A DNA stretch of 64,000 bases, taken from the sequence record OR529409.1. The stretch is one strand, 5' to 3'. The notes under the pieces were generated by a model. That model made no database searches. It was given only the letters and a program-made list of their open reading frames with translations, and had not been told where the DNA came from. Below, one piece after another: positions 1 to 64,000 of the stretch. Position 1 is the stretch's first letter; the number at the start of each line of letters is the position of its first letter. The position numbers and the translations under genes were made by a program.

Positions 1-62
1 TTTCGGATTTATAAACACAATCTTCATAAGCGGTCTAAATTCCATAAATTAAGGAAAGGTCA

Positions 63-383
63 ATGAGATCTTTTACGCAACCCTTTATGATACATCGATA
101 CCCTAGTGTCGATAAGTTCATAAAGGAACCCGGGAACAAATCTCTGTTGTTATTGAGCTTCTTCAACTTAGAGATCAAAATCAAAAACGCAGAGCTTAGG
201 GCTGTTAACAATCCATTTCCAGGAGATGTGTTCTTTACTGAGGAAGTCGGTAACGATAAAATTCTCTTAGTTGTCCGGGTTAACCTCGGTACCGGGGAAC
301 GTTACTACCAACTCAATAATCTGGAATGGGTTGTTTGCACTAACTCTCTCACGGTGAGAGAACTCACCTTACTTTTAAATTAA
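63..383 (+). CDS. hypothetical protein (106 aa)
   Basis: ORF with AAGGAAAGG RBS-like sequence upstream; co-oriented with the next three ORFs. Confidence 0.7.
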   Translation: MRSFTQPFMIHRYPSVDKFIKEPGNKSLLLLSFFNLEIKIKNAELRAVNNPFPGDVFFTEEVGNDKILLVVRVNLGTGERYYQLNNLEWVVCTNSLTVRELTLLLN

Positions 384-404
384 CTTATCTTTAGGAAAAC
401 CGCC

Positions 405-926
405 ATGTATAAACTTTATTGCGCGTTCCCTGGTTGTGGAAAATCAACCATTTACAATGACGCTGAATCATTTGGGTTCTTCCCTATGATAACCATACCT
501 GGATTCATAACTAGTATGTCAATGAAGGCGTTCAAGGATAATCTAAAGCCTCTTTTCGATTCAGATAGTTCTCAGTTTGACAAGGTTGAATTCCCGCAAA
601 ATTACATTCAACATATTAAGTCGCACATCGACTTCTGTTCAGGTGTCATGCCCGGCCTGACAATGTTCGTCAGCTCCCATGATGTGGTAAGAAAGGCATT
701 AAAAGAAAATGCTTTGGATTACACGCTGGTTTATCCGGACAGGTCCTTAAAAGAGGAATGGATAGAACGCTACAATAAACGAGGTTCCCCGCAATCGTTT
801 ATTGATCTTCTTACCAATAAGTGGGACGATTTCATTGACTCATGTGAAAGCGACGACGGATGTAAAGAGCGGTTCGTACTTCAATCTGGTCAAGGCCTAT
901 CGGATATCATTAAATCCTCCCTCTAA
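405..926 (+). CDS. P-loop NTPase/nucleotide-kinase-like protein
   Basis: N-terminal Walker A-like AFPGCGKS; AGGA RBS; size typical of small phage kinases. Confidence 0.65.
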   Translation: MYKLYCAFPGCGKSTIYNDAESFGFFPMITIPGFITSMSMKAFKDNLKPLFDSDSSQFDKVEFPQNYIQHIKSHIDFCSGVMPGLTMFVSSHDVVRKALKENALDYTLVYPDRSLKEEWIERYNKRGSPQSFIDLLTNKWDDFIDSCESDDGCKERFVLQSGQGLSDIIKSSL

Positions 927-941
927 TTTAGGGTAATCATC

Positions 942-1448
942 ATGAAAGACGTTAAAGTTATCGGTCAAACAGAACAACGCGTCATCGACAAAGCACGCGC
1001 CTACAATAACCTCGTCAATGAAACCGATTTCGGAGACGGTAAAATCAAAACGGTTAACGAAGCTATCGTCCAACGCCTGCTCTGTGAAGCAGAGGAGCTC
1101 GGTTTAGATATCGATCAAGAACCGTTTGCTTCTCTGGGGAATCGCCAATTCACATTCTACCGCGTCCCGGAAGAAACCCATCGGTATCCTTGGTACCATC
1201 ATGTCAACAGTTTCTGTCAAGTTGAGCAGGCGTTACAAAACGGCGAATCTTCCGAATGGCAGCTCGACATTAAAGGCATGCTTTATAAAGTATCTGTTGA
1301 CCGTTCGACAGGAACCAGAGCTTACCATATCAATGACCAACGTATCTGCGATTGCACCGGTACTCCGACGTTACAAGATTTCAAAGATCTCTTCTCCGAA
1401 GAACGTCGTCGTTATTTCCAGCGATTAGAGCAGACCCTTCGGGGTTAG
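942..1448 (+). CDS. hypothetical protein (168 aa)
   Basis: ORF in operon, GGGT RBS-like. Confidence 0.7.
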   Translation: MKDVKVIGQTEQRVIDKARAYNNLVNETDFGDGKIKTVNEAIVQRLLCEAEELGLDIDQEPFASLGNRQFTFYRVPEETHRYPWYHHVNSFCQVEQALQNGESSEWQLDIKGMLYKVSVDRSTGTRAYHINDQRICDCTGTPTLQDFKDLFSEERRRYFQRLEQTLRG

Positions 1449-1456
1449 GAGTTGAG

Positions 1457-1948
1457 ATGGATAAGAAAGGTCAAGGTTCTCTTTACGGTAAACTCTCCTT
1501 TTTGGGTTTTCGCACCGGTGAAAACCCAAAGGAAGGTTTCGATCTTCTAGATTTCGTATGGGGGGTGACACCCGGTGAACTTTCCAATTCCGAAGTAATG
1601 GGGGTGTATTTAGATCCGTTCTCGCTTAAAGTAGAGAAAGTGGTGCTGAAGACGGGCGAAGAGATAATGACGGCCGGATGTACTCTAAACTACTCGGGTA
1701 TAGCTGCTAATCACACAAGTCATATCTACCATGTCCGGGCGGAGGTCTATGGAAGGGGTAATTGCGACTTCGGATTAATTTATGATCACGAAACTGAGAA
1801 ACTCCATTTCATTGAACGCAGCGATATTAACATCAAAGAAAGTGAGGAGCTTCAACACGCAACTATTGAAAAACTCATACTTTCTTACGACGTGGTAAAA
1901 TTCGAAGGTAGTCCGCAAGAATATATCGAATTTATGAAAACTCGTTAA
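1457..1948 (+). CDS. hypothetical protein; start moved to ATG 1457 (MDKKGQG)
   Basis: AGGAG at 1447-1451 precedes ATG 1457; removes the overlap with the upstream gene. Confidence 0.7.
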   Translation: MDKKGQGSLYGKLSFLGFRTGENPKEGFDLLDFVWGVTPGELSNSEVMGVYLDPFSLKVEKVVLKTGEEIMTAGCTLNYSGIAANHTSHIYHVRAEVYGRGNCDFGLIYDHETEKLHFIERSDINIKESEELQHATIEKLILSYDVVKFEGSPQEYIEFMKTR

Positions 1949-1955
1949 AACCAAC

Positions 1956-1999
1956 TATACCCTCCTCCCCTTATCGGGGAGGAGGGTATAACTTATTTT
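1956..1999. terminator. bidirectional intrinsic terminator
   Basis: 15-bp stem TATACCCTCCTCCCC/GGGGAGGAGGGTATA, loop TTATC, T-tract downstream; lies between convergent genes. Confidence 0.85.
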
Positions 2000-2003
2000 T
2001 TTC

Positions 2004-3494
2004 TTACTTGTACGCGTCTTTAGTCAGCGTTCGTAAAACGATATACAGCATCAGACTCGTTCTTAATGAACTTACTGTAATGCGGGTTTTTATCCCCGTC
2101 AGTTGTCTAACAATGTCATCGCCTTCATCTCGCATCTTAAAGACACTTTGGTTCTGACTGCGGCTACTGAGATACGCCCCACGCATTCGACGTAACACTT
2201 CTCTCAGGTCGTTTGCCCGAATACCGTTTTCCGTTAAGTATTCGAACAAGTGGGTGGTAACTTCGTCGACGAACTCTCTGTACTTAGCTCCCTTGGGCGA
2301 GTTATACTGATCGGGAAATACCCGGATAATTCGCTCCAGTTTATCTCTGGGAGAGTTGTCAATGGCTTCCGCAGCGTAACCTACCAGCTCGTCCTTGTAA
2401 AAGCCTGCAGAAGAACTGAGGACGTTTTGGATGTAGTTTTTATACTGAGTAACGTTCTTCGTCACCTCTCGTACACTTACTCCATCTTCCAGCGTGACCA
2501 TCCCACCGTCCAATCTGACGATATTGGTTTTCGATTTCACTTCATGGAAAACTTTGTTAATGTCGTTGATCACGCCTCTGAGTCGATCCTGGATATCACC
2601 GACCATGTAAATGATTTTCTTGTCATCATCCATGGTGGTAAACGTTTTATAATGGATCCCCGTTTTGGGATCTAAAATAAACTCAGCCCTGGCTCGGATT
2701 AACGCCATCCAACTACCGTAACGTTTGATGTCATAACGCATGCTTAAACGGTTATAAGTTTCCATAGCGATCTCTTTCTTCGCCAGGTATTTATAATCGT
2801 TCGCCATAATACTCGTCAAACATTTGTAATGGTACATCGCTAAGATGTTAACCATCGCATTGTGTTTAACGCGGTCATGGAGATCGCTATGAAACGTCCG
2901 GTATAACAAATAAACAATACTCAGGTTGAACACGTCACCGGTAACTTTCCAGGTCGCATTGATCAGTTTACAGGCGTGGAGGTTTTCTCGTAACTCTTCT
3001 TCGTCGACATCGAAGATTTCAGCGAACCAGCGGTTTCTGTCTTCTGATGTGAAAACGATTCGGTGGATGCCCAAATAGGGATTACCAAAGAATTCCACGT
3101 ACTGTTCGTTCTTGGTGGTAAACCCAATGACGTACCGGGTCAGTCTATCGGCCCAACGGTTATCGATTTCTAAATCGTGTCCGAATGCGTTAAACACACC
3201 GAGTATCGCGTGATCGGTATTGAAATTGTAATTGGGTAGCAGAGCTTCAAAACCAGATATCCCAAATGTTTTTTGAAGGAGTTTCTCGATTCCCTTGTCG
3301 GGGGTAATCTCCTCGAACATTTTGACTTCGGGTTCGGCGTCGTACATCCCATCTTCGACCAACATCGGATCTCCGCTTAAAATCCCACTGGGATCAAATA
3401 CCGGTAATCCAGAAAGCTTATCGAACCATTGACGGTCGTCATTCTGAAAATAGCTCTCAGAACCATTGAGACGATCTGCGTATTGATTAAACAT
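2004..3494 (-). CDS. conserved phiKZ-like core/virion-associated protein (496 aa)
   Basis: Long ORF; position upstream of phuZ matches the conserved phiKZ-like pair as I recall it (synteny inference). Confidence 0.6.
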   Translation of the reverse strand: MFNQYADRLNGSESYFQNDDRQWFDKLSGLPVFDPSGILSGDPMLVEDGMYDAEPEVKMFEEITPDKGIEKLLQKTFGISGFEALLPNYNFNTDHAILGVFNAFGHDLEIDNRWADRLTRYVIGFTTKNEQYVEFFGNPYLGIHRIVFTSEDRNRWFAEIFDVDEEELRENLHACKLINATWKVTGDVFNLSIVYLLYRTFHSDLHDRVKHNAMVNILAMYHYKCLTSIMANDYKYLAKKEIAMETYNRLSMRYDIKRYGSWMALIRARAEFILDPKTGIHYKTFTTMDDDKKIIYMVGDIQDRLRGVINDINKVFHEVKSKTNIVRLDGGMVTLEDGVSVREVTKNVTQYKNYIQNVLSSSAGFYKDELVGYAAEAIDNSPRDKLERIIRVFPDQYNSPKGAKYREFVDEVTTHLFEYLTENGIRANDLREVLRRMRGAYLSSRSQNQSVFKMRDEGDDIVRQLTGIKTRITVSSLRTSLMLYIVLRTLTKDAYK

Positions 3495-3502
3495 ATCGTC
3501 TC

Positions 3503-4348
3503 CTAGATCCGACTTGGGACAGCGTTTCTGATGGCGTTGTATCTCCGATCCGGGTCAGAATACGTCATGAGTTTTATCCAGCGAGTTTTAAACAATTCCT
3601 CGTACTGGTTAAGACTGTCACGGTACTCACTGATATCGTCACGGATAATATCAACCTGGACCCCAGAGCGGGCTACTCCTTCGTCGACTTTGTACCGAAC
3701 TGTTTTCCAGATGTAGTTCTTGGTCATCAGGATAACTAAGTCGCCAAATACGTCGTAGGCTCTCGGATGGATCGTGGATAAACCATCGTCGTAACTCAGG
3801 ATAAGTTTACCTGTCAGGGAGAACACCCCACTCGGCGCGCCATGGATCACAAACGAGTTATTCCCGACGAGAGTTATATTCGTGAACGTCTGGGGGATTT
3901 CTCGGTTGGGTAACATCCCGTTGATCATGGAGTTCAGTGCGTCGTTGACAGTACCTACCCCGCATGAGTCAGCATTGCCAAGTACGCTCATGATCCCACT
4001 GGAGGAATTCATCGCCCCCTGGTAAACTTCCACAACCGAAATAATTTTCCGACCGCCCGTCAAGAAATCAGGGACGTTAACCAGCTGCATCCCTTGGCCG
4101 AGATGTTCAATCCGAGATCCGGTTAAATCAATCAGCTCCGTCACCCCACCCTGGACGTTACACCGGGGTAGGATGATCGCATGTATAATTTTTTCTCGAA
4201 TACCTTGCTGAACGGTGGTCTGCGCGTACTGGTTATACCAGTTCCCGGTCAGATTCCCGTTAGGGTTCGAGAACGCAAGCTCCAACAGGTACTCGGGGAT
4301 GTCACTCCCGTTGAGAACTTTGTTGATCGCGTAGTCCACGCAGTTCAT
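3503..4348 (-). CDS. conserved phiKZ-like protein; start probably ATG 4348 (MNCVDYAINKV)
   Basis: GGGAG RBS on the minus strand before ATG 4348; N-terminus resembles a conserved jumbo-phage protein as I recall it. Confidence 0.6.
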   Translation of the reverse strand: MNCVDYAINKVLNGSDIPEYLLELAFSNPNGNLTGNWYNQYAQTTVQQGIREKIIHAIILPRCNVQGGVTELIDLTGSRIEHLGQGMQLVNVPDFLTGGRKIISVVEVYQGAMNSSSGIMSVLGNADSCGVGTVNDALNSMINGMLPNREIPQTFTNITLVGNNSFVIHGAPSGVFSLTGKLILSYDDGLSTIHPRAYDVFGDLVILMTKNYIWKTVRYKVDEGVARSGVQVDIIRDDISEYRDSLNQYEELFKTRWIKLMTYSDPDRRYNAIRNAVPSRI

Positions 4349-4842
4349 AATCAACTCCCACACTGAGTTTCGGGACTGGAGGAATTTCCGTCTCGATAAA
4401 AATTCAACTGAGAATTTTTACTCTGGGGTTTCGGCGGTTATAATATTTCACTGCGGGAATTTAAAAACTCAACGGGTTTACGATCCCGTATGTTTTTGAG
4501 TTTTATTTCCCGTATAAAATACTCCGTGCCGTAAGACAACACCCCACAGAAAAAACCTCGCCTCCGGAAAAAATTCCTCGAAGGCGAGTTGCCATGATCT
4601 CACTCGAGCAAGAATCAATCCGACATACAATCCCAAGCGCTCCGAAATTTTTTTCTTCGGAATTTTGGTCATTGGTAAATTTTTACATACAAATCTATTT
4701 TATATTTGTATTTTTCGCTTGCGCGGATATTCTAATTTTTCAAAGATAATCTAAAACCGATTCCGGTTCTGGGTTTTTTATTTTTCTGTGTTTTGATTTT
4801 CCAAATCCAATTTTCAAAAATCTAAATCTAAAAATCTAAAAA

Positions 4843-5217
4843 ATTTAATACTCAAAAATCGATTTTTGCTAGGGGTCCTTATTACGCGTGCGTACGCCCG
4901 CACGCATATAAAAAATAAATATAATACGTAGTATTATATTTTCCTTTGGTTTTATATTTTTAATTTATTAAAAATATATTAATATAAATTATTATAAATA
5001 TTTTTTATTAGTTTGTTTTTATAAAAAATATATAAATATATATTTATATATATTTATATTCATTAGGCGCGCGCCAGCGTGCGTGTGTGTACGTGCGCGC
5101 ACGCGTAATAGAGAAGGGGTTATAAAAATACAAGATTGGCCCTGAGAGATTATCCAGAAAAAATCACACAGAGTAAAAATATTAACCGGAATGATTTTGA
5201 GAAGATTTAATACTCAA
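4843..5217. other. origin-like element: near-pure AT core flanked by inverted and direct repeats
   Basis: 13-bp IR TATTACGCGTGCG 4880-4892 / CGCACGCGTAATA 5098-5110; about 155-bp almost all-AT core 4907-5065; 13-bp direct repeat ATTTAATACTCAA at 4843-4855 and 5205-5217. Function inferred. Confidence 0.5.
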
Positions 5218-5452
5218 CCTAGGAATTCGTATCAGTCGGATGAAAAAACGTTTTAGAAATCGATACAGGAATTTTTAGAGGGTGTTCTGATCGAGTTCTC
5301 AGGAAGGATTATTCACTGAATAAAAATATTTTAATCAAGATAATTAATTTTTACCGCAAGTTAGATTTATCGAGACAAGAAGATTTAACCGCAAAGTAAT
5401 ATCTTACGGAGAGCATAATCTTCTGAGCAGGACAGAGATCTCGAATTGTCAG

Positions 5453-6247
5453 ATGGCAAATACCCCATCCGTTCGAAAGTTAACCCGAAACATCCCTAAG
5501 AGGCGATATCCTATGCAACCAGCTAACCCATGGAAAAACAACAAGCACGTTAAATCACAAGACTCAGCAAGTGTTGATCGTTACGAATCCCTGTTACAAG
5601 AATTACCTGATGCGTTGAATGCAACCCCTCGAGATCCCGGATATCTTATAGCGACTAAAAAGATTTTATTAGTCCTGGAAATGTCTGAAGGAACCCGACT
5701 GACCGTTCGCAACGTGATGGAAAACCCAGACATGATTCGTAAGGTCCACGAGTTGTTGGTGGAGTTAGGCTGGAAGCAAGCGATTAGCCGAGGGACTCAG
5801 GTTTTCGTCACTCACCAGGATTTAATTAAACCGAGTATCTACCGCTTAATCGACCTCGACGCTAATGGGATCGGTTACGCTAACGAACTGCTGAATAATA
5901 TTTTATTAGACCGTCGGTTCAGTGCTCGGGTAGACAATAACGATATTCGAATCCTCCCAGGAGACCGTAGCGCAAGTAACCCCTTTAGCCTGCTGTCGTC
6001 TAACGTCGTCAGTGGTTGGCGTAAAGCCATACGGGATTACGACAAAAGCGTGACGGGTAATCTTATTGGACACATGACGGTTGTCGGCGAAGACAATACG
6101 AATATCCCGCTTGATTTAAAACTGGTTTTCGCTCTGCTGGATTACATTGGGTGGCCAGAAATGTATTTTACTGGCGAACAGATTTTATTGAGTAACCCCA
6201 TTGGGGATTATCAAACCCTTGAAGTGAATTTCATCGACCCTGAGTAA
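5453..6247 (+). CDS. orphan hypothetical protein (264 aa; alternative start ATG 5513 with GAGG RBS)
   Basis: Only long ORF in the 4350-7750 island; no recognisable motif. Confidence 0.75.
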   Translation: MANTPSVRKLTRNIPKRRYPMQPANPWKNNKHVKSQDSASVDRYESLLQELPDALNATPRDPGYLIATKKILLVLEMSEGTRLTVRNVMENPDMIRKVHELLVELGWKQAISRGTQVFVTHQDLIKPSIYRLIDLDANGIGYANELLNNILLDRRFSARVDNNDIRILPGDRSASNPFSLLSSNVVSGWRKAIRDYDKSVTGNLIGHMTVVGEDNTNIPLDLKLVFALLDYIGWPEMYFTGEQILLSNPIGDYQTLEVNFIDPE

Positions 6248-6319
6248 TTCCTAACGACAGAGTGATGTTATTAGTAAAGATCTTTGGACTCCCTGTTGAT
6301 TAACTAGCGACCCAACCTC

Positions 6320-6490
6320 ATCTCTTTGAACCTCCTTACCACGAGCGAGATAGCCAAAGTAGCTAGAGATTTTCAGGGGGTTCAATCCCCATTATTCGTT
6401 AATCTTATTAGACCCATTGTCCTTAGCCATGTAGCGACGGCCATTCTCCTGTGACAGACAAGTTTTTTGTTCAATGGGATAGATTAACGT
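6320..6490 (+). ncRNA. structured RNA domain upstream of the hammerhead
   Basis: Helices 6326-6336/6375-6385 (11 bp with one G-U), 6397-6405/6481-6489 (9 bp), nested 6413-6419/6472-6478 (7 bp); no ORF of 60 aa or more in the track. Confidence 0.6.
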
Positions 6491-6499
6491 TTTTCTTCA

Positions 6500-6572
6500 C
6501 GTCGTGTTATCTGATGAGTCTTCGACGCTAAACAAGACGAAACCTAATGAATCTATTTTATTAGGTCATAAT
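6500..6572 (+). ncRNA. hammerhead ribozyme, type I, predicted cleavage GUC after C6567
   Basis: CUGAUGA 6511-6517; stem II GUCUU 6518-6522/AAGAC 6534-6538; GAAA 6539-6542; stem III 6542-6551/6557-6566 (10 bp, one G-U); GUC 6565-6567; stem I 6506-6510/6568-6572; loop II CGACG 6523-6527 complements CGUCG 6500-6504 (pseudoknot). Confidence 0.9.
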
Positions 6573-7215
6573 TCAACCTAAGCGTTGAACGGGCAGTTAG
6601 GGGCAATGGTCCCCGAGGTCTTCAGCTTCTTCGCCTGCCCGCACTAAAAAGTTCTTTCATGATTAGGAGTGCCGCACTCTACGAGCGGACAATAAGCAAC
6701 CGAAAGTGGGAGAGAAAGAAGCGTGTCTGGTCGCTTGCCGGAAAGTTGGTTCAGGCCGGTTTCTTCCCAACCCAAACGACGCTGCCCAAGATAGGGCTGC
6801 AAGTCGTATTAGCGAATTATACCGGTATGCGGGGTTTCCGCGATAAACCGGGTTAGCTACGGGTAAGAAACCGGCCGGAGTAATCAGCCTTTCGTATTCG
6901 GGTAACGTGAGTTATTGTAGAGATATCTCTGAGGGTTAGGCCAACCCCCGACGTTCTCCGAGTCCGAAGGGAAGCTTGCTCAGCTTCGTAGGAACTCCAA
7001 AATCTCAGACGGTCACACCTCGCAATCTTACGGCAGTATGATTGCCTATTCGTCCTTTGTCGCTCACCAAGGGGCGAGTAGGAAACCTCTGCCACGGCGT
7101 TTCGTTTGCCTTTTACCATTGCTTTTGTTATAACCTCTCTGTTTGAGTTGAGTGTTAACTTCCCCAAGAGTATAACCTGTTATCTCTCTCTTCGTGAGAA
7201 GTCGGAGATAATGGG
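6572..7215 (+). ncRNA. large structured RNA of unknown class (about 640 nt)
   Basis: Many nested helices, e.g. 6590-6596/6635-6641, 6754-6765/6865-6876 (12 bp perfect), 6877-6881/6994-6998, 6971-6976/6982-6987, 7032-7037/7041-7046, 7127-7132/7171-7176, 7180-7186/7205-7211; G-U pairs read correctly only on the + strand. Confidence 0.65.
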
Positions 7216-7237
7216 GTAAATTCTTAGGAGGTTCGTT

Positions 7238-7426
7238 ATGTACACATACCAGTATACCGTGCGATACCGAATACCTAATTCTGTGTTTACGACTTACAGC
7301 GGAGAAATTACTTCCGACTGTTTGCTCACTAACGCTAATCGCATCTTTGACGTTTTGCGCACTGAGGTTCATAAAGCTACTAACGTTAACTCGTTTAGCA
7401 TTACGAACTTTAAGCTGAAAGAATAA
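7238..7426 (+). CDS. small protein (62 aa) inside the structured-RNA transcript
   Basis: Perfect AGGAGG RBS at 7226-7231, ATG 7238. Confidence 0.7.
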   Translation: MYTYQYTVRYRIPNSVFTTYSGEITSDCLLTNANRIFDVLRTEVHKATNVNSFSITNFKLKE

Positions 7427-7594
7427 GTCGAGCTACGCGCTCAACCTACCTTAGGGCCGGAAGTAGTTACGACTTAGGGGGAAAGAAGAGTCGTGCCTTT
7501 AAGTACCCCAACCCAATTCGTGTGGTGATCTCTCACATCATCTCATGAATATCGCCACATCATCATTAAAGTTCTACCATGAATTTTTATTCCT

Positions 7595-7626
7595 TCCAGT
7601 AGGGTTCGGCCCTACTGGACTTTTTT
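7595..7626 (+). terminator. intrinsic terminator closing the structured-RNA unit
   Basis: TCCAGTAGGG/CCCTACTGGA 10-bp stem, loop TTCGG, followed by a T6 tract. Confidence 0.9.
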
Positions 7627-7650
7627 CGCGTTTTTTAAATCGGCAGTTGT

Positions 7651-7691
7651 TTAATTATGTCAGAACTAGATTTTTTCAGTTCTAAATTATG
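7651..7691 (+). promoter_or_regulatory. tandem candidate phage-RNAP promoters upstream of phuZ
   Basis: TTAATTATG 7651-7659 and TAAATTATG 7683-7691; the same 9-mer is at 36397-36405; the TATG core resembles the phiKZ nvRNAP late-promoter start motif. Confidence 0.4.
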
Positions 7692-7757
7692 GTAATGTAA
7701 AGCAAAAGATAATGCTTTCCATTCCAACTATCATAATTTCTTTTAGGAGCTAGATCA

Positions 7758-8720
7758 ATGAGTACATTACGTGTTTACGCGTGCGGCGGTACTGGTATTA
7801 ATATCGCGTCTAAATGGATTGCCACCGGTGCGAATACGCTTATTCGTAAAGCCCAGTTCATCGGACTGGATAGCAGTGAAAACAACAAACCGTATAATGA
7901 CGCCTTTAAGGTCGAACGTCCTGAAGGAACTCGTGGCGGCGGTAAGGAACGTAAGCTGATCGGTAAAATTGCCGCCGGGTTTATTGACAGTATTTTGACC
8001 AAACATAAACCGGGCGATTTCAACCTGATCATCATGAACGCGGCAGGCGCTACCGGGAGTACGTTCGGCCCGACTCTGATCAATCGTCTCCTCTCCCAGG
8101 GGGTCCCTGTCATCGCCCTGGTCGTAGGCGACCTGACCTCGGAACTGGAAAACTACAACACAGTTAAAACGTTTGAAAGCCTGGACAACCAGCGCATCAA
8201 TCTGAACGTACCGGTTATCATCGACTACGTGGACAACGCCAAATATCCCAGCCGCGGATTGGCCGACAAATACGCCATCGGCCGTCTTGATATCCTGAGC
8301 CTGTTCTTAACCGACGAACATGAAGAAAGTGATTTCCAAGACATCCGGAACCTGTTCTATTACAACCAGGTTACCAAGGCGGCACCTACTCTTGCTCGTA
8401 TCGACTTCTTGACCGATACTCAGTTAGACAACGTTACTCCAGGCCTGGTTGCTGAATTTGGTTTGTATCGTAAAGCGGACGACATCGGCAGCCATATTAA
8501 AAATCTGGCATACCGTTCGACCGGCGTTATTCAGGAAGGTAGCACTAACTTCCCGGCTGGAATAGAACATCTCCACATGGTCTTTGATCATGATGCGACG
8601 ATCAAAGATATCCTGGTTCTGGTTCAGGATCTTAAAGATATCGAGATCCAAAATAACGAACGTTTTAAATCTGCCCAGCAGGTTGGAAACGGCGGTGATG
8701 ATTCCGGAATGTCCTACTAA
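7758..8720 (+). CDS. phuZ: PhuZ phage tubulin
   Basis: RVYACGGTGINI N-terminal tubulin/FtsZ motif, GTRGGGK, T4-loop-like AAGATGSTFGP; 320 aa; jumbo-phage context. Confidence 0.93.
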   Translation: MSTLRVYACGGTGINIASKWIATGANTLIRKAQFIGLDSSENNKPYNDAFKVERPEGTRGGGKERKLIGKIAAGFIDSILTKHKPGDFNLIIMNAAGATGSTFGPTLINRLLSQGVPVIALVVGDLTSELENYNTVKTFESLDNQRINLNVPVIIDYVDNAKYPSRGLADKYAIGRLDILSLFLTDEHEESDFQDIRNLFYYNQVTKAAPTLARIDFLTDTQLDNVTPGLVAEFGLYRKADDIGSHIKNLAYRSTGVIQEGSTNFPAGIEHLHMVFDHDATIKDILVLVQDLKDIEIQNNERFKSAQQVGNGGDDSGMSY

Positions 8721-8729
8721 GTAAAACAA

Positions 8730-8777
8730 TACTGCTACAGCCCTTCTATGGGGCTGTAGCAGTAGTTCTTTATTTTT
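8730..8777 (+). terminator. intrinsic terminator after phuZ
   Basis: TACTGCTACAGCCC/GGGCTGTAGCAGTA stem followed by a T-rich tract. Confidence 0.85.
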
Positions 8778-8834
8778 TGCATCTATCTATAGGTCTAATT
8801 AAAAAGTCGCTTATAAACCTTTACAGGAAGCTTT

Positions 8835-9140
8835 ATGATAAAAACAACCAGAGTGGTTAAAACGTTGAGTTTTCGCGAATATCATTCTGTGATACTTAAT
8901 GTCGATAGTAACGTTGCTACAGCAGAAAGGTTGCTCCTCAAGGAGGCTTTAATCGAACACGGTTATCAGATCGACGACGGGTTACCCGAGAGCTATCCTT
9001 ATTATCCAGAATCACTAAGGGAATTCAGAGATATGTTGAAGACCAGTATCGGACACATGACTTTGGGAATTCCCACGAACGCCAAGGTCGAATACATCAG
9101 TCCTACACTTGGACTCTTCAATATCATTTTTACTTACTAA
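8835..9140 (+). CDS. hypothetical protein
   Basis: ORF with AGGAAG RBS. Confidence 0.7.
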   Translation: MIKTTRVVKTLSFREYHSVILNVDSNVATAERLLLKEALIEHGYQIDDGLPESYPYYPESLREFRDMLKTSIGHMTLGIPTNAKVEYISPTLGLFNIIFTY

Positions 9141-9156
9141 CAGCAGGTGAGCTAAT

Positions 9157-9729
9157 ATGTACTCAGTGGGATCGGAATGGCTTAAGGACCAAATTTTAAC
9201 ATTTGGTTATTCAGTAGAAGAAACTTCCGACGGGGACCCGAAGCAGTTAACGAGTTTTATTCGACCTATTATCGATGGTGTGGTCGAAGCGTTGAATGCG
9301 GACGACCCCGATGACATCTGGGATATTATCAGACGTTTTGAGCGGGCAATGGCAGGCAACCATGCCGTCGAGCACATCTTTAACTACCTTACTACTAACG
9401 TAAGAAAGATGGCTAAACAATCTGGTTACGACCCTAGGGTTAAGTTTAGAGTCAGAGAAGTCAAAGCGGGACGCCGGATAAATTTCATTTTTGAAATGGA
9501 TCTCGACGCAACAATAGCAGCGGTTAATTCTCTTAATCAAGAAATACTCGAAGAAGAAGATCTCGATGAAATTGTTTCCGATCACCCAGGAGTTGACGTA
9601 CTTCAAAAACTTGAAAACGTTAGGAAAAGGGAACTACAAGAAAAACTTAATTCCTTTACACGAAATGTACTCGGAGTTCGTGTCGTCCCAGCGGGAGCTA
9701 GCCGACGTTACCTTAATAAAGGAGTCTGA
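9157..9729 (+). CDS. hypothetical protein
   Basis: ORF with AGGTGAG RBS. Confidence 0.7.
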   Translation: MYSVGSEWLKDQILTFGYSVEETSDGDPKQLTSFIRPIIDGVVEALNADDPDDIWDIIRRFERAMAGNHAVEHIFNYLTTNVRKMAKQSGYDPRVKFRVREVKAGRRINFIFEMDLDATIAAVNSLNQEILEEEDLDEIVSDHPGVDVLQKLENVRKRELQEKLNSFTRNVLGVRVVPAGASRRYLNKGV

Positions 9730-10081
9730 CCTAGAAATCGTTTTTGGTGGATTGATACAGTACGTTATGGATGAGTTCCCCTTGTCTACTCAGTGTATAA
9801 CTTTTGATCAAACCTCTTTCGATAAAAGGATAGCGAGAAAACATTATTCTTCGGAAGTACTCGAGGAAATATTGGACGCAATGAAATGTGTAATAGCTAA
9901 ACATATTTATGCGCTCACTCCTAACACTTTAATTAGAAAGCCAGTGTTCTATCATCTGATTAATACTCGCGTATTGGCAATCCTTATAAGTGATTACGAT
10001 CTAAGAGAGCCCGACCATGCATCGTATCCTCGTTCCAGTAAAACCCATCGCAGACGCAATGACGACTTTCCAACTCCCTGA
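9566..10081 (+). CDS. hypothetical protein; true start probably downstream of 9566
   Basis: Fills the gap in the operon; 5' part overlaps the upstream gene. Confidence 0.55.
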   Translation: MKLFPITQELTYFKNLKTLGKGNYKKNLIPLHEMYSEFVSSQRELADVTLIKESDLEIVFGGLIQYVMDEFPLSTQCITFDQTSFDKRIARKHYSSEVLEEILDAMKCVIAKHIYALTPNTLIRKPVFYHLINTRVLAILISDYDLREPDHASYPRSSKTHRRRNDDFPTP

Positions 10082-10385
10082 GATTGGTGCGATGTCACAT
10101 AACCAGTTATTAGAAATGATTGTGAAATTGAGCTTAGAAGCTCGTTTTAAATCTTACGGACTTTCTGGTGCGATTGATATCATCAAGGATTTAATCTACG
10201 CGTTTAAACCAAAGGATTCAGTCCCGGACATCCTATTGGGTTTTTACCTTCTCCCGGGAATGGTCGCATTAACGGAAGAAATGACTGCGATTGAGAAAGC
10301 CAGGGATGTTTTCGGATGGGACCTTTATTGTCCTAACATGAAGTCACAACATATTGTCGTCTATGCGGGAGAACCACGTGCCTAA
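10017..10385 (+). CDS. hypothetical protein (start uncertain)
   Basis: ORF in a tightly packed operon. Confidence 0.6.
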   Translation: MHRILVPVKPIADAMTTFQLPEIGAMSHNQLLEMIVKLSLEARFKSYGLSGAIDIIKDLIYAFKPKDSVPDILLGFYLLPGMVALTEEMTAIEKARDVFGWDLYCPNMKSQHIVVYAGEPRA

Positions 10386-10710
10386 GATAACTATTCAACT
10401 TTCAATACCGCCGGGAACCGATGTGGAAGGATTTGTTTCTGCATATGGCAGTCTCTTAAGAGCACATCGGGTTAAATGTAATATCCCTAGTCAGGATGTT
10501 CAGCTTAACCATCCGTTGGAAGAAGCCCGGGAACAAATTCTGGGAGACTTCCAACGTACCAACTCCCAGCTTCAGTCGATCAGTGCTAAATACGCAGACG
10601 TCTCGGTGTCCAATGTTCTTTCAGACGGGCGCAAGATGACTATCATTTTAGCGTGCGACAAACCCAATAGTGAGTTCATCAATGCGGATTTCTCACACCA
10701 GTCTCAATGA
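10354..10710 (+). CDS. hypothetical protein (start uncertain)
   Basis: ORF in a tightly packed operon. Confidence 0.6.
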   Translation: MSSMRENHVPKITIQLSIPPGTDVEGFVSAYGSLLRAHRVKCNIPSQDVQLNHPLEEAREQILGDFQRTNSQLQSISAKYADVSVSNVLSDGRKMTIILACDKPNSEFINADFSHQSQ

Positions 10711-10999
10711 AGAAGCTTTCCTGGAGGCTATCAAACAAATTTATTTGAGAGATGACCCCCTTCCTTCTGATCAGACAATTTACGAAGTCGTTTCCGAATG
10801 GGTTGATGATCTCTTTCAAAATGGTCATGTGGAAGAAGATGTCATTGACCTTTTTCTAGATGGGCTCCCACCCACAGAGCTTTTGAAATCCGTAACGGTA
10901 CATCCTCTTTTTAGGAAGCGGGTAGTTTATTCCGTTAATCCTTTAAATGGTATGACTGAAACTGTGGGGTTCCCCTTAATCATTCTGGAGTACGTATGA
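10670..10999 (+). CDS. hypothetical protein
   Basis: ORF; ATGA overlap with the next gene. Confidence 0.6.
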   Translation: MSSSMRISHTSLNEEAFLEAIKQIYLRDDPLPSDQTIYEVVSEWVDDLFQNGHVEEDVIDLFLDGLPPTELLKSVTVHPLFRKRVVYSVNPLNGMTETVGFPLIILEYV

Positions 11000-11409
11000 C
11001 CATTAGTGTGAAGAACGGGGATATTGTTAGTTTTTCCCTGGTACAAGCAAACATCATCAACAACGATTACACCAACGTAACCGTATTAGGCCAAGGAATG
11101 TTCGACGTTGCTCGGGGAATTGATCCGGAGCTTCGCAATAAACATTACAACCTTTATCCGTATTTCAAGGATAAAGTTAACAACGTGGACGATCCTAACT
11201 ATGCGGATGGTTATCTGATCTTAAAGCTATCCAACGGTGAGCTCAGCGCAATTGGGGTGCCTTGGATCAACGAAGATACCTTTGAGGTCATCAGCGGAGA
11301 AACCCGTGTTTACACATTCCCTACCTGGAAAAGTAAATATGAGTCAAGTCTGCATGAGCTCTTGGCTAACCTCGGCGTCGAATATTCCTATACCAGTACC
11401 AAAAAATAA
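10996..11409 (+). CDS. conserved hypothetical protein preceding the DNA polymerase gene
   Basis: GGAG RBS, ATGA overlap, terminator follows. Confidence 0.7.
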   Translation: MTISVKNGDIVSFSLVQANIINNDYTNVTVLGQGMFDVARGIDPELRNKHYNLYPYFKDKVNNVDDPNYADGYLILKLSNGELSAIGVPWINEDTFEVISGETRVYTFPTWKSKYESSLHELLANLGVEYSYTSTKK

Positions 11410-11412
11410 ACC

Positions 11413-11452
11413 GTTACTCTCATCCCATTAGGGATGAGAGTAACCTCTTTTA
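11413..11452 (+). terminator. intrinsic terminator
   Basis: 14-bp stem GTTACTCTCATCCC/GGGATGAGAGTAAC, loop ATTA, T-rich tail. Confidence 0.85.
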
Positions 11453-11528
11453 TTATTATTTTTTTATTGTCATTCCTTTTTATTAGACGAAAACAATTTT
11501 AAATTTTAAAGTGAAACGGAGCTTAAAG

Positions 11529-13613
11529 ATGACTGAGACTTTTTTAAGTCCGTTTGTTGATGACGATTACAGTGCCGATAGGAATATCGTTAAACACTAT
11601 CATGAACAAATGGCTTTGTATCTTGGTAAAAAGCGCAATGAAGATCCTAAAGCTATTTACGAAGTACTTTCTAAACACATCCAGCCCAATCAAAACGGTT
11701 ATAAAGATCGTCGTATGCAGGTTTTAGTAAAAAACAAGTACGGCGATAGAGAAGTTAAAGTCATGACGGCGTCTAATTTCTTTAATGAAGTTAGACGTCA
11801 GAACTGCCATCTTAGCCCAAGTATGGTTGCTTACAAGAACACTGAAGAAGAGCAATCCGTTAACGCGATAGGAACAGAAAAATTTCTTAGCCTTCGGTCT
11901 CACTACAAGGGGTTAAAACAAAAGGCCAGTGACGAAGGTGATGAATGGGGTAAGAAGGCTTTCCACGAAATTCAAAACGCCTTGAAAATATTCAACAACG
12001 CTCAATCAGGCGCAATGTCATCCCGTGGGACTCCTCTTGTTAATAAGTCAGGTCATACTGCTCTGACTAGTGCTTGCCGTGCTTTGACCAGTACCGCTAA
12101 CATGTGTAATGAAAAGTTATTGGTCGGTAACCGATTCTTTAACTCGTACGAGCGAACGATGGAGAACTTACTGTCGTTACTCTCGGTTACTGATATGAAG
12201 CGAATGGACGAAGTCATCAAGAAACTGAAGATGAACTACGCGACCATAGACCAGGTTATGGAAATGGTCAAACGTTGTTCTCGTCGGTATTGGAGAGACG
12301 TTAAACAGCTCGGTTACATTAAAGAGTTTTTGGAACAACTTCGTCCGGTTGAATTAACGGCTTTGCTTTGCAATATGGATATCGAGGGATTGAGGGTTAC
12401 GAATAAAGAAATCCTTTATAAATTCTTTGATGACTTCTCTCATATACCGGAAGTTCCAGAAGGCGCTAAAGCTGAAGATTATACTCCGCCTGATAACGGG
12501 GACCGATACACACTTTGTGTTTCTAAACTCTTAGCGAAACCAAGCAAAGTTCAGTTAAACTTTTTAAACCAGTATCATCTGGAAATGGAACATAAATGGA
12601 AAGACTTTATTGAAGTCTTCTTTAAATGCTCCATTCCTCCATCGGGCATTTATGAAATCAGGGATATGATCCGAGAGGTAGTTCAAACCTCAGATACCGA
12701 TTCCTCGATTTACACCGTAGATAAAGTCGTAGAGGATTACACCGACGAAAAAGGACAATCGTTGAGATTGAATGGGGTCCTTACTTACTTCATTCGAATG
12801 ATAGCGGTTCATCAGCACGCTCAGTTAAGTGAAAACATGAACGTTGCTAAACGCTACCGTAATCGTCTGACGATGAAGAACGAGTACCTGTTTGGAGGAT
12901 ACGTTACAACATTAATGTCAAAACACTATTTTGCCACACAGCTGATGGTAGAAGGGGTATTGAATAAAAATGTTGAAATGGAAATTAAGGGTGTTCACTT
13001 AAGGAGTTCTAAAGTAGCTCATGAGATAAAGGATTTTGCACACAAACTCATGAGGGAGATATTGGATTGTATTTATGACAAACGTCAAATGGATGCAGCC
13101 GATATTCTCTTTAGAGCAGCAGAGTTAGAAAGGGCCATCATTAAGGATATCAACGAAGGCCAATGGGGTTGGTTAACACGCAACACCATAAAAAGTGATG
13201 ACGTGTACACATTGCCGGATCAATCTGTGTATCAATACCACTTACTCTGGGAAGAAGTGTTCTCTCCTAAATACGGGCATGCGCCACCACCGCCCTATTC
13301 TGCTATGAAAGTTAACCTTTATTTAGGTAATAAAGGTAAGGTCGAAGAGTTTTGTAAGGATCTGGAAGACAGAGAACTTGCAAATCGTTTATTAGATTTC
13401 TTCGTTAAGAAAGAGAAAAAAGAAATCAGTACTTTCTTTGTTCCTGCTGACGTATTACCAAGATTAGGTAAATTACCCGATGAAGTTATTAAAGCCGCGG
13501 ATATCCGACAGATCATTAAACAGAACTTGAAATCTGTTTATGCTGTTTTGGAAGCCTGTGGTTTGTATATCGTAAACGATAAAATAACGCGTTTAATTAG
13601 TGACGAGCATTAA
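11529..13613 (+). CDS. split family-B DNA polymerase, C-terminal catalytic subunit (phiKZ gp50-like)
   Basis: Motif C QTSDTDSSIY, motif B-like LKIFNNAQSG, and KHY..KGV downstream; GGAG RBS before ATG 11529. Confidence 0.85.
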   Translation: MTETFLSPFVDDDYSADRNIVKHYHEQMALYLGKKRNEDPKAIYEVLSKHIQPNQNGYKDRRMQVLVKNKYGDREVKVMTASNFFNEVRRQNCHLSPSMVAYKNTEEEQSVNAIGTEKFLSLRSHYKGLKQKASDEGDEWGKKAFHEIQNALKIFNNAQSGAMSSRGTPLVNKSGHTALTSACRALTSTANMCNEKLLVGNRFFNSYERTMENLLSLLSVTDMKRMDEVIKKLKMNYATIDQVMEMVKRCSRRYWRDVKQLGYIKEFLEQLRPVELTALLCNMDIEGLRVTNKEILYKFFDDFSHIPEVPEGAKAEDYTPPDNGDRYTLCVSKLLAKPSKVQLNFLNQYHLEMEHKWKDFIEVFFKCSIPPSGIYEIRDMIREVVQTSDTDSSIYTVDKVVEDYTDEKGQSLRLNGVLTYFIRMIAVHQHAQLSENMNVAKRYRNRLTMKNEYLFGGYVTTLMSKHYFATQLMVEGVLNKNVEMEIKGVHLRSSKVAHEIKDFAHKLMREILDCIYDKRQMDAADILFRAAELERAIIKDINEGQWGWLTRNTIKSDDVYTLPDQSVYQYHLLWEEVFSPKYGHAPPPPYSAMKVNLYLGNKGKVEEFCKDLEDRELANRLLDFFVKKEKKEISTFFVPADVLPRLGKLPDEVIKAADIRQIIKQNLKSVYAVLEACGLYIVNDKITRLISDEH

Positions 13614-13616
13614 ACT

Positions 13617-13649
13617 CTACTCCTACTCCCGATAAGGGAGTAGGAGTAG
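13617..13649. terminator. bidirectional terminator
   Basis: CTACTCCTACTCCC/GGGAGTAGGAGTAG 14-bp stem between convergent genes. Confidence 0.8.
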
Positions 13650-13659
13650 TTATTATGAA

Positions 13660-14655
13660 TTAAAGTGGGGAACAGCCCTTAATAGTTTTAGCAATAGAAG
13701 AGATCGTATCCATAAACTCGTTCGTGTTACTTATAATGCTTGAACAAAGTTTAAGAATATTCTTAAGTCCATCGATAAAGGGTTTGTCCAATTGTTTATC
13801 CAGATCATTCCCTTTGTTCATTTCTTCTTCTAATTTATGAATTTTCTTTTCAAGATCAGATTTAGACGATTTGATATTTTCTAAGTTATTGGAAATTGCG
13901 TTAATGAACGATGAGGAATGTGACAAGAATGTGGAAGCCGAGTTGAGGTCTTTAATCCCAGCCACTTCCTTTTTAGCCTGAACCATTCCGTTTAAAACAG
14001 GTTGGGAGCCCTGAACCAACGCAGATATTTTTCTACTGATGGTCTCCCCGTATCCTTCGGGAGTAATGGCCGGAGATTCCACTTTCTTAATTTTTTCAAG
14101 CTGATCTAAAAAGCCGGCATGAAGAGATTCAAGTTTTTTGCTTTGCTTGTCAAAAGAGCTAGACTGTTCCGCATTAAATTCAAAAACTTTCTTAGCGACT
14201 TCTTTTACGCTGGCGGCCGGGACGACGTTAATCCCATTACGTTTAAGGATGTTCCTTAATTCTTCCTTTCGCTGGGCTGCCTGCTGACCTGTTTTAGATG
14301 AGATCTTTTCGACCATTGCGTTGGCTTGAGCCAGAGTCATCTCCGGAGGAGACTGGACTTCTTTAATGGTCTCTTGGGCTTCTTTAACCTCTGTTTTGAC
14401 CGCTTCAACTTTCTTCTTAGAAGATCCCCCGAATACCCAATCGAAGATCTTTTTAAACATCCCTTTAATGTACTCCCACGCTTTCTTTATTCCGTCTGAG
14501 ACGGTATCTGCAAACCCTTCGTTACCAGAAACAAACGTATTGCTGGGTTCGTTAGCCCAAAGTACACCGCCTAAGTAACGTGAAGCGTACGTTTCATTCC
14601 CGCTGATGCGGTCATACAACCCGTTGAAAACGAGTTCAATGTGATCGTTGTTCAT
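13660..14655 (-). CDS. inner-head/ejection-type virion protein
   Basis: SGNE motif followed by the amphipathic helix GFADTVSDGIKKAWEYIKGMFKKIFDWVFG, shared with the head-protein paralogs at 47-62 kb. Confidence 0.65.
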   Translation of the reverse strand: MNNDHIELVFNGLYDRISGNETYASRYLGGVLWANEPSNTFVSGNEGFADTVSDGIKKAWEYIKGMFKKIFDWVFGGSSKKKVEAVKTEVKEAQETIKEVQSPPEMTLAQANAMVEKISSKTGQQAAQRKEELRNILKRNGINVVPAASVKEVAKKVFEFNAEQSSSFDKQSKKLESLHAGFLDQLEKIKKVESPAITPEGYGETISRKISALVQGSQPVLNGMVQAKKEVAGIKDLNSASTFLSHSSSFINAISNNLENIKSSKSDLEKKIHKLEEEMNKGNDLDKQLDKPFIDGLKNILKLCSSIISNTNEFMDTISSIAKTIKGCSPL

Positions 14656-14664
14656 TTAATTTTC

Positions 14665-15777
14665 CTATTTAGAAAGTTTATTTTGTTTTAACATGGCGGT
14701 GACTTGTTCTAGATATTGCACTTGCAACGGACCTGGAACGAAATGCTTAATCATTCCTTTGATATCCTGCCTAGCCCAAACATCGATATGACCATTGACC
14801 GTCCCCATTGCGTTGAAGCTTTTATTATTGAGCGCCAAACTAAGTGTCAATAGCTTCATTATTGGGAATTGCCAAATGGCGTTTGTTTGACTATATCGAT
14901 TGTATCTCTTCGCATCTACAATGAGAGGGTTGACATCCATCGTCATAAAGTCGCCTATTCTCTGTATGACGTGTTCAGGAGAATAGCTCGGTGTTAGCGT
15001 TAAAGTCTCGACCAAGAAGGTTAAGAATCCTTTGAGTAATTCACCCACTGGATTGATATTGAACTCCCCCTTGACTACCGTTAATTGGTCGTCGATATTC
15101 TCACCGTTGACTACGACGTTATAGAGCGAATTGAATACACTCAATTGATGCTGCAAACACCTTGCGTTGATTAGAGGAGTGCCGGCTAAATAACGATGAG
15201 GACCTAATCCAGTTTCTGATCCTTCAGCTAACCGTTCGTTAAGGTAACGCCAATACCCTATACCCAAAGCCGTGATATCCACCCCTATTACTGCGAACCC
15301 GCCATAATTCATCGGATCGTTTTTGAGCGAAGTGGTATTAGTGTAACGGATGTCCGTCTCGGTGCTAATCAGCGGGATGATGCTGCAAATGTCTCTTTCG
15401 TCTAAATCGAAATAATCGTCGAGGTTATCTTTAGCCGGATAAGAGACCAACATTTCAGTTAACCCATTTCCGTACATCACGTTTTGTTTTACGACGCCTT
15501 TATTGTATATAGACGTGATTCCGATAGTGGACGCCCAACTATCTACCTGCATCTCGATCATTGCTTTAAGGTAGGTGGGATCCCATTCAGGTTGAATGTT
15601 CATTAATGAAAGTAGCTGAACCAAAGGATGTTGGTTCTGTAAAACGTAGGTGGTATTGTCGTTCCGTGCGATCCACTGATTACGATTAAAATCCAAGATA
15701 CGTATTACATTACTGAGCCTACCATATTTATAGACGGCAGGACGATGATCGGTTGTTATTAATTTTAAAGGTTTCAT
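14665..15777 (-). CDS. conserved phiKZ-like virion structural protein (370 aa)
   Basis: Long ORF divergent from chimallin; synteny inference. Confidence 0.6.
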   Translation of the reverse strand: MKPLKLITTDHRPAVYKYGRLSNVIRILDFNRNQWIARNDNTTYVLQNQHPLVQLLSLMNIQPEWDPTYLKAMIEMQVDSWASTIGITSIYNKGVVKQNVMYGNGLTEMLVSYPAKDNLDDYFDLDERDICSIIPLISTETDIRYTNTTSLKNDPMNYGGFAVIGVDITALGIGYWRYLNERLAEGSETGLGPHRYLAGTPLINARCLQHQLSVFNSLYNVVVNGENIDDQLTVVKGEFNINPVGELLKGFLTFLVETLTLTPSYSPEHVIQRIGDFMTMDVNPLIVDAKRYNRYSQTNAIWQFPIMKLLTLSLALNNKSFNAMGTVNGHIDVWARQDIKGMIKHFVPGPLQVQYLEQVTAMLKQNKLSK

Positions 15778-15922
15778 TGTAGTCCTGTTAGTAACTCAGT
15801 ATTATGTTATTACATATATCTATTATATGTAAACAAACACACCTCTCCGAAAGGAGGGGAGACCAATGCCGCGGAGTAAAAATCCGTTAAGCATAAAATC
15901 GATCAGTTTTTACCACCCCTAA

Positions 15923-15959
15923 ATAATTTCAGACCGATATTATTTAGGTAGATAAACAA
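15923..15959 (+). promoter_or_regulatory. candidate early (virion-RNAP) promoter of chimallin
   Basis: ATAATT-N8-ATATTAT-N3-GGT-N2-ATAAACAA; same layout at 21148-21184; ATATTAT resembles the phiKZ early promoter TATATTAC. Confidence 0.6.
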
Positions 15960-16036
15960 CACAAATGTTTATCTGTTTTGATCAAACTTAATAACATCCC
16001 CCTTTATAAAAAGCTAATAGCTATTAGGAGTTAAGA

Positions 16037-18049
16037 ATGTCCGACAATCAAAATGGCAACAACTGGGAACAAACCGTCCTGAACACCGCTGCTGGTAAAG
16101 GAGAGCCGATCGTCTCTGCTTCTGCCGAGAATTTCGGTTCTCAGCTGCTCGGTCTGCTCGGCCAGGCTTCTCTTCTGGGTTCTTCCAAGAACGTGCCGGA
16201 AGTAGAAGAAACCGCGGCTCTGATCAAGAAACGCGTAACCGATCTGAAAAACGGTACGCCGGGCGAAACCCAGAAGAAGATCCTGCCGGAAGTGAACATC
16301 ATCACCAAACCGATCATCTCTGCACTGCCGGGCATCGTGCTCTCCCTGCACATGAACAACAACCCTGCGGTATACGTCATGCCGGTGCTGTTCTCTAACC
16401 GTCATCTGACCAATACCCTGGAAGAGATCCAGATCGACAACGGCGTTAACCAACAGCGCAAAATGTCCATGCCGTTTACCCCGGATTCCTACGCTCGTGC
16501 TGATCTGTTCGAACAGATCAAAATGCACTACAAAGCGATGCTCCAGGATAAAGGTGTGAGCGAATGCGTGATCATCAACGTGATGGTTATCGACCTGGAA
16601 CAGATCGTTGGTGACGATGTTCTGAATCAGGGCAAATCGCCGCTGCTGCGTGATGAAATCATGCGTAGCTGGGAACAGGGTCTGATGGTACAGATCGCGA
16701 AAATCGCAGCCAACCAGCCGAAAGCTTCTCTGCCTTCTCCGTTCTCTGCGACCGGTGGCAAAGCCTATGGCCAGCACGGTAATGCGATTGCTCGCGTTGA
16801 ACCGATCCGCGGTCAGTATGTTAACGAAGGCCTGCTGTCTCCGGCGAACCTGACCATCCGCATGCAAACTGCTAACCATAACGGTTATCAGGGTAACGCG
16901 GAACAGTCCCGTGAAATCGTCAACACCTACGCGACCGTTAGCCTGATGGGTTCTCCGATCCAGCAGTTCAACCCGCAGCTGACCGGTAACATTCCGCAGC
17001 CGTACCTGCAGACCCCTAACGGTCGTCCTCAGGGCTACACCCCGCTGCAGCCGGTGGTTATTATGAACCACGCTAAAGCTGGCGAAGTGCTGGGCGATGC
17101 GACTGGCCTGTCGACCTACTTCATGGGTCTGTTCTCTCTGATGGCGACCAACAGCAACTACCTGTTTGCTGAAGCTCTGCGTTCTAAGAACGTAGGTTCT
17201 CGTGGCTCCCTGACTGATATGGAACACCGCATCCGTCAGATGGAAAATGGATTACCTCCGCGCACTAAGGGTACTGAGATGACCGACGCTAAACTGTCGG
17301 ATATCGATTTCACCACTAACTGGATTCGCGCCAATATTGGACCTAAAGCAGTCTTTGCTGCTGACCTGATCCAGTTCGGCCCGGATGCGGCAATCTCCAA
17401 CTTCCTGTTCAACCTCACCTCCGGTGCGAAAGACTACAGCAAATGCGTGAAAACCGTTATTGCTATCGTCGATTCCATCTCCGGTGATGCGAAAGCCATG
17501 TCTGCGGTTATCGCAGAAAACCAGGCCAACAACAATGGTAACGGCGGATGGATTCCAGGTAAACCGGTACTGCACGTTTCTAACGCGCTGATCCCGGTCG
17601 GTACTGCTGTACTGGATAACAAACGCATTGCGCTCGGCGAAGTGGACGAGATGTTCCTGTCCAAGCACTACAAAGATCAGATCACCCCGATGAACCAGTA
17701 CCTGGAAAACATGTACGGGTCTAACCCGAACGTGCCGGAAAAACTGCGTCGCTACAATCTGTTGATCCAGCTGTCCACCATCTTCTCTGAAGGTGTAAAC
17801 CTGTTCGGCTTCGCTCGTCGTTGCTACTGGGATCCGCTGTTCATGGATGCGTTCACTAAAGCGATGAACACCATCGGTTCTCTGCAGGTTACTGGCTCTA
17901 TGGGTCAGTTCGCTGCTAACGTTCAGGTCTTCGCTCCTGGCCAGCAGTATATCTCTCAGGCAACTGCTGGTAACTCCGGTGGCGTCGTTCTGGGTAACGG
18001 TATGATGCTGGGTGCAGGCGGCGGTCTGGTGTTTGGCCCGTCCTACTAA
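16037..18049 (+). CDS. chmA: chimallin, major phage nuclear shell protein
   Basis: 670 aa, very strong highly-expressed codon bias, immediately upstream of nvRNAP beta' as in phiKZ gp54-gp55; AGGAG RBS; own terminator. Confidence 0.85.
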   Translation: MSDNQNGNNWEQTVLNTAAGKGEPIVSASAENFGSQLLGLLGQASLLGSSKNVPEVEETAALIKKRVTDLKNGTPGETQKKILPEVNIITKPIISALPGIVLSLHMNNNPAVYVMPVLFSNRHLTNTLEEIQIDNGVNQQRKMSMPFTPDSYARADLFEQIKMHYKAMLQDKGVSECVIINVMVIDLEQIVGDDVLNQGKSPLLRDEIMRSWEQGLMVQIAKIAANQPKASLPSPFSATGGKAYGQHGNAIARVEPIRGQYVNEGLLSPANLTIRMQTANHNGYQGNAEQSREIVNTYATVSLMGSPIQQFNPQLTGNIPQPYLQTPNGRPQGYTPLQPVVIMNHAKAGEVLGDATGLSTYFMGLFSLMATNSNYLFAEALRSKNVGSRGSLTDMEHRIRQMENGLPPRTKGTEMTDAKLSDIDFTTNWIRANIGPKAVFAADLIQFGPDAAISNFLFNLTSGAKDYSKCVKTVIAIVDSISGDAKAMSAVIAENQANNNGNGGWIPGKPVLHVSNALIPVGTAVLDNKRIALGEVDEMFLSKHYKDQITPMNQYLENMYGSNPNVPEKLRRYNLLIQLSTIFSEGVNLFGFARRCYWDPLFMDAFTKAMNTIGSLQVTGSMGQFAANVQVFAPGQQYISQATAGNSGGVVLGNGMMLGAGGGLVFGPSY

Positions 18050-18073
18050 GAGTTCGGCTGTAAGCTCACTAAA

Positions 18074-18103
18074 GGAGGAGGCGGAAGCCTCCTCCCTTTT
18101 TTA
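18074..18103 (+). terminator. intrinsic terminator after chmA
   Basis: GGAGGAGGC-GGAA-GCCTCCTCC followed by a T tract. Confidence 0.9.
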
Positions 18104-18135
18104 TGCATTTCATTTTTTGAGTGAACGGAGACGTT

Positions 18136-19740
18136 ATGGATCAGTACGGTGATCGTATTATTGATGCATTAACAGCGCCTGAATTTTCATCATTGCAACC
18201 AGAGGCTCAGTTTAAAACTTATGCCGAACAATACGGTGGTGACCTTTCTGACGACAAACGTTTTTATGAACCCCTTTATCCCGACTTCACTGACTATAAC
18301 CGTTTGCATGATACTGCTAAGGTCGATCCGGTTTACCTGAACGATTTCGATTTTTGTTTGGAAGAAGACCGAGAACGAATCGCATCTTTGATTCGTATGG
18401 ACTTCAACACCGACACATTCGAAACCGTCGCGAGATGTAGCTGTGGGCATCTGAAGGGCAACTATTTGTTGGGTCAGAAAAGATCGTGTCCCATCTGTCA
18501 ATCCCTCGTAGAGAAAGTCGTAGAGACTTCCTTAGATACTAAGGTATGGGTCAGGGTTCCAGAAGGTGTAGTTGGATTTATCAGTCCGGCTTATTACAAA
18601 ACCTTCTTATCGAAGATCGCGACCAATTCTCCAAAGATTGAGATCGTGACTTGGCTCATCGATCCGTCTTATCGCCGGGGAAGCCGAGCTCAGCATACTG
18701 AGTCTGGTCGTCGGATGTTGGCTGAACTCGATAAACTCGGAATAGTGCCCGGGCTTAACAGCTTTATATTGAACGCGGACAGATTCATGGAACACTTCCT
18801 TGTTGGTGAAGGAAGAGGTGCTGTGAGCATGAAGCCGGCTGATGGTAAAAAGCATTTGGATAAGTATTACGAATATCGTCATCTTATCTTCCCGCGCTAT
18901 TTGTCCGTACCCAATAAACTCGCCACCATCATCGAGCAAGATGGTAAAGATAAGTACGTTTCTTCAACCCAATTGAAAACCTCGGCAATCTACCAATCTA
19001 TTGCAGATACGAGAGATTCTACTGAGTTTTATAAATGTACGATTAAGGATCTTAAGGAGAACGCTGATATCGTCGGGAAGGCGATAGTTCGATTAGGTAA
19101 GCAGAACTCTGATAACTATAAGAGTCAGCTGTTTGCTAAATCGAGCCTGATACGTAAACACGTCATCGCGGGATCGTTATCTTTATCAGGCCGTGGTGTT
19201 ATCACATCAACGACTGGGTTGCATGATGCCGGTGTTGCTAAGATACCTTGGATCATGGCAGTAGCTATGCTGAAGAAACACATCTTGGGCTATCTTTACC
19301 GTTTAGGGTACAGTCCACTGAAAGCTGAAAGTGTAATCAGCACAGCAGCGCACCAAGTCGTCCCGGTAATCGATCAATTCTTTACCAAGCACGAAAAGCA
19401 AAAAGACATTGTCTGCATTTTAGGAAGAAACCCATCAATTCAGTACCTGTCAGCAAAAGCCTTCTTTATGTCGATCAACCGAGATTTAGAAGACGAGTCG
19501 ATAAACTTACCAATACTCTCAGTTAAAACCTTTAATGCTGACTTCGACGGCGATACGATGTATTGCTACGTCCTCAGCGATTTGAAAGGCAAAGCCAAAG
19601 CGTATGGGTCGTTCGGTCATCAGTCCATGCTTGATGAAAACGAACCATTTACAATAAGTCGATTTGCTGATCAAACTTCAACGAATTTGATGAACCTCAA
19701 CAACATGATGAGAGGAACACCAATCAATGAATGCGGCTGA
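18136..19740 (+). CDS. non-virion RNA polymerase beta' N-terminal subunit (phiKZ gp55-like)
   Basis: Catalytic NADFDGD motif; zinc-finger CSC..CPIC; GRGVI and RNPSI motifs; GGAG RBS before ATG 18136. Confidence 0.92.
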   Translation: MDQYGDRIIDALTAPEFSSLQPEAQFKTYAEQYGGDLSDDKRFYEPLYPDFTDYNRLHDTAKVDPVYLNDFDFCLEEDRERIASLIRMDFNTDTFETVARCSCGHLKGNYLLGQKRSCPICQSLVEKVVETSLDTKVWVRVPEGVVGFISPAYYKTFLSKIATNSPKIEIVTWLIDPSYRRGSRAQHTESGRRMLAELDKLGIVPGLNSFILNADRFMEHFLVGEGRGAVSMKPADGKKHLDKYYEYRHLIFPRYLSVPNKLATIIEQDGKDKYVSSTQLKTSAIYQSIADTRDSTEFYKCTIKDLKENADIVGKAIVRLGKQNSDNYKSQLFAKSSLIRKHVIAGSLSLSGRGVITSTTGLHDAGVAKIPWIMAVAMLKKHILGYLYRLGYSPLKAESVISTAAHQVVPVIDQFFTKHEKQKDIVCILGRNPSIQYLSAKAFFMSINRDLEDESINLPILSVKTFNADFDGDTMYCYVLSDLKGKAKAYGSFGHQSMLDENEPFTISRFADQTSTNLMNLNNMMRGTPINECG

Positions 19741-20362
19741 CGCGTTTAGCTTTAGTTGTGCCGGCGCTATTGACGAAGGTCGAATGCGTCAGTATGCCGG
19801 CTATGTCCAAATGAATTTTGATAACGTGAAAGGCATGGGAGGTTGGCTGGCGAAAGAAGCAGAAAAAACGTTAGACCGATTTTCTAACTTCATGAATTCC
19901 AGGGCGTGGGAGTTATCCAAAATCCTAACGGGGAATGGCGATGGTGAATACGTAGGTCGATTCGACATCGGTTATTTAGGTTCCCTCAACGCTCAACAGC
20001 AAGCCCAGGGGTTCATGCGGGATTACATCATGGCTAACCCATTGGTTATGCAGATGTATCTGGATGGAGGATTGGAAGGCTACGGTGGTGAGTTCTCCCC
20101 GTTCTGTAATGCCGTTGGTAAGAACAACGTTTTCTATCGTAACGCCACCCATGGTATAGTACAAACTGAAACTAAAGACGACGTTCAGAAAACTTGGTTC
20201 AGTCACTTTGGTGATGTGCCGGGCACAGGAATGTCCTTTAGGGAACAAGCAGACATCATGAGAACTTGGAAAGCGACCAATCACCTGATAGGTTCTCAGC
20301 TCTTTGATATGACCTCACCATCGAATAAAAAGATGAATGAGGATAACGAAGAGGAAACATAA
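19727..20362 (+). CDS. conserved Chimalliviridae core protein (position of phiKZ gp59)
   Basis: Overlaps the beta' stop codon; synteny inference only. Confidence 0.55.
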   Translation: MNAADAFSFSCAGAIDEGRMRQYAGYVQMNFDNVKGMGGWLAKEAEKTLDRFSNFMNSRAWELSKILTGNGDGEYVGRFDIGYLGSLNAQQQAQGFMRDYIMANPLVMQMYLDGGLEGYGGEFSPFCNAVGKNNVFYRNATHGIVQTETKDDVQKTWFSHFGDVPGTGMSFREQADIMRTWKATNHLIGSQLFDMTSPSNKKMNEDNEEET

Positions 20363-20411
20363 ACATTTTTTGGGGGAGGAAACTCCCCCATTTAACATCG
20401 AGAGTAAACTT

Positions 20412-20774
20412 ATGAATAGCGAACAAACCAAACCCATGCATAGTGTTTTTATGCAAATCATCAGTTCCGAAGAAATCGGTAATTTGAAGAATGCTGTTCG
20501 GAATACCGAATTCCTTTTAGCCGAGTTAGGCGAATCGGAAGACGGCAAACCACTGGATCCATCCAATCTGATCTTTATCGTAACTGATATGTCTTTTGAC
20601 GAGCACGGAAACCTGATGGGACGAGTAACCCCCACCGGTCCGTATAAGGATAAGGGCCGGGAATGGATCTCCACTAAAAAATATAAAACACCTATTTTTA
20701 AGTTTATTCCGAGAGTGGCCACGAATAACCGCAACTGGACCTTCATCAATAAACTTGACGTGGTGGTCAAATAA
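20412..20774 (+). CDS. hypothetical protein; start probably ATG 20412
   Basis: GAGAG RBS-like; removes the upstream overlap. Confidence 0.6.
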   Translation: MNSEQTKPMHSVFMQIISSEEIGNLKNAVRNTEFLLAELGESEDGKPLDPSNLIFIVTDMSFDEHGNLMGRVTPTGPYKDKGREWISTKKYKTPIFKFIPRVATNNRNWTFINKLDVVVK

Positions 20775-21136
20775 TGGAAAGCGCACGGGATTATACAGCG
20801 AAGATCAAATGGCCTTTTGTTGTTGTGTTTAATCTCAATGATGGTCCGGAGGAAACTTCCTCCGTGATCATTAAAACCAGGATCCCTTCTGGTGGATATA
20901 AGGAATTCCACATCTACTTAAAAGATTTAGTCGACCGTGCTCGTTTAAACGTTCGAGGGTCAATCTCGGATAAAGAAATCCTTGCCGATATCAGCGAGTA
21001 TTTTATTTCGTCTGTCGCTTCTAAATCAGCGGATAAGAAAACCTTGGCTGAAGCTTGTCGGTCGGTTTTAGAAGGTAGTGTGTTTAATCGTAAGATATTC
21101 GTTCCCTTTTATGGGCTCAGGCCTAGGGAAGAATAA
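20774..21136 (+). CDS. hypothetical protein
   Basis: TAATG coupling with the upstream ORF. Confidence 0.65.
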   Translation: MESARDYTAKIKWPFVVVFNLNDGPEETSSVIIKTRIPSGGYKEFHIYLKDLVDRARLNVRGSISDKEILADISEYFISSVASKSADKKTLAEACRSVLEGSVFNRKIFVPFYGLRPREE

Positions 21137-21147
21137 TTGACATGCAG

Positions 21148-21184
21148 ATAATTATACATCGATATTATCATGGTGTATAAACAA
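21148..21184 (+). promoter_or_regulatory. candidate early promoter matching the chimallin promoter
   Basis: ATAATT 21148-21153, N8, ATATTAT 21162-21168, N3, GGT, N2, ATAAACAA 21177-21184; TTGACA also present at 21138. Confidence 0.6.
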
Positions 21185-21213
21185 ATGAATATTTTATTTA
21201 TAAGGAATCTATT

Positions 21214-21339
21214 ATGTCAATCATCGCCTCTATCGCCATCGTTGTTATTATCACCGCAGTAGTTTACGTGCTCACCAAAGATGCCGTGGAAGAAATCTTC
21301 CCGGTGCGTAAAGAAATGGCTGTTCGTAACAAACGTTAA
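21214..21339 (+). CDS. 41-aa single-pass membrane microprotein (not in the ORF track)
   Basis: MSIIASIAIVVIITAVVYVLTKDAVEEIFPVRKEMAVRNKR; TAAGGA RBS; own promoter and terminator; highly-expressed-type codons. Confidence 0.8.
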   Translation: MSIIASIAIVVIITAVVYVLTKDAVEEIFPVRKEMAVRNKR

Positions 21340-21349
21340 TTTATTGTTA

Positions 21350-21396
21350 CTCCCCTCCGAAAGGAGGGGAGCCTAACCGCGATTATTTTTTTTTTT
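21350..21396 (+). terminator. terminator after the microprotein gene
   Basis: CTCCCCTCC-GAAA-GGAGGGGAG hairpin; long T tract shortly downstream. Confidence 0.7.
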
Positions 21397-21397
21397 C

Positions 21398-21805
21398 ATG
21401 AGGTTCATGATGACCGGATTTTGCGTTGCAACAATGTCGACGTTGGGCTTTATAGCCGATGACGTTAAACTCGCTATGGACAGACATCTCACTTATTGGT
21501 TTGCATCCAGACGCGATCAAAATAAGTTAATAGGTGAAGTCGATTCCTTTGAATATCTTCTGATGACCTACCAAGGTAATCGGAGCGCTTTGGTCAGTAA
21601 TGTCGAAAGCTCACTCAGGACTTACTTCCAGCAGATTTTCAGTACCGTAGAAGTTCAAGTGTCCGATTCCGATATGCCGGGTGAAACAGAAAACTTTACA
21701 CTGGTCATGGCGCTTAGGGTGACACACGAAGGCGTCCCTTATGACCTTCAAAATGCCGTTATCGTATCCGGCGCTTCTTATACTCTTCTTCCGAGAGGTA
21801 ACTAA
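21398..21805 (+). CDS. conserved hypothetical protein (start may be 21407 or 21410)
   Basis: ORF leading the nuclease operon. Confidence 0.6.
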   Translation: MRFMMTGFCVATMSTLGFIADDVKLAMDRHLTYWFASRRDQNKLIGEVDSFEYLLMTYQGNRSALVSNVESSLRTYFQQIFSTVEVQVSDSDMPGETENFTLVMALRVTHEGVPYDLQNAVIVSGASYTLLPRGN

Positions 21806-21807
21806 CA

Positions 21808-22569
21808 ATGTCCGACAAAATGCCATCCGAACACTACGCGCTTAAATTCTTAGAGGGCGGTGTCCCTAAAGTTATCAATGGTAAACGCTACCTGGAAATG
21901 AACGGCGAACTGGTGAACGTCGCTACTTCACTTTCAGAGGCGACCTTCGTCAGAGATTGGCTTCTCGGATTCTCGTTAGGTTATGTCGGCGAGAAGTCTT
22001 ATTTTGATTTTGCACGGTGGATGGAAATTAGTAACGAAGGACGCTCGGCTGTTATCGTCCATGATAACGAAGACGAAAATAAACCTATCTTTGTTGTTCC
22101 TCCTCTGACCGATACGAAAATGACGGCTCAGGAAATGGAAGTTCTTCAGGTAGCCGCTGGCGTGATGAGCAATGCTTATGGCGCGCAATTCGGCGGATCG
22201 ACCAGCAGAAGTACCGAAATACTTTTACAGGGCCTGTCCATTATCCAAAAGGGTCTGCAGTCTGGCGAATACACCATAACCGATCTCGTCCCACCCTTCA
22301 TCTATGAAAAATACTCGATCAATCCTCGAGTATTTAAAAAGATGATGCATTGTAAAAATACCTTTGGGTTGGATACCAATGATGAGAGCTGGAAAGTATT
22401 AGAAGCTTGCTTCAGGGTCATCGACGAAGGTAAAGTGTTAAAACAACAACAGTACGACTTCTTAATGGCGATCACGCAAAATACAGCAATCGTCCCCGAT
22501 CAATGTAAACCTGACAGTAAAAATAAACAGGAAGATCAATTTACAGAGATCAACCCATTTGAGTGTTAA
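21808..22569 (+). CDS. conserved hypothetical protein (253 aa)
   Basis: GAGG RBS; operon position. Confidence 0.7.
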   Translation: MSDKMPSEHYALKFLEGGVPKVINGKRYLEMNGELVNVATSLSEATFVRDWLLGFSLGYVGEKSYFDFARWMEISNEGRSAVIVHDNEDENKPIFVVPPLTDTKMTAQEMEVLQVAAGVMSNAYGAQFGGSTSRSTEILLQGLSIIQKGLQSGEYTITDLVPPFIYEKYSINPRVFKKMMHCKNTFGLDTNDESWKVLEACFRVIDEGKVLKQQQYDFLMAITQNTAIVPDQCKPDSKNKQEDQFTEINPFEC

Positions 22570-22571
22570 GC

Positions 22572-23702
22572 ATGATTAATTCCCCCAAGAAAATTAGGAT
22601 GTTGTGGTCAAGTGATCATCACACACTTCATGAAGGCACCCCCACAGTTCACATCTTAAGTAACCTGGGGGAATTCTTTTATAAGTACAACTCCCTGGCA
22701 GAAACCGACATCGTTGTTTTTGGCGGTGATTTTTTTCATAAGCTAGTCGATGCTTCTAACAGCTCGATGCGTTTATGTGAATATTGGATTAATAAATTTT
22801 TAATCCGGTGTGCTGAAAATAACGTTGTGGTGAGAGTGCTGGAAGGGACGAGTTCTCACGACTGGGAACAACCGGAAATATTCCAAATATTGAGCCCGGA
22901 TAACCTTGATTTAAAATGGGTTAAAGAGCTGAGTATTGAACGCATTGAAAAACTGGATATGACCGTGCTTTACGTTCCGGATAACATGGGGGGTAAGAAG
23001 CCCGAGGTTATTTGGGATGAGGTCATCGATCTTCTAACTAAGCATAACCTGGAGAAGGTAGATTTTATCTTTTTCCACGGATCGTTTAAATACCAATTAG
23101 ACGAACGTTTCAGTAAACACAGTCACGATGAAAAATTGTGGTCGACGATTGTTAACTATTATATCTTTGCCGGGCACATCCACAAACCTTCAGAATGTGG
23201 GCCGATTAGATGTTCGGGATCCTTCGATAGAACGGGTCATTCGGAGGAGCATCCTAAGGGCGGATATATCGTTGATTACTTCCCAGAAGATAAGAAGTGC
23301 ACCGCCACCTTTTATGAGAATAAAAAGGCGCTGCCTTATATCACCCTGAGAATTACACCGGAAACAACAACAGAAGAACTAAATGATAAGCTTGGGTTCC
23401 TAATGGATAAGCGATACCCCAAAGCCAGTCATTTTTGGATTAGAGGAGGGAATCCTCTCGTCGTTAATCCGATCATTCAGTTCTTCAAACAACAATATCC
23501 TCAGTATGACTTTAAGAAAGAAAACGTTGTTACTCATGAAGCAGTAATTGACGATGAGCTTTATACTGAAGATCTTTATTCTGGTATAACGTTAACGAAA
23601 GATAACATCATCCCTTCTCTAATGGGCTATTTGAATAAGAAGATTTTGTTAGTGGATGAAGAGTTAGATTCCCTAACAAAAACAATGGAGGAGTTTATCT
23701 AA
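22572..23702 (+). CDS. Mre11/SbcD-like metallophosphoesterase nuclease
   Basis: Motifs SDHH, GGDFF, GTSSHD, FHG, GHIH. Confidence 0.85.
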   Translation: MINSPKKIRMLWSSDHHTLHEGTPTVHILSNLGEFFYKYNSLAETDIVVFGGDFFHKLVDASNSSMRLCEYWINKFLIRCAENNVVVRVLEGTSSHDWEQPEIFQILSPDNLDLKWVKELSIERIEKLDMTVLYVPDNMGGKKPEVIWDEVIDLLTKHNLEKVDFIFFHGSFKYQLDERFSKHSHDEKLWSTIVNYYIFAGHIHKPSECGPIRCSGSFDRTGHSEEHPKGGYIVDYFPEDKKCTATFYENKKALPYITLRITPETTTEELNDKLGFLMDKRYPKASHFWIRGGNPLVVNPIIQFFKQQYPQYDFKKENVVTHEAVIDDELYTEDLYSGITLTKDNIIPSLMGYLNKKILLVDEELDSLTKTMEEFI

Positions 23703-24502
23703 TGAGGGCGTTAGGGGCGTTAAATATCTCGGTAGGGACGTCTTTAGCATTCGAAGGGGCGGCTAAAATACAGTTGCTCCAATCGGACTCCTTACTTATC
23801 AATCTACGGACGATAGCACGTAATGCCAGGGAGGCTTACGATAAAGATGATTCCGACGGAAAGGATGTCGATCTTCTTACAGCAGCGGCAAGCGATGATT
23901 TGATAGGTCTCATTAAAACCGTTCAGGGATGGATGGGACAAAAAACGATCAATCTTATCGTTTATCTTCCTTCTTACAGATCGCTCCCTAAGATTTTTAA
24001 AAGGGCGAATCTCTGGGAACCGACGACGGATATCCAGAAAGAAAAAGATAGACTTGATACCGCCGTACTGAATAATTTAAAAAAACGGTTCGGGGCTAAT
24101 ATTAAGGAAACGGACGTCAACCTTCCTGAATTTATAGGGAATGGTTTGATTTTAACGCATCACCCCATTGATCTTGTAATGACAGGAAGTGGAACAAGGT
24201 TGCGTTTAATCGAATCCTATACTGGGACTTTGAAAGGACATTCTCAGTGGTACACAAAATTTTCCGGTGGGGAAAAACTGTTTAACATTCCCCTAAACAA
24301 ATTAACCATTCAGATATTCGGGGATGGACCGGTTAATTTTAAATCGGAAAAAAGTCATAAACTTAAAGACCTAATAAAAGATATCGCTATTAAAGGTAAA
24401 TGGACCTCGGTAACGACTCTGGACGCAGTGAGATCTAGTATCAATGTCCACGCTAAAGGATTTGACCGAGATGGGTTATTAATACTTTTAAACGGCGGGT
24501 AG
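23702..24502 (+). CDS. conserved Chimalliviridae core protein
   Basis: TAATG coupling; synteny inference. Confidence 0.65.
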   Translation: MRALGALNISVGTSLAFEGAAKIQLLQSDSLLINLRTIARNAREAYDKDDSDGKDVDLLTAAASDDLIGLIKTVQGWMGQKTINLIVYLPSYRSLPKIFKRANLWEPTTDIQKEKDRLDTAVLNNLKKRFGANIKETDVNLPEFIGNGLILTHHPIDLVMTGSGTRLRLIESYTGTLKGHSQWYTKFSGGEKLFNIPLNKLTIQIFGDGPVNFKSEKSHKLKDLIKDIAIKGKWTSVTTLDAVRSSINVHAKGFDRDGLLILLNGG

Positions 24503-24542
24503 CTTTATATTAGCACAAACCCAATTTCAAAGGATTTACGTC

Positions 24543-25286
24543 ATGAGTGATTTCAACAACGGTAACAATGGTAACTCCCGTCCCAAAACTCCACTGAACG
24601 ATTATCGTTACCCGCACCCTAAAACCAAAGAACCTCTTCCGGGCGGCAAATACCCTGCGCAAGCGTACTGGGAACTGACCGCCGCTGGTAAGGTCGTTTT
24701 CAAAGTACAAGACGGTGTGTTCGGCGGCGGCGATAACGCGTACAAGAAAAAAGAAATTGAAATGATCGCGTTCGAGCGCAATGCCATCTTCCAGCTTCTG
24801 AGAGAAGCAGCGACCGATCCCAATTTCACCAAATCCCAATACACTGTTCGTGATCGCCAATTCATTCGTGAAGGTGGTCAGGCTAAGATGTCCGACAACC
24901 CGATGACCATCGGTGTGTTTACCGTCATCCGCGATTCGAACGGTGTTGTTCAGCTCGGATTCAGCAAGTCTGATTTCAAAGCTTTGTTCGTTTTCGACAA
25001 TGCCCGCGAATCCACCCTGGTCGATTTTGTCGACGGCGAATTCAAACCGGCTCACGCTCGCATGAGTCGTCTGTATGTCCTCGGTTATCTTTCGGCCGTG
25101 GAAGGCTGGCTGAACGCTGCTGAGTTCTCTCGCTACCAACCGCCTAAACCGAAAAATGGTGGTAACGGTGGCGGCGGTGGCTGGAACAACAATAACGGTG
25201 GCAACCGCGGTAATGGCGGCGGTAACAGCTGGGGCGGTGGTGGCAACGCACCGGCCGATGACTTCGCGGAAGACATTCCGTTCTAA
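24543..25286 (+). CDS. chmC: probable ChmC, phage-nucleus-associated Whirly-like nucleic-acid-binding protein
   Basis: Two genes upstream of the PicA-like gene, as I recall for PhiPA3 and Goslar; high codon bias; G/N-rich tail ending DDFAEDIPF. Confidence 0.65.
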   Translation: MSDFNNGNNGNSRPKTPLNDYRYPHPKTKEPLPGGKYPAQAYWELTAAGKVVFKVQDGVFGGGDNAYKKKEIEMIAFERNAIFQLLREAATDPNFTKSQYTVRDRQFIREGGQAKMSDNPMTIGVFTVIRDSNGVVQLGFSKSDFKALFVFDNARESTLVDFVDGEFKPAHARMSRLYVLGYLSAVEGWLNAAEFSRYQPPKPKNGGNGGGGGWNNNNGGNRGNGGGNSWGGGGNAPADDFAEDIPF

Positions 25287-25300
25287 ACACAAAGATACTC

Positions 25301-25335
25301 TCTCCTACTCCCTAGGGAGTAGGAGATTACTTTTC
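25301..25335 (+). terminator. intrinsic terminator
   Basis: TCTCCTACTCCC/GGGAGTAGGAGA stem. Confidence 0.8.
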
Positions 25336-25338
25336 GTT

Positions 25339-25372
25339 ATAATTTTTTAGCACTATATTATTTACTGGTAAA
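25339..25372 (+). promoter_or_regulatory. candidate early promoter
   Basis: ATAATT-N10-ATATTAT; TATATTAT at 25354-25361. Confidence 0.45.
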
Positions 25373-25404
25373 CCCCGGCTATAAAAATTATTGGGAGTAA
25401 TAAC

Positions 25405-26991
25405 GTGGAATTTAAACTCAGTTTAAAACAGAGTGGGAAAAGTCCATTTGCTGGAGTTATTGCGCAATATGGCGAAAGCATTATCGAGTTCAAAGGCAGT
25501 GGCAGATTAAATTGTGGTACGATTTACGATGATCTTTTCTTTTCTTTTAACGAATACGTCGGGCATTTAGAAGAAAAGAATAAGGCCCGTTTATGGGAAC
25601 TAATGGTTGCGGGTAAGACCATTTTGGATCCTTCTTATTTCGACATTGATAACGTCGACGAAGAACTGATGTTGAACAACCGGGATTATAATTTCCTCGT
25701 TAAGAAACTCAAGCCCATCGTCGCTGAAATCTTCGATGTGTTGAAAATGAAGAACTACGAGTACTTCATGGAACAGTCCGGGTATATCGATCCACCTAAA
25801 GATCTTACCTCGATGTCTGGTCTTGGAGAGTATCCGGCCGAGACAACTATCACCGCCGAAGATTATCGTAATCTGGCGGCGTTGGTTTTAGGTTTACGCG
25901 GTCCACTCCCCATCATCACCGAGATGATTTATAAAGTCGAGAGCATCGCTGGTAAAGCATATAAGGAAGTCGTAGCTGGAGATCTGATAAACGATATCGA
26001 GTGGGTCAAGCAACACGTCGGCTGGAATCGTTTAAACGAGTATATCTCTTTTACTTATAGTGCGAAGGGAAGGGGACCTAATGGGCTGAGAATAGATATC
26101 GTCAGTGACGATCGGTTCACTACTCATGTCGTCTATAAGGCGTTGTTCGGGCGTTTATGTTTAAGTCACGTGCCCAGCAAAGATCCACGAAAGAATTTGG
26201 TTAAATCGCTTTATTCCATCGTCAACCAATCCGACAAAGTTCCTAGTAGTGTAAGGGAAAAGAAAGGAGGGGGTAAAGACGAGAGTAATGATAGAAGGAG
26301 TTCTTACGAGATCTATCAGTTGCGAGAAGAAGTGAACGCAACCGATGAAGCGGCTGTGGCCGAGTTCTTTACTTTCGGTATGTTTGATGAAGATGACAAT
26401 CCGATTTATAAAGATCGATTCGTACATCAGTGTAACGGTTTGAACATAGCTGATCCTAACAAAGCAGAAATTCTACATGATCTTCTGCCGGATAACTGGG
26501 ATTATGAACCGAGACAGCATATCGTTAAATTGTGTCAGATGGCTTTCTCTGACGACATTCCTTTTAACATTTATTATGCGTTGGATTATCATCAATTGAT
26601 GTCGGCCATTGTTTTGGCTCAGTTAAAGCTACATCAAATGGGATATCCTCACCTCGCGGTATTGTTAACGTCAGTTGAGGATCCTGAAGGTGAGCGAATC
26701 AACGCAGACGTAATCTTCTCTTTAAACCAAACAGAACGTCAACGTATCGAATCGTTATGTGATGTAGTTAAAGGAGACGGGGCCACATCAACTAATAACG
26801 AAGCAGTATCAGCGGCACTTGAGTTCTTTAAGGAACTCGGTAACAGTGCTTGGCAGTCAACCATAGAGCTTGGTCTTATCGATGACGATAAAGCTTTAGA
26901 AAGTGCACCACGCGGTTTTTTATACGAAGTCAATTTGGATATTCAGATTAAAGAAGAGTTCATTCGTCTTTATGAAGAAATCAACAGTTAA
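25405..26991 (+). CDS. non-virion RNAP sigma-like specificity subunit (phiKZ gp68-like)
   Basis: 528 aa, GTG start with GGGAG RBS; size and position between ChmC-like and PicA-like genes (synteny inference). Confidence 0.65.
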   Translation: MEFKLSLKQSGKSPFAGVIAQYGESIIEFKGSGRLNCGTIYDDLFFSFNEYVGHLEEKNKARLWELMVAGKTILDPSYFDIDNVDEELMLNNRDYNFLVKKLKPIVAEIFDVLKMKNYEYFMEQSGYIDPPKDLTSMSGLGEYPAETTITAEDYRNLAALVLGLRGPLPIITEMIYKVESIAGKAYKEVVAGDLINDIEWVKQHVGWNRLNEYISFTYSAKGRGPNGLRIDIVSDDRFTTHVVYKALFGRLCLSHVPSKDPRKNLVKSLYSIVNQSDKVPSSVREKKGGGKDESNDRRSSYEIYQLREEVNATDEAAVAEFFTFGMFDEDDNPIYKDRFVHQCNGLNIADPNKAEILHDLLPDNWDYEPRQHIVKLCQMAFSDDIPFNIYYALDYHQLMSAIVLAQLKLHQMGYPHLAVLLTSVEDPEGERINADVIFSLNQTERQRIESLCDVVKGDGATSTNNEAVSAALEFFKELGNSAWQSTIELGLIDDDKALESAPRGFLYEVNLDIQIKEEFIRLYEEINS

Positions 26992-27024
26992 CATCCCCCA
27001 TTAATCTTTTTAGGAATAATCATC

Positions 27025-28497
27025 ATGTCTACTGAAGGCAAAATCTATCTGGTCCGTGCGCGTTTTGGTTTGGCAAACATCTATCAAAATCAGGTAAACA
27101 GAACACAGAGCATGAGCATCAACTCCCAAGATGTCGATCTGCTCAACGTTTCAAAAATTAATGGTCGGGTCAGTCAGAACACATTGCACGAAATCGGCGT
27201 GCGGACAGGTGGAGTGTCCACTCAGGCCGACGGTTACGCATTTATCGAAGATGGTTGGGATGCACCCCGTCGTGGTCTGGCGATGCTTGAATTCGAAATT
27301 GAATCAGCGATGAACGTCGAAGAAAAACTTCATATCCTCGGTTATTTAGCTGGCGGTAGTGCGTCTGTTGATGAAGGTGTTCCGGAAGACGTTATGTTTG
27401 TCCCGGTGCGTAATTGGGTGGTTAACAAAACCATGCAAATGTTACACACCGGCATGATGAAGTCCACAAGTAATTTGACAAGTGCGTCTCAGGTCCTTTT
27501 AAACAACCCGATGGCTTCAGGTGGTTCGTTCGCTATTCGTCCTCTGGATATTGTTGACGGTGCCTCAGGCATGGTCGCTGATGACGTTCAGGATCAATCG
27601 ATGAACGGCGGGATGGAATCCCAGTATGTCGGAACCAGTAACTCCATTCTTCAGCATACTGGCGCTGCTTACTCTAAAGCCAAAAACCAATCTCCGGGGG
27701 AATACGCGAAACAATTGCTCAAGTCGAGTTTACGAGCCGGGTCCTCTATGGAGACTTCTCGTGATCCGTATGGATCCATGGGTGATGCATGCATGGACCC
27801 TGGTCTGAGCGAGACGGCCCTGCATCGAGACCCGTTCTTTAAAACCATGCGTCATGCGTTAGGCATGGGTCAGATGCAAGGATTCCAAGGTTTCTCCGTG
27901 GGTCAGATCGCATACGTCTTTGAGAATCTTCCTGACGTTATGGACCTCAGTACGTGTGACGACAATCGTTTCCAGATAGAGGACCATCGACTGACGACGA
28001 ATGAACTGGGGTCGTCTAACTATAACGAAATCATCGGCAATGAGTTGAGTAGCCTGGCGCAGTATATCCTCGTTGAATCAGAGTTGGGTTATCTGGACAT
28101 CGTAGCAACTAACAATGTCCAGAATTCCGTCGATAGCATCAATGGAATGCCGGTAGGTTTCATTGTGGGGGAATCTGGGTTATTGGTTGATGGACTGGAA
28201 GGTTCTTTGGAGGAACGTGTCGAGAAAGCAAAAGAGCTCTTCTTGAGCCATTTCTTCTTGAAGTATGCTACTCCGTATCTGCATGACCGCACTTTGATCA
28301 GCTTCCGTATGACCATGCGTCTCTTCGGTGAAACCGTTATCGAGATCTTCACCAATGGTGATGAAAGCAACAAACGCCGTATTGCTTTCCCGACCTTCTC
28401 GACTAACCGTACTGACCTGACTCTGGCGTCTATGGAATCCGCGGTTAATACCGGGACGACTTTCTTCCGTAACCTGAAAGACTATTTTAACTTTTAA
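27025..28497 (+). CDS. picA: probable PicA/Imp1 nuclear protein-import factor (phiKZ gp69-like)
   Basis: 490 aa; position directly after the gp68-like gene (synteny inference). Confidence 0.6.
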   Translation: MSTEGKIYLVRARFGLANIYQNQVNRTQSMSINSQDVDLLNVSKINGRVSQNTLHEIGVRTGGVSTQADGYAFIEDGWDAPRRGLAMLEFEIESAMNVEEKLHILGYLAGGSASVDEGVPEDVMFVPVRNWVVNKTMQMLHTGMMKSTSNLTSASQVLLNNPMASGGSFAIRPLDIVDGASGMVADDVQDQSMNGGMESQYVGTSNSILQHTGAAYSKAKNQSPGEYAKQLLKSSLRAGSSMETSRDPYGSMGDACMDPGLSETALHRDPFFKTMRHALGMGQMQGFQGFSVGQIAYVFENLPDVMDLSTCDDNRFQIEDHRLTTNELGSSNYNEIIGNELSSLAQYILVESELGYLDIVATNNVQNSVDSINGMPVGFIVGESGLLVDGLEGSLEERVEKAKELFLSHFFLKYATPYLHDRTLISFRMTMRLFGETVIEIFTNGDESNKRRIAFPTFSTNRTDLTLASMESAVNTGTTFFRNLKDYFNF

Positions 28498-28512
28498 TAG
28501 GAACATTTAATA

Positions 28513-29901
28513 ATGAATAACCTGAACAAACTTTATCTGTCCATGCTGGAAGCTTGGGGTGCTAAAATGGAACCCGATTACAGCCTGGTTATGGTTCTGG
28601 ATGGAGAGAAGTACCCTATTAAGGTTGATGGAATGAATGTCTATCTTCCGGTAGACGCCGTTCTGGACGGTAACACCATGGATAAAGTTTTCTTCCATCC
28701 GGCTTGCGAAAGTATTATCAGCCGTGAAACCGAGATCTTTAAAGTCATTCGTAAACTGACCGGGATGAAACTTCTTGATACCTTTAAGAAGCTTCCCCTG
28801 GTCCTGTTCAATATTGCATCAAAACGTTCCAACAAAAACCTGCGCAGTGATCTGGTCGATATCATCGATCCGTTACGCGATGTCAAAGAAGCAACGCGTA
28901 AAGAAGTGATCAATCTGTTTGAACAAATGCGCGTCGATCTCGAAGAGAACGCAACTGTCGATAATCGTTTCATTCATTTCCAAACGACCCGTGGCGGCCG
29001 TAGTAAAGTAGGTGGGGAAAAGATTTGTTATAAAGCTAAACCCATTTTCCCTTTCTATTCGGAAATGTCTAAAAAGCTGAATCGCAGCGAAGGTCTTCCG
29101 GACAATCAATCCGTTGATGTTAACGGATGTCAGATTAGTGTGGGTGGGCTCCGAATCGCCGTGGGTATCTTTAAAGCGGTGTTCCCGGAAATCGATACAC
29201 CGGACTTCTACGAGTTCGAATATCATCATCCGGATGCCGCTCGTCTCTGCGCGTTCTCTGGGGCGTATGTCAACGTGGCGGAATCCATCAACTCTCTGCA
29301 GAACTCGTTCCGTACTGAGTTCGATAAGGTTGGAGTGTATGGGTTGGAAGTGGGCTTCTTTGAGAAGATGGATAATATCTCCGAATTCTACAAACAAGTT
29401 CCTGCCATGAACTATAACTCCCAGAATACAGTGCCGGATAGTTCATCAGGTAAATCACATTTGATCGACCAGGTGATCAACACTCAGTCGGTGATTAGCC
29501 AGAATCAGCCGCAGCAGAATCCCCAACAACATATCGGTGGTGACAGCAACAACGGTTTCCGTTCCGTTGTAGAAGCCAGCATGCAGCCTGGTGAAGTTTA
29601 TCAGGGTTGGTATTACGACCAGAACACGTCGTTCTATATCCACACAACGATGTCTACTGCCGGTCAGGTAAGCTATCGGATAACTCGCGCCGGTAACTTA
29701 CTCAGCCGAGAATATAACGGGGTACCTCAGCAGCAAGGGATGTATCCGGGATACGGTCAGTATTATCAGCAGCAGTATATGCAACCTATCGCTTACGCTA
29801 ACGTAGGTGCGCCTCAGCAACAATATGTGGTGGCGACTCCTCAGATGCAGCCGTCGGTTGTGAACACTGGTTATCAGCAGCCGTCCATTGTGACTTTCTA
29901 A
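28513..29901 (+). CDS. conserved core protein (phiKZ gp70-like) with Q/Y-rich C-terminal tail
   Basis: AGGA RBS; synteny; low-complexity tail visible. Confidence 0.65.
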   Translation: MNNLNKLYLSMLEAWGAKMEPDYSLVMVLDGEKYPIKVDGMNVYLPVDAVLDGNTMDKVFFHPACESIISRETEIFKVIRKLTGMKLLDTFKKLPLVLFNIASKRSNKNLRSDLVDIIDPLRDVKEATRKEVINLFEQMRVDLEENATVDNRFIHFQTTRGGRSKVGGEKICYKAKPIFPFYSEMSKKLNRSEGLPDNQSVDVNGCQISVGGLRIAVGIFKAVFPEIDTPDFYEFEYHHPDAARLCAFSGAYVNVAESINSLQNSFRTEFDKVGVYGLEVGFFEKMDNISEFYKQVPAMNYNSQNTVPDSSSGKSHLIDQVINTQSVISQNQPQQNPQQHIGGDSNNGFRSVVEASMQPGEVYQGWYYDQNTSFYIHTTMSTAGQVSYRITRAGNLLSREYNGVPQQQGMYPGYGQYYQQQYMQPIAYANVGAPQQQYVVATPQMQPSVVNTGYQQPSIVTF

Positions 29902-29912
29902 CTTAACCTGTG

Positions 29913-29948
29913 TAGTGAATGGGGAAATCCCCATTCACTATTTTTTTG
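29913..29948 (+). terminator. intrinsic terminator
   Basis: TAGTGAATGGGGA/TCCCCATTCACTA 13-bp stem followed by a T tract. Confidence 0.9.
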
Positions 29949-29957
29949 GGATAAAAT

Positions 29958-30308
29958 ATGCGATCTGTCGTTTTAACTAAAGATTATTTGCTTTACTGGG
30001 AAAAACAAAACCGCATTACGGTCAGAAATATTGTAAACCTCCTCAACGTTAAACCGATTTACGGAGAGCTTTTATCTGATCTTCACGCCAGAGTGGATTC
30101 AGAAAGACTAACCGTTGAATTTCGTAACGTCGTGGCGAAGTTTGAAAGATTTAAACTAACCCCCCAATTGAATATTGAAGCGGACGTTTCTTTCATGGGA
30201 AGCCTAAAAGAAAACACGCCTCCCTCCTCCGACGTGGTTTACCACGCCAGAGGATTTTTAATGGGAGACCGTTTAAATGTTGTTGCTATTGACGTTTCGT
30301 TGAAATAA
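29958..30308 (+). CDS. hypothetical protein
   Basis: ORF, GGGA RBS-like. Confidence 0.6.
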   Translation: MRSVVLTKDYLLYWEKQNRITVRNIVNLLNVKPIYGELLSDLHARVDSERLTVEFRNVVAKFERFKLTPQLNIEADVSFMGSLKENTPPSSDVVYHARGFLMGDRLNVVAIDVSLK

Positions 30309-30342
30309 ATTAAAACTACACATTGTATCTTAAGCGACTATG

Positions 30343-30666
30343 CTAACTTAACCTCTGAGTGTTGGCTTTGGAAATTAAGTTATCGACGATTTGCTGGTCG
30401 ACATAAAGAAACGTGGTCATTCCACTAACATCTTGACTTGGATCCGTGATTTTATTTAAAAAACAAGTCATCCATCTCATTTCAATGGGTATGTTGTGCG
30501 CTCTCAAAACACGACTAAAATCGTACTTGTGTGCATTAAGAAAACTTCTATCGGAGATAACCTGGGTCTTAGCCATGGAAGTTAAATAATCAATGTTGCT
30601 GCGTAATAAGACCTTGGTATCCTCGGAGAAGTAAACGTCATCAACGGTGACAAAATTACTGAACAT
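30343..30666 (-). CDS. hypothetical protein
   Basis: AAGGAG RBS on the minus strand. Confidence 0.65.
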   Translation of the reverse strand: MFSNFVTVDDVYFSEDTKVLLRSNIDYLTSMAKTQVISDRSFLNAHKYDFSRVLRAHNIPIEMRWMTCFLNKITDPSQDVSGMTTFLYVDQQIVDNLISKANTQRLS

Positions 30667-30741
30667 AAGCTAACTCCTTTAAGACCTATATCATCGCGAT
30701 GTACCACAACTTTAGGAATAACAACGATAGAGGCACGTTTC

Positions 30742-32853
30742 ATGGTAGAAAAATTTGTCTATAAGAAACCCACAAACCAGCTTAAACCAGAGTTGATGTC
30801 CATCAATATTAACTTGAACTCATTTCCCTGGTCGGTTTCATCGTCACGTCAATATATGTTGGGTGGTAACGTAGCTAAAGCAGTTTCCATACAAGGCGCG
30901 TCGACAAGGCGTAACCCCGTTGGATTCGAACCAGAATATGCTAAGTACGCTCGTAAAGTCATAGCGCCGTCAAACATGACTGTAGAGAGAACATTTTATC
31001 AGCGATCTCTACAACCCGGTAGCAATCTTGCAGATGATTGGGCGGAGATCCACGTTATCTTCTTTAATGAAGAACACCAGCTTTATGATCTCTTGACCAT
31101 TCCACGATTTAATACGCAGAATACTTACGTTGGGTTTGAGTACAAACTTAACAAGGATAACCTTCGTAAACTCAGTACAGAATCACCGACCTTTAAGAAA
31201 GGTGATGTGTTTGCGTATTCTCCAAATATCAGCGATACTGGAGAGTGGATGTTTGGTACTGAGGCGATGGTTTGTGGGATGACCGCACCTTATACCGAAG
31301 AAGACGGCATTGCTATTACTGAGAGCTTTGCTCGTAAGCTGACCAGCATCTTCCAACATTCTCGTAAGTTCTCCTGGAACGAAGCAGAGTACGTGCCGCT
31401 GAATCTTTATGGAACATTAGATTCTCCACGGCCTTTCCCTGAGAACGGAGAAAGTATTCGTAGTGACGGTATTGTCATGGGGTTCCGTAGACGTGACACT
31501 TCGAGCGCTCTGGTGGGCTTAACCAAAAAAGCACTCATGCGTCCTGATCAAACTTACGATATTCTTTTCTACGCGCCTAAAGATTGCGTTGTTAAAAATA
31601 TCTCCGTCAAGTCAGATCGTTATAAGAACGTTTCCAATAACAAACGTCAGGAGAAGATTACTCAGCCTCACACTCAGTTGCTGGAACGTTATGAGCAGCG
31701 TTCTAACCAAATGGCGTTTGAGGTCCAGGAGTGGTATTACCGGATGGATGCGAAGTTTAAAGATTCCGATCTTCCTTTCACCCATGCACTCCAAGAGTTC
31801 ATCTCTAAACAGTTAGGCGACGTCACTAAAAACTTCGCTACCGGCAAGTATAACCAGGTCAAGCGAACCCACCGCAATAAGGCGCTTTTGGATTGGAACG
31901 TCGAGATTACTTTAAAGGAAAGAGTCACTGCGCGTAAACGTTTTAAAATTACCGACACTCAAGGTGCAAAAGGCGTAATCGTTCACATTATACCCGATGC
32001 TAACGCACCGCGATACGCCGATGGACGTCGATCAGAAGTCATCATTAATAACACTCCTGCTTTTAGACGCCAGATCTTTTCGGCGTTAATAGAAGCTGGG
32101 GTTAACTTAATAGGCTTGGAGATCGAAAACAGGATCAGAGTTCTAGTTGCTCAAAACGGAGGGTATAAGAAAGCTTATCAGGAGCTCATTAAGTTTTATC
32201 GTTCTACCGCTCCGGAGTTCGCCGATATCGTTGATGCCGCTCTCCCCACGGAAGAAGAACAATTCGATCACGTTGACTTTGTGTTGAGTGATAAGATCTG
32301 CGTTCAACGTCGAAGCGACACCCAGCTGTATGGCGCCGATATTCTGAGATTGATGCGGGAAACCTATCCGGATATCAAACCTCAAAAGGCAATTTACGTT
32401 AACGAGCTCGGTCAGGAAATCACCACCATGTTCCCTGTCAGTATCAGCAGCATGTATTACATCCTGCTTGATAAGTTTGGTAACGATATGAGTTGCCAGT
32501 CATTCCCTAAGCGTAACGTGTACGGCCTGCCGTCTAAGTTGAACCATGGCGATCGTTATAGGGATTGGCACCGTGCTCAACCAGGCCGTAATATGGGTGA
32601 GGCAGAATCACGTCAGAAGAATACTCAGATGGGGGGAGAGGAAGTTGTAAGGCAGTTGGCGGCAGCTAACTCCCCTTACGTTTGTATCATGATGACGAAG
32701 CGTATTATTCGGGCTAATAACCCGTTTCGAATTAAAACCATTATTAAACCTGAAGAGTATGCGATGAGCCGATCTTTGGGAATGACGATGAATTTACTTA
32801 ACGACGCGGGTTATACTTTACGTAAGGAAAAAGACAGTGATCTTACTTCGTGA
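30742..32853 (+). CDS. non-virion RNA polymerase beta C-terminal subunit (phiKZ gp71-73-like)
   Basis: EDGIAI, KITDTQGAKGVI and YYILLDKF beta-like motifs; GEAESR; GAGG RBS. Confidence 0.85.
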   Translation: MVEKFVYKKPTNQLKPELMSININLNSFPWSVSSSRQYMLGGNVAKAVSIQGASTRRNPVGFEPEYAKYARKVIAPSNMTVERTFYQRSLQPGSNLADDWAEIHVIFFNEEHQLYDLLTIPRFNTQNTYVGFEYKLNKDNLRKLSTESPTFKKGDVFAYSPNISDTGEWMFGTEAMVCGMTAPYTEEDGIAITESFARKLTSIFQHSRKFSWNEAEYVPLNLYGTLDSPRPFPENGESIRSDGIVMGFRRRDTSSALVGLTKKALMRPDQTYDILFYAPKDCVVKNISVKSDRYKNVSNNKRQEKITQPHTQLLERYEQRSNQMAFEVQEWYYRMDAKFKDSDLPFTHALQEFISKQLGDVTKNFATGKYNQVKRTHRNKALLDWNVEITLKERVTARKRFKITDTQGAKGVIVHIIPDANAPRYADGRRSEVIINNTPAFRRQIFSALIEAGVNLIGLEIENRIRVLVAQNGGYKKAYQELIKFYRSTAPEFADIVDAALPTEEEQFDHVDFVLSDKICVQRRSDTQLYGADILRLMRETYPDIKPQKAIYVNELGQEITTMFPVSISSMYYILLDKFGNDMSCQSFPKRNVYGLPSKLNHGDRYRDWHRAQPGRNMGEAESRQKNTQMGGEEVVRQLAAANSPYVCIMMTKRIIRANNPFRIKTIIKPEEYAMSRSLGMTMNLLNDAGYTLRKEKDSDLTS

Positions 32854-34816
32854 TTATGCGAATCTGACCGAACGAGAGCTCCTGACCAAATGGTGGAAGA
32901 ATCGTGTTAAAGTTGTGGTTAAGGATGACCACGGTGAAACACTAGAAACTGATTCTTACGTGCTGATGGTGAACTGGTATGGATTATCAATTCACCGAGC
33001 CTATAACAACATCCCTTATTCCATACAAGAGGTATTCCAAGCAAAAGTTTGGAATGATAAAACAATACAGCGACCTATTAACTGGTTCCTCCAAAATCAG
33101 TTGATGCCGTTAATTGACGATCCGGTTGAAACTGATCGGATCAAGCAAATGATCTACGAGTGGCAGATCAAACTTAATAACTTCCTGCATTTCTTTGGAC
33201 AGGGCGCTGAGATATCGGCATTGGGGTACGATATACTCGACGTTATGGACCATCCTTTGATGAAGAGTATCAAGGAACGGATCCATTCTCTCGAAATAAC
33301 CATCGATGAAGGGGAGGCGGAATTTAAATCGCTTATCCTTGAGCATGAAGATTTCGATAGCAACACCTTTGCTTTACTCGCTAGGACCGGATCGGTTTCG
33401 GTCAATCAGGGCTTCCAAACCGTTATTATCAGGGGATCAGTATTTGACCTAAACAACCAGATACTCCCCAATCCTGTAGAAGCATCATTTGCAGATGGTT
33501 TGGTTAATTTGGCAGATGCTTTGGGTGAGAGTAAAGCGGCGGGTAAGAGCCTCATCAGTAACGGCCGCGCATTGGAAGATTCAGAGTGGTTCCATAGGAA
33601 ATTGCATATTGTGACTTCCGTGGTGACCGATCTGCATCATCAGACTGATTGCGGAACAACCTTCACAGTACCGATTAAAGTTCTTTCCAGGGATATGCTT
33701 TCTGCTATGAAGGGCAAGTATATCGTGGAAGAAGGTAAGTTGGTACTATTAACCGATCAAACCATTAAACGTTACCATAAGGGCGACGTTCTTAATATGA
33801 GGTCGGTTAAAGGCTGTCTTACTCATAAGCCTGGTGAGCCTTGTGGGGTGTGTTACGGTAAGATGAAGGCGTCGATACCGTATAACGTCATCATGATGAA
33901 ATCTGCGAATCCCGGAATGTATTCCGCCACGGCAATTGCAGAACGTATTGGTCAGGCTCTTCTTTCGACCAAACACTTCATGAGACACACTCAAACTATT
34001 CCGTTCTTTGTTAAGCCAACAGATGCGGATGTGATCTCCTCTGATACGAATTACATTTTCTTGAATAAAGAAATGTGTCGTAAAGGAACTAAGGTCATAT
34101 TGGATGGGTTGATCGGAAGCGAGCTTTCTGACTTCCGAAATCTGGAATCTCTGGATGAGATCAATTTCGATCAATTGCGGACATTCCCTTCTGTTGCGTT
34201 TGAATATGAAACGGAAGACCCGATGACCGAAGGTATTGCGATCACACAACGTAACATCACCACGTCTGTATCCTCTCGTAGTGCAAGGATGTCAAGAGAG
34301 TTTATCGAGTACGCCATCTCTAAAGGGTGGGAGAAAGATAAAAAGTTGATTACGGTCGATCTATCCGATTATCGTAGTGAGGATCCGTTGTTCTTCCTCC
34401 CTTATGTGCATGAGGACCTGGATCAGTATCGTCGTCAAATCGAAGGATTCGTCTCTTTCTCCAATCGTAACAACGCTTGGAAGCAAAGGGAGATAACTCC
34501 TGAGATCTTCGGGGAAGTATTAGGCGAAATGTGGAGCTTAGTAAACCGTAAGTTTGCCGGGATCAACATTATTCACTCCGAAATTATCCTTTACTCCCTG
34601 TTAACGAGGGATCCGTTTAACGGATTGTATAGGATACCTAGAGGTGACGAGCCCCAGTATTTCTCCGCTTTCACGCATTGCATTAACAATCGAGGAATAG
34701 GGACCCTGGCGATTTACCAGAAGCAAAATCAGATACTCGAATCCCCTGAGACGTATGATATTAAAGAACGTCAAGGAGGCGCCTTTGAGTGTTATCTGGC
34801 TCCAGCCGTCCTATAG
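32837..34816 (+). CDS. non-virion RNA polymerase beta' C-terminal subunit (phiKZ gp74-like)
   Basis: Bridge-helix-like region, DCGT, zinc site CLTHKPGEPCGVCYG, trigger-loop-like IGQALLSTKH. Confidence 0.85.
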   Translation: MILLRDYANLTERELLTKWWKNRVKVVVKDDHGETLETDSYVLMVNWYGLSIHRAYNNIPYSIQEVFQAKVWNDKTIQRPINWFLQNQLMPLIDDPVETDRIKQMIYEWQIKLNNFLHFFGQGAEISALGYDILDVMDHPLMKSIKERIHSLEITIDEGEAEFKSLILEHEDFDSNTFALLARTGSVSVNQGFQTVIIRGSVFDLNNQILPNPVEASFADGLVNLADALGESKAAGKSLISNGRALEDSEWFHRKLHIVTSVVTDLHHQTDCGTTFTVPIKVLSRDMLSAMKGKYIVEEGKLVLLTDQTIKRYHKGDVLNMRSVKGCLTHKPGEPCGVCYGKMKASIPYNVIMMKSANPGMYSATAIAERIGQALLSTKHFMRHTQTIPFFVKPTDADVISSDTNYIFLNKEMCRKGTKVILDGLIGSELSDFRNLESLDEINFDQLRTFPSVAFEYETEDPMTEGIAITQRNITTSVSSRSARMSREFIEYAISKGWEKDKKLITVDLSDYRSEDPLFFLPYVHEDLDQYRRQIEGFVSFSNRNNAWKQREITPEIFGEVLGEMWSLVNRKFAGINIIHSEIILYSLLTRDPFNGLYRIPRGDEPQYFSAFTHCINNRGIGTLAIYQKQNQILESPETYDIKERQGGAFECYLAPAVL

Positions 34817-34832
34817 ACAATAGGAGTTAACC

Positions 34833-36383
34833 GTGCGTAAGACGGTGGTCATTAACAAAGCGCACAATTACCTCAGAATAACGGATTATTCTGAGGAGTT
34901 TGTGAACAGAGTGATAATGCCGTTCTGTCGACGGTATCTTTATAAGTACGCCAAAAAACCTATCCCCGGAACAAGAAAAACTCAGAGTTACGTGAGTCAT
35001 GTGTTCGCTCGTATGAATAATGACAAAACGGAATTCCGTATATCCGCGGGTCTTCTAAAAGAATTCCTGAGTTTTATGGAATATTGCGGGTATGCTCCCA
35101 ACAGGGCGCTTGTACTCGATGAACCAGAAATCGTTCCGACGAGAGTACAGTTCGAATGGAATAAAGGATGGGGTGGGTATAAACCAGGGAGTGAGCAAGA
35201 ACAGAAGGAATGGTGTGATTACCAGATTGCTGACGGACCCATAAAAGTCAACAACGCCGGAACAGGTGTGGGTAAGAGCTTTTGTGCGACAAAGCTCATG
35301 GTTGACATGGGGGTTCGTGGGCTGATAACAGCATTACCTCGTTACATACCGATATGGTCCAAATGCCTGTTTCAATATTTGAAACTCTCGGTTGAAGACG
35401 TAGTCTATGTTGAATCTGGTGGGCTTGAGGAGTTAGCCGAAAACATTCAGAAGGGAATTATTAATCCTAAAATCATCATTCTCCCATTAACCAGGATTGA
35501 CTCGCACTATAAACGGATGAGAGAGGATGATACCGTTCCCGACTTAGACGAACTCTATGCTAAGATGGGGATTGGGTTGAGGATCATGGATGAAGGACAC
35601 GAATCTGTTTATCAGGTTTATATGTCCATGCTTTACGGTAATTTCTCGAAGACCCTGGCGTTGTCAGCAACTCTGAAAGCCGACGATGCTTTACAGAACC
35701 GTATCTATTCGTACATCTATCCTCAAAGCATCCGCTTGAAGGACGGAGAATCGAAGAAATACATCGATGTTTATGCTTACCATCACTGGATTGACATTAG
35801 GAAGTTCAGGATTAACCCCAGAGGATTTGGGGGGTATAACCACGTGAAGTTCGAACAAGGGATTATGAAATCGCCTTACCTGCTCGGCAGGTATTACGAA
35901 CTCTGTAAACAGGCGTTTGAAGAGTTTTATGTCAAAGACTTGTTACCCGAGCAAAAAGCCCTCTGGTTCTTTGCGACAGTGGAAATGTGTGTCAACATGT
36001 TGGAGTTCTTTAAAAGGGACTACCCGGAAATGGATTTCGGGAAATACACCAACGAGGAATCGTCTAAGGCGGATACCAAAGATAATTACCTCAAGCACCA
36101 AGTCTTGATTACCACTCCTCAGAGTTGCAGCACCGGTAAAGATATTGAGAAACTCTACGTGGCGTTTAGTCCCTATGCGGTTTCTTCTAAACAGCGTAAC
36201 GCTCAGTCATTAGGGCGTTTAAGGGAAATAACGAAATGGTGGCCCGATCTTTCTCCTAAGTACGTTTACTTCGTTTGTCAGAATGTGGACAAGCAAGTTG
36301 ACTACCATCGCAAGCGAATGGAGGAGTTCGCCAACAAAGCGAAGAGCATTACCAATATCAATAGCGGGCATTCCATTCCTTAG
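34833..36383 (+). CDS. SF2 DExH helicase (phiKZ gp75-like)
   Basis: Walker A GTGVGKS, DEGH, SAT, QSLGRLR. Confidence 0.85.
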   Translation: MRKTVVINKAHNYLRITDYSEEFVNRVIMPFCRRYLYKYAKKPIPGTRKTQSYVSHVFARMNNDKTEFRISAGLLKEFLSFMEYCGYAPNRALVLDEPEIVPTRVQFEWNKGWGGYKPGSEQEQKEWCDYQIADGPIKVNNAGTGVGKSFCATKLMVDMGVRGLITALPRYIPIWSKCLFQYLKLSVEDVVYVESGGLEELAENIQKGIINPKIIILPLTRIDSHYKRMREDDTVPDLDELYAKMGIGLRIMDEGHESVYQVYMSMLYGNFSKTLALSATLKADDALQNRIYSYIYPQSIRLKDGESKKYIDVYAYHHWIDIRKFRINPRGFGGYNHVKFEQGIMKSPYLLGRYYELCKQAFEEFYVKDLLPEQKALWFFATVEMCVNMLEFFKRDYPEMDFGKYTNEESSKADTKDNYLKHQVLITTPQSCSTGKDIEKLYVAFSPYAVSSKQRNAQSLGRLREITKWWPDLSPKYVYFVCQNVDKQVDYHRKRMEEFANKAKSITNINSGHSIP

Positions 36384-36475
36384 AATTTTTCAGTACTAAA
36401 TTATGACTAGGTCAAGAGCTGGGGGTTTCCTCAGCTCCCACCTATTATGCATTTACAAATTTAGGAGGAACGATT

Positions 36476-36925
36476 ATGCGTTCCGTCATGATCATAAGAG
36501 CAGGAAAGGAGATCGAACCCTTTGCACTGGAAGCCTTAATCGCGGGCATTTTGGACTACACGGCGCATCAGAAACTCGAAGATGCGTATGAGATCATGGA
36601 CTCCTTACTATCAAATATTGTCACGGATAGTTTGGACGAGCTTAATGACAAAATGCTCGAACCCACCACTCGACCTCTTTCCATATACGAGAAGGAAAAA
36701 TATCAGCATTATTTGAACGAAAAGAAGAACGAACGTTATATTCGTTTCTTCCAATTACGCCAGCGTACTCTGAGCGCTTTCTCGACGTTTCTTGAAAACT
36801 TTAACGACCCCATCCTATCTATGTCTAAAGGTAATAATCTTTTACCCAAGTTGGAAGCCGAACGAAATAATATTTTGTTCGTCTCATTAGAGCAGAAGAA
36901 GAATGGAACCAAAACAAAACAATAG
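36476..36925 (+). CDS. hypothetical protein
   Basis: AGGAGG RBS. Confidence 0.75.
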   Translation: MRSVMIIRAGKEIEPFALEALIAGILDYTAHQKLEDAYEIMDSLLSNIVTDSLDELNDKMLEPTTRPLSIYEKEKYQHYLNEKKNERYIRFFQLRQRTLSAFSTFLENFNDPILSMSKGNNLLPKLEAERNNILFVSLEQKKNGTKTKQ

Positions 36926-37301
36926 CCTGATTTCGGTATTGCGATCTCGCTCCAATTATTCTGAGGAAGGAGGCTTGGTAGCTGGAGAATATCTGGCTGA
37001 TTATTTTGAAAACGCCGTTATTCAAGAGCATATGGATTTGGGTTATTTAAGAAGCATGTGTTATGATCAGGCGTTGATGGGTAACCGGTCATTGACAAAA
37101 CCAGGATGGATGCATCCGGCCCTCTCTTACGACGCGAGTGACGTCTGTGACGATTTATTTACAGAGGCAATGGAAATACTCGCTGAAGTTAATAATGATG
37201 TCACAGAGGCTCTGAATTGCATTAATTCTATTTCCTTTAAACGTACTTCCCGGCTTCTCTTCAGCACCGGAAGTGTAATCATGATAAAAACCCAATGGTA
37301 G
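36903..37301 (+). CDS. hypothetical protein
   Basis: Overlapping operon ORF. Confidence 0.65.
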   Translation: MEPKQNNSLISVLRSRSNYSEEGGLVAGEYLADYFENAVIQEHMDLGYLRSMCYDQALMGNRSLTKPGWMHPALSYDASDVCDDLFTEAMEILAEVNNDVTEALNCINSISFKRTSRLLFSTGSVIMIKTQW

Positions 37302-37666
37302 ACAGAATAAGAAGTTTGGTTAGGGTCAGTGTCCCAGCAGACATCCCCTGGGCTTCTGATTCGAGGTTGTACCACGCCAGCGCGCTTTTCTTTGAACGCT
37401 GGATTTACTATGGTGATTTCTCTCCTGAAGCTTACGACGAACTCTTCATCGACGTCGAATCTTTATTTGAGAAATCGCCGAAATCGGATGTTAATGAGAT
37501 GTTTGATGAATGTTTACTCTTAGTGGAAAACATTCGTAATGACGAACTTAACAGTGAAGTGAAACATCTTATTGAGAGCAGTCGTTTTAAGGTATCGGTT
37601 GAGGGCACGAAGCTCATCAATTGGGATCATCAACGCTTTTTAATCTTAGTGGAAACTTTAACATGA
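37295..37666 (+). CDS. hypothetical protein
   Basis: Overlapping operon ORF. Confidence 0.65.
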   Translation: MVDRIRSLVRVSVPADIPWASDSRLYHASALFFERWIYYGDFSPEAYDELFIDVESLFEKSPKSDVNEMFDECLLLVENIRNDELNSEVKHLIESSRFKVSVEGTKLINWDHQRFLILVETLT

Positions 37667-38115
37667 GTAGAAAATCTATTGTATTGCGTCTTCCGGCTTC
37701 AACTGTTGCCGACCTCAAGGAATTCGACGAAGAAGCGCAACTGCTTCTCCTTACTACCGGCCTGACTCTGGCCAAACGACCTGCTCAGGAGCTCGTTAAA
37801 GAAGACGAGGATACCGACCCTCGCTCCATCATTTCCAAAGAGGTCGACGATATCCTCGAAACCATCGACGACAATTACGACGATGACGATTCTGACGGTG
37901 ATGATGATGAATCGGCAGAAGCCCGTAAGGATGAACAACGTACGGTGATTCATCAGCAAATGGCTGACTTCATCGAAGAGTTTGTTGGGTTGCTGACCGA
38001 CCCTCAAAGTGAAAACTGCGGCGTATTGGCGGCCATCGCGCTGGAAGAACTCGACACCCCTATCAGCTGGGCTGCTGATGACAAAACTGGCCTGACCACG
38101 ATTGTATACGGCTGA
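37663..38115 (+). CDS. highly acidic hypothetical protein; start ATG 37663
   Basis: Overlaps the upstream stop codon; DDNYDDDDSDGDDDE tract. Confidence 0.7.
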   Translation: MSRKSIVLRLPASTVADLKEFDEEAQLLLLTTGLTLAKRPAQELVKEDEDTDPRSIISKEVDDILETIDDNYDDDDSDGDDDESAEARKDEQRTVIHQQMADFIEEFVGLLTDPQSENCGVLAAIALEELDTPISWAADDKTGLTTIVYG

Positions 38116-38120
38116 CAGTA

Positions 38121-38149
38121 ATCCTCCTACCCCAATGGGGTAGGAGGAT
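38121..38149. terminator. bidirectional terminator
   Basis: ATCCTCCTACCCC/GGGGTAGGAGGAT 13-bp stem between convergent genes. Confidence 0.85.
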
Positions 38150-38170
38150 CAGCTTATTTATTTTTTTTTT

Positions 38171-39463
38171 CTAGAAAAGTGAATCGTAAAGATTAAGTAC
38201 AGTTGTTTCTACTTTAGAAACGTGGGCGTTTTTCATCTTAGTTAACATAAACCGAGTTGGTATGTTAACGACCTCACTACTTAAACGGTTGGCCGATTTA
38301 CCCAAAGAAACCCCACAACAAACTTTGCAATGGTTATCTTCTTTTGTCTGGCACAGATAAGGAACGCGCATCTTAACCGTACTACCTATCATTTCGGTCT
38401 CAGTGCCCTCCAGAACGGTCGGTTTCCCATTCTTAAGGTAATAACCACCCTTCCAGTTCTTGAGACTGTAAGGGTCGATATAGACGTCTTCCGTATAGGT
38501 CGTCCCACAATCATCTTCAGCCACGATAATTCGTGAGGTTAAGCGCATCAGTTCTTTAACCCCTGCACCACCTTCACCCGTTGCCTTACCACGGTCATAG
38601 GACGCGGAAACTGCGGTATTGATGTAGTGGGTAATTTGGTCGTAATTCCAAATCTCATTAAGGGGTTGTTTTATCAGAATAAACTCACCCGTGTTAAAGT
38701 CCCTTTCCAGACCAAAGACCAGGAACATTTTCTTACGGGCGTTATCGATAAATTTCTTATCAATGAAGAAATCAGAAGAAGCGCCGTTCAATTGCTCTTC
38801 CATGTCGAGGTCTACGATCTGTTTGATGATGTTCGCTGCGACAATGGGGTCGTTCAACTCATGGGCGTGCTCTTTAAACAATCTCTCCCTTAGTGCAATG
38901 ACCGCCTTACTTACGGTAACCGCTTGAATGCTTCCGGCTTTAGTAAAGATGTCATTTAAACCCATCAGATAGTTGGCTTGTTTAGTAAGCTTAAGACACT
39001 CGGTCACGCTTGCTTTACCAGCCGGTACCTCTTCGCCTGGCTGAGGGTCGTCTACCATTAATTCGGCGATGACGTCTTCAACTAATCTGCCAGTTATGAG
39101 CTTATTGTGGTACGGAGTTCTATTTTGGAACACTTCCCAGAAAAGACATCTGTTAAGCAGTAGAATCCCCATTGTGGTGGTAATACTCCCCTCAATACTC
39201 GGGTGCCATTTATTGTCTATCACCAACTTCTCGTGTTTGTAGAATAGCGGGTAAGCGAGATCCCCTTCTATTTCTATCGTGTCCCCGTCATCGTTATAAC
39301 ACCAAAATCCGTTAGGGCTGCGATGAAGGAACCAGGGAGTTTTACCTAACAGAGTCTCGTTCTTTTCATTATCAGTAAGAATGGAAAAGGTACTCAGTAT
39401 CCAGAGTTTCTTTTGATACATACGTCTCTCAAAACACTGGAAGAGGTAATCGATCTTATTCAT
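38171..39463 (-). CDS. virion RNA polymerase beta' subunit fragment (phiKZ gp80-like)
   Basis: EDDCGT, MRVPYLC and zinc site CKVCCG; size and orientation match phiKZ as I recall it. Confidence 0.75.
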   Translation of the reverse strand: MNKIDYLFQCFERRMYQKKLWILSTFSILTDNEKNETLLGKTPWFLHRSPNGFWCYNDDGDTIEIEGDLAYPLFYKHEKLVIDNKWHPSIEGSITTTMGILLLNRCLFWEVFQNRTPYHNKLITGRLVEDVIAELMVDDPQPGEEVPAGKASVTECLKLTKQANYLMGLNDIFTKAGSIQAVTVSKAVIALRERLFKEHAHELNDPIVAANIIKQIVDLDMEEQLNGASSDFFIDKKFIDNARKKMFLVFGLERDFNTGEFILIKQPLNEIWNYDQITHYINTAVSASYDRGKATGEGGAGVKELMRLTSRIIVAEDDCGTTYTEDVYIDPYSLKNWKGGYYLKNGKPTVLEGTETEMIGSTVKMRVPYLCQTKEDNHCKVCCGVSLGKSANRLSSEVVNIPTRFMLTKMKNAHVSKVETTVLNLYDSLF

Positions 39464-40340
39464 TGGTTAACCCCAGTTTTTTCACTAATCCGTCAGCGTA
39501 GTACAGACTTTCCACATCAGAGAAATCTTCTCCTAAGCGAGCAGAGAGTTTATCGAGGAAACTCTCATTGGTAATCCCGCTGCACAGCATCAAACAAATG
39601 ATTTCTTTAATGTATTTTTTAGGTTCAGTCTCTTTCATCTCGTTGAGTCGATCAAGGTAGTACTTGTAAATAACCAACCACCCGATACCTAATTTGCCCG
39701 CGCTAACAACGTGTTCCCACGCCAACGTTCCGCGTAAGAATTCTTTATTACCCCTGACTCGGTCGCTGACGTATTGAGGGACTTCAACGTCAGCATCAGG
39801 GTTAATCAACGACGTCCTTAAAACTTCTAACAGATGTTCAGAGACGTCAGAGATAATCATTTCGTACAGGCTGGTGTCCTCCAGATCAAGGAGCTTTTCG
39901 ATCACCATTATGAAACGATCTTTTGTTTCTAAGTCAGCCGCTTCCAAAATAACACTCAATGACAGAAGATCCTCGTAACCATCCAAAATATAAGCGACGT
40001 CGATGATATTAGTGAGTAGGGGAAGATGGTCTATGGTGATCTGATCTTTATCAATCTCAATGCCAAGTTCTGTAATGATTTGAATACTATTAGCAATGAG
40101 GATATCCCTTACTGCGTTAGTCTGTTCCGTAACCGTCATTCCTTCGTCAATGAGTATTTCCAGGATTTGGTTTTGTACGGTTGTTTCTTCCTGACTAATC
40201 GCAATTAAATTATACGCTTTATCGAATGTATTGAAATTAAATTCGGTAATGGACTTAGCAAAGGCCAACCAGGTTTCTCCTAACTCAGATGTCAGGATGC
40301 TGGCTTCAGTGAGGTCTATTGCTCGTTTTTCAAAAATCAT
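39456..40340 (-). CDS. conserved virion-associated protein
   Basis: Overlaps the vRNAP gene start; synteny. Confidence 0.6.
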   Translation of the reverse strand: MIFEKRAIDLTEASILTSELGETWLAFAKSITEFNFNTFDKAYNLIAISQEETTVQNQILEILIDEGMTVTEQTNAVRDILIANSIQIITELGIEIDKDQITIDHLPLLTNIIDVAYILDGYEDLLSLSVILEAADLETKDRFIMVIEKLLDLEDTSLYEMIISDVSEHLLEVLRTSLINPDADVEVPQYVSDRVRGNKEFLRGTLAWEHVVSAGKLGIGWLVIYKYYLDRLNEMKETEPKKYIKEIICLMLCSGITNESFLDKLSARLGEDFSDVESLYYADGLVKKLGLTNE

Positions 40341-40383
40341 GGTTTAACCCCTGCTAAAGGTCGTGGGTAATAGGAGACATAAA

Positions 40384-41091
40384 ATGCGTAGTAGCCAGCA
40401 GAAAGCCAAGGCTAGTCACAAGAAAGCGATCAAAAATACTCACCGCAAGAAAAACTGCAGCGGAAAGAAGATCGTTTTAACTAAGAAACAGAAAGAAAGA
40501 AAAATGATTGAAACGATCACCGCGATGGCGAAAGCCGGGGATGTCTCCAGCGTTCAATTACTGGCTGCCGCCAGCGCCAAAGATAAGAGCGTTAAATCGG
40601 GAGAGCTTAAGACCAAGCAGCTTATCGAGTTGGTGGATGAAAATATTCAACAACTCATTATTTCCCACGCCCTTGTGGAAGGTGTTGCTGAATGTTTACA
40701 CGAAGGGCTTATCGAAGATCCTGATAACGCCATCTCTGATAAAGTCAAAGAATGCGACGAATTGACTGTGCGTTGGATGGAAGACGCTAATGCTGTTATT
40801 GCGCTCAGCCACACCGAACTCATTCCGGAAGATTACGTCGATATGGCCATTAGCTTTATGGCCAGCACTATCGGTATCATGTCCGATAGCTACCCTCGAC
40901 TCATCGAATTAACCGAAGACATGAAATCGGTCATTAATAAGAAAATGGCTGAGATCATCGATGCGGTGAAAGCTGACTATCCGGACGCTACCGAATTCGA
41001 ACAGGTCTCCAAAATTCACCAGAAGCGAATGATGGAAATCATGCCGCTTTACGGCACCCCAGCGCCTGTAGAAGAAACTGAAACCGTTTAA
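40384..41091 (+). CDS. hypothetical protein with a strongly basic N-terminal tail; start ATG 40384
   Basis: AGGAG RBS at 40372-40376, 7 nt before ATG. Confidence 0.65.
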   Translation: MRSSQQKAKASHKKAIKNTHRKKNCSGKKIVLTKKQKERKMIETITAMAKAGDVSSVQLLAAASAKDKSVKSGELKTKQLIELVDENIQQLIISHALVEGVAECLHEGLIEDPDNAISDKVKECDELTVRWMEDANAVIALSHTELIPEDYVDMAISFMASTIGIMSDSYPRLIELTEDMKSVINKKMAEIIDAVKADYPDATEFEQVSKIHQKRMMEIMPLYGTPAPVEETETV

Positions 41092-41108
41092 TCATAGGAC
41101 CGACATTT

Positions 41109-42725
41109 ATGTCTGAAGAAAACAACATTCCGGCCCAAGGGACGGCGCACGACAAGAACAACCACACGATGAGTCAGTTCCAGGAACCCAAAGATCTCAA
41201 GTTGGGGGTGTTCGATCCAAAAGAAGATAATAATTTCATTAAGGTCTTCTTAGGTGTTGACTCAGAAGAGTACAAGAAACTCTCTGGACTTATCTCAAGA
41301 TGGCTGGAGTACAACTTCGTCCTCAACGAACCCAATGCCAAACCGGCTCAGATTAACGCGGTTAAAGATAAATACTTCGGGTATCTTAAAGAACAGTACC
41401 CGAACAAAACAGAAGAAGAAGTTAACGAGCTGGCTCAGTCATACTACAGCTTCGCAACCAACTTCACTGAAAATCTGTACCGCCGGAACGAAACCGTTAA
41501 TGGGGCTAAAACGACTAACGTCTCTTTAAAAGCCCAGGGTATCGTCGAGGGAGACATCGTTGGCCGCGCGCCAGGGTTGGGTAAAAAGCTCCCTATGCGC
41601 GATATGATGCGTCGCCATTTCCGTCGCACCACTAACGAAGCGGAAAACTTCGACGTTCTCCTGCGTAACTCATTTATTCAGTTACGTATTTCTCGCCCAA
41701 CCATTCTGGAACTGGGGCGTCTGCTGGAAGACATTCAGCTCGAAGTGAAAAACTACGTTCGTCAGGTTAATGGTAACTCATTAACTCTCGCTCGTATTTC
41801 TATCGCTCGGGTTATTTGGAAATTCGTTTCTGATCGCATCGTATCCTGCTCCGTCAAAGATACCGACGATTATTACGATCTCGCTAACAACATCCTTTGG
41901 AGTGACTTTGGTGCGCTTTGCATCTCGTTACTTTCCGCATCGTCGTCCAAGGGTGTGAATTTTCAACTCGAGTGTCTTGCGAACAACTGCGACTGGGAAG
42001 AGTATCAGGTTATTGATCCTTCTCTCTTGCTTCGTCCTATTCCTGAGAATCTTTCAGAAGAGCAGTCTATCGCTCTGGGTAATATCGTTAACGGGGTTCA
42101 GCGTTATTCCCGTGAAGAGATTACTAAACTTCAGAATAAGACCAAGTACGATTTCGATACCAAATTGATGTTCGACGAAGGCCGGCAGTATTTCGAAATC
42201 GCTCCTCCAACGCTGTCTGTTGCGTTTGAAACCTTCGACATGTTCGTCGATAAAGTCATCCCTTCGATTCAGCAATTGCGCGCTAACACCATCAACGATC
42301 AGGAGTATGCCGTTGCTCTGGCTAACCTCATCCAGAGTATCGCCGGTAGCGAATACGCCCATTGGGTTAAATCCTACGTGATTAACCCGGAGAGCGGCAC
42401 AGACGGTGCACCTACTAAGTATGATCGTTTAGGCGAAGGTGGGTCTCGTGAGTTTAATGAAGGTCTCTTCGATATCCTCGATAGCGATGTTGAACTTTCC
42501 CAAGAACTCATCAAAAAGATCAACCGTATCGGTCCATCGATGACACTCACCATCATCGGGGTGCCGAACTATCATTGCCCTCGTTGCGCGAAATCAAGTT
42601 CTGAAAGCGGCATCACTTATAAAGGCATCACCCCTATTGATCCGCTTATGGCTTTTTTTACCCTAACCCAGTTGATGTTTATGGATCGGGTGGTGAATCT
42701 AAGCGGTCTCGACGCAACCCCTTAG
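41109..42725 (+). CDS. conserved core protein (538 aa) with CxxxxC and CPRC motifs, possible baseplate hub assembly factor
   Basis: Cys motifs seen; function inferred. Confidence 0.55.
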   Translation: MSEENNIPAQGTAHDKNNHTMSQFQEPKDLKLGVFDPKEDNNFIKVFLGVDSEEYKKLSGLISRWLEYNFVLNEPNAKPAQINAVKDKYFGYLKEQYPNKTEEEVNELAQSYYSFATNFTENLYRRNETVNGAKTTNVSLKAQGIVEGDIVGRAPGLGKKLPMRDMMRRHFRRTTNEAENFDVLLRNSFIQLRISRPTILELGRLLEDIQLEVKNYVRQVNGNSLTLARISIARVIWKFVSDRIVSCSVKDTDDYYDLANNILWSDFGALCISLLSASSSKGVNFQLECLANNCDWEEYQVIDPSLLLRPIPENLSEEQSIALGNIVNGVQRYSREEITKLQNKTKYDFDTKLMFDEGRQYFEIAPPTLSVAFETFDMFVDKVIPSIQQLRANTINDQEYAVALANLIQSIAGSEYAHWVKSYVINPESGTDGAPTKYDRLGEGGSREFNEGLFDILDSDVELSQELIKKINRIGPSMTLTIIGVPNYHCPRCAKSSSESGITYKGITPIDPLMAFFTLTQLMFMDRVVNLSGLDATP

Positions 42726-42772
42726 AGTTAACTACCTTTACTAACTCGCCTGATTATCTGCAGGCGAGTAAA

Positions 42773-43162
42773 ATGTTCTTAGGGAAGTCCATTAAAACGA
42801 TCACCCGCACAGAACTCAACGTCATCGATAGCAAATTAAATCGTATCGGCATGGGGTATGTGGGGCTGAGTAAAATGACTCCCTTCGATCCTATCAGTTG
42901 GGTAGAGGAAGAGCATGAGTATACTCACCCGTTCAGTCTTCAACGTCGCTTTTACGACTACGGTTATTTCCGCCTAAAAGAAATCTTTACGTTAAACGAA
43001 TACTTAAACATGGAAGCTTACCTTTTGGATAAGGCGATGAAGTACATTCGTTTAGGGGCCGATTCCAGATTAAAAGATGAAATCAGGCTCAATAAAGATA
43101 AAGCTGAGCCGGAAGCCAGTGAGGTCGAAAAAGTCATGAAAAACCTATTAGGTAAAGGATAG
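42773..43162 (+). CDS. conserved hypothetical protein
   Basis: ORF in operon. Confidence 0.6.
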   Translation: MFLGKSIKTITRTELNVIDSKLNRIGMGYVGLSKMTPFDPISWVEEEHEYTHPFSLQRRFYDYGYFRLKEIFTLNEYLNMEAYLLDKAMKYIRLGADSRLKDEIRLNKDKAEPEASEVEKVMKNLLGKG

Positions 43163-43167
43163 CGATT

Positions 43168-43749
43168 ATGTCTTATTCCAAACCTTCAAGTACTTCTATC
43201 ACGCCAACCAATAAGGTGATCGAAGAAACCGAAGAAGCAGTTCAGCAACAAATCACCTTAGAAAAAGAAAATGTTCCTACCGTCGTCCTTGCCAGTGAGA
43301 TGGTGGGTTCTAAAAGTAACGCAGTGACTGACGTTTTCGTAGAGGCCCTGACGCGCTATAAAAACGTATTAGCCGGTAACCTTGTTCTTAACAAATCCCA
43401 GCTCAAAGAAGAGCAGGCTGCGTTTATGAACACAGTGAGTAACACGATGAATCTTGAGTTTAAAGATTACGTGTTAACCACCGATGCGTTGGTTCTTTTA
43501 ATGCGTGATAACAAAGAAGCCTTCAACGAAAAGCGTCTGTACGAACTGTTTTATTATGTTCAAGGCGACTATTCTAAGAAGGCGGCTGAACGTTACATGC
43601 GTTACATGTCGGCTTTGTATACCCTGTCCCAAAACCTTCGTAACCGTTCTCGAATCGGTAAGATGGTGGACATTGTCAGTCTTTCCTCTGGCTATACAAC
43701 TAAAGCCGCTACGAATATCCAGAATTACTTCAACCGTAATTACGGTTAA
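43168..43749 (+). CDS. conserved hypothetical protein
   Basis: AAGGA RBS. Confidence 0.7.
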   Translation: MSYSKPSSTSITPTNKVIEETEEAVQQQITLEKENVPTVVLASEMVGSKSNAVTDVFVEALTRYKNVLAGNLVLNKSQLKEEQAAFMNTVSNTMNLEFKDYVLTTDALVLLMRDNKEAFNEKRLYELFYYVQGDYSKKAAERYMRYMSALYTLSQNLRNRSRIGKMVDIVSLSSGYTTKAATNIQNYFNRNYG

Positions 43750-43758
43750 TACTACTCC

Positions 43759-43792
43759 TACTACTCCTACCGCCTTGGCGGTAGGAGTAGTA
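43759..43792. terminator. bidirectional terminator
   Basis: TACTACTCCTACCGCC/GGCGGTAGGAGTAGTA 16-bp stem, preceded by a tandem copy of TACTACTCC. Confidence 0.85.
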
Positions 43793-43793
43793 T

Positions 43794-45515
43794 TTATGCT
43801 GCAAGTTTATTGTAAACTTTTTCGATCTCAGTAATGGTCGGGAATCTGTGAAGTGTAGTGCAGAGACTCAACGCATTTGCTTTAGGACTGCTGGCGTAGT
43901 TGACTCCGACTTCCCTGAATTGGAATCGATTCAACCCTTCAATTTTACACGCTTCCATACGTGTTGTTTTATTTGATACGTTCAGCGCCACTGTTGCGGT
44001 TGGATAAGCACCAGTAACGTCGATATCATCAGTCAAACCACGACCACGACTTCTGATACCCGGCATGCCGATAAAGAGCGCTTTACCCATGTCCTCATTC
44101 TTTTCAGTCTCCAACAACGCAATCCAATCTTTAAGATCTGGTTTAAGATCATCAAGCTCGTCTTTGCTTGTCGTTCCGCGAGTACCCCAAACGTAACCGT
44201 TATCTTTAGCAACAAAAGACAGTTCATCGGAAATACATTTCGGCTGACTAGGGTAGTTAAAGAATTCAGACGATTTCAAAAGCATAGGTAACGAGAGACT
44301 TAAGTCGTCCGTCTTTTCGTTAAGTTCTTCTATCGTGATGTTATCTTTGATGTTGTATATGCAATATTCAAAGATATGATTCTTTTGCATGTAACGGTGC
44401 CAGTCGGGAGAACCTGCTGGTAAGTGACTACCCGATTCGGTATAGAGTTTACCTTCTATCCCATTATCTTGAGCGGTGAATTCCAATCCATAAGAATCCT
44501 TCTTGCCCTGAGGAGCGCGTTTAATCGCATAGAAGGATGCAGCGTCCAACCATTGCCATGACGACATAGCTTGAACGGTAGGGAAACTTTCTTGCCACTC
44601 CAGAGGTTGTTTATCACCGTTCTCCTTGACCTTATGGGTTCTTCCTTTATTGAACCAATAATTCTGGAATTCTTCTGGGACATTCGGGTCGCTATAAACC
44701 GCAGCCGGATCAATGTTGTAAGCAAGTAATGCTTCCTCGTTCTTCTCCATATCGAACTTGGCGTTCCAAGATGCTATCCAATCAGGATGCCATTCATGCC
44801 AGCGCGCTACGTTACTTTCCACTACTTGAGCTTGGTTGTCGAAGAGCTCCCAAATCACAGTCGCGTTACGTCGTTTTAAAACATCCCCTAACAGTCGTTC
44901 AGCTTCAGATTCTAAAGTCTCGATAATCTTCTTATCAGACATTCCATTAAAAATCCAACGAACTGCTGAGAAGTAAATCTTTTCTTTAAACGTAGTCGAC
45001 GCCATAATGATAGAGTCATCATTATTGTTGATCATGTTTGTTTCTACGTCATAAGCTGCCGTGGTATAAGACTCTGTCTCTTGGTATTTTGCCTGTGTCC
45101 TGAAATAGTAGTTCTTTATGAGTACCGGAGTGGTTTGCTCGCAACCGTAGACATATGGAGAGTTCTTCATAGTCAGCAGGTCGGCTTTTTTATCAGGTAC
45201 CCCGTAGAGGATTCGGCTGATATTCATCGCCATACGAGCACGTGTGCTTTTAAAACTATCACATAATCGTTTGTCGATGTAGTCTTTCTTATCTTTAAAC
45301 TTACGGAATTTTTCTTTCGTGATATAAAAGTCGACAACGAGATCGGGAATACCTATCAGCGAATCAGACCGAGACCCGTCTTCATGGACATTGGTTATTT
45401 TAACCAGGTTATAGTCTTTTAATTTGTCGTACCGTGATGTGCTGTAAGCAACTTTTTTACAAACTTTTCCAATGATAGGAGAGTCGTTTTTTTCTCCTGA
45501 TCCTAGTGTAATCAT
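43794..45515 (-). CDS. split family-B DNA polymerase, N-terminal 3'-5' exonuclease plus motif A subunit (phiKZ gp82-like)
   Basis: ExoI YDVET, ExoII SWNAKFD, ExoIII YNIKD, polB motif A-like DIDVTGAYPT. Confidence 0.85.
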   Translation of the reverse strand: MITLGSGEKNDSPIIGKVCKKVAYSTSRYDKLKDYNLVKITNVHEDGSRSDSLIGIPDLVVDFYITKEKFRKFKDKKDYIDKRLCDSFKSTRARMAMNISRILYGVPDKKADLLTMKNSPYVYGCEQTTPVLIKNYYFRTQAKYQETESYTTAAYDVETNMINNNDDSIIMASTTFKEKIYFSAVRWIFNGMSDKKIIETLESEAERLLGDVLKRRNATVIWELFDNQAQVVESNVARWHEWHPDWIASWNAKFDMEKNEEALLAYNIDPAAVYSDPNVPEEFQNYWFNKGRTHKVKENGDKQPLEWQESFPTVQAMSSWQWLDAASFYAIKRAPQGKKDSYGLEFTAQDNGIEGKLYTESGSHLPAGSPDWHRYMQKNHIFEYCIYNIKDNITIEELNEKTDDLSLSLPMLLKSSEFFNYPSQPKCISDELSFVAKDNGYVWGTRGTTSKDELDDLKPDLKDWIALLETEKNEDMGKALFIGMPGIRSRGRGLTDDIDVTGAYPTATVALNVSNKTTRMEACKIEGLNRFQFREVGVNYASSPKANALSLCTTLHRFPTITEIEKVYNKLAA

Positions 45516-45593
45516 GGGCTCACCACATTTTATGAATGTTGAAGTTCTCTAAACAATTACGCTTATAGTTATTTTTAACAGAGGCCTTATTAA

Positions 45594-46919
45594 ATGATTG
45601 ACATCAGTTTTCTCCGTCCTGCTAAGGTGGGTGGGATGGAGTTTATGGATTTCCAATACACCAATTTCTTCGACGAACTCAGCAGGGCCTTTGATGACGT
45701 AATTGTCGAGGGTGAATTAAAGGAAATTCCTGATGAGGTTCTTGGGCTTGTGCGCAAGTATACCGGATTTAGCAATATCGAAATTAATTTGGTAGAGGTG
45801 GGCAATCTTGCTATTGAAGCCGGGTATTTAAATCCCAATAATGTGTTCAATATTGAGGATATTGAAAAATATCTTCCTCGGTCTGAGTCTACTTTGTACC
45901 GTTGGTTTACCGGAAATAAACAAACGTTCTTTAAAGGTACAATAGATTATCAAACGGGATCTGTCGGCGGTGCTTACGCCGAACTACCCTTCCGCCTATT
46001 TGTCAATTCCCGCCTTAATACGTTTTTATCCAAATCGTTCCTGGACAAGTACAAGGCTAGTCACGGTCAGGCGTTAGCCGCTGCATTTATTCATGAGTTG
46101 GGTCACGCGTTTGGTGCGATCATGATGATCCATCAATCCGTTTACGATGCCATCACCGTAAGAACAGCGGTTGATTTCTTTACTCGAGCTAAAACGCCTA
46201 AAGATCGCGTTACCGTAATAAAGGATGGTTACCGGTTACTCGACCCAGATGCTAAATCCGATCAGAAAATCGAAAGCGAAATCGCGAACGCCGAAGACGG
46301 TAATGAATTCGTTATTTTTCTGTCCAAGATAGCCTCGCAACGTAACCTCAAACGCAGTTTAAGCTTGGGCGTCACTAAGATGAACTCTGAGGTTGTTGCG
46401 GACGCTTATTCGGTCAGAATGGGGTGCGGACGATCTCTTGCCGTGGCAATAGGGTCAATAACTAAGAACAGTCATTTAGGTCAGCTTGTACTTACTTTGC
46501 TGTTGTCCCTCATGACTGCGTTTTACAGCGCTTCTCTTTCTCTTACCGTCGGCGGTATCATGGGCGTCGGCGCTCTGGTAGTCTTCTCCTTGCTTTTTTA
46601 CATGGGTAACAATACGCCGGATGTCTATAATTCAGAACACCGTAGAATGACCGACATTCTTACTCAGATGATCGGCAAGCTGAAAGATAATAAATTTATT
46701 TCAGCTCAAGATAAACAAAAGTACTTGGGTCAGATTATCGAAACTCAGAAACTCATTGATGAGAACAAACCCTTCATTGAGGGTTCCGTTTTCCAATCGA
46801 TGTGGATGTGGTTAAAGAGCGGATCCGATGCTAAGTTAACCAATATCGAACATTATACTTCGCTTATTGCTAACAGCAAAACGAATGTATTGTCAGAACA
46901 ATTTAATTCCCTTTCCTAG
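45594..46919 (+). CDS. virion protein with a zinc-metallopeptidase-like motif
   Basis: FIHELGHAF (HExxH), downstream EVVADAY, hydrophobic segment near the C-terminus; GAGG RBS. Confidence 0.65.
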   Translation: MIDISFLRPAKVGGMEFMDFQYTNFFDELSRAFDDVIVEGELKEIPDEVLGLVRKYTGFSNIEINLVEVGNLAIEAGYLNPNNVFNIEDIEKYLPRSESTLYRWFTGNKQTFFKGTIDYQTGSVGGAYAELPFRLFVNSRLNTFLSKSFLDKYKASHGQALAAAFIHELGHAFGAIMMIHQSVYDAITVRTAVDFFTRAKTPKDRVTVIKDGYRLLDPDAKSDQKIESEIANAEDGNEFVIFLSKIASQRNLKRSLSLGVTKMNSEVVADAYSVRMGCGRSLAVAIGSITKNSHLGQLVLTLLLSLMTAFYSASLSLTVGGIMGVGALVVFSLLFYMGNNTPDVYNSEHRRMTDILTQMIGKLKDNKFISAQDKQKYLGQIIETQKLIDENKPFIEGSVFQSMWMWLKSGSDAKLTNIEHYTSLIANSKTNVLSEQFNSLS

Positions 46920-46928
46920 AGGTATGAC

Positions 46929-47327
46929 ATGTCACATTTAGCCCACACCATCACCCTGAAGAGCAAACTCTTAGAGTTGGGGGTTACTGACCCTGCGGAT
47001 CAAAAACGTATTGTTGAGAACGCTTATGTTCGTGCGCTGGTAAAATACCTGTTTACCTACAAATATGTTTTCTCCGGATACACCGAAGAAGTCGAATCCA
47101 ATATTTACCGCCGTCTGGCCAAGTGGAATGAGATCTCGCCTATTAACGGCCCTTTCATTGTTGAGAAACTCAAAGCGATCGTTCGCAATCTGAAAAACGA
47201 AGCGCTGGCTGGCGGTCAGTTCACCCCAATTAAAAATGCGAACGAAACTTTCGATGAACTGAGTTCGGAAGAGTTTATCAAATTGATGGACTGGTTGTTC
47301 GGAGAGATGGTGACCGGTAATGACTGA
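46929..47327 (+). CDS. conserved virion-cluster protein
   Basis: GAGGT RBS. Confidence 0.7.
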   Translation: MSHLAHTITLKSKLLELGVTDPADQKRIVENAYVRALVKYLFTYKYVFSGYTEEVESNIYRRLAKWNEISPINGPFIVEKLKAIVRNLKNEALAGGQFTPIKNANETFDELSSEEFIKLMDWLFGEMVTGND

Positions 47328-48825
47328 TAAAAAAGATCCTGTTGTTACCACCTATCCTTTAATTGGAGAAGGTGGTAAAGTGGTCCCGGGAGACCAAGAA
47401 GAACAATTGATCGATCTCGACGCCGCCTACAAGAAGACAGGTGAAACGAAAACCAATGAGCTTGTAGAAGGCCTGGAGCGTTACATCAACCAAAAAATTC
47501 TCGGTAAACGGGAAATGGAATTAGCTGGAGTTAAAGGAGGGGAGAATTTCGATCCCCTCCCATCCAGACGTAATGCCGTGTTGGGAGGAGAATCTTTCCT
47601 CACCGCTGTAAAAGACGGTTTTTTGAAGATCATTGATTTCATTATCAAGTTTATCAAAGGCGCCGTTAACTGGGTTATCGAACGCATTAAAGTATTACTG
47701 GGCTTTAGTAAGACAAAGGCCGAGATTAAAGCCTGCGAAGACGCCAGATCTGATATGGAGAAAGAGGTCAAATCCACCCTGTCTGGATTCGGAATCAACC
47801 CTTCTTTCTACAGCCTGGATCAGCTGGTTGAATCCGCGCCTCGTGGTATCGATCGGGTCGAAATGATTAAATACCTTTCAGCCAAATCTAAAAACGAAAC
47901 CGAGATGGCGAAAGCACTCACTGGTGTTATTCCTGACCTGACAACACTGACCCGTAAGTTAAGAGATTCTTCCGATAGCTTGACTAAACGGTACAAGCGA
48001 TTCAAAGTTGTTCTGGAAGACACCCGTAAGAAATTGGCCGCTAATAGAGTTGGAGATGCTGACGCTTACGAGCTGTCTAAAGCCATCAAAGACGTTATGG
48101 TCATTTCCGAAGACTATGGAGATGTGGTCGCTTCTTTGTCTGCGGTGGTATCTAAACTGTATGGGGTTAATCTCGATGACTCTAAAATCCTTAAAGAGGG
48201 ATTTGGTGTTTTACGAGAAAATATTGCCCGAAATCGTGCGGTTGCAACCAGTAAGCTCAATCCGGAAAAACTGACCGGTCTTTACGCTGAAATCGGAACG
48301 TTAAATAACCGGATTATTTCTGAATCGGGTAATACGTTCGATTTATCTCACGTCGACACTAAAGTTCTAAAAGAAGTGGTCTCTTTGGATGACGCCAACT
48401 TCATCAATAATTTATCTGATGTGGTCGGTAACCGTCAACTCATCGCAGACTATCAGGCCATGGCTGTTTCCGTCAGGGACTTTACTGCGATTCTGGAATC
48501 GTCTTCTGCCATTTGCGCCGACATCTCCCGTGAAATTGCCAACTTCACTAAGTGGAAAAATAACGTGGATATGTACCTCGCGGTAGCGGTCACAGAAGAT
48601 CTTAAACTGATCGCTTCTACGCTGATCGCTTCTGCGGGAGCCGGGGAATATGATCTCGACAAGTTAGGTAAGAGCAAACCTGTTGTTCTACCTGAACCCG
48701 GCCTGGTCAAGAAGACCGGTTTGATCACCCAGGAAATTCTCGACGCCGATCTCCATGGTGTTACTTCCGCTGTTAACAATTTTGCGAAAACTGCGGGACT
48801 CAACGTGAGGGTTAAACCACGATGA
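47320..48825 (+). CDS. inner-head/ejection-type protein
   Basis: LGGE followed by an amphipathic helix SFLTAVKDGFLKIIDFIIKFIKGAVNWV. Confidence 0.7.
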   Translation: MTDKKDPVVTTYPLIGEGGKVVPGDQEEQLIDLDAAYKKTGETKTNELVEGLERYINQKILGKREMELAGVKGGENFDPLPSRRNAVLGGESFLTAVKDGFLKIIDFIIKFIKGAVNWVIERIKVLLGFSKTKAEIKACEDARSDMEKEVKSTLSGFGINPSFYSLDQLVESAPRGIDRVEMIKYLSAKSKNETEMAKALTGVIPDLTTLTRKLRDSSDSLTKRYKRFKVVLEDTRKKLAANRVGDADAYELSKAIKDVMVISEDYGDVVASLSAVVSKLYGVNLDDSKILKEGFGVLRENIARNRAVATSKLNPEKLTGLYAEIGTLNNRIISESGNTFDLSHVDTKVLKEVVSLDDANFINNLSDVVGNRQLIADYQAMAVSVRDFTAILESSSAICADISREIANFTKWKNNVDMYLAVAVTEDLKLIASTLIASAGAGEYDLDKLGKSKPVVLPEPGLVKKTGLITQEILDADLHGVTSAVNNFAKTAGLNVRVKPR

Positions 48826-49502
48826 ACGAAACCCTAGAAAAATTGCTGAGTAACGCGCTGACCCATGACAGCGATTGGGAAGCTGACGCTCAACAATTTA
48901 AAGAAGGCATAAAGGAGATTCATCAGCTCCTGGAACGTCGACTGGATGCCAAGCTTCTGATGGAAGCTCTCGCTTTCTTCGACGCGTGTGAAGAAACGAT
49001 TATCGACGTAAGAGCCAGGATGGTAACAGGTCCTTCTAAAGTCAATAACGATCTTTTCTATAATTTCTGTAAATTTAAATACACGCAGAAAATTATGGGG
49101 ATCTCAGTATTGGCGGACGGCGTTTTAGTCGCTAAGGATTTCGATACCGCTATTGGTGCGATGGTTGATGATTTGTTTAAATCGCTTAATCAATCCACTG
49201 ATAACGATCGTTTCCATAAAGCGATCTGTCTTCGTCGTGATGTGAAACGACTTAAGATCGCGCTGGAAGATCCGTATACGTTTAATCTCGGTGTGGATTG
49301 GACAGCCATTGAACCAAAAGAAGATTACATTGAAGACTCGACAGATCTTGACTTCCTGAAAGAATCGAGGGAACGTCTTGCCGTCAATGAAACATCTTAC
49401 GAGTTCTGGGCGATCGAAAATCGTATCCGTCAAATTACGTCGGAGAACTACATTCGTCGTTCGTTCTTAGAGCGTCTTGGTCTTTACTACAAAAAAGATT
49501 AA
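48822..49502 (+). CDS. hypothetical protein
   Basis: ATGA overlap with the upstream gene. Confidence 0.7.
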   Translation: MNETLEKLLSNALTHDSDWEADAQQFKEGIKEIHQLLERRLDAKLLMEALAFFDACEETIIDVRARMVTGPSKVNNDLFYNFCKFKYTQKIMGISVLADGVLVAKDFDTAIGAMVDDLFKSLNQSTDNDRFHKAICLRRDVKRLKIALEDPYTFNLGVDWTAIEPKEDYIEDSTDLDFLKESRERLAVNETSYEFWAIENRIRQITSENYIRRSFLERLGLYYKKD

Positions 49503-49508
49503 TGTTAA

Positions 49509-49540
49509 ATACTCCTCCTACCCTAGGGTAGGAGGAGTAT
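49509..49540. terminator. bidirectional terminator
   Basis: ATACTCCTCCTACCC/GGGTAGGAGGAGTAT 15-bp stem. Confidence 0.85.
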
Positions 49541-49543
49541 AGT

Positions 49544-52459
49544 TTAGGATTTATGCAATTTAAAGTTTAAAGTAATATCTTCAGCAATTGTCAACAACGT
49601 GTTATTGTTGTTGTTCAACACTTTACGAATACTGAACCCAGTTGTAGCGTCTTTGTTACTAATGACATCGATGCTAGTAGACCCTGCAAACGATTCCAGT
49701 TTTATATCAACCACATCGTCACCAGAAATATCTTTAAGTGCGGAGATAAGACTGGAGTTAGAAATGGTTGAGTTGGCCAGCATGTTGTTGATAGTCTCAG
49801 GATATGTGTTAGCGAGACTGGTCTGCAACGCGTCCGACTCATACCCATTTTTGGTTAAGTAAACCGTAATGGAGAAACTGAGATCGCTCCTGATCGTCGT
49901 TTCGATATCAGCGTTGATGATGACATCGATATTCCCGATCTTAGCTTTAGGAAGAAACTTGACTTTGGTTTCGTCCAGGCTTCGATTGTTAATCGCTGTC
50001 ATATCTTGCTTGATATTATCGGTCAGATAGGTTTTGGTCGACTCATCGAAATCTTTATCGTACGTATCGGTCGTGAAGAAGTAAGAGCCATCAAACCCTA
50101 AGAAGTCGAAGCTGTACTGCAGCTTCCTAGGTTCAACTTCCACGTTGTTACCGTCGGCGTCTTTAACAAAATCGCCGATGAGATATTTGTACGTCGGATT
50201 ACCTTGAGCATCCAGAATAGGGTCACCTTTCTTATGCAAGAAGATCGGAAGACCATCATTGCCTAAAACCAGTTTCCCTTCGGCATCACGTTGAGGATAA
50301 TCTTTATCATAAGTATCCGGAACGTTGTAAGTGTACTTCTGATAACGCGCGTCGCCAGTGATCGGTCGGATACGAGTGTACATGTAATCGAGGCTCTGCC
50401 CCAGAGTAATGTTCCACTGCGTTTCGATAATCGCTTGCATATCAGCAGAGAAAAGACTAGAGGCGATTTTGTTGTCGCTATCTGATCTGTTCGTTGCATC
50501 ATCAGTAGTTTTTAACAGAAGGAAACTGAATGCGTTAGTCAGACTACTTGGGATATTATTTGCGTCCGCGTCGTACTGAGTTAGGTTGTTAAGATAAAGC
50601 AGATCGTTGTTATCGATGTCAAAGTTGCTCGATAACACAAACTGCCAAATCCTTTCACCGGAACTGTTGACCCCTACCAATTCACCCTTAACAGATGCGA
50701 GCGCTGCTGCGTTAGCTGGGGTGAAACAGAGTTGTGCTCCGACCTCATTATCCTCCAAAGCCTTGTACTCTTTACCAGACTTACAAACAAGAGTAAAGAC
50801 GTAGCCCGTTTTCGTTACGGAGACGTTAATACTTGATACGCCGAGCTCTATCCCCAGGTTGGTGTTCTCGTATAAGAATCTCTGGTAGTTGCCGGTAGGA
50901 GAATCCATCCGGTACATTCTTAACGACGCTTGATTGTCGGTAAGATCCATGACGTAATGGAACGGAGTGTAAACCAACGCATTCCCATTGACATAGTTGG
51001 AAATAGCCTCAAACCCAGAATTCTGGATGGCGGTTAATTCCGTTAAGGGGACTATCCTGGTTGTCGTTTTCGAAATATCGAATACCGTCCTGCTCGGTAT
51101 AGTGATCCGTTCGCCATTGTCAAACACCATTCCTGTCGCTACCAAATCTTCGGCACTTTGCAGAATCGATCCGATGTAGGTGTTCATGCTAGAAACCATC
51201 CCGTCTTTATTAGACTGAGCGGGAAGATCTCTGGACGCCTTGTACAGACGATTGGTGATGTAATCGATAGACAGCACTTCGTCGTAACCACGATCCTCAA
51301 TATTGTAAGAATATTGATTAGGGGTGATCGGCAAACTGTCTCGGCGATTACCGTAGATGGCCGCCCGACGAACACTTTCAAAACTACGAGGATTCGCCCC
51401 ACCCGTTACGGCGTTCACGGTAATCCAGGCTTGGTTATTCGCTTCCAACAACGGCGAGGAGTATACGCCCAATTGGTTGTTGTCGTAATTATAGTCGAGA
51501 TATTCCGGTGTGTGATCCGCAACACTAATCGTTTTAAGATCCTGTTCGTAATAACCGACTGTCGTATAAACGTACAACGCGATCTTACCTACGCCCAACC
51601 CACTCGTTATGTAAGCAACCGGAACTTCATAGGTAAACGAACCGTTATCATTATCCAGGGAGATGACCAAAGTCGGTACAGTCGTATCGAAGTTGGCTTT
51701 GTTGTAGCTAATAGCCATCTCGGCAGTACTGCCGTCTGAATAAGTGATAAAGGCACGGATGGCGTAAAGATAGTTACTGAAATAAAAGGTGTCTTTAGCC
51801 AAGCCGGAGGCTGCCGTTGTCGCGATATTGAACTTAGGTGTGTTGTTCAATTGACGAACAGGAACGAGGATGCGGAGGAACTTAACGTTGCTGATAACAA
51901 CGTAGTCGGTATCCAGTACGTTCTCTGAAATTGGATTGAGCGGATTGTTGACAGTTGAATCATAAACAACGCTATGGCCGCCATGTTCCATTAAACGAAT
52001 TTCGAAACCGTTTTCAATACTGAAGTAAGTGGAGTTAACCAGAATTCGAGTATCTTTAGGAACCAGTAGTTTCCGATATTTGTTTACTACCGCGCCATCT
52101 TCTTCCTGGTATTCGACAGCCAGACGTTTTATCTCACTCACCGGAATAAGATAAGCCATCGTTGTACTGCTAGGGACCCCGAGCAAACCGTACCATTCTT
52201 CATCAGATAGGTTACGGCTGAGATCAGACATGTTCCTCGCCTGGTTTTTATACATCTGAGCAGCTGCGTCACTATGACGACTCAGCAAAGTATATGCCTC
52301 GCCCACGATCATATCCATAGCTGTGATAAATGGATGCGTGGGGCTGTTAAAGGCGATGTTTTTACCTGACCATGCTTCTTCGATCATGGAGAGTACATTA
52401 GGAATAACTCGAGTGGGGTTATTCGATATTTTTTCTAAGTCGGAGTAGGAATAACTCAT
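49544..52459 (-). CDS. large virion structural protein, likely baseplate wedge (phiKZ gp87-like)
   Basis: 971 aa; VTGGANPRSFESVRRAAI resembles baseplate J/gp6-type motifs; synteny. Confidence 0.65.
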   Translation of the reverse strand: MSYSYSDLEKISNNPTRVIPNVLSMIEEAWSGKNIAFNSPTHPFITAMDMIVGEAYTLLSRHSDAAAQMYKNQARNMSDLSRNLSDEEWYGLLGVPSSTTMAYLIPVSEIKRLAVEYQEEDGAVVNKYRKLLVPKDTRILVNSTYFSIENGFEIRLMEHGGHSVVYDSTVNNPLNPISENVLDTDYVVISNVKFLRILVPVRQLNNTPKFNIATTAASGLAKDTFYFSNYLYAIRAFITYSDGSTAEMAISYNKANFDTTVPTLVISLDNDNGSFTYEVPVAYITSGLGVGKIALYVYTTVGYYEQDLKTISVADHTPEYLDYNYDNNQLGVYSSPLLEANNQAWITVNAVTGGANPRSFESVRRAAIYGNRRDSLPITPNQYSYNIEDRGYDEVLSIDYITNRLYKASRDLPAQSNKDGMVSSMNTYIGSILQSAEDLVATGMVFDNGERITIPSRTVFDISKTTTRIVPLTELTAIQNSGFEAISNYVNGNALVYTPFHYVMDLTDNQASLRMYRMDSPTGNYQRFLYENTNLGIELGVSSINVSVTKTGYVFTLVCKSGKEYKALEDNEVGAQLCFTPANAAALASVKGELVGVNSSGERIWQFVLSSNFDIDNNDLLYLNNLTQYDADANNIPSSLTNAFSFLLLKTTDDATNRSDSDNKIASSLFSADMQAIIETQWNITLGQSLDYMYTRIRPITGDARYQKYTYNVPDTYDKDYPQRDAEGKLVLGNDGLPIFLHKKGDPILDAQGNPTYKYLIGDFVKDADGNNVEVEPRKLQYSFDFLGFDGSYFFTTDTYDKDFDESTKTYLTDNIKQDMTAINNRSLDETKVKFLPKAKIGNIDVIINADIETTIRSDLSFSITVYLTKNGYESDALQTSLANTYPETINNMLANSTISNSSLISALKDISGDDVVDIKLESFAGSTSIDVISNKDATTGFSIRKVLNNNNNTLLTIAEDITLNFKLHKS

Positions 52460-53490
52460 TTAGCAGTCCACCATTCTAATTCCATGGTACTTAGGTTTAT
52501 CCAAGGATAAACGTTGTATTGTTTTTCTAAGAATTCACTGGGTTGTATTTGACGATAGTAAGAGGAACGCTGATCATCACCCATGTTAGGATTAAAGAAT
52601 ACGGTAGCGCCATTAAATCCGTCCACTACCTCAAACGTGTCAAACCTCGCCCCAACACTACTGAACTGAATTGTCAGTTCATCTTGCCCTTGACCGCGTC
52701 TGACAGTACTCTCGTTATCAATCGCTGACATAGCACCCATGGGGTAGGTTACGGGGATGGATTGAACTGTCATGTACATGCTTTCTATATTTCGTAAGTT
52801 TTTGTTCATAATGAAATGATAGATGCGACAGTCGAAATCCCAGTAGTTACCGGCCAGCGCCTCAAGAGAAGGCTCCATCTCATTATCACCTAATCTCACT
52901 TCGGGAATATAGCTTTCCCAAGTTTGGAAGATATAGGGAATAATACCTGGTTTTGGATTATAGAACGTCGTATTGATCGTCAGCGGTCCGTTCTCATCCA
53001 AAATCCCAACCGGGGCCTGATGGACCTCGTTACGAATTCCCGGATTACTTTTCCTGACTTCTAAATCTAAATCAGGGAACCCGTTACTGGCTTTACATAA
53101 GTTAGTTAGCGGCGCAATCCAGGCTAATTTATTGTCGAGATCCGGATGCGGATAAAGGTTAGCTGAGCGATAATCCAATAACCCCCTGACATAAGCAGGA
53201 AGGCTATCAGTTTGTGCTTTATAGAAAGGGGCGAATCGAGGAGATTTTACAACGTTATCGTCTTCGAGATTTAAAACAGGCCGCGTGACGAAAAATAATC
53301 CTATGACGTTGTCTGCAATAGGCGTCATCTGTACGCCTGGTCCCAGAATACGGATTCCCTTTAAAGTATTTGCGAGGGGTGATGTATAGGAGGAACCTCC
53401 ATTTGCTGTAAACACATCATCAAAGATGCTCAACCTGTCCGTTAGGGCTTCTCCAGTGAAGTTCTCGGAACTATTGAATTTAATATCCAT
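52456..53490 (-). CDS. virion structural protein (tail-tube/baseplate-related, phiKZ gp88-like)
   Basis: Overlap with the gp87-like gene; synteny. Confidence 0.6.
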   Translation of the reverse strand: MDIKFNSSENFTGEALTDRLSIFDDVFTANGGSSYTSPLANTLKGIRILGPGVQMTPIADNVIGLFFVTRPVLNLEDDNVVKSPRFAPFYKAQTDSLPAYVRGLLDYRSANLYPHPDLDNKLAWIAPLTNLCKASNGFPDLDLEVRKSNPGIRNEVHQAPVGILDENGPLTINTTFYNPKPGIIPYIFQTWESYIPEVRLGDNEMEPSLEALAGNYWDFDCRIYHFIMNKNLRNIESMYMTVQSIPVTYPMGAMSAIDNESTVRRGQGQDELTIQFSSVGARFDTFEVVDGFNGATVFFNPNMGDDQRSSYYRQIQPSEFLEKQYNVYPWINLSTMELEWWTAK

Positions 53491-53518
53491 TATTTATTTC
53501 CAAAAAAGAGGAACGACT

Positions 53519-54634
53519 ATGATCACCGCTGTGCTGTCCTGGGGATCCGCTATTCTTAGCCTGGCTAAGATGCTTAATCCTGACAACAAAAACTACGATG
53601 AGAGCAAAAAGGTCATTGATAAATTGGGTAGTGTGGCCGGAATCGTCAGCACGAGTTCCGCAGCTAAGTCAGCACAACGCGCCATTATCAACCCGATGGT
53701 TGTGGTGGAGCGACCGCTCCTCCACCAAGAATATATGAATGAGCTTTTAACGATCATACAATTACGCGACATCATGAACGTCCTGACCCACCTGAGTTTG
53801 CAGGGTGAAATTGGTGGCGTTAAGATCGCTAAACTGGTCGAAGGCATCAACCCATCTCGCTCCGGTTTCCTTTCGCTGATGGGCGCTGAGTCTTTTGGCG
53901 GGACCCATATTCTTCCTCCAGTGGCTGGTAATGAAGCCGATCTCGTTACCGTTAAAGATAAAGACGGTGTAACGATCGATACTAAACTTCAAAATACCCT
54001 CAACGAATACTCCCCGCTTGCTCTGGGTAAAGTCGTTGCCGCTGAAGTTAGCATCGACGGTAAACGCAGTACGTTCCCTCTGGTATTCCGTCAGATCCCG
54101 GTTCCTGCTGATACCAAACAGCTGGAGAACGTATTCCAGGTAGCTAAACCTGAAGACGGTTTCCGTATGCGTCTCATGATGCTCAAAACAGGCGAGATCA
54201 CACCTGCTGAGTTCCTCACCGGCAGCGATCTGGTTAAGAAAGAATTCACCGTTCGTAAGAACGATTTGACCGGCTATTATGAAGAAGCCCAAAAACGAGC
54301 CACTCGTAACCGTGCCGAAGCTATCCGTACTGGCGAAGCTTCCATGAACACCATGGCTAACGTTTTCGTTATGTCTTCTGATACCGCTCGTCAGATCGAG
54401 CTCGAAATCGGTTTACGTTTCTCCAACGCCTCTTCCCGCGACCGTATTTTCAGCAAAACCGTTGCCAACACGATTGTGGTGGTTAACGAAGGCCGCGGCA
54501 TATTTACGTTCTACACTCATGGGCAGGATATGCCGGAAGTGTACACGCGTTCAGAAATCAAAGTGAAGGCTGCTAAAGATACCTCTTCTAACAGCCTGCA
54601 AGATTTGCTTAAACTCTTTAACGGTGGTGTATAA
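53519..54634 (+). CDS. head protein (phiKZ gp89-like); start ATG 53519
   Basis: GAGG RBS; MGAE and AGNE motifs; synteny. Confidence 0.65.
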   Translation: MITAVLSWGSAILSLAKMLNPDNKNYDESKKVIDKLGSVAGIVSTSSAAKSAQRAIINPMVVVERPLLHQEYMNELLTIIQLRDIMNVLTHLSLQGEIGGVKIAKLVEGINPSRSGFLSLMGAESFGGTHILPPVAGNEADLVTVKDKDGVTIDTKLQNTLNEYSPLALGKVVAAEVSIDGKRSTFPLVFRQIPVPADTKQLENVFQVAKPEDGFRMRLMMLKTGEITPAEFLTGSDLVKKEFTVRKNDLTGYYEEAQKRATRNRAEAIRTGEASMNTMANVFVMSSDTARQIELEIGLRFSNASSRDRIFSKTVANTIVVVNEGRGIFTFYTHGQDMPEVYTRSEIKVKAAKDTSSNSLQDLLKLFNGGV

Positions 54635-55509
54635 TGGATCTGGTGAAATACGCTAAAGGCGTAAAGTCGCTTAAAAAGAAAGACGTCTACGATACAATCG
54701 CGTTACAGAAAGGCATGGTGAACACGATCAAAAACATGCTCGCCCTCAACGCCAGTAACGACGTCGGATACGACCAGTACGCTCAGCGCTGGGCACTGAC
54801 CAAAGGGATCCTCAAAGATGTTGGTCGTCGGGTAACGAATCCGACCATGACTGACATTTTTGTCGATTCGATTAAAGGGATCGAGTTCATCCTGTCTCGT
54901 CTGGAACAACAGGCTAAAGGCATCGACGATACCATTGACGGAACAACCCTGACCATCAAAGAAACCAATATCCTGATCATCCTGGATAACATTGGTTTTT
55001 GGACAGGTTACACTCTGGACCTGGTAGAAGTCCTGTCTTCTTTTGCGCTGGAAGGCAAAGAAGATGAGCGCGGTATTAATAAAGCCGACCTGACTTTCCT
55101 TAATAAGACTTGGTCTTATTATTCCGATCTCTCGGTTCAGTTCATGGCTGAGCCCGACCAGATCGTTCGTCGTTTAGAGAAACTCTCTGACGTGCCGGCG
55201 GATCAGGATAGCGTGGATATTGTTCAGAACGCCAAAGGTCGTGACGCTGTTAACGCGATGAGAGGGTTCGGGATTCATACCGTTCTGCCGGCCTACTGGA
55301 TTCTCGATATTAAGAAAAATATCGATCTCGGTCGTATCAAAGCTAATCAGAAGCGCATCGAAATTCACTCGATGAAACTTGAGCAGCTGATGAACAAACG
55401 TAATGGTAGCAACGATCCTCACTTGGATCGCCAGATTGAAATCTACCAAAACGACATCATCAAGGCTAAGGCTAAAATCGAAGATATCGTTGAAAGTTAT
55501 CAGGTGTAA
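54634..55509 (+). CDS. head/inner-body protein (phiKZ gp90-like)
   Basis: TAATG coupling; C-terminal coiled coil; synteny. Confidence 0.65.
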   Translation: MDLVKYAKGVKSLKKKDVYDTIALQKGMVNTIKNMLALNASNDVGYDQYAQRWALTKGILKDVGRRVTNPTMTDIFVDSIKGIEFILSRLEQQAKGIDDTIDGTTLTIKETNILIILDNIGFWTGYTLDLVEVLSSFALEGKEDERGINKADLTFLNKTWSYYSDLSVQFMAEPDQIVRRLEKLSDVPADQDSVDIVQNAKGRDAVNAMRGFGIHTVLPAYWILDIKKNIDLGRIKANQKRIEIHSMKLEQLMNKRNGSNDPHLDRQIEIYQNDIIKAKAKIEDIVESYQV

Positions 55510-55520
55510 GGGAGTCCATT

Positions 55521-56036
55521 ATGCCGAATTACCGTTCGAGCAAATACGGTATGGTGAGCGCGGATCTTTTGGATCCCTCCCTTACCGCTGTTAACGATCT
55601 ATTAAAACTCTATCTCAGAAATGCGGGCCAAGATTTCGAATTCGGCATTGCGCCTAAGAACATTCAGGAAGTGTTTCGGAATGTCAACACGCTGATGGCT
55701 AATGACTTCCGTGCTTGGCTGGCGGCTAACTACAACGATGGCGTCGGGCTGCGATCAGATATGGTTCGTCGAATCCTGGGTTTTCTTTCTGGTGAACTGA
55801 CTGGTCAGTTGGTCGTAGAGGGCATCCGGATGGACCAGATCAAGGTCAGACATCTGAAACGCATCGGTGGAGAGGCTAAACCTTATCTCCCTGCCCCTGC
55901 CAAAAGAAATGAAAAATGGCATGATGCCCTGAACAATGTCTTACCTAACGATTTCTACAGTTTGGTAGAAGGTATCGGCTTGCAGGCATTAGTTTGTTTA
56001 ATGCTGACGTTAAGTGGGGAAACAGGCGATGTCTGA
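55521..56036 (+). CDS. virion-cluster protein
   Basis: AGGGAG RBS. Confidence 0.7.
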   Translation: MPNYRSSKYGMVSADLLDPSLTAVNDLLKLYLRNAGQDFEFGIAPKNIQEVFRNVNTLMANDFRAWLAANYNDGVGLRSDMVRRILGFLSGELTGQLVVEGIRMDQIKVRHLKRIGGEAKPYLPAPAKRNEKWHDALNNVLPNDFYSLVEGIGLQALVCLMLTLSGETGDV

Positions 56037-57324
56037 TGTCGATAAGATTTCAAAAGAACTTTCGGAGATTTCCATTACTCACTCTTCCGAGTTAATCGAA
56101 GCCGCCGAGGAATCCAACCAGATGGCCGAATTTGCTGATCGACTCTCCGAGTCGGCTGACAGGGCTTTGGTTATAAAAGAAATGCTTCAGAACGTTAACC
56201 CCACCGCGGTAACCGTTTCTTTTGGTTCGGCCATTGATAAACAGTTAAACCGTATTGGGGTTATGGACGTCATTAATAAGACGTCAGCCGACGTTTTAGG
56301 TGCGGAAGCATTGGGAAGAACCCTGATGCCTTCGGCCTATCTCCAAAGCCGTATAGCCGGCTGTGAGTCTTTTATTGGCGATGCCTTATCGAAGGCTAAG
56401 AAAATGCTGATAGCGGCGTCTGAGGGCATTAGGGACCGCTATATCCTCATTAAGGAATCTAATCGTTCTTTGGCGAGAAGAATTCTCTTAGTAGAAGAGA
56501 AGTTGAGTAAAGCCCCGGGTCCTTTAGTTCACGGTCAGTTTAAAATTAAACTTGATCGTAATCCTCGGCTTTTCCTGGTTGATGGTGTGGTTAAAGAGCA
56601 GTGGGGAGCACAACTTGAGCGAGTGGATAAATCCATTTCTGCGCTCATGTCAAACTACTACAAAAATAACCGCAGTTCTATCAACGAACTTCTTTCTTAT
56701 TTCGGTGGGTTCTCCCATCTCGAAGAAGACCGTGCTATCGAACGTCTTTTGTCTATGCCGAGTATGATCAGCCATTACACCTTTAAGGAATGCTTATATC
56801 CCAACCGGGAGCTTTCTAAGGACGGTGTGAAGGTAATGCAGTCGGTGGAACTTATGGGCGGCCGTCGTTTCCTTAACGCGGTGTATGAGAAGAAACCAAA
56901 GCAGCTTGAGTCTCTGGAAGAACTCTCCCGGTACTTCACCCAGATCCTTGAAAACGAATACGTTAAGTTCGTCGCCACCGAAAAAGTTGAATTGAATAAA
57001 GATATTGAGATCTCCAGTCTCTCTACTTTAGAAATCAAGGTTATTCTTAAACTCTGTTCAGGTATCCTTGATAAAACAGAAAGCCTGTTCAGCGAAGGCG
57101 ATCAGTATTCGGTGGAAGGAAAGGATTATTTGGAGATGATTAATGTCATTTCTGATAACAACTGGGATGACAAACTCAAGTCTACCGTCGTCAGGTATTT
57201 CGAACAGCTCGCTTTGAAATATAATAAAGAGATGCTGAACAACCGTGTGGCGGTGGTGGAATATCTGACCCTGCTTATCAATGGACTGTTAAACATCGCT
57301 GAACGCAGCATAGACGGCGAATAG
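56029..57324 (+). CDS. inner-head paralog; start ATG 56029
   Basis: LGAE and AGCE motifs followed by a helical segment. Confidence 0.65.
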   Translation: MSDVDKISKELSEISITHSSELIEAAEESNQMAEFADRLSESADRALVIKEMLQNVNPTAVTVSFGSAIDKQLNRIGVMDVINKTSADVLGAEALGRTLMPSAYLQSRIAGCESFIGDALSKAKKMLIAASEGIRDRYILIKESNRSLARRILLVEEKLSKAPGPLVHGQFKIKLDRNPRLFLVDGVVKEQWGAQLERVDKSISALMSNYYKNNRSSINELLSYFGGFSHLEEDRAIERLLSMPSMISHYTFKECLYPNRELSKDGVKVMQSVELMGGRRFLNAVYEKKPKQLESLEELSRYFTQILENEYVKFVATEKVELNKDIEISSLSTLEIKVILKLCSGILDKTESLFSEGDQYSVEGKDYLEMINVISDNNWDDKLKSTVVRYFEQLALKYNKEMLNNRVAVVEYLTLLINGLLNIAERSIDGE

Positions 57325-57332
57325 GAGGTATC

Positions 57333-58307
57333 ATGTCGCTAGAGCGCATTATGCTTTCTAAAAAGGCACAGGATGAACATCAGGATTTGATGGATGTGTT
57401 GAATCAGTTTAACGTCGTTATGGGAAACGAAACCTTATTTGACGACGTTAAGCTTATCGGTACAAACGTTTTATCCAGGACCGCTGTGTTGGCTGGAAAA
57501 GGTATAACTGAGTTGAACAATCTCTTTACTGTTGGTACTCGTAAGGCCATGGTGAAGTTTGGGACTAATCGTCAGGCTATCTCTGTTTTATCCAGGGATG
57601 TCCCTAAACGAGAGCTCAAAGAAGAGGTTGTTCTTCCAGCGTCCTTTGTCAACAACGTGACCTCAGAGGGTGACCTGGGGACGGTTATCGATGATACTCG
57701 AACCCTCAGTCAAACACTGGATTTGTTGGTTCGTCATCTCAATGATGTCGACGCATACCTGAAACAGCAACTGGGTTACGTAAAGGACATTGGGAACGTT
57801 CGTACTAATGATCAAGGCGTGGCTTTGATTCAGAAATACGACAAACTATCCTATCCGGCATTACAACTACCTATTCACGCTAATTTTATAGCCTCTTCAC
57901 ACCCCTTGCCCGGAGGGAAGATTTTAACTTACGATGATAAACGTCATGTTTATTCTATGTCTGGTAAAAAGCCCCACGGCGAAGCCCAACCTTATCCTGC
58001 TCAATTAGATACGGTTGGATGGTTACGAGCGGTTAATGGCGTCAACGATCATTTACAGCGCTTAATCAAGTATATGTACGAGTACAATACTTTTGTTAAG
58101 AACTGGGCTAGTGCGGTGAAATCAGCGTACCCTCATCTCGAAAGAGAAGATAACCTGAGTGAGTCCGTTTCTAAGCAGCTCGAAAGAATGCTTGATGGTA
58201 ACGTCAACATTATGCAATTGTATAGCGGATTACTCCCTCGTCTTATTGGATACACGGATAAGTATATCCAGGATGTGTTAGGGTCCGTCAACAAACTTCT
58301 TAATTAA
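57333..58307 (+). CDS. inner-head paralog
   Basis: AGGAGG RBS; MGNE motif. Confidence 0.7.
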   Translation: MSLERIMLSKKAQDEHQDLMDVLNQFNVVMGNETLFDDVKLIGTNVLSRTAVLAGKGITELNNLFTVGTRKAMVKFGTNRQAISVLSRDVPKRELKEEVVLPASFVNNVTSEGDLGTVIDDTRTLSQTLDLLVRHLNDVDAYLKQQLGYVKDIGNVRTNDQGVALIQKYDKLSYPALQLPIHANFIASSHPLPGGKILTYDDKRHVYSMSGKKPHGEAQPYPAQLDTVGWLRAVNGVNDHLQRLIKYMYEYNTFVKNWASAVKSAYPHLEREDNLSESVSKQLERMLDGNVNIMQLYSGLLPRLIGYTDKYIQDVLGSVNKLLN

Positions 58308-58344
58308 TAAGTTTTACATCAAATCTCTCTAGAGGATTTAAATA

Positions 58345-59613
58345 ATGAGTAAATTGTTTCTGGATCTGCTGGCTCGTCAGGGTAACGAAAACCTGGAAAT
58401 CGAACTGGATAATGGCGAAACCGCTGTAATCGTTCCTGAGACCGCTGAAGAAATCGCTGAAATGGCCGCTGAAAACGTTGTTGCCGAAACTTCCGAAGCG
58501 CTGGAAGAACATGCCGACGACGTTGAAGACCTGTGCGACAAAGTTGAAGAACTGGAAGAGCAGGTTGAAGAACTGCAAGAAGTCGTTGAAGGCGCCGAAG
58601 CCCTCCTGCAACCGGGTACCCAGTGGAACCCTGCTGCATTCGCCCTGCTGTACGCCCGCGGTGAAAAACTGAACGCCAAAATGAGCGATGCTGTCGTTCC
58701 GGTTATGGGCGCGGAATCTCTGGCTGACGCGACTACTGCCGAACTGTCTGCTCGCGAAGGCCTGGAAGCTATGGGCGCCACCGTGAAAAAATGGGGTTCT
58801 CAGGCGATCGCGTTCATCAAGAAAATCTGGGATAGCCTGATCTCCTTCATCAAAGGCCTGTTCTCCAAAGCCACCGCGGTTAAGAACAAAGCGAAAGCGG
58901 TTGCCGCTCGCCTGGAAAAAACCGAAAAACTGAAAGAAACCATCAAGCTGGGCAAATGGAACGCATTCGTTGGCGCCGGCGAAGGTAAATCTATCGTCGG
59001 TTCTGGCCTGTACGCTCTCGTCGCCGCAGCGGGTAAAGTCGCTTCTGGTTCAGAAGGTCTGCTGTCTTCTCCGGGTAGCGCCGCCCCTCTGGCAGCTCCG
59101 GTTAAAGAGCTTTCTAACCTTGCAGCCGGCCTCGACTCCGATTTCGGCCCGAGCAAGAAAGCTGGTGGCGAGAAAGCTGTAGCTGCTCACCAGTGGCGTG
59201 GTCTGACCATCGCGGTCGGTTATTACGCGGGTAAAGTGGAGAGCTTCGAAGACGTCTCCAAAGCCTGTAAAGCGATCCGCCTCTCCTGGAAAATTTCTGG
59301 CGCCGCTAAAACCTCTGGTGATCACAAAGTCACCGAAGGCAAAGATGGCCTGAAGAAATACATCGCTAACGCAAACAAACTGGTTGAAGGCCTGGCTTCC
59401 AGCAAAGTCGAACAGCAGTTTGGCGCGGCTAAACGCGATCGCATCATCGGCCTGCTGAAAGCAGCTGATACCAAAGAAGGCGAAGATGTAGGTAAAGCGG
59501 TTAACGCAGTGAAATCTGCTCAAGCTGCTCTGTCCTCCGTAACGACTTCCGCAACCCGTCTGGGTCTGGCTATCGCCAACGCTGAACTCGACTACGTACG
59601 TGCTTGCCTGTAA
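58345..59613 (+). CDS. abundant inner-head/ejection protein (phiKZ gp93/95/97 or SPN3US gp53/54 family)
   Basis: Acidic propeptide-like N-terminus; QGNE, MGAE and EGLE motifs then an amphipathic helix; extreme codon bias. Confidence 0.75.
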   Translation: MSKLFLDLLARQGNENLEIELDNGETAVIVPETAEEIAEMAAENVVAETSEALEEHADDVEDLCDKVEELEEQVEELQEVVEGAEALLQPGTQWNPAAFALLYARGEKLNAKMSDAVVPVMGAESLADATTAELSAREGLEAMGATVKKWGSQAIAFIKKIWDSLISFIKGLFSKATAVKNKAKAVAARLEKTEKLKETIKLGKWNAFVGAGEGKSIVGSGLYALVAAAGKVASGSEGLLSSPGSAAPLAAPVKELSNLAAGLDSDFGPSKKAGGEKAVAAHQWRGLTIAVGYYAGKVESFEDVSKACKAIRLSWKISGAAKTSGDHKVTEGKDGLKKYIANANKLVEGLASSKVEQQFGAAKRDRIIGLLKAADTKEGEDVGKAVNAVKSAQAALSSVTTSATRLGLAIANAELDYVRACL

Positions 59614-59641
59614 TCCCTCGGGATGGTTGTTTAAATCAAGA

Positions 59642-59675
59642 GAGGGGAGTCCTTAGGGGCTCCCCTCCCTATTTT
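59642..59675 (+). terminator. terminator-like hairpin
   Basis: GAGGGGAGTCC...GGGCTCCCCTC stem, short T tail. Confidence 0.65.
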
Positions 59676-59691
59676 GCATTTGAGAGGATTT

Positions 59692-60765
59692 ATGTCTACC
59701 CCTTACACTCAAAAAGGCATGTCCATGTCTCTCGCAGAAGAATACGAGGGAGATAAAAATAAATTAGATCGTTACATTGAAGGTACTCCTGATAACGTAG
59801 GGCGGTATAAAAAAGTAGCGTCAGTTATCGGTAAAGAACCCGGCCATCTTACTGTCGATAAAGATACGGGAGACAATACCGCCGGCACAGAAGAGTTTGA
59901 CATAGACGAAGCTGTTCTTAACTTCCCAGAAGATGAAAATGTTGCTGGGATGGAAGACTTCGTGGAATTTGCTAAGAAGGCGGTAGTTCGGTTAATGCGG
60001 ATGATTAAGAATGCCGCTATCTTTATTTATGAACTCGTCTTTAACAAGATTAGCCGCATTAAACACATTGCTCGTAAAGCAGAATATCAATTAAGAACAC
60101 AGAGCCTAATACCCACTACCGTGCCTTACCCCAAAGGGACGCGTAAGATATTCATAGGGCCGGCTTTACAGCTCAACGCTAACTGGACCCTTAAAAGCAT
60201 TCAGCAGGTCCAACTGTTTTACACCAGACTGATGAAAGCACACGGTAATTTATTGGATGCGGCTAAATCGGGTAATTGGAGAAACAACCCTAATTTCATT
60301 TTTGAAACTGCCGCTACCTTCGCTAATGAAATTTGTCAGAATCATCACAGTGATTATTCTGAAACCCAAGTTCTCCCAGGCGGGAAAATCTACAGAGTGA
60401 ATTATTCCAAAGGCAGTGGAAAAAATCGTCCTGGTGTTTCCCTTAGCCAGAAACTCTCTATTCAACTCAAGGATAAGTCCTTTAAACCGGATAGAGCTAT
60501 TGCCGACGATCTCATGACGGCCCTGCAAGGATTCGCAGATAAGATCGGTAACGATCATCGCAGTCAAACCAGCACTTCCAGAAAAATGGAAGCGGCGATA
60601 AGAGACCTGGAACGTTATTATGTCGATCCTGAGGCAAAACGCCATGCGGCGGCTTACTTCACTTGGTTGATTGATTTCCAACGTACGGTTCTGAGCACTG
60701 GTCTTCAGTATGTTTTCGGAACCCTGTTCGGTTATGCTGAATTCATTTCGGCTAATGTTAAGTAG
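59692..60765 (+). CDS. inner-head paralog; start probably ATG 59692
   Basis: GAGGA RBS; AGTE and AGME motifs. Confidence 0.65.
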   Translation: MSTPYTQKGMSMSLAEEYEGDKNKLDRYIEGTPDNVGRYKKVASVIGKEPGHLTVDKDTGDNTAGTEEFDIDEAVLNFPEDENVAGMEDFVEFAKKAVVRLMRMIKNAAIFIYELVFNKISRIKHIARKAEYQLRTQSLIPTTVPYPKGTRKIFIGPALQLNANWTLKSIQQVQLFYTRLMKAHGNLLDAAKSGNWRNNPNFIFETAATFANEICQNHHSDYSETQVLPGGKIYRVNYSKGSGKNRPGVSLSQKLSIQLKDKSFKPDRAIADDLMTALQGFADKIGNDHRSQTSTSRKMEAAIRDLERYYVDPEAKRHAAAYFTWLIDFQRTVLSTGLQYVFGTLFGYAEFISANVK

Positions 60766-60773
60766 AGGTAGTT

Positions 60774-61184
60774 ATGTCAGCTGGTGTTATTAGCAAGAAC
60801 ATGTGGGTGAGTCTACTCTCTAAAGCCCTCAACGCCGATGCAAGTGTATTAGAATCTCAGACGTTTGTTTTTTCGCCGAGTAGCTCTGACGACCTAGTTA
60901 GAATTAGCGACGTTAGAGGTCCCGATTCCCCCGTTGTAATGAATAAGTTTGATTTCGGCGAACTCACCTACGGGAGAAAGTTCGACGTTCGGCACATTCT
61001 TCAGGATTCTGAAAACAAAACAGCCGATGAGATTTTTGATTATTGGAAGAAATTGGTGCGACTAGATGACCTTGATCGCGGCGAGGTTGATTTGGTTAAA
61101 GACGAGTCGATCCTTTATATCTATTTCAAATCTTCATCTATCTGTTTCAAAGGAAGCGTTGAGGTGACGTATGCGGATCGGTAA
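60774..61184 (+). CDS. virion-cluster protein
   Basis: GAGGT RBS. Confidence 0.65.
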   Translation: MSAGVISKNMWVSLLSKALNADASVLESQTFVFSPSSSDDLVRISDVRGPDSPVVMNKFDFGELTYGRKFDVRHILQDSENKTADEIFDYWKKLVRLDDLDRGEVDLVKDESILYIYFKSSSICFKGSVEVTYADR

Positions 61185-62511
61185 TTATTTATTTCAAAAC
61201 ATACGTACCGCTTTGACCCTATTGGGTATTGTGTTTCAGATTCAAACGAGGAAACCTACTCAAGAAGAGTCAGATATTCTCGTTAACGGATTCAGGGAAC
61301 TTGACGTTTCGCCTGCAGTTTATCAAGAAAACGCATTACTGGCCTTACAGCTAGTGATTAAACGTTATATAGAGGATCTGGAAGCGTCCTTCTATGAACT
61401 TAGTCAATTACACGGATTAGTCCCAAAATCTCTTCATAACGTGTTAGGGGAGCTTATAGAGGGAATTAGGAAAACAAACAGCGACGACCTTGTGGAATAT
61501 TTCGATGAGGGGTTGTTAAAAGAACAATCCATTCGTAGTTTGTTTACACCTATCCCTGAAGATGAACTGGTCGAATCGGAACATTACGAGACGCTCAAAA
61601 GCATTTATAACGAAACCGTTACCAATCTCCTCAACGAATTGGAAGAGGACATTGATCCTTCGATTCTTCCGGTAATAGAAGATGGAGTACGCGATCTTAA
61701 TTTGATCGAATTTATTTTACAGTATTTCGAATTGTCTAATTACGACAATGTCTCGGAGGAAGAGATGAAATATAGTCAGGTTAAAGCCAAGCTTGATGAA
61801 ATCGAAACTGCGGTCATTAGCGGGGCGGAAGAATTCAAAACCCTCATTAACGATTCTCCAGTATCTGGAATGGAAGCCGGGTTTGTCGATACCGTTAAAG
61901 CCGGGATTGCCAAAGTCGTTGACACCATCAAAACCGCACTGAAAACCCTTCTCGATTTCTTTGCTGGACGTAAGAAGGATGCCGCGACTCAGATCGCAGA
62001 TATCAAAGAGAAGTTCAATAAGCAAATCGAAGATCTAAAGGCTGCCGGTAACGATAAGCTTGAGATCGATCAAGAAAATATCAAGAAAACCATTGATATG
62101 TTGGAGAAGGCTGATCTTAGCGAAGTCGCCAATCATTTCAAAGGGGTGAACGATGCAACAGGTGCTATCTCAGCATACACCGCAGCGTTGTCCGATCTGG
62201 AAAAACTCTGCAAGCCAGATGATGCCGATAAACAATTGGGGGATACGCAAAGTAAACTCAATGAGCTTTCCGGCACCCAGGTCAACGTGAACAACGACGC
62301 GCCAGCAGAAGAGAAGTCAACCCTGAAAGAGGTCGTTAGCGAGCGCACCAAGGCTTTACAAGAGAAGTTCGCAGAAGCCAAGGAGAGCGTGAAGAATTTT
62401 ATCAAACCTCTATCCGCCATGGAGCGTCTCAATAGCACTCTGGGTAAAGTCATCAAAAAGAAATCAGAGAAGGAAGAAAAAGTCTCTGGTAACGAAGCCT
62501 GGATGGAGTAA
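61171..62511 (+). CDS. inner-head protein
   Basis: SGAE, SGME and SGNE motifs; amphipathic helix after SGME. Confidence 0.7.
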   Translation: MRIGNYLFQNIRTALTLLGIVFQIQTRKPTQEESDILVNGFRELDVSPAVYQENALLALQLVIKRYIEDLEASFYELSQLHGLVPKSLHNVLGELIEGIRKTNSDDLVEYFDEGLLKEQSIRSLFTPIPEDELVESEHYETLKSIYNETVTNLLNELEEDIDPSILPVIEDGVRDLNLIEFILQYFELSNYDNVSEEEMKYSQVKAKLDEIETAVISGAEEFKTLINDSPVSGMEAGFVDTVKAGIAKVVDTIKTALKTLLDFFAGRKKDAATQIADIKEKFNKQIEDLKAAGNDKLEIDQENIKKTIDMLEKADLSEVANHFKGVNDATGAISAYTAALSDLEKLCKPDDADKQLGDTQSKLNELSGTQVNVNNDAPAEEKSTLKEVVSERTKALQEKFAEAKESVKNFIKPLSAMERLNSTLGKVIKKKSEKEEKVSGNEAWME

Positions 62512-62517
62512 AGAGAA

Positions 62518-63306
62518 ATGATTAATTCTGCTTTCACTCCCGGATTTTTAGCAGTGTTGGGTTCGCAATACACTCTTACTGATATCCAATCTGTTGACGA
62601 CACTACGAGTGAACTCAAAGCCACTTTAGGGGAGACCCCAAAGACCTTCAGATTTCCAAAAATGGATATTGGGGATATGTTTGTCGGCGCTCCCCTTATC
62701 AGCTTTGGTACTCCCGGTGAGCTCATTAACGACGTAATCGCCAGAGCCATGAACTATCATGAAGCTGGATTAGTTAGCGGCGTGGATTTCGATTTAGGCG
62801 AAGAGCAATTAGATTTCCAAGAAGGTACAAGCGTTTACCTTAATGTTAAGATACTCTCTTCATCTTTGATGTACAAAGGGACCTTCGGACTAACCATTTA
62901 TCGCGCTGACCTGTCACCACTCACCCAACCCATTGAACGTGATCTGACATCAACGATTCCTGATTACTCTTCACTGGACTGGATGGTGTATCTCAGTACT
63001 CGGATTTTTAATGTCGAGTACGATATTGAAATCGGAGATGTCATTCCTGAGTCTTGGAAAACCCCGCTGTGGCCATTGCTTTATGCCATGGATCAGGCTT
63101 TCAATATCGACGATGTGTTGGACGCGATTACGGGTTCCGAAGTGCTGGAAAAATACACGGATGAAATTTCCAACCTGTTGGTGATCAAGTTAGAGGGCGG
63201 AGAACTCACTCTTCGCTACACCTTTGATAAGACCCAGACCGTAACCTACATTACCGATTTCGAACTCCCCGGCGACCCAGCTATCACTGACGCGTTACTC
63301 CCTTAA
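62518..63306 (+). CDS. virion-cluster protein
   Basis: ORF followed by a hairpin. Confidence 0.7.
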   Translation: MINSAFTPGFLAVLGSQYTLTDIQSVDDTTSELKATLGETPKTFRFPKMDIGDMFVGAPLISFGTPGELINDVIARAMNYHEAGLVSGVDFDLGEEQLDFQEGTSVYLNVKILSSSLMYKGTFGLTIYRADLSPLTQPIERDLTSTIPDYSSLDWMVYLSTRIFNVEYDIEIGDVIPESWKTPLWPLLYAMDQAFNIDDVLDAITGSEVLEKYTDEISNLLVIKLEGGELTLRYTFDKTQTVTYITDFELPGDPAITDALLP

Positions 63307-63311
63307 CAACG

Positions 63312-63340
63312 AGAATCTGGCCCCAGAAAGGCCAGATTCT
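63312..63340 (+). terminator. hairpin, possible terminator
   Basis: AGAATCTGGCC/GGCCAGATTCT 11-bp stem. Confidence 0.65.
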
Positions 63341-63375
63341 ATGACCTTATATTTTTAATAGAAGAGGACGTTATT

Positions 63376-64000
63376 GTGCTCAGAACGTTTGTAAAGGCAG
63401 GGGAAACGTACCGTAACGCTCTTTATCCTGCAATCATCGAATCCCTTCGTCGGGTTTTAGAATTCTACTCGCTGACCGGGATTGACAAAGTGTATTTCAA
63501 CGGCGATGCAGAAGTCTCTAAGCAACTTTTTTCTGACATCGATAGTGGAGTAAGGGCGGACAGACAAACCGATTTCAAATTAATCAATAAACTTTATATC
63601 GTCACCGAAGAGCAACCTTCCGTCTTTAACAATGGTTACGGTAATGCCCAGAGAACGATTACCAACAGACCGGTGTGGAAGACGGACGACGATAAAGTTA
63701 TGATCATCCCTACCTACGATGGAAGAGAGATCACGGTTGATGTTAACGCCCACTTCAGGACAAGGCAAGAAGCCCGTAATTTCCGTAACAGTTTAGAACA
63801 GGCTAGAAATCGTCAGGCTAACGACCTTAATTTCAACGCGCATGTTCATTACCCCCTGAACTTGGAAATTGTTTACTTCCTTACTACCATTCACAAACGG
63901 TTAGTAGACGCGGGCCAGGTTACCGATGAGTTCGCCCCATGGTTCTTTAAAAACGCGTGCATGCCCTTCACCACGATAACGAACCCGGCGGGTAATAACA
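63376..64000 (+). CDS. virion structural protein, truncated by the window end (not in the ORF track)
   Basis: GAGGA RBS, GTG at 63376, frame open to the window end (VLRTFVKAGETYRNALYPAIIESLRR...). Confidence 0.7.
   Translation, partial: MLRTFVKAGETYRNALYPAIIESLRRVLEFYSLTGIDKVYFNGDAEVSKQLFSDIDSGVRADRQTDFKLINKLYIVTEEQPSVFNNGYGNAQRTITNRPVWKTDDDKVMIIPTYDGREITVDVNAHFRTRQEARNFRNSLEQARNRQANDLNFNAHVHYPLNLEIVYFLTTIHKRLVDAGQVTDEFAPWFFKNACMPFTTITNPAGNN

Follow-up and report, generated by a model that had tools for sequence, protein, structure and literature searches.

A candidate self-processing structured RNA joined to a conserved small open reading frame directly upstream of phuZ in Miami-type jumbo phages

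What occupies the DNA immediately 5′ of the tubulin gene phuZ in the nucleus-forming jumbo phages of the Klebsiella phage Miami type? The window analyzed here, a stretch of 64,000 nucleotides from OR529409.1, comes from such a phage; it matches Stenotrophomonas phage BUCTxx100 at 100% identity and Klebsiella phage Miami at 99.2%. On its plus strand, between a 264-aa gene that stops at 6247 and phuZ, which begins at 7758, lies a locus (6250-7626) that carries no annotation as an RNA unit. A first-pass annotation had described it as about 1.4 kb with a single 62-aa ORF (here ORF62), transcribed into one large non-coding RNA that a hammerhead ribozyme processes. The best reading of the sequence is a separate plus-strand transcription unit, predicted to run from about 6275 to 7626 and to give an RNA of about 1.35 kb. 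Its features are as follows.

6264-6274, plus strand: candidate promoter motif GATGTTATTAG, from the recurrence of ATGTTATTA in intergenic DNA
6275-6498, plus strand: 5′ arm ("domain A"), its length varying by lineage
6328-6342, plus strand: anti-Shine-Dalgarno element GAACCUCCUUACCAC, predicted to lie in a hairpin loop and complementary to the ribosome-binding site of ORF62 (7227-7234)
6499-6572, plus strand: type I hammerhead ribozyme with pseudoknot, with a full consensus core and stems of 5, 5 and 10 bp
6568-7226, plus strand: structured RNA "domain B", the ORF62 leader after the predicted cleavage, from folding, identity and motifs
6726-6748, plus strand: hairpin UCUGG/CCGGA followed by conserved AAGUUG, in four lineages, with 3 of 5 pairs compensatory
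6751-6879, plus strand: long helix (arms 6751-6768 and 6862-6879) around a variable multi-branch insert
6884-6891, plus strand: conserved motif UCAGCCUU (GCAGCCUA in L014, L071 and L074), single and in the same order in each lineage
7177-7214, plus strand: terminal hairpin CUGUUAUCUC...GAGAUAAUGG, just 5′ of the ribosome-binding site, in five lineages
7226-7237, plus strand: Shine-Dalgarno AGGAGG and spacer of ORF62, read from the sequence
7238-7426, plus strand: ORF62, a conserved small protein with a predicted beta-beta-alpha-beta fold, from homologs and AlphaFold2
7427-7594, plus strand: 3′ region ("domain C"), with hairpin GAGC/GCUC and conserved CCUUAGGRCCG, in the window, L013 and L014
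7595-7626, plus strand: intrinsic terminator, with an 11-bp stem (7595-7619) that includes 6 G-C pairs, then CUUUUUU

Homologs of ORF62 occur in four more lineages, all uncultured (L013, L014, L071 and L074). The RNA and ORF62 are found together in all five lineages, directly 5′ of phuZ on every contig that extends far enough, and the hammerhead is present in both relatives that reach far enough upstream (L014 and L071). This constant adjacency to phuZ, and nothing else, links the locus to the phage spindle. The scaffold, decoy and export-regulator roles raised in the first-pass annotation, like a partnership with ChmC or any tie to the phage nucleus, are speculative. No further relatives appear in IMG/VR with PhuZ alone, and an ORF62 alignment finds no matches there; a search with a PhuZ alignment returns known phages only, and a family-specific hammerhead pattern finds nothing in IMG/VR or GTDB genomes. 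The distant ORF62 proteins, searched by tblastn against 50,697 GenBank phages, recover the Miami group only, and a scan of JGI metagenomes yields a single contig (L070, 95% Miami-like).

The coding content is as first described: ORF62 is the sole protein-conserved frame between 6247 and 7758, with cross-lineage tblastn E values from 1e-26 to 6e-8. Other stop-free pieces of this interval have no tblastn match below 1e-4 in other lineages, apart from short matches to L013. Those short matches fall in several frames and on both strands.

We weighed whether the locus might hold no RNA element at all and instead consist of missed or decayed genes, a TubZRC-like centromere, or an origin. Small "hypothetical proteins" are annotated here in the Miami, KPN8 and BUCTxx100 records, and Miami gp268 and gp269 are minus-strand ORFs of 102-104 aa that overlie the RNA. 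Yet gp268 and gp269 lack third-codon-position bias (variable sites at the three codon positions number 5/5/8 and 12/6/4, compared with 11/4/86 in phuZ) and have no tblastn matches across lineages. Hidden coding besides ORF62 is ruled out by the lack of any other conserved frame and of this codon-position bias, and the minus-strand "hypothetical proteins" over the RNA are spurious annotations whose removal is warranted. In TubZ systems the tubulin gene is preceded by a centromere and an adaptor gene, a layout that recalls the position of this locus. A TubZRC-type partition locus is nevertheless ruled out by the absence of iterated repeats (no direct or tandem repeats and no repeat family in 6200-7800) and by the predicted beta-beta-alpha-beta fold of ORF62, which is not a winged helix. 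The compensatory changes, strand-specific G-U pairs and complete, conserved hammerhead described below also argue against a locus without RNA, an explanation that we regard as very improbable and close to refuted.

The proposed hammerhead stands, with a complete core, covarying stems and a unique descriptor match. It has the type I topology, in which stem I is open and stems II and III are closed by loops. A 5′ tail (6499-6504) precedes stem I (6506-6510/6568-6572), stem II (6518-6538) and stem III (6542-6566), and the core comprises CUGAUGA (6511-6517), GAA (6539-6541) and C17 at 6567. The conserved core residues (C3-U-G-A-U-G-A9 and G12-A-A14) are also present in L014 and L071, and the closing pairs are G6518-C6538 (G10.1-C11.1) and A6542-U6566 (A15.1-U16.1). 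The N-U-H cleavage triplet is GUC in the window and L014 and GUA in L071. The predicted cut should fall between C6567 and A6568, and the RNA probably cleaves itself. The 5′ tail (CGUCG, 6500-6504) pairs with loop II (CGACG, 6523-6527), a pseudoknot that provides the tertiary contact for parallel stems I and II; in L014 it reads ACGUCU/AGACGU, with one compensatory pair. Across the window, L014 and L071, three lineages whose PhuZ proteins are 47-50% identical, 94% of cells are paired and there are seven compensatory pairs, six of them in stems I-III, compared with 0-1 in slid controls. The full descriptor matches once in the 64 kb, both strands included, and not at all in 200 shuffles.

The first-pass annotation put the locus forward as a candidate new system, and no known Rfam family gives a clean match: none reaches its gathering score in the whole window. 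The families covered include GOLLD, ROOL, HEARO, OLE, raiA, group I and II introns, RNase P and riboswitches. Within 6100-7800 at E ≤ 10, and within L013, L014, L071 and L074 at E ≤ 1, weak hammerhead and chance matches are all that appear. The hammerhead scores lie below the gathering thresholds (Hammerhead_3, 23.7 against 48.5 bits; RAGATH-1-hammerhead, 19 against 56.3; the L071 hammerhead scores 23.7), which are curation cut-offs and carry no structural criterion; long loops are the likely cause. ARAGORN finds no tRNA or tmRNA at the default or 85% thresholds and noise alone at 70%. Resemblance to a tRNA is confined to one isolated T-arm-like hairpin (6376-6390).

Judged by its sequence, the ribozyme is of an ordinary phage type, and the rest of the unit matches nothing described. 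It shares with the intergenic type I hammerheads of phages and prophages (Rfam Hammerhead_1; RAGATH-1-hammerhead, RF03152) its core, 5-bp open stem I, stem II, hairpin stem III, GUC site and a pseudoknot brace between the stem I side and loop II, whereas loops II and III are larger here. Stem II (GUCUU/AAGAC) is identical to that of 55 phage hammerheads in IMG/VR. The 55 contigs carry such hammerheads between genes, placed between a stop codon and the next ribosome-binding site, and some have two or three copies; the present phage, a nucleus-forming jumbo phage, has one copy only. About 40% of hammerheads have pseudoknots, of a kind that matches the one found here (PMC3088659). Phage hammerheads have been proposed, from genomic arrangement, to cut polycistronic RNA, and constructs taken from three bacterial genomes were shown to cleave in vitro (Perreault et al. 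2011, PMC3088659).

On that operon-level model the hammerhead would simply part the ORF62 mRNA from upstream RNA, and the leader would be structured for stability alone. The 55 contigs with the same stem II are consistent with this, and no terminator is found between the upstream gene stop (6247) and the RNA. We consider it quite unlikely, however, that plain processing is the whole account. The IMG/VR hammerheads lie a few tens of nucleotides from the next start codon, whereas 350-670 nt of structured RNA intervene here, and this leader has conserved motifs, covarying hairpins and a conservation above that of genes. There is also a candidate promoter just 5′ of the RNA, which may make a cut between it and the upstream gene unnecessary.

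The motif in that promoter candidate, ATGTTATTA at 6265, has three copies in the window, each intergenic and each facing a downstream gene. The other two, at 15804 (plus) and 15996 (minus), sit in the divergent intergenic region upstream of the chimallin gene, which makes a promoter at 6264-6274 plausible; L014 bears AATGTTATTAGG 5′ of its RNA. Transcription may start near this candidate. The 5′ arm that follows has about 220 nt in the window and is longer in L014 (about 420 nt) and L071 (about 300 nt); its identity within the Miami group is 88-89%. Its folding z is only −1.6, and its description as a structured domain is weakly founded. The strong terminator placed at the other end of the unit is confirmed by its 11-bp stem and U run. 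A terminator lies at the matching position in L013, L014 and L071, with a stem that is near-identical in L013 and wholly different in L014 and L071.

Between hammerhead and ORF62, the claimed structured domain B of about 640 nt is upheld at about 660 nt by its folding and by covariation across lineages. The minimum free energy of 6568-7237 is −248.7 kcal/mol on the plus strand (z = −4.7) and −216.2 kcal/mol on the minus strand (z = −3.6), and a conserved reading frame is not found in domain B. In KPN8 and VB_ZK_P1, 6496-6900 is 97.8-100% identical, compared with 82% for the upstream gene and 92-95% for phuZ; this segment is conserved above the flanking genes, phuZ and ORF62 included. Domain B identity in the Miami group is 97.8% over 6576-6900 and 95-96% over 6901-7237. 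The motifs AAGUUG, G/UCAGCCU and CUGUUA...UAAUGG each occur once and are collinear in the window, L014, L071 and L074. Domain B also contains the helix of 6751-6768 and 6862-6879, with 18-nt arms that are 89% complementary and are paired in the minimum free energy fold; other lineages have a differing helix at this position, as judged by eye.

Covariation among homologs, which the first-pass annotation proposed as a check, is found in the hammerhead (the seven pairs above) and in two hairpins over four to five lineages. In the terminal hairpin (7177-7214), 4 of 10 basal pairs are compensatory and 1 of 50 cells is non-canonical, counts that, like those of the other domain hairpins, were made on registers set by hand because MAFFT did not bring the hairpins of the several lineages into register for a joint model. 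The base of its helix has U-G/G-U wobbles in all five lineages, tandem in three. The G-U pairs of the conserved helices read correctly on the plus strand only, which bears out the claim of a plus-strand RNA. As judged from this covariation in independent lineages, the locus encodes a long structured RNA under selection. Domain C was also described as structured; this holds for the window, L013 and L014, the closer lineages, where the GAGC/GCUC hairpin has two compensatory pairs, but the domain is unrecognizable in L071 and L074. A covariance model of region R1, which holds the terminal hairpin, was made from Miami-group sequences alone; it recovers noise only and none of the other lineages, and with unconserved flanks and one effective sequence it is a poor detector. 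Inverted repeats also connect domain B with the coding region of ORF62 over a long range, but by estimate no more than chance would give.

The small ORF with its ribosome-binding site is confirmed as a gene. AGGAGG precedes it (AGGAG, one G shorter, in KPN8 and VB_ZK_P1), and the protein is conserved in five lineages, with identities of 63% (L013), 34% (L014), 37% (L071) and 34% (L074) and 12 invariant residues. The AlphaFold2 model has a pLDDT of 92. ORF62 has no match among Pfam, PHROG or PDB sequences, and in fold it comes closest to small ribosomal proteins (LX/eL20-like; TM 0.6-0.7, E ≥ 0.025), which are weak matches to a generic fold. Net charge, counted from the sequences, is about +2, −4 and +1 in three lineages and so is not consistently basic. 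Given this inconsistent charge and the weak fold matches, binding of RNA by the ORF62 protein is a guess. The first-pass view of a purely non-coding locus is therefore upheld in one part: the RNA is structured and probably self-processing, but it is invariably accompanied by ORF62. Since the RNA never occurs without ORF62, and ORF62 is a genuine conserved protein, the 3′ product would be an mRNA with a very long leader. Ribosomal-protein autoregulatory leaders likewise place structured RNA directly 5′ of a small protein gene, and ORF62 has its best fold matches among small ribosomal proteins. The likeness is limited by the weak, generic character of those matches and by the charge of ORF62, and the leader here is several times longer than is typical.

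How might the cut bear on this mRNA? The anti-Shine-Dalgarno element of the 5′ arm differs between the window and L014 at one of its 15 nt (A6329 against G), with the 13 nt of ACCUCCUUACCAC identical; the L071 element is GGACUUCC. The 8-bp pairings with the ORF62 site are GAACCUCC / GGAGGUUC in the window, GGACCUCC / GGAAGUCU in L014 and GGACUUCC / GGAGGUCC in L071. Over these three lineages there are one compensatory pair (A-U in the window, G-C in L014 and L071), two one-sided changes and one mismatch, and the pairing reaches past the generic Shine-Dalgarno core into bases specific to the ORF62 site. By RNAduplex, the pairing energy does not stand out from that of shuffled 5′ arms. The best partner in L014 lies about 15 nt upstream of the likely Shine-Dalgarno, the G deletion in the KPN8 and VB_ZK_P1 Shine-Dalgarno has no compensating change in the element, and a local competitor, AACUUCC (7157-7163), can also pair with the Shine-Dalgarno.

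Our preferred reading, held tentatively and at a little less than even confidence, is that the locus is a self-processed, elaborately structured ORF62 mRNA leader with an anti-Shine-Dalgarno arm. The pseudoknot-stabilized hammerhead would cut one transcript after C6567, and the natural inference is two products, about 290 nt long on the 5′ side and about 1.06 kb on the 3′ side. The 5′ piece would end in a 2′,3′-cyclic phosphate and bear the anti-Shine-Dalgarno loop; the 3′ piece would start with a 5′-OH and contain domain B, the ORF62 coding region, the 3′ structured region and the terminator. Before the cut, or while the pieces stay paired, the loop would occupy the ORF62 ribosome-binding site (7227-7234). 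Cleavage would break the covalent tie of this repressor arm to the mRNA, and loss or decay of the 5′ piece would free the site for translation. The 5′-OH end and the compact domain B fold may shield the mRNA from 5′-end-dependent decay. The conserved single-stranded motifs of domain B (AAGUUG, GCAGCCUA and UAAUGG) would most likely serve as a platform for binding, possibly of the ORF62 protein in a feedback loop. Both the switch and any protein binding are proposals. A genuine switch of this kind would give a self-cleaving ribozyme a new means of activating a bacterial-type mRNA.

Self-cleaving RNAs in mRNA leaders have precedents. Cleavage by the glmS ribozyme is ligand-dependent and destabilizes its mRNA. 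As in glmS and the type I hammerheads of chryso- and fusarivirus 5′ UTRs, the cut proposed here would alter the fate of the downstream coding region; in the RNA viruses, self-cleavage is needed for translation (PMC13725137). There it serves eukaryotic cap-independent translation, whereas here we propose release of an anti-Shine-Dalgarno arm in a bacterial system.

The 350-670 nt of highly constrained RNA are far more than a translational switch needs. An alternative, which we think somewhat unlikely, is that domain B is itself the product, as a large trans-acting RNA or, with the ORF62 protein, an RNA-protein complex that acts on phage or host molecules. ORF62 would be a passenger or partner, the hammerhead would merely trim a defined 5′ end, and the freed 5′ piece, with its 16S-like ACCUCCUUA loop, could be a small RNA that binds ribosome-binding sites. 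The constraint on the RNA is tighter than on coding sequences, and short unpaired motifs are kept across lineages with PhuZ about 48% identical, a pattern typical of tertiary contacts or binding sites. The placing of the anti-Shine-Dalgarno in a predicted hairpin loop also resembles small RNAs that target ribosome-binding sites, although its complementarity enters bases specific to the ORF62 site. Within the family the RNA is never without ORF62.

Other phages bear on the same alternative. Aphrodite1-type Vibrio phages have, at the same place upstream of phuZ, a conserved (91-97%), strongly structured (z = −5.2), terminator-ended non-coding RNA without ORF62 or a hammerhead, and RisingSun has there a non-coding stretch of about 1.3 kb that ends in a terminator. 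Against a shared RNA, blastn and nhmmer find no similarity between the present locus and the phuZ-upstream regions of Aphrodite1, PDCC-1 and RisingSun, and no above-chance motifs are common to it and the Aphrodite1 or RisingSun regions; AAGUUG followed by GCAGCC does occur in RisingSun, at a level that chance could give.

It seems unlikely, though worth stating, that domain B founds a new class of large structured phage RNA, acting as a particle (possibly with ORF62) or in trans, with the Aphrodite1-type RNA and perhaps the RisingSun stretch as relatives that lack ribozyme and ORF. Were this so, the phuZ-upstream RNA would be a general, unnoticed component of one branch of nucleus-forming phages. 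GOLLD, ROOL, HEARO, OLE and raiA are likewise several hundred nucleotides long, highly structured, phage-borne and conserved above neighboring genes, with an obscure biochemical role. Their covariance models do not match the locus even at E ≤ 10, and here a ribozyme and a small conserved ORF are fused to the RNA, in five lineages only. Were the RNA to act in trans, it would be a new large RNA class in phages whose transcription and translation are kept apart.

In two recent reviews of nucleus-forming phages, self-splicing group I introns are the sole ribozymes named, and one of the two notes that phiKZ expresses non-coding RNAs and says no more of them. The locus offers a concrete and easily testable ribozyme candidate in a cultured Klebsiella jumbo phage (Miami and relatives), joined to 0.35-0.67 kb of RNA that evolves more slowly than the surrounding proteins and to a conserved 62-aa protein.

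A ribozyme and a structured + strand RNA under selection are well supported upstream of the tubulin gene phuZ. The ribozyme is a hammerhead, with elements read from the sequence as follows:

6499-6504, + strand, 5' tail ACGUCG
6506-6510 with 6568-6572, + strand, stem I (GUUAU with AUAAU)
6511-6517, + strand, core CUGAUGA
+ strand, stem II (GUCUU/AAGAC) with an 11-nt loop
6539-6541, + strand, GAA
6542-6566, + strand, stem III of 10 bp
6567, + strand, C17

As the first-pass annotation proposed, the full site is present; by a strict descriptor it is unique on both strands of the 64 kb, with no matches in 200 shuffles. Its Rfam scores are sub-threshold only. A pattern built on its stem II recovered 55 IMG/VR phage contigs (L015-L069), all built as [stem I]-CUGAUGAGUCUU-8 nt-AAGACGAAACC-[hairpin]-GUC-[stem I]; stem-loop II (GUCUU-UGAAAAUU-AAGAC) is invariant among their type I hammerheads. 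These sit between a stop codon and the following ribosome-binding site, and several contigs are multi-copy (three in L052, two each in L032 and L039). Based on this common architecture, the window hammerhead belongs with the well-known type I hammerheads of phage intergenic regions (Perreault et al. 2011, PMC3088659), a class to which it adds a new member.

PhuZ and ORF62 (a 62-codon gene, 7238-7426) searches of large protein collections found four further lineages, none of them cultured: L013 (PhuZ identity 74%; its contig begins within domain B, the RNA between ribozyme and ORF62), L014 (48-49%), L071-L073 (47%), and L074, a 606-bp fragment. The family comprises seven near-identical cultured phages and these four lineages, two of them fragments. 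The hammerhead occurs in L014 and L071, the two relatives reaching far enough upstream. In a four-sequence alignment 94% of its cells pair, and seven pairs are changed on both sides versus 0-1 with partners slid by 1-3 columns. A pseudoknot of the 5' tail with loop II (CGUCG/CGACG in the window, ACGUCU/AGACGU in L014) contributes one of these seven pairs; braces of this kind are reported for ~40% of hammerheads (PMC3088659). The cleavage triplet is GUC in the window and L014 and GUA in L071.

Structured domains on either side of the ribozyme had been claimed. Domain B is strongly folded (-248.7 kcal/mol, z -4.7 on the + strand; -216.2, z -3.6 on the - strand), while domain A, the 5' arm, is not significantly structured by itself (z -1.6). 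Across the window no Rfam family scores at its threshold, and domain B has no match among known RNA families, in keeping with the claimed novelty. The primary sequence of domain B is almost wholly diverged across lineages, and three motifs (AAGUUG, G/UCAGCCU, and CUGUUA...UAAUGG) each occur once and collinearly in the window, L014, L071, and L074. Its length (~350 nt in L014, 520 in L071, 670 in the window) points to a conserved core that takes insertions of varying size. The hairpin directly 5' of AAGUUG has compensatory changes in three of five pairs. A terminal hairpin directly 5' of the ribosome-binding site is found in five lineages, with 4 of 10 basal pairs compensatory and 1 of 50 cells non-canonical. 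Each of the five has U-G/G-U wobbles at the helix base (tandem in three), and on the opposite strand these would not pair, which bears out the earlier reading of G-U pairs on the + strand. Non-RNA explanations are highly improbable. The domain B alignment is manual: MAFFT failed to bring the hairpins into register, and their pairing was fixed by hand. With so few lineages, these domain B counts are supportive of the expected covariation, not statistical proof.

Two minor features lie in these domains. The hairpin GGGGG-UUCAAUC-CCCC (6376-6390) resembles a tRNA T-arm (7-nt UUCRANY loop); it lacks a surrounding tRNA-like fold, and neither L014 nor L071 shows it. CCGAGUCCGAAGGGAAG (6957-6975; identical in L013 6-24) is the source of a weak raiA-hairpin Rfam match and resembles, perhaps by chance, GCGAGUCCGACCUAGGAAG in the Aphrodite1 non-coding RNA (L004 ~4594-4612).

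ORF62 is the sole ORF conserved as protein within 6248-7757, between a lineage-specific 264-aa gene (5453-6247) and phuZ, as the single-ORF claim held. Its AUG follows a canonical AGGAGG at a distance of 6 nt. Homologs (63%, 34%, 37%, and 34% identical in L013, L014, L071, and L074; 12 invariant residues) lie immediately 5' of phuZ wherever the contig permits. The AlphaFold2 model is a confident beta-beta-alpha-beta fold (pLDDT 92). Its best PDB fold matches are small archaeal/eukaryotic ribosomal proteins (LX/eL20-like; E 0.025, TM 0.6-0.7), its BFVD matches are uncharacterised small phage proteins only, and it has no sequence match in Pfam, PHROG, or PDB. Net charge is not consistently positive among homologs. 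GenBank/RefSeq records of Miami (gp268, gp269), KPN8, and BUCTxx100 also list "hypothetical proteins":

6596-6775, minus strand, opposite the RNA
6853-7167, minus strand, opposite the RNA

These look spurious: they lack third-position substitution bias (5/5/8 and 12/6/4 by codon position for Miami gp268 and gp269 versus 11/4/86 for phuZ) and have no counterpart in other lineages.

In every lineage the RNA comes with a genuine small gene, and for this reason we interpret the 3' product of cleavage as an mRNA whose leader is functional and exceptional in length. Of the proposed non-coding RNA locus, the ribozyme and selected + strand RNA stand, and the reading of the product as simply non-coding needs changing. 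No counterpart to this ribozyme-leader-sORF cassette has been described, and the literature searched gives no account of the element.

A 15-nt element upstream of the ribozyme, GAACCUCCUUACCAC (6328-6342), differs once between the window and L014 (A6329 versus G). It contains ACCUCCUUA, the 3' end of 16S rRNA, and its complementarity to the ORF62 ribosome-binding site extends past the SD core (GAACCUCC/GGAGGUUC; counterparts GGACUUCC/GGAGGUCC in L071 and GGACCUCC/GGAAGUCU in L014), with one compensatory pair, A-U to G-C. Cleavage would detach this anti-SD element from the mRNA. The duplex energy is no better than for shuffled 5' arms (RNAduplex), one SD G is lost without compensation in KPN8 and ZK_P1, and an alternative local partner exists. 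As the most likely mechanism we tentatively propose that the ribozyme releases an anti-SD switch and that the 5'-OH end and the RNA structure add stability; simple transcript processing appears quite improbable. UUAACUUCCC is identical in the window (7155-7164, before the terminal hairpin) and L014 (1134-1143, a 3' hairpin after the ORF), and is complementary to the conserved GGAAGUU motif (6739-6748) and to the SD. In L071 the anti-SD element, ACUUCCAC, is a perfect pairing partner for GUGGAAGU within that motif. These are hints of alternative pairings, at non-homologous positions.

The main rival to the switch, a trans-acting RNA or RNA-protein complex, is rather unlikely and gains some weight from two observations. 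The RNA is under more constraint than protein genes: Miami-group identity is 98.8-100% at 6496-6575 and 97.8% at 6576-6900, versus 82% for the upstream gene, 93-95% for ORF62, and 92-95% for phuZ. Aphrodite1-type phages also have a conserved, strongly folded, terminator-ended non-coding RNA at the same position, without ORF62 or ribozyme. Non-coding DNA upstream of phuZ lies at:

4503-4960, L004 (Vibrio phage Aphrodite1)
4363-5000, L005 (PDCC-1)
3675-4870, L006 (Erwinia phage RisingSun)

These 0.5-1.3 kb regions directly precede phuZ, end in an intrinsic terminator, and lack a hammerhead, an ORF62 homolog, and any resemblance in sequence to the window. In the Aphrodite1 group the first part is 91-97% identical, versus 75-89% for phuZ, and folding of the RNA gives z = -5.2; PDCC-1 and 2 TSL-2019 have an additional ~135-nt insert. 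The RisingSun stretch is ~1.3 kb with its terminator, and at 4636-4700 a 4-bp hairpin with a 7-nt loop precedes AAGUUG, with GCAGCCUG ~45 nt further on. This is the order of two domain B motifs and could be at chance level. Nucleus, export, and ChmC roles from the first-pass annotation are speculation.

The unit ends, as claimed, in a strong terminator (stem 7595-7619 plus U run). Terminators occur at the same place in L013, L014, and L071; the L013 stem closely matches that of the window, and the other two are unrelated to it. The 9-mer ATGTTATTA has three copies in the window, all intergenic and each facing a gene:

6265-6273, + strand
15804-15812, + strand
15988-15996, - strand

The last two lie between divergent genes, in the intergenic DNA that precedes the chimallin gene (16037), and L014 carries ATGTTATTA upstream of its RNA. 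It is plausibly a promoter element, perhaps of the class driving chimallin.

At this locus, identity with Stenotrophomonas phage BUCTxx100 is complete (100%); Klebsiella phages Miami, phiKp_32, and YC1 follow at 99.2-99.6%, and KPN8 and Raoultella phage VB_ZK_P1 share ~93%. Miami-group phages are nucleus-forming jumbo phages, and the window encodes:

7758-8720, PhuZ
16037-18049, chimallin-type nuclear shell protein

A 1.09-kb intergenic region (4400-5450; G+C down to 24-30%) separates divergent genes and contains short AT-rich tandem repeats (4816-5059). The Miami annotation has several tiny ORFs in this intergenic region, which may be a promoter cluster or origin-like. Between the RNA terminator and phuZ, 7667-7718 (…ATTATnnTAATGTAAA…) is ~69% conserved with L014 1301-1354 despite only 48% PhuZ identity, and is a candidate phuZ promoter. 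Immediately 3' of phuZ, a 15-bp hairpin without mismatches, flanked by U/A runs (8730-8764), is a candidate bidirectional terminator, and the Miami annotation has a terminator at the same place.

Follow-up and report, generated by a model that had tools for sequence, protein, structure and literature searches.

What is the small, tightly folded RNA that lies upstream of the tubulin gene phuZ in the genome of a nucleus-forming Klebsiella jumbo phage, does it cut itself, and what would the phage gain if it did? We analyzed a 64,000-nucleotide stretch of DNA, here called the window, from a Miamivirus genome of about 250 kb. A first, sequence-only reading had placed a complete hammerhead ribozyme in this stretch and had taken its host to be a nucleus-forming jumbo phage. 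The latter view agrees with the classification of Miamivirus in Chimalliviridae, the nucleus-forming jumbo phages, and with the presence of phuZ 1.2 kb downstream of the ribozyme. The non-coding stretch that holds the motif is shared with close relatives: it is 100% identical to that of Stenotrophomonas phage BUCTxx100, 99.3-99.7% identical to those of Klebsiella phages phiKp_32, YC1 and Miami, and 93% identical to those of KPN8 and Raoultella phage VB_ZK_P1.

Reading the letters of this stretch yields the following elements, the first of which is also supported by sub-threshold Rfam alignments that put the core correctly.

6506-6572, + strand: type I hammerhead ribozyme
6500-6504, + strand: 5' strand of a pseudoknot, CGUCG, whose partner is loop II at 6523-6527
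6505, + strand: a U between the pseudoknot strand and stem I
6506-6510 / 6568-6572, + strand: stem I, GUUAU / AUAAU, five pairs, one of them G-U
6511-6517, + strand: core segment CUGAUGA
6518-6522 / 6534-6538, + strand: stem II, GUCUU / AAGAC, five Watson-Crick pairs
6523-6533, + strand: loop II, 11 nt, CGACGCUAAAC
6539-6542, + strand: core segment GAAA
6542-6551 / 6557-6566, + strand: stem III, ten pairs from A6542-U6566 to A6551-U6557, one of them G-U, closed by the loop UCUAU
6565-6567, + strand: GUC cleavage triplet, with the predicted cut between C6567 and A6568

The three stems, of 5, 5 and 10 pairs, meet in a three-way junction. With an open stem I and loops closing the other two stems, the site has type I topology, and the position of the GUC triplet leads us to expect cleavage after C6567. 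The sequence-only reading had assigned the core elements, the stems, the triplet and the topology in the same way, and our own reading confirms each of them. The consensus core is present in full, with C3 U4 G5 A6 N7 G8 A9 in CUGAUGA, G12 A13 A14 in GAA at 6539-6541, the A15.1-U16.1 pair as A6542-U6566, and H17 as C6567. Acceptance into the class rests on standard pairs next to the core, with multiple mispairs disallowed (PMC3088659). All three such pairs are standard here: 10.1-11.1 is G6518-C6538, which adjoins the core at the base of stem II, 1.1-2.1 is U6510-A6568 and 15.1-16.1 is A6542-U6566.

A tertiary contact linking stem I with stem II is provided by the pseudoknot. The first five bases of loop II, CGACG at 6523-6527, are fully complementary to the upstream CGUCG, a perfect pairing that had already been proposed and that is borne out by a compensatory change in a distant relative (see below). 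About 40% of natural hammerheads, across all types, have such a stem I-stem II pseudoknot, and rapid cleavage at low Mg2+ depends on it (PMC3088659). Judged by its sequence, the site has what the class definition asks for and is a member of the hammerhead ribozyme class.

Two computed quantities are less favorable. The nested minimum-free-energy fold, at -17.6 kcal/mol, makes CGUCG and CGACG a plain hairpin and leaves stems I and II unformed. The hammerhead secondary structure comes to -10.5 kcal/mol, to which the pseudoknot helix adds about -5.3, and by these modeled values the pseudoknotted hammerhead is comparable to the nested fold, not better. Stems I and II are short, weak and A-U-rich.

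The second quantity is the score against Rfam, a check suggested by the sequence-only reading that came out below threshold. The families concerned are RF00163, RF00008, RF02275-7 and RF03152, of clan CL00010, and at gathering thresholds there was no match in the window or in 150 kb from the rest of the genome. The best score under permissive settings was 23.7 bits to Hammerhead_3 (RF00008), against a gathering threshold of 48.5. In this alignment CUGAUGAG...CGAAAC of the site is matched in the wrong, type III register, where there is no space for a stem I hairpin. RAGATH-1-hammerhead (RF03152) scored 19 bits, against 56.3, in the correct type I register, with the core and the stem III/stem I register aligned correctly to the 3' two-thirds of the family. 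Over Hammerhead_1, Hammerhead_3 and RF03152 the scores are 18-24 bits against thresholds of 48.5-56.3, and the 11-nt loop II and 10-bp stem III of the site do not fit these models. We therefore limit the claim to one of agreement with the class definition rather than of an Rfam family hit: the site is filed in no Rfam seed-derived family, only in the ribozyme class, and is consequently missed by standard annotation.

On the whole, we think it likely that this is a real and functional hammerhead of type I, with a pseudoknot through loop II, for which self-cleavage is predicted. The more distant relatives were reached by protein searches with the neighboring genes in read-derived assemblies. Contig L007 (SRR11192622) encodes a homologue of the 264-aa protein upstream of the ribozyme, with 39% identity, and ends 21 nt past the cleavage site. 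A second contig of that sample, L068, has a PhuZ 74% identical to that of the window, a small ORF matching the one downstream of the ribozyme (63%), and the tail portion of the 3' domain. Contig L069 (SRR21633404), with a PhuZ of 49% and a small ORF of 34% identity, contains the whole element and has no 264-aa gene. The motif is present in three lineages, namely the Miami group, of which seven sequences were examined, and these two metagenome phages. The order of displayed-loop hairpin, hammerhead, structured leader, small ORF and phuZ is kept in L069, and in L007 and L068 together.

The surroundings of the ribozyme in the window are as follows.

5453-6247, + strand: gene for a 264-aa hypothetical protein, from the ORF list; other gene callers start it at M21, 5513
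6264-6395, + strand: 5' RNA domain, a long irregular hairpin, from fold prediction
6413-6419 / 6472-6478, + strand: variable hairpin CCCAUUG / CAAUGGG, lineage-specific, absent in L007 and L069
6568-7105, + strand: 3' structured RNA domain of about 540 nt, from fold and conservation, beginning at the start of the predicted 3' cleavage product
7238-7426, + strand: conserved 62-aa ORF, from the ORF list, with the strong ribosome-binding site AGGAGG at 7228-7233
7595-7629, + strand: strong intrinsic-terminator-like hairpin of 11 pairs, at 7595-7619, followed by a T run, from hairpin prediction
7758-8720: phuZ, the tubulin gene

The 264-aa gene, the ribozyme, the 62-aa ORF and the terminator all lie on the + strand, and the hammerhead is located in an ORF-poor gap that forms the long leader of the 62-aa ORF. 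The 264-aa gene is probably co-transcribed with the ribozyme RNA, and the hairpin at 7595-7629 is likely the end of the transcription unit, ahead of phuZ; in L069 an analogous hairpin and T run follow the small ORF at about 1262-1296. Minus-strand ORFs have been annotated across the RNA in Miami and KPN8. We regard these as doubtful and leave them aside: they have no family matches, and L069 has a much shorter region here. As a candidate promoter we considered a recurrent motif, TAATCTTATT or WTTTTATTAG, which is locally enriched, and set it aside for its inconsistent position relative to genes.

The 264-aa protein has no Pfam and no PHROG family, and its homologues are confined to Miami-like phages and L007. 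It is only 82.5% identical within Miamivirus, and its AlphaFold model is poor (pLDDT 51). As an obligatory partner of the ribozyme it can be dismissed, since its gene is absent upstream of the L069 hammerhead.

The sequence-only reading had set the ribozyme between two structured RNA domains, and we find this on both sides, if more weakly on the 5' side. For the 3' side, the fold of 6568-7140 has a z-score of -4.3 relative to shuffled sequences. Within Miamivirus, 6501-7100 is 96-100% identical per 100 nt in four diverged relatives, compared with 68-100% per 100-nt window, mostly below 96%, for the flanking coding DNA; the 3' domain is the best conserved stretch of the locus in this group. Pairing is kept in 11 of the 12 variable predicted pairs of the domain, including one U-A to C-G double change. 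Most of the pair-keeping changes are exchanges of G-C with G-U or of U-A with U-G, which are compatible with a + strand RNA only. Between lineages, the 3' region differs in most of its sequence and in its length (about 670 nt compared to 350 nt). Among the few islands kept in L069 and L068 are a covarying CUGGUCGCU..CCGG.AAGUUG hairpin and a GCCUAUU that precedes another hairpin. A search of 4300-7800 against Rfam up to E = 10 gave no match beyond noise, and thus none of either flank to group I or group II introns, tRNA, tmRNA, RNase P or, as far as Rfam includes them, large structured RNAs such as GOLLD and ROOL.

For the 5' side the z-score is -2.65, and one helix there is compensatory: the variable hairpin at 6413-6419 / 6472-6478 reads CCCACUG / CGGUGGG in KPN8 and ZK_P1. 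An A-to-G change in ZK_P1 converts an A-U into a G-U pair in the closing stem of the long 5' hairpin. The apical loop of this long hairpin displays AACCUCCUUACCAC at 6329-6342, or ACCUCCUUACCAC in short form. The nine bases after the initial A of this loop, ACCUCCUUA, are identical to the final nine bases of 16S rRNA. The loop motif is kept in L007 and L069 amid otherwise unalignable 5' sequence, and it sits in an apical loop in all three lineages. Its predicted unpaired probability is 0.80-0.98, compared with 0.35-0.43 for the region as a whole. In the window, the displayed loop is predicted to pair at -18.9 kcal/mol (p about 0.03) with the ribosome-binding site ahead of the 62-aa ORF, and in KPN8, L068 and L069 the corresponding pairing with the small-ORF site is no better than for shuffled loops; because the pairing stands out in the window only, we reject a conserved cis-pairing. 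Another part of the same hairpin, GGGGGUUCAAUCCCC at 6376-6390, was considered as a tRNA or tmRNA piece. By ARAGORN, neither the window nor the remainder of the genome contains a tRNA or tmRNA, and this segment pairs with 6283-6294 within the long hairpin; it may be a weak terminator.

A ribozyme within a long, unusually conserved structured leader could be a conditional one, in which flanking folds or a bound factor gate the cutting and thereby set expression of the 62-aa protein, and perhaps of phuZ, by analogy with the glmS ribozyme. The weak stems would make activity sensitive to context, and competing folds are predicted, one being the hairpin formed by the pseudoknot strands and the other a pairing of an upstream CGUUU with the 3' strand of stem II. 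However, neither L007 nor L069 conserves the upstream pairing, the leader yielded no match to a riboswitch family and no ligand-binding motif, and the ribozyme stays constant while the 3' domain varies as greatly as described above. Regulation of this kind is, by our analysis, unlikely.

The variation within the ribozyme bears on whether its fold is used for catalysis at all. We compared eight sequences from the three lineages and computed pairing statistics on the five distinct ones. The fixed core bases are invariant in all eight, so that a lack of core conservation in related phages, which the sequence-only reading had named among the findings that would count against it, is not seen across three lineages. 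The sole change in the core is U7 to C (U6515) at the unconstrained position 7, in the metagenome phage L008. Differences within Miamivirus are limited to this U6515C, to G6506A, which in phiKp_32 and KPN8 turns the terminal G-U pair of stem I into A-U, and to two loop II bases, both outside the bases of the pseudoknot.

In L069, the third pair of stem I changes from U-A to C-G and the fifth from G-U to G-C. The pseudoknot reads CGUCU/AGACG in place of CGUCG/CGACG, a compensatory G-C to U-A change, and stem III is shortened, with one A-U changed to G-U. In L007, the tip of stem III is rebuilt, with one A-A mismatch, and the pseudoknot has lost its outer pair and kept four of its five pairs. 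Over the five distinct sequences, 97.5% of the pairing cells are paired, compared with 26-56% when the partners are slid by one to three columns, and the observed pairing values were reached in 11 of 500 shuffles. Changes on both sides are found in three pairs (U-A/C-G and A-U/G-U/G-C in stem I, and G-C/U-A in the pseudoknot), which gives stem I two double-changed pairs and hence covariation among the stems. The changes in stem III are one-sided and keep the pairs; stem II is invariant and for that reason uninformative. With three lineages only, the support from covariation is modest.

The same comparison, as nucleotide identity to the window, sets the ribozyme apart from its neighbors.

Hammerhead: 86% in L007/L068, 80% in L069
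phuZ: 69% in L007/L068, 58% in L069
Small ORF: 63% in L007/L068, 55% in L069
264-aa gene: 52% in L007/L068, absent in L069
Other non-coding sequence: 57% in L007/L068 (3' tail), 38-45% in L069

The hammerhead is the most conserved element of the locus between lineages, and the alignable sequence between the window and L007 starts exactly at G6501, in the 5' strand of the pseudoknot. To judge from these sequences, this is the pattern expected under selection on a working hammerhead, and it is hard to explain otherwise.

One could still suppose that the fold is inactive or irrelevant as a ribozyme and that the site serves as a protein-binding or packaging structure or as a signal at the level of DNA, a view that would accommodate both the sub-threshold Rfam scores and the difference between the active fold and the nested minimum-free-energy structure. 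Yet the variation obeys the rules of a hammerhead exactly, with a fixed core, a free position 7, and compensatory changes in stem I and the pseudoknot, a pattern to be expected neither from a DNA signal nor from an unrelated structure. The interchange of G-U, A-U and G-C pairs, moreover, fits a + strand RNA only. We consider a non-catalytic role quite improbable.

The distribution of the motif bears on a different possibility, that the locus has taken up a mobile or otherwise selfish RNA: an intron, a satellite, or a circle resembling a viroid or retrozyme. Hammerheads are classic components of circular RNA replicons and of retrozymes (PMC5680766, PMC7761336), and the only Chimalliviridae ribozymes described so far are mobile group I introns (PMC12908238). 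The ribozyme here, in contrast, is single-copy in the genome, and the 3' end of the domain holds no further ribozyme of the sort that would permit excision or circularization. There are no flanking or terminal repeats, no intron family match and no interrupted gene, and the arrangement is syntenic in three diverged lineages. When the RNA was compared by nhmmer with the remaining genome and with the phuZ loci of relatives, neither a paralogue nor a homologue came up, and blastn against E. coli genomes and plasmids, in which a host-derived RNA was sought, returned no match and so no copies. An inserted mobile element is very unlikely.

In wider searches, the ribozyme is absent from the phuZ neighborhoods of Aphrodite1, PDCC-1, RisingSun and USC-1, and blastn of the other records of the phage collection did not find it beyond the Miami-like phages named above. 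Among IMG/VR viral contigs, searched with the ribozyme pattern and with PhuZ or the 264-aa protein, only Aphrodite1, USC-1 and one unrelated hammerhead were returned. A permissive pattern gave 53 matches in JGI metagenomes, all without stem II, which we regard as noise for that reason. Of two pattern scans of GTDB genomes, the first found none and the second found three unrelated hammerheads, whose common feature was only the stem II sequence. In BUCTxx100, annotation gaps at 110-119 kb that had been considered as further large non-coding regions are in fact uncalled ORFs.

Within the genome itself, we scanned both strands of the window with our own descriptor, which requires the core and three stems. 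The sole strong match was the 6506-6572 site (stems 5/5/10), and there was none in 200 shuffles of the window or in the remaining ~186 kb of the genome; with thresholds relaxed to 3/3/4, two weak, chance-level matches appeared elsewhere in the window. A chance resemblance in non-functional intergenic DNA, for which the sub-threshold Rfam scores and nothing else would speak, has, on the sequence evidence, a negligible probability given the absence of matches in the 200 shuffles, a conservation between lineages that no other element of the locus equals, and the covariation.

Returning to the preferred reading, that of a working hammerhead, we propose the following course of events. Transcription of the + strand RNA would begin in the AT-rich divergent promoter region at about 4750-5450, or at a nearer promoter, and would run to the terminator at 7595-7629. 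The ribozyme would fold as the RNA is transcribed, with stem I kept alongside stem II by the pseudoknot, and would cleave in cis between C6567 and A6568. Because of its type I topology it would remain almost entire on the 5' product, as a compact folded 3' end that carries a 2',3'-cyclic phosphate. This product would include the hairpin whose loop resembles the 16S tail and, in Miami-like phages, the message for the 264-aa protein. The 3' product would start with a 5'-OH at AUAAU and would contain first the structured domain 6568-7105 and then the message for the 62-aa protein. A stem I of only 5 bp, weak and A-U-rich, would let the two products part. The likely purpose would be to uncouple the fates of the two RNAs (their stability, their translation and perhaps their location) while transcription goes on uninterrupted.

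A bolder version gives both products functions of their own. Here cleavage would release a stable 5' small RNA that acts in trans on translation, the 3' product, large and structured, would have a function of its own, and the two together would form an RNA-based device for host takeover or gene timing, dependent on the ribozyme, next to phuZ. The 5' small RNA would then consist of the hairpin displaying ACCUCCUUA... and the folded ribozyme 3' end with its cyclic phosphate, and it could capture Shine-Dalgarno sequences or act as a decoy for factors that recognize the 16S tail. The ribozyme would in that case mark the maturation site of an undescribed two-part RNA specific to one branch of the nucleus-forming phages. 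We offer this as speculation and hold it to be fairly unlikely.

By our searches of the literature, the site is the first hammerhead candidate in Chimalliviridae, phages that separate transcription, within a protein-walled nucleus, from translation. The function of phage hammerheads is generally unproven, and this case is a tractable one, with a single, strictly conserved copy, a cultivable phage, sequenced relatives and defined neighbors. One point mutation in the core would isolate the effect of the ribozyme from all else. The case offers a route to the purpose of a phage hammerhead and to the question of whether RNA processing has a part in gene timing or RNA sorting in nucleus-forming phages. 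The locus also exposes an annotation gap, in that Rfam misses the ribozyme and public records carry doubtful minus-strand ORFs over a conserved RNA.

Among known systems, glmS provides a functional parallel. It is a self-cleaving ribozyme in an mRNA leader that uses GlcN6P as a cofactor, and its cleavage gives the downstream mRNA a 5'-OH end and alters the fate of that mRNA. The likeness is in function only, since glmS belongs to a different ribozyme class and needs a ligand, whereas none is indicated here.

The closest structural relatives are the bacterial and (pro)phage hammerheads of Perreault et al., 2011 (PMC3088659), according to which the genomes of phages and prophages commonly hold hammerheads, with pseudoknotted examples among all three types. 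Our site shares with these the consensus core, short stems I and II, a pseudoknot of 4-6 bp linking the stem I and stem II regions, and a location between genes in phage transcripts. Processing of long transcripts was proposed as their role, which is the same kind of processing as that suggested above. The pseudoknots are built differently: in the consensus of that study, which is type II, loop I pairs with the 3' tail after stem II, whereas in our type I site loop II pairs with the 5' tail entering stem I. Several copies often flank prophage genes in those examples (PMC3088659), compared to the single copy per genome found here. Also unlike those examples, the host is a nucleus-forming jumbo phage and the ribozyme lies in a conserved structured leader of 0.6-1 kb.

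Within the jumbo phages, the group I intron in the RNA polymerase gene of PhiPA3 (PMC11620839; reviewed in PMC12908238) is large, splices, carries a homing endonuclease and lies inside a protein gene. The site described here is instead a small motif, predicted to cleave itself, that lies in a non-coding leader and involves neither an endonuclease nor an interrupted gene. Our searches of the literature on jumbo and nucleus-forming phages found group I introns as the only ribozymes discussed and no report of a hammerhead, in agreement with the sequence-only reading, which had known of none in Chimalliviridae. Pseudoknotted phage hammerheads are already well known, and what is new in this one is its Chimalliviridae context.

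Two features flanking the type I hammerhead ribozyme candidate (window 6506-6572, + strand) recur in all three lineages compared, namely the Miami group, the lineage of metagenome contigs L007 and L068, and the lineage of L069:

Window 6329-6342, L007 about 1506-1519, L069 470-483: AACCUCCUUACCAC island, within the apical loop that caps a long hairpin 5' of the hammerhead.
Window 7238-7426, L068 244-432, L069 946-1137: small ORF of 62-63 amino acids.

The loop sequence is kept in the three lineages although the sequence around it cannot be aligned among them. The protein is retained at 63% and 34% identity, always between the hammerhead RNA and the tubulin gene phuZ, and matched no Pfam or PHROG family. 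ACCUCCUUA is the same as the last nine bases at the 3' end of 16S rRNA, which form the anti-Shine-Dalgarno tail. Specific base pairing of the displayed loop with the ribosome-binding site of the small ORF downstream is not conserved across the lineages.

The locus is most highly conserved within Miamivirus (96-100%) at window 6568-7105, a structured RNA domain that spans about 540 nt and matches no known RNA family. Public records annotate minus-strand hypothetical ORFs over it (CPT_Miami_268/269 and KPN8_253/254); these have no family matches and are probably spurious.

A hairpin at window 6376-6390, GGGGGUUCAAUCCCC, resembles the T-arm of a tRNA or an intrinsic terminator of the weak kind. 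Relatives have a longer U run 3' of it (UAUUUUUUCG in the Miami-group metagenome phage L008). ARAGORN found no tRNA there, and the predicted fold pairs this segment with 6283-6294 instead.

The window holds five copies of the decamer WTTTTATTAG, always on the + strand, against 0.7 copies expected. Four of the five lie within 5002-6564, and the 3' strand of hammerhead stem III is formed by one copy; TAATCTTATTRGAC is present at 6058 and 6400.

Farther upstream lies a GC-rich element:

Window 4876-5115, L007 1-230, L008 about 3370-3620: GC-block element in a divergent intergenic region.

Its 32-nt GC-rich block of alternating purines and pyrimidines, TCCTTATTACGCGTGCGTACGCCCGCACGCAT, is 100% identical in L007, whereas the adjacent protein is only 39% identical. 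About 150 nt at roughly 20% GC follow, and then a second GC block, partly inverted, whose last bases are ACGCGTAATAGAGAAGG. The element looks like an origin or early control region.

The pattern scan also retrieved type I hammerheads unrelated to that of the window, in L071, L072 and L074, which serve as positive controls for the descriptor of core and stems. One of these loci carries several:

L074 (Patescibacteria MAG JAHCSE010000023.1) 6101-7700: three type I hammerheads inside 1.6 kb.

In this it resembles the multi-hammerhead arrangement described in prophages.

Follow-up and report, generated by a model that had tools for sequence, protein, structure and literature searches.

A candidate early membrane microprotein gene in a recurrent genomic slot of chimalliviruses

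The stretch of DNA analysed here (the window) comprises 64,000 nucleotides, corresponding to bases 186001–250000 of record OR529409.1, phage BUCTxx100. Between positions 21137 and 21396 it contains a small unit that is best read, with a probability of roughly 60%, as a moron-like early cassette; its gene would be accessory and would encode an inner-membrane microprotein with its N-terminus outside, its C-terminus inside and a conserved peptide at the cytoplasmic end. According to this reading, the virion RNA polymerase would recognise 21137–21175 and initiate at about G21175, and transcription would end at a hairpin followed by eleven T residues, yielding a monocistronic mRNA of about 215 nt. 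Host ribosomes would translate the 41-residue protein, which would insert into the inner membrane, leaving a single N-terminal residue outside and a tail of 20 residues on the inner side. A helix with one conserved face would provide the anchor, and the end peptide containing Ala36 and Asn39 would serve early in infection as a docking point for a partner on the cytoplasmic side of the membrane. The nucleus-forming core would not include this gene.

BUCTxx100 is a Miami-like chimallivirus. The window matches the record of this Stenotrophomonas phage at 100% identity; for Miami-group phages of Klebsiella and Raoultella the identity is 93–99%. The 670-residue product of the gene at 16037–18049 is chimallin (phrog_4795 match, E = 1.6e-100), which identifies BUCTxx100 as a nucleus-forming jumbo phage. 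The named host is Stenotrophomonas maltophilia, yet the region compared is 98.8% identical to Klebsiella phage YC1; the chimallin has 100% identity to its counterpart in Klebsiella phage KPN8.

The microprotein gene and its terminator

The open reading frame (ORF) at 21214–21339 on the plus strand starts with ATG, stops with TAA and encodes 41 residues, as the initial annotation had proposed. The good ribosome-binding site also claimed there is AAGGA at 21202–21206, 7 nt 5' of the ATG. The ORF is not new to public annotation: GenBank OR529409.1 already lists it as hypothetical protein WPH68805.1, and it is also annotated in the records of five related phages. The predicted 5' untranslated region is 39 nt long (21175–21213, plus strand) and includes the AAGGA; from 21172 to the ATG, the sequence is unchanged across all Miami-like alleles without an insertion.

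The insertions are TnpB-only elements of the IS200/IS605 type, encoding 378 residues with OrfB_IS605 and Cas12f1-like domains, and their places differ among Miami-like phages (L002 1254–2390 in phage Miami, L017 351–1487, L018, L008 12365–13501, L030 330–1466 and L031 311–1450). In Miami and two metagenomic contigs the element lies in the 5' region of the microprotein ORF, which is intact and present as two haplotypes. In the phiKp_32 copy, the left end of the element contains an early-type promoter.

Several lines of evidence (the ORF itself, its alleles, an AlphaFold2 model, hydropathy and a family alignment) argue that this is a real, self-contained gene for a small membrane protein. Eleven Miami-like alleles give eight ORF haplotypes; of the 11 variable sites, seven fall on the third base of a codon, and in five codons all changes are synonymous. 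An exhaustive HMMER search returned one diverged homologue (P0006, 62% protein identity), on the metagenomic contig L019. This contig keeps the whole unit, namely the promoter (38/46 identical), the ribosome site, a 40-residue ORF (63% identical), a hairpin with a different stem and a T run, and it has the same downstream gene as the window (75% identity). Between the two homologues, dN/dS is 0.35 overall, 0.13 in the helix and 0.94 in the tail, with synonymous sites near saturation. ORFs in other frames (21170–21262 and 21281–21376) were rejected; they are not conserved in L019. Searches of Pfam, NCBIfam, PADLOC, PDB and PHROG gave no match that names a function.

The unit was also said to have its own terminator, and this holds: a compound hairpin (21337–21385, plus strand) is followed by T11 (21386–21396). 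The hairpin has a folding energy of −21.3 kcal/mol (z = −4.3), with none of 200 shuffles as good; a simple terminator scan missed it. The design of hairpin plus T run, with a different stem, recurs in L019 and in other genera. One and the same G/A-rich hairpin with a GAAA loop is present at only two places in the 252-kb genome, the chimallin leader (15845–15863) and this terminator (21350–21371). In relatives, the terminator loop reads either GAAA or the reverse complement of this, as though the palindrome were flipping.

A short ORF, a terminator at once and then the next gene make up the classic layout of an attenuator, and the stop codon of the microprotein is paired within the outer terminator stem. 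It could hence be asked whether the ORF has a functional product at all, being instead an attenuation leader peptide, or the transcript a small RNA. This is very improbable. The helix residues are under purifying selection, the end peptide is kept across genera, and an Rfam search of the unit found no match. Ribosome-coupled attenuation is ruled out because chimalliviruses separate transcription from translation (PMC12908238).

Predicted structure and topology of the microprotein

The N-terminal hydrophobic helix described initially is borne out. It spans residues 2–21, and its best 19-residue Kyte–Doolittle mean, 2.83, is the highest among the small ORFs of the genome. The AlphaFold2 model has helices at residues 2–28 and 31–40 (pLDDT 80). 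The tail had been called basic, which is correct only in part: with six K/R against four D/E it is mildly basic and of mixed charge, acidic near the membrane and basic at its end. The predicted topology is N-out/C-in in the inner membrane, following the positive-inside rule (zero and six K/R on the two sides). The variable helix positions 11, 15 and 19 share one face, which suggests that the other face may pack against a partner. A docking role for the invariant C-terminal peptide can likewise be envisaged.

Proteins of this build are known in bacteria. The regulatory proteins AcrZ and MgrB and the type I toxins Hok and Fst have 30–50 residues, one helix and a short charged tail; they work by packing of the helix on a membrane partner or by perturbing the membrane. 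The microprotein has no homology to any of them and differs in being phage-encoded and predicted to be early. With regard to type I toxins, the sole antisense promoter-like site is a consensus match not common to L019: a sigma-70-like match on the minus strand (21220–21191) lacks its first hexamer in L019, and such matches are no commoner than in shuffled sequence.

The promoter family and predicted early expression

An exact gapped motif of 37 nt upstream of both chimallin (15923–15959) and the microprotein (21148–21184) had been noted at the outset, and it was recovered here. It is found nowhere else in the window, even with three mismatches, and shuffles gave no matches. Its exact 13-nt tail has three copies in 252 kb, the third lying 5' of a 190-residue ORF outside the window. 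A larger duplication involving the chimallin leader and the microprotein unit was considered and found no support (local alignment score 48.5; shuffle mean 31.8, maximum 55). An exact scan of IMG/VR for this promoter sub-variant returned nothing, and JGI metagenomes gave one Miami-like contig plus chance matches inside unrelated genes.

Both sites belong to a promoter family that was found via words enriched in gene-upstream regions, the rest of the record included; it had escaped a plain count of k-mers across the genome. A position matrix refined over two rounds describes 24 plus-strand sites, and a cut-off of 26 bits leaves 22 plus-strand and no minus-strand matches. The core is a 9-mer, CGATATTAT at the microprotein (21160–21168, plus strand) and chimallin (15935–15943) sites and CTATATTAT in its commonest form; it resembles the mapped early element of phage AR9 (PMC5312081). 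Three columns of the family alignment are fixed in 24/24 sites (A at −14, C at 0, A at +4). TT at −8/−7, which forms a T-rich stretch 5' of the core, A at −4 and T at column 5 are each present in 22/24, A at column 7 in 23/24 and G at +15 in 21/24. An upstream box, TTGACAT at 21137–21143 (plus strand), occupies columns −23 to −17; similar boxes are found at most family sites, as well as in L019, phiKT1028, Yubaba and OBP.

Leave-one-out scores place the microprotein site first in the genome (44 bits) and the chimallin site sixth. In similarity to the microprotein site over 59 aligned columns, the chimallin site ranks only tenth (34/59 identical), the top two sites reaching 40/59 and 39/59. Other matrix matches on the plus strand of the window lie 5' of PhuZ (9-mer at 7682–7690; gene 7758–8720), of a 528-residue gene (25353–25361; 25405–26991) and, more weakly, of an RNA polymerase beta-like gene (30686–30694; 30742–32853). 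Family sites also precede GroEL, an HTH protein and many small unknown ORFs. The suggestion that the microprotein is co-expressed with the nuclear shell is therefore partly upheld: its promoter is of the same kind as that of chimallin, but a special pairing of the two is not supported, as the family has about 24 sites in the genome. A very AT-rich patch at about 5000, within a 1.1-kb region (4364–5452) without an ORF of 90 or more residues, is a weak match to the matrix.

At least five of the first genes behind family sites begin with a signal-like or transmembrane segment, and because of this the phage seems to direct a group of small proteins to the envelope at an early stage. Such first genes outside the window are L009 7038–7253, L009 35681–36025, L008 2095–2553 and L009 38573–38989.

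The region upstream of chimallin (15778–16036) is near-invariant among Miami-like phages, with four changes in 268 nt. Its layout is common to Vibrio phage phiKT1028 (L027 340–580): an initial promoter-like element, a hairpin whose stem differs, a conserved CATAAAATCG stretch and the family promoter. This shared layout suggests that chimallin may have two starts and a structured leader. The first match in phiKT1028 was set aside; the family promoter in question lies at a non-syntenic position.

Mapped early promoters of AR9 end in a heptamer that also ends the window element, with the transcription start 6 nt downstream (PMC5312081, PMC7598289). The same spacing rule has been reported for phiKZ and phiR1-37 (PMC5312081), and, according to the same literature, early motifs of this sort can be found in all phages of the phiKZ-related group (PMC5312081, PMC7598289). 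Applied to the window, the rule predicts a start at G21175, 6 nt 3' of the 9-mer, and a 39-nt leader; this replaces the start at about 21170 that had been assumed. The early promoters of AR9 and phiKZ and the window family are alike in having an AT-rich conserved element of about 10 nt near −10, a T-rich stretch upstream and a conserved start, predicted for the window family, 6 nt downstream, and in lying before dozens of operons (PMC5312081, PMC7598289, PMC8244752). The window family, predicted from sequence, differs in its extra conserved upstream box and its conserved initial transcribed motif. Chimallin of phiKZ has an early primary start (PMC8244752). The microprotein promoter, being of the same kind as that of chimallin, is probably early. 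Activity within the first minutes, independent of host polymerase and of new protein synthesis, would fit the genes that the family precedes (chimallin, PhuZ and the RNA polymerase beta-like gene).

Alternatively, the promoter might be of the host sigma-70 type, as for T4 early genes, rather than of the virion-polymerase type. TTGACA, 18 nt and GATATT at 21137–21166 give a sigma-70 score of 10/12, and a comparable box with the same spacing occurs in many family members. The columns at −14, −8/−7, −4 and +15, which sigma-70 does not read, are nevertheless fixed or nearly so, the chimallin site lacks the upstream box, and three relatives have GATATC, in which the key last T is lost. Moreover, the architecture recurs in Vibrio, Aeromonas, Pseudomonas and Serratia phages, and infection of the phiKZ type is independent of the host polymerase (PMC5312081, PMC7598289). 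A sigma-70 promoter is thus unlikely, and recognition by the virion polymerase is preferred.

A small-protein slot in chimallivirus genomes and its possible functions

The initial annotation regarded the microprotein as stand-alone. This is apt for the unit, which is self-contained, and not for its protein, which is no orphan: a family of small proteins spans many chimallivirus genera. Single-sequence searches had returned only near-identical relatives and the one 62% homologue. The slot is defined by the downstream neighbour at 21410–21805 (plus strand), a phrog_3294 gene annotated as a virion structural protein in relatives, and was examined directly 5' of the orthologues of this gene in other genera. 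It holds single-helix proteins of 40–55 residues in at least eight other chimallivirus groups, including RisingSun gp33, PS2_0055, pEt-SU gp007, Yubaba 02270 and OBP_062. Their C-terminal ends (MAVRNK, MATFNKR, MAVRNSK, MATRNK and AVRNKH, respectively) resemble MAVRNKR of the window. Profile–profile comparison (hhalign) of the Miami group with the other genera gave 95% probability (E = 3e-8), and a profile search found 29 clusters of 40–55 residues on jumbo-phage contigs. A tblastn search of related phages, recommended initially, added N1M2, Sureiya, Kc263, SXP01, AH04, Survivor, AhC3_1 and Joad. Across an alignment of 28 sequences, the start Met, Ala36 and Asn39 are the sole invariant positions.

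Among PHROG models, the microprotein matched none at E = 0.01. The model of phrog_28777, the RisingSun gp33 type, scored 0.0019 for PS2 and 0.067 for Yubaba. Proteins of this type have 40 residues and one N-terminal helix, and share the C-terminal peptide, slot and terminator design with the window; the relation is visible only through profile–profile comparison and synteny. An early-type promoter of like build precedes the slot ORF in PS2, pEt-SU, Yubaba, OBP and Vibrio phages. RisingSun, unlike the window unit, has no private promoter; only 23 nt lie upstream of its slot ORF, with no early-type promoter there. In the Vibrio phages, the slot is filled by an unrelated small protein, phrog_24773, whose helix is C-terminal. 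RAY, an EL-like phage and FishSpeaker have no ORF of 30 or more residues in the slot. They keep only the hairpin and T run, so the terminator looks like the older feature, and promoter plus mini-ORF look like an exchangeable, accessory early cassette.

Some annotations of family members deserve comment. The start of OBP_062 (L038 243–485) seems to be placed too far upstream, overlapping the promoter; the Kc263 homologue (143403–143531) is annotated as photosystem I subunit XII, and the SXP01 homologue (51776–51886) carries no annotation.

As to function, the roles suggested initially (superinfection exclusion, action at the early vesicle, inhibition of host membrane proteins) are conjectures. 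A small protein predicted to reside in the inner membrane, behind an early-type promoter, could in principle be a superinfection-exclusion factor that blocks genome entry by a second phage. The precedent is Imm of phage T4, a small phage-encoded inner-membrane protein that acts early; this 9.3 kDa protein binds the incoming tape-measure protein (bioRxiv 10.64898/2026.03.06.709160). The microprotein is about half as large as Imm, which has several helices and a known partner, and the two show no sequence similarity. The microprotein has a single helix and exposes almost nothing to the periplasm, and searches of PHROGs, Pfam, NCBIfam and PDB gave no relation to Imm or to a named exclusion protein. 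An Imm-like role is accordingly doubtful.

Less probable again is an action on the membrane of the early infection vesicle around the injected genome. The microprotein is a predicted early chimallivirus gene kept over several genera, and the vesicle channels are unidentified, according to reviews (PMC12908238). Against this, it would be made only after the vesicle exists, the slot lacks an ORF of 30 or more residues in RAY, the EL-like phage and FishSpeaker, and the phages that served as models for describing the vesicle are absent from those named by the profile search. The accessory early cassette with a docking end peptide remains the preferred reading.

The results define a promoter family for Miami-like phages, with the microprotein unit as its best-scoring member. 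They also group 'hypothetical' mini-ORFs, dispersed among at least nine phage groups, as a single family that keeps to one slot and conserves its end peptide. Synteny can find such small families, which single-sequence searches miss. The microprotein itself is a concrete and very small candidate for studies of expression, localisation and structure. Nucleus-forming phages start infection inside a lipid vesicle, and their small early proteins have barely been studied. A bolder and much more speculative proposal is that the microprotein is an early membrane factor specific to chimalliviruses, whose end peptide might tether a phage or host component at the vesicle-to-nucleus stage, or close the cell to a second genome. 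If true, it would be the first phage-encoded membrane component assigned to the vesicle-to-nucleus stage.
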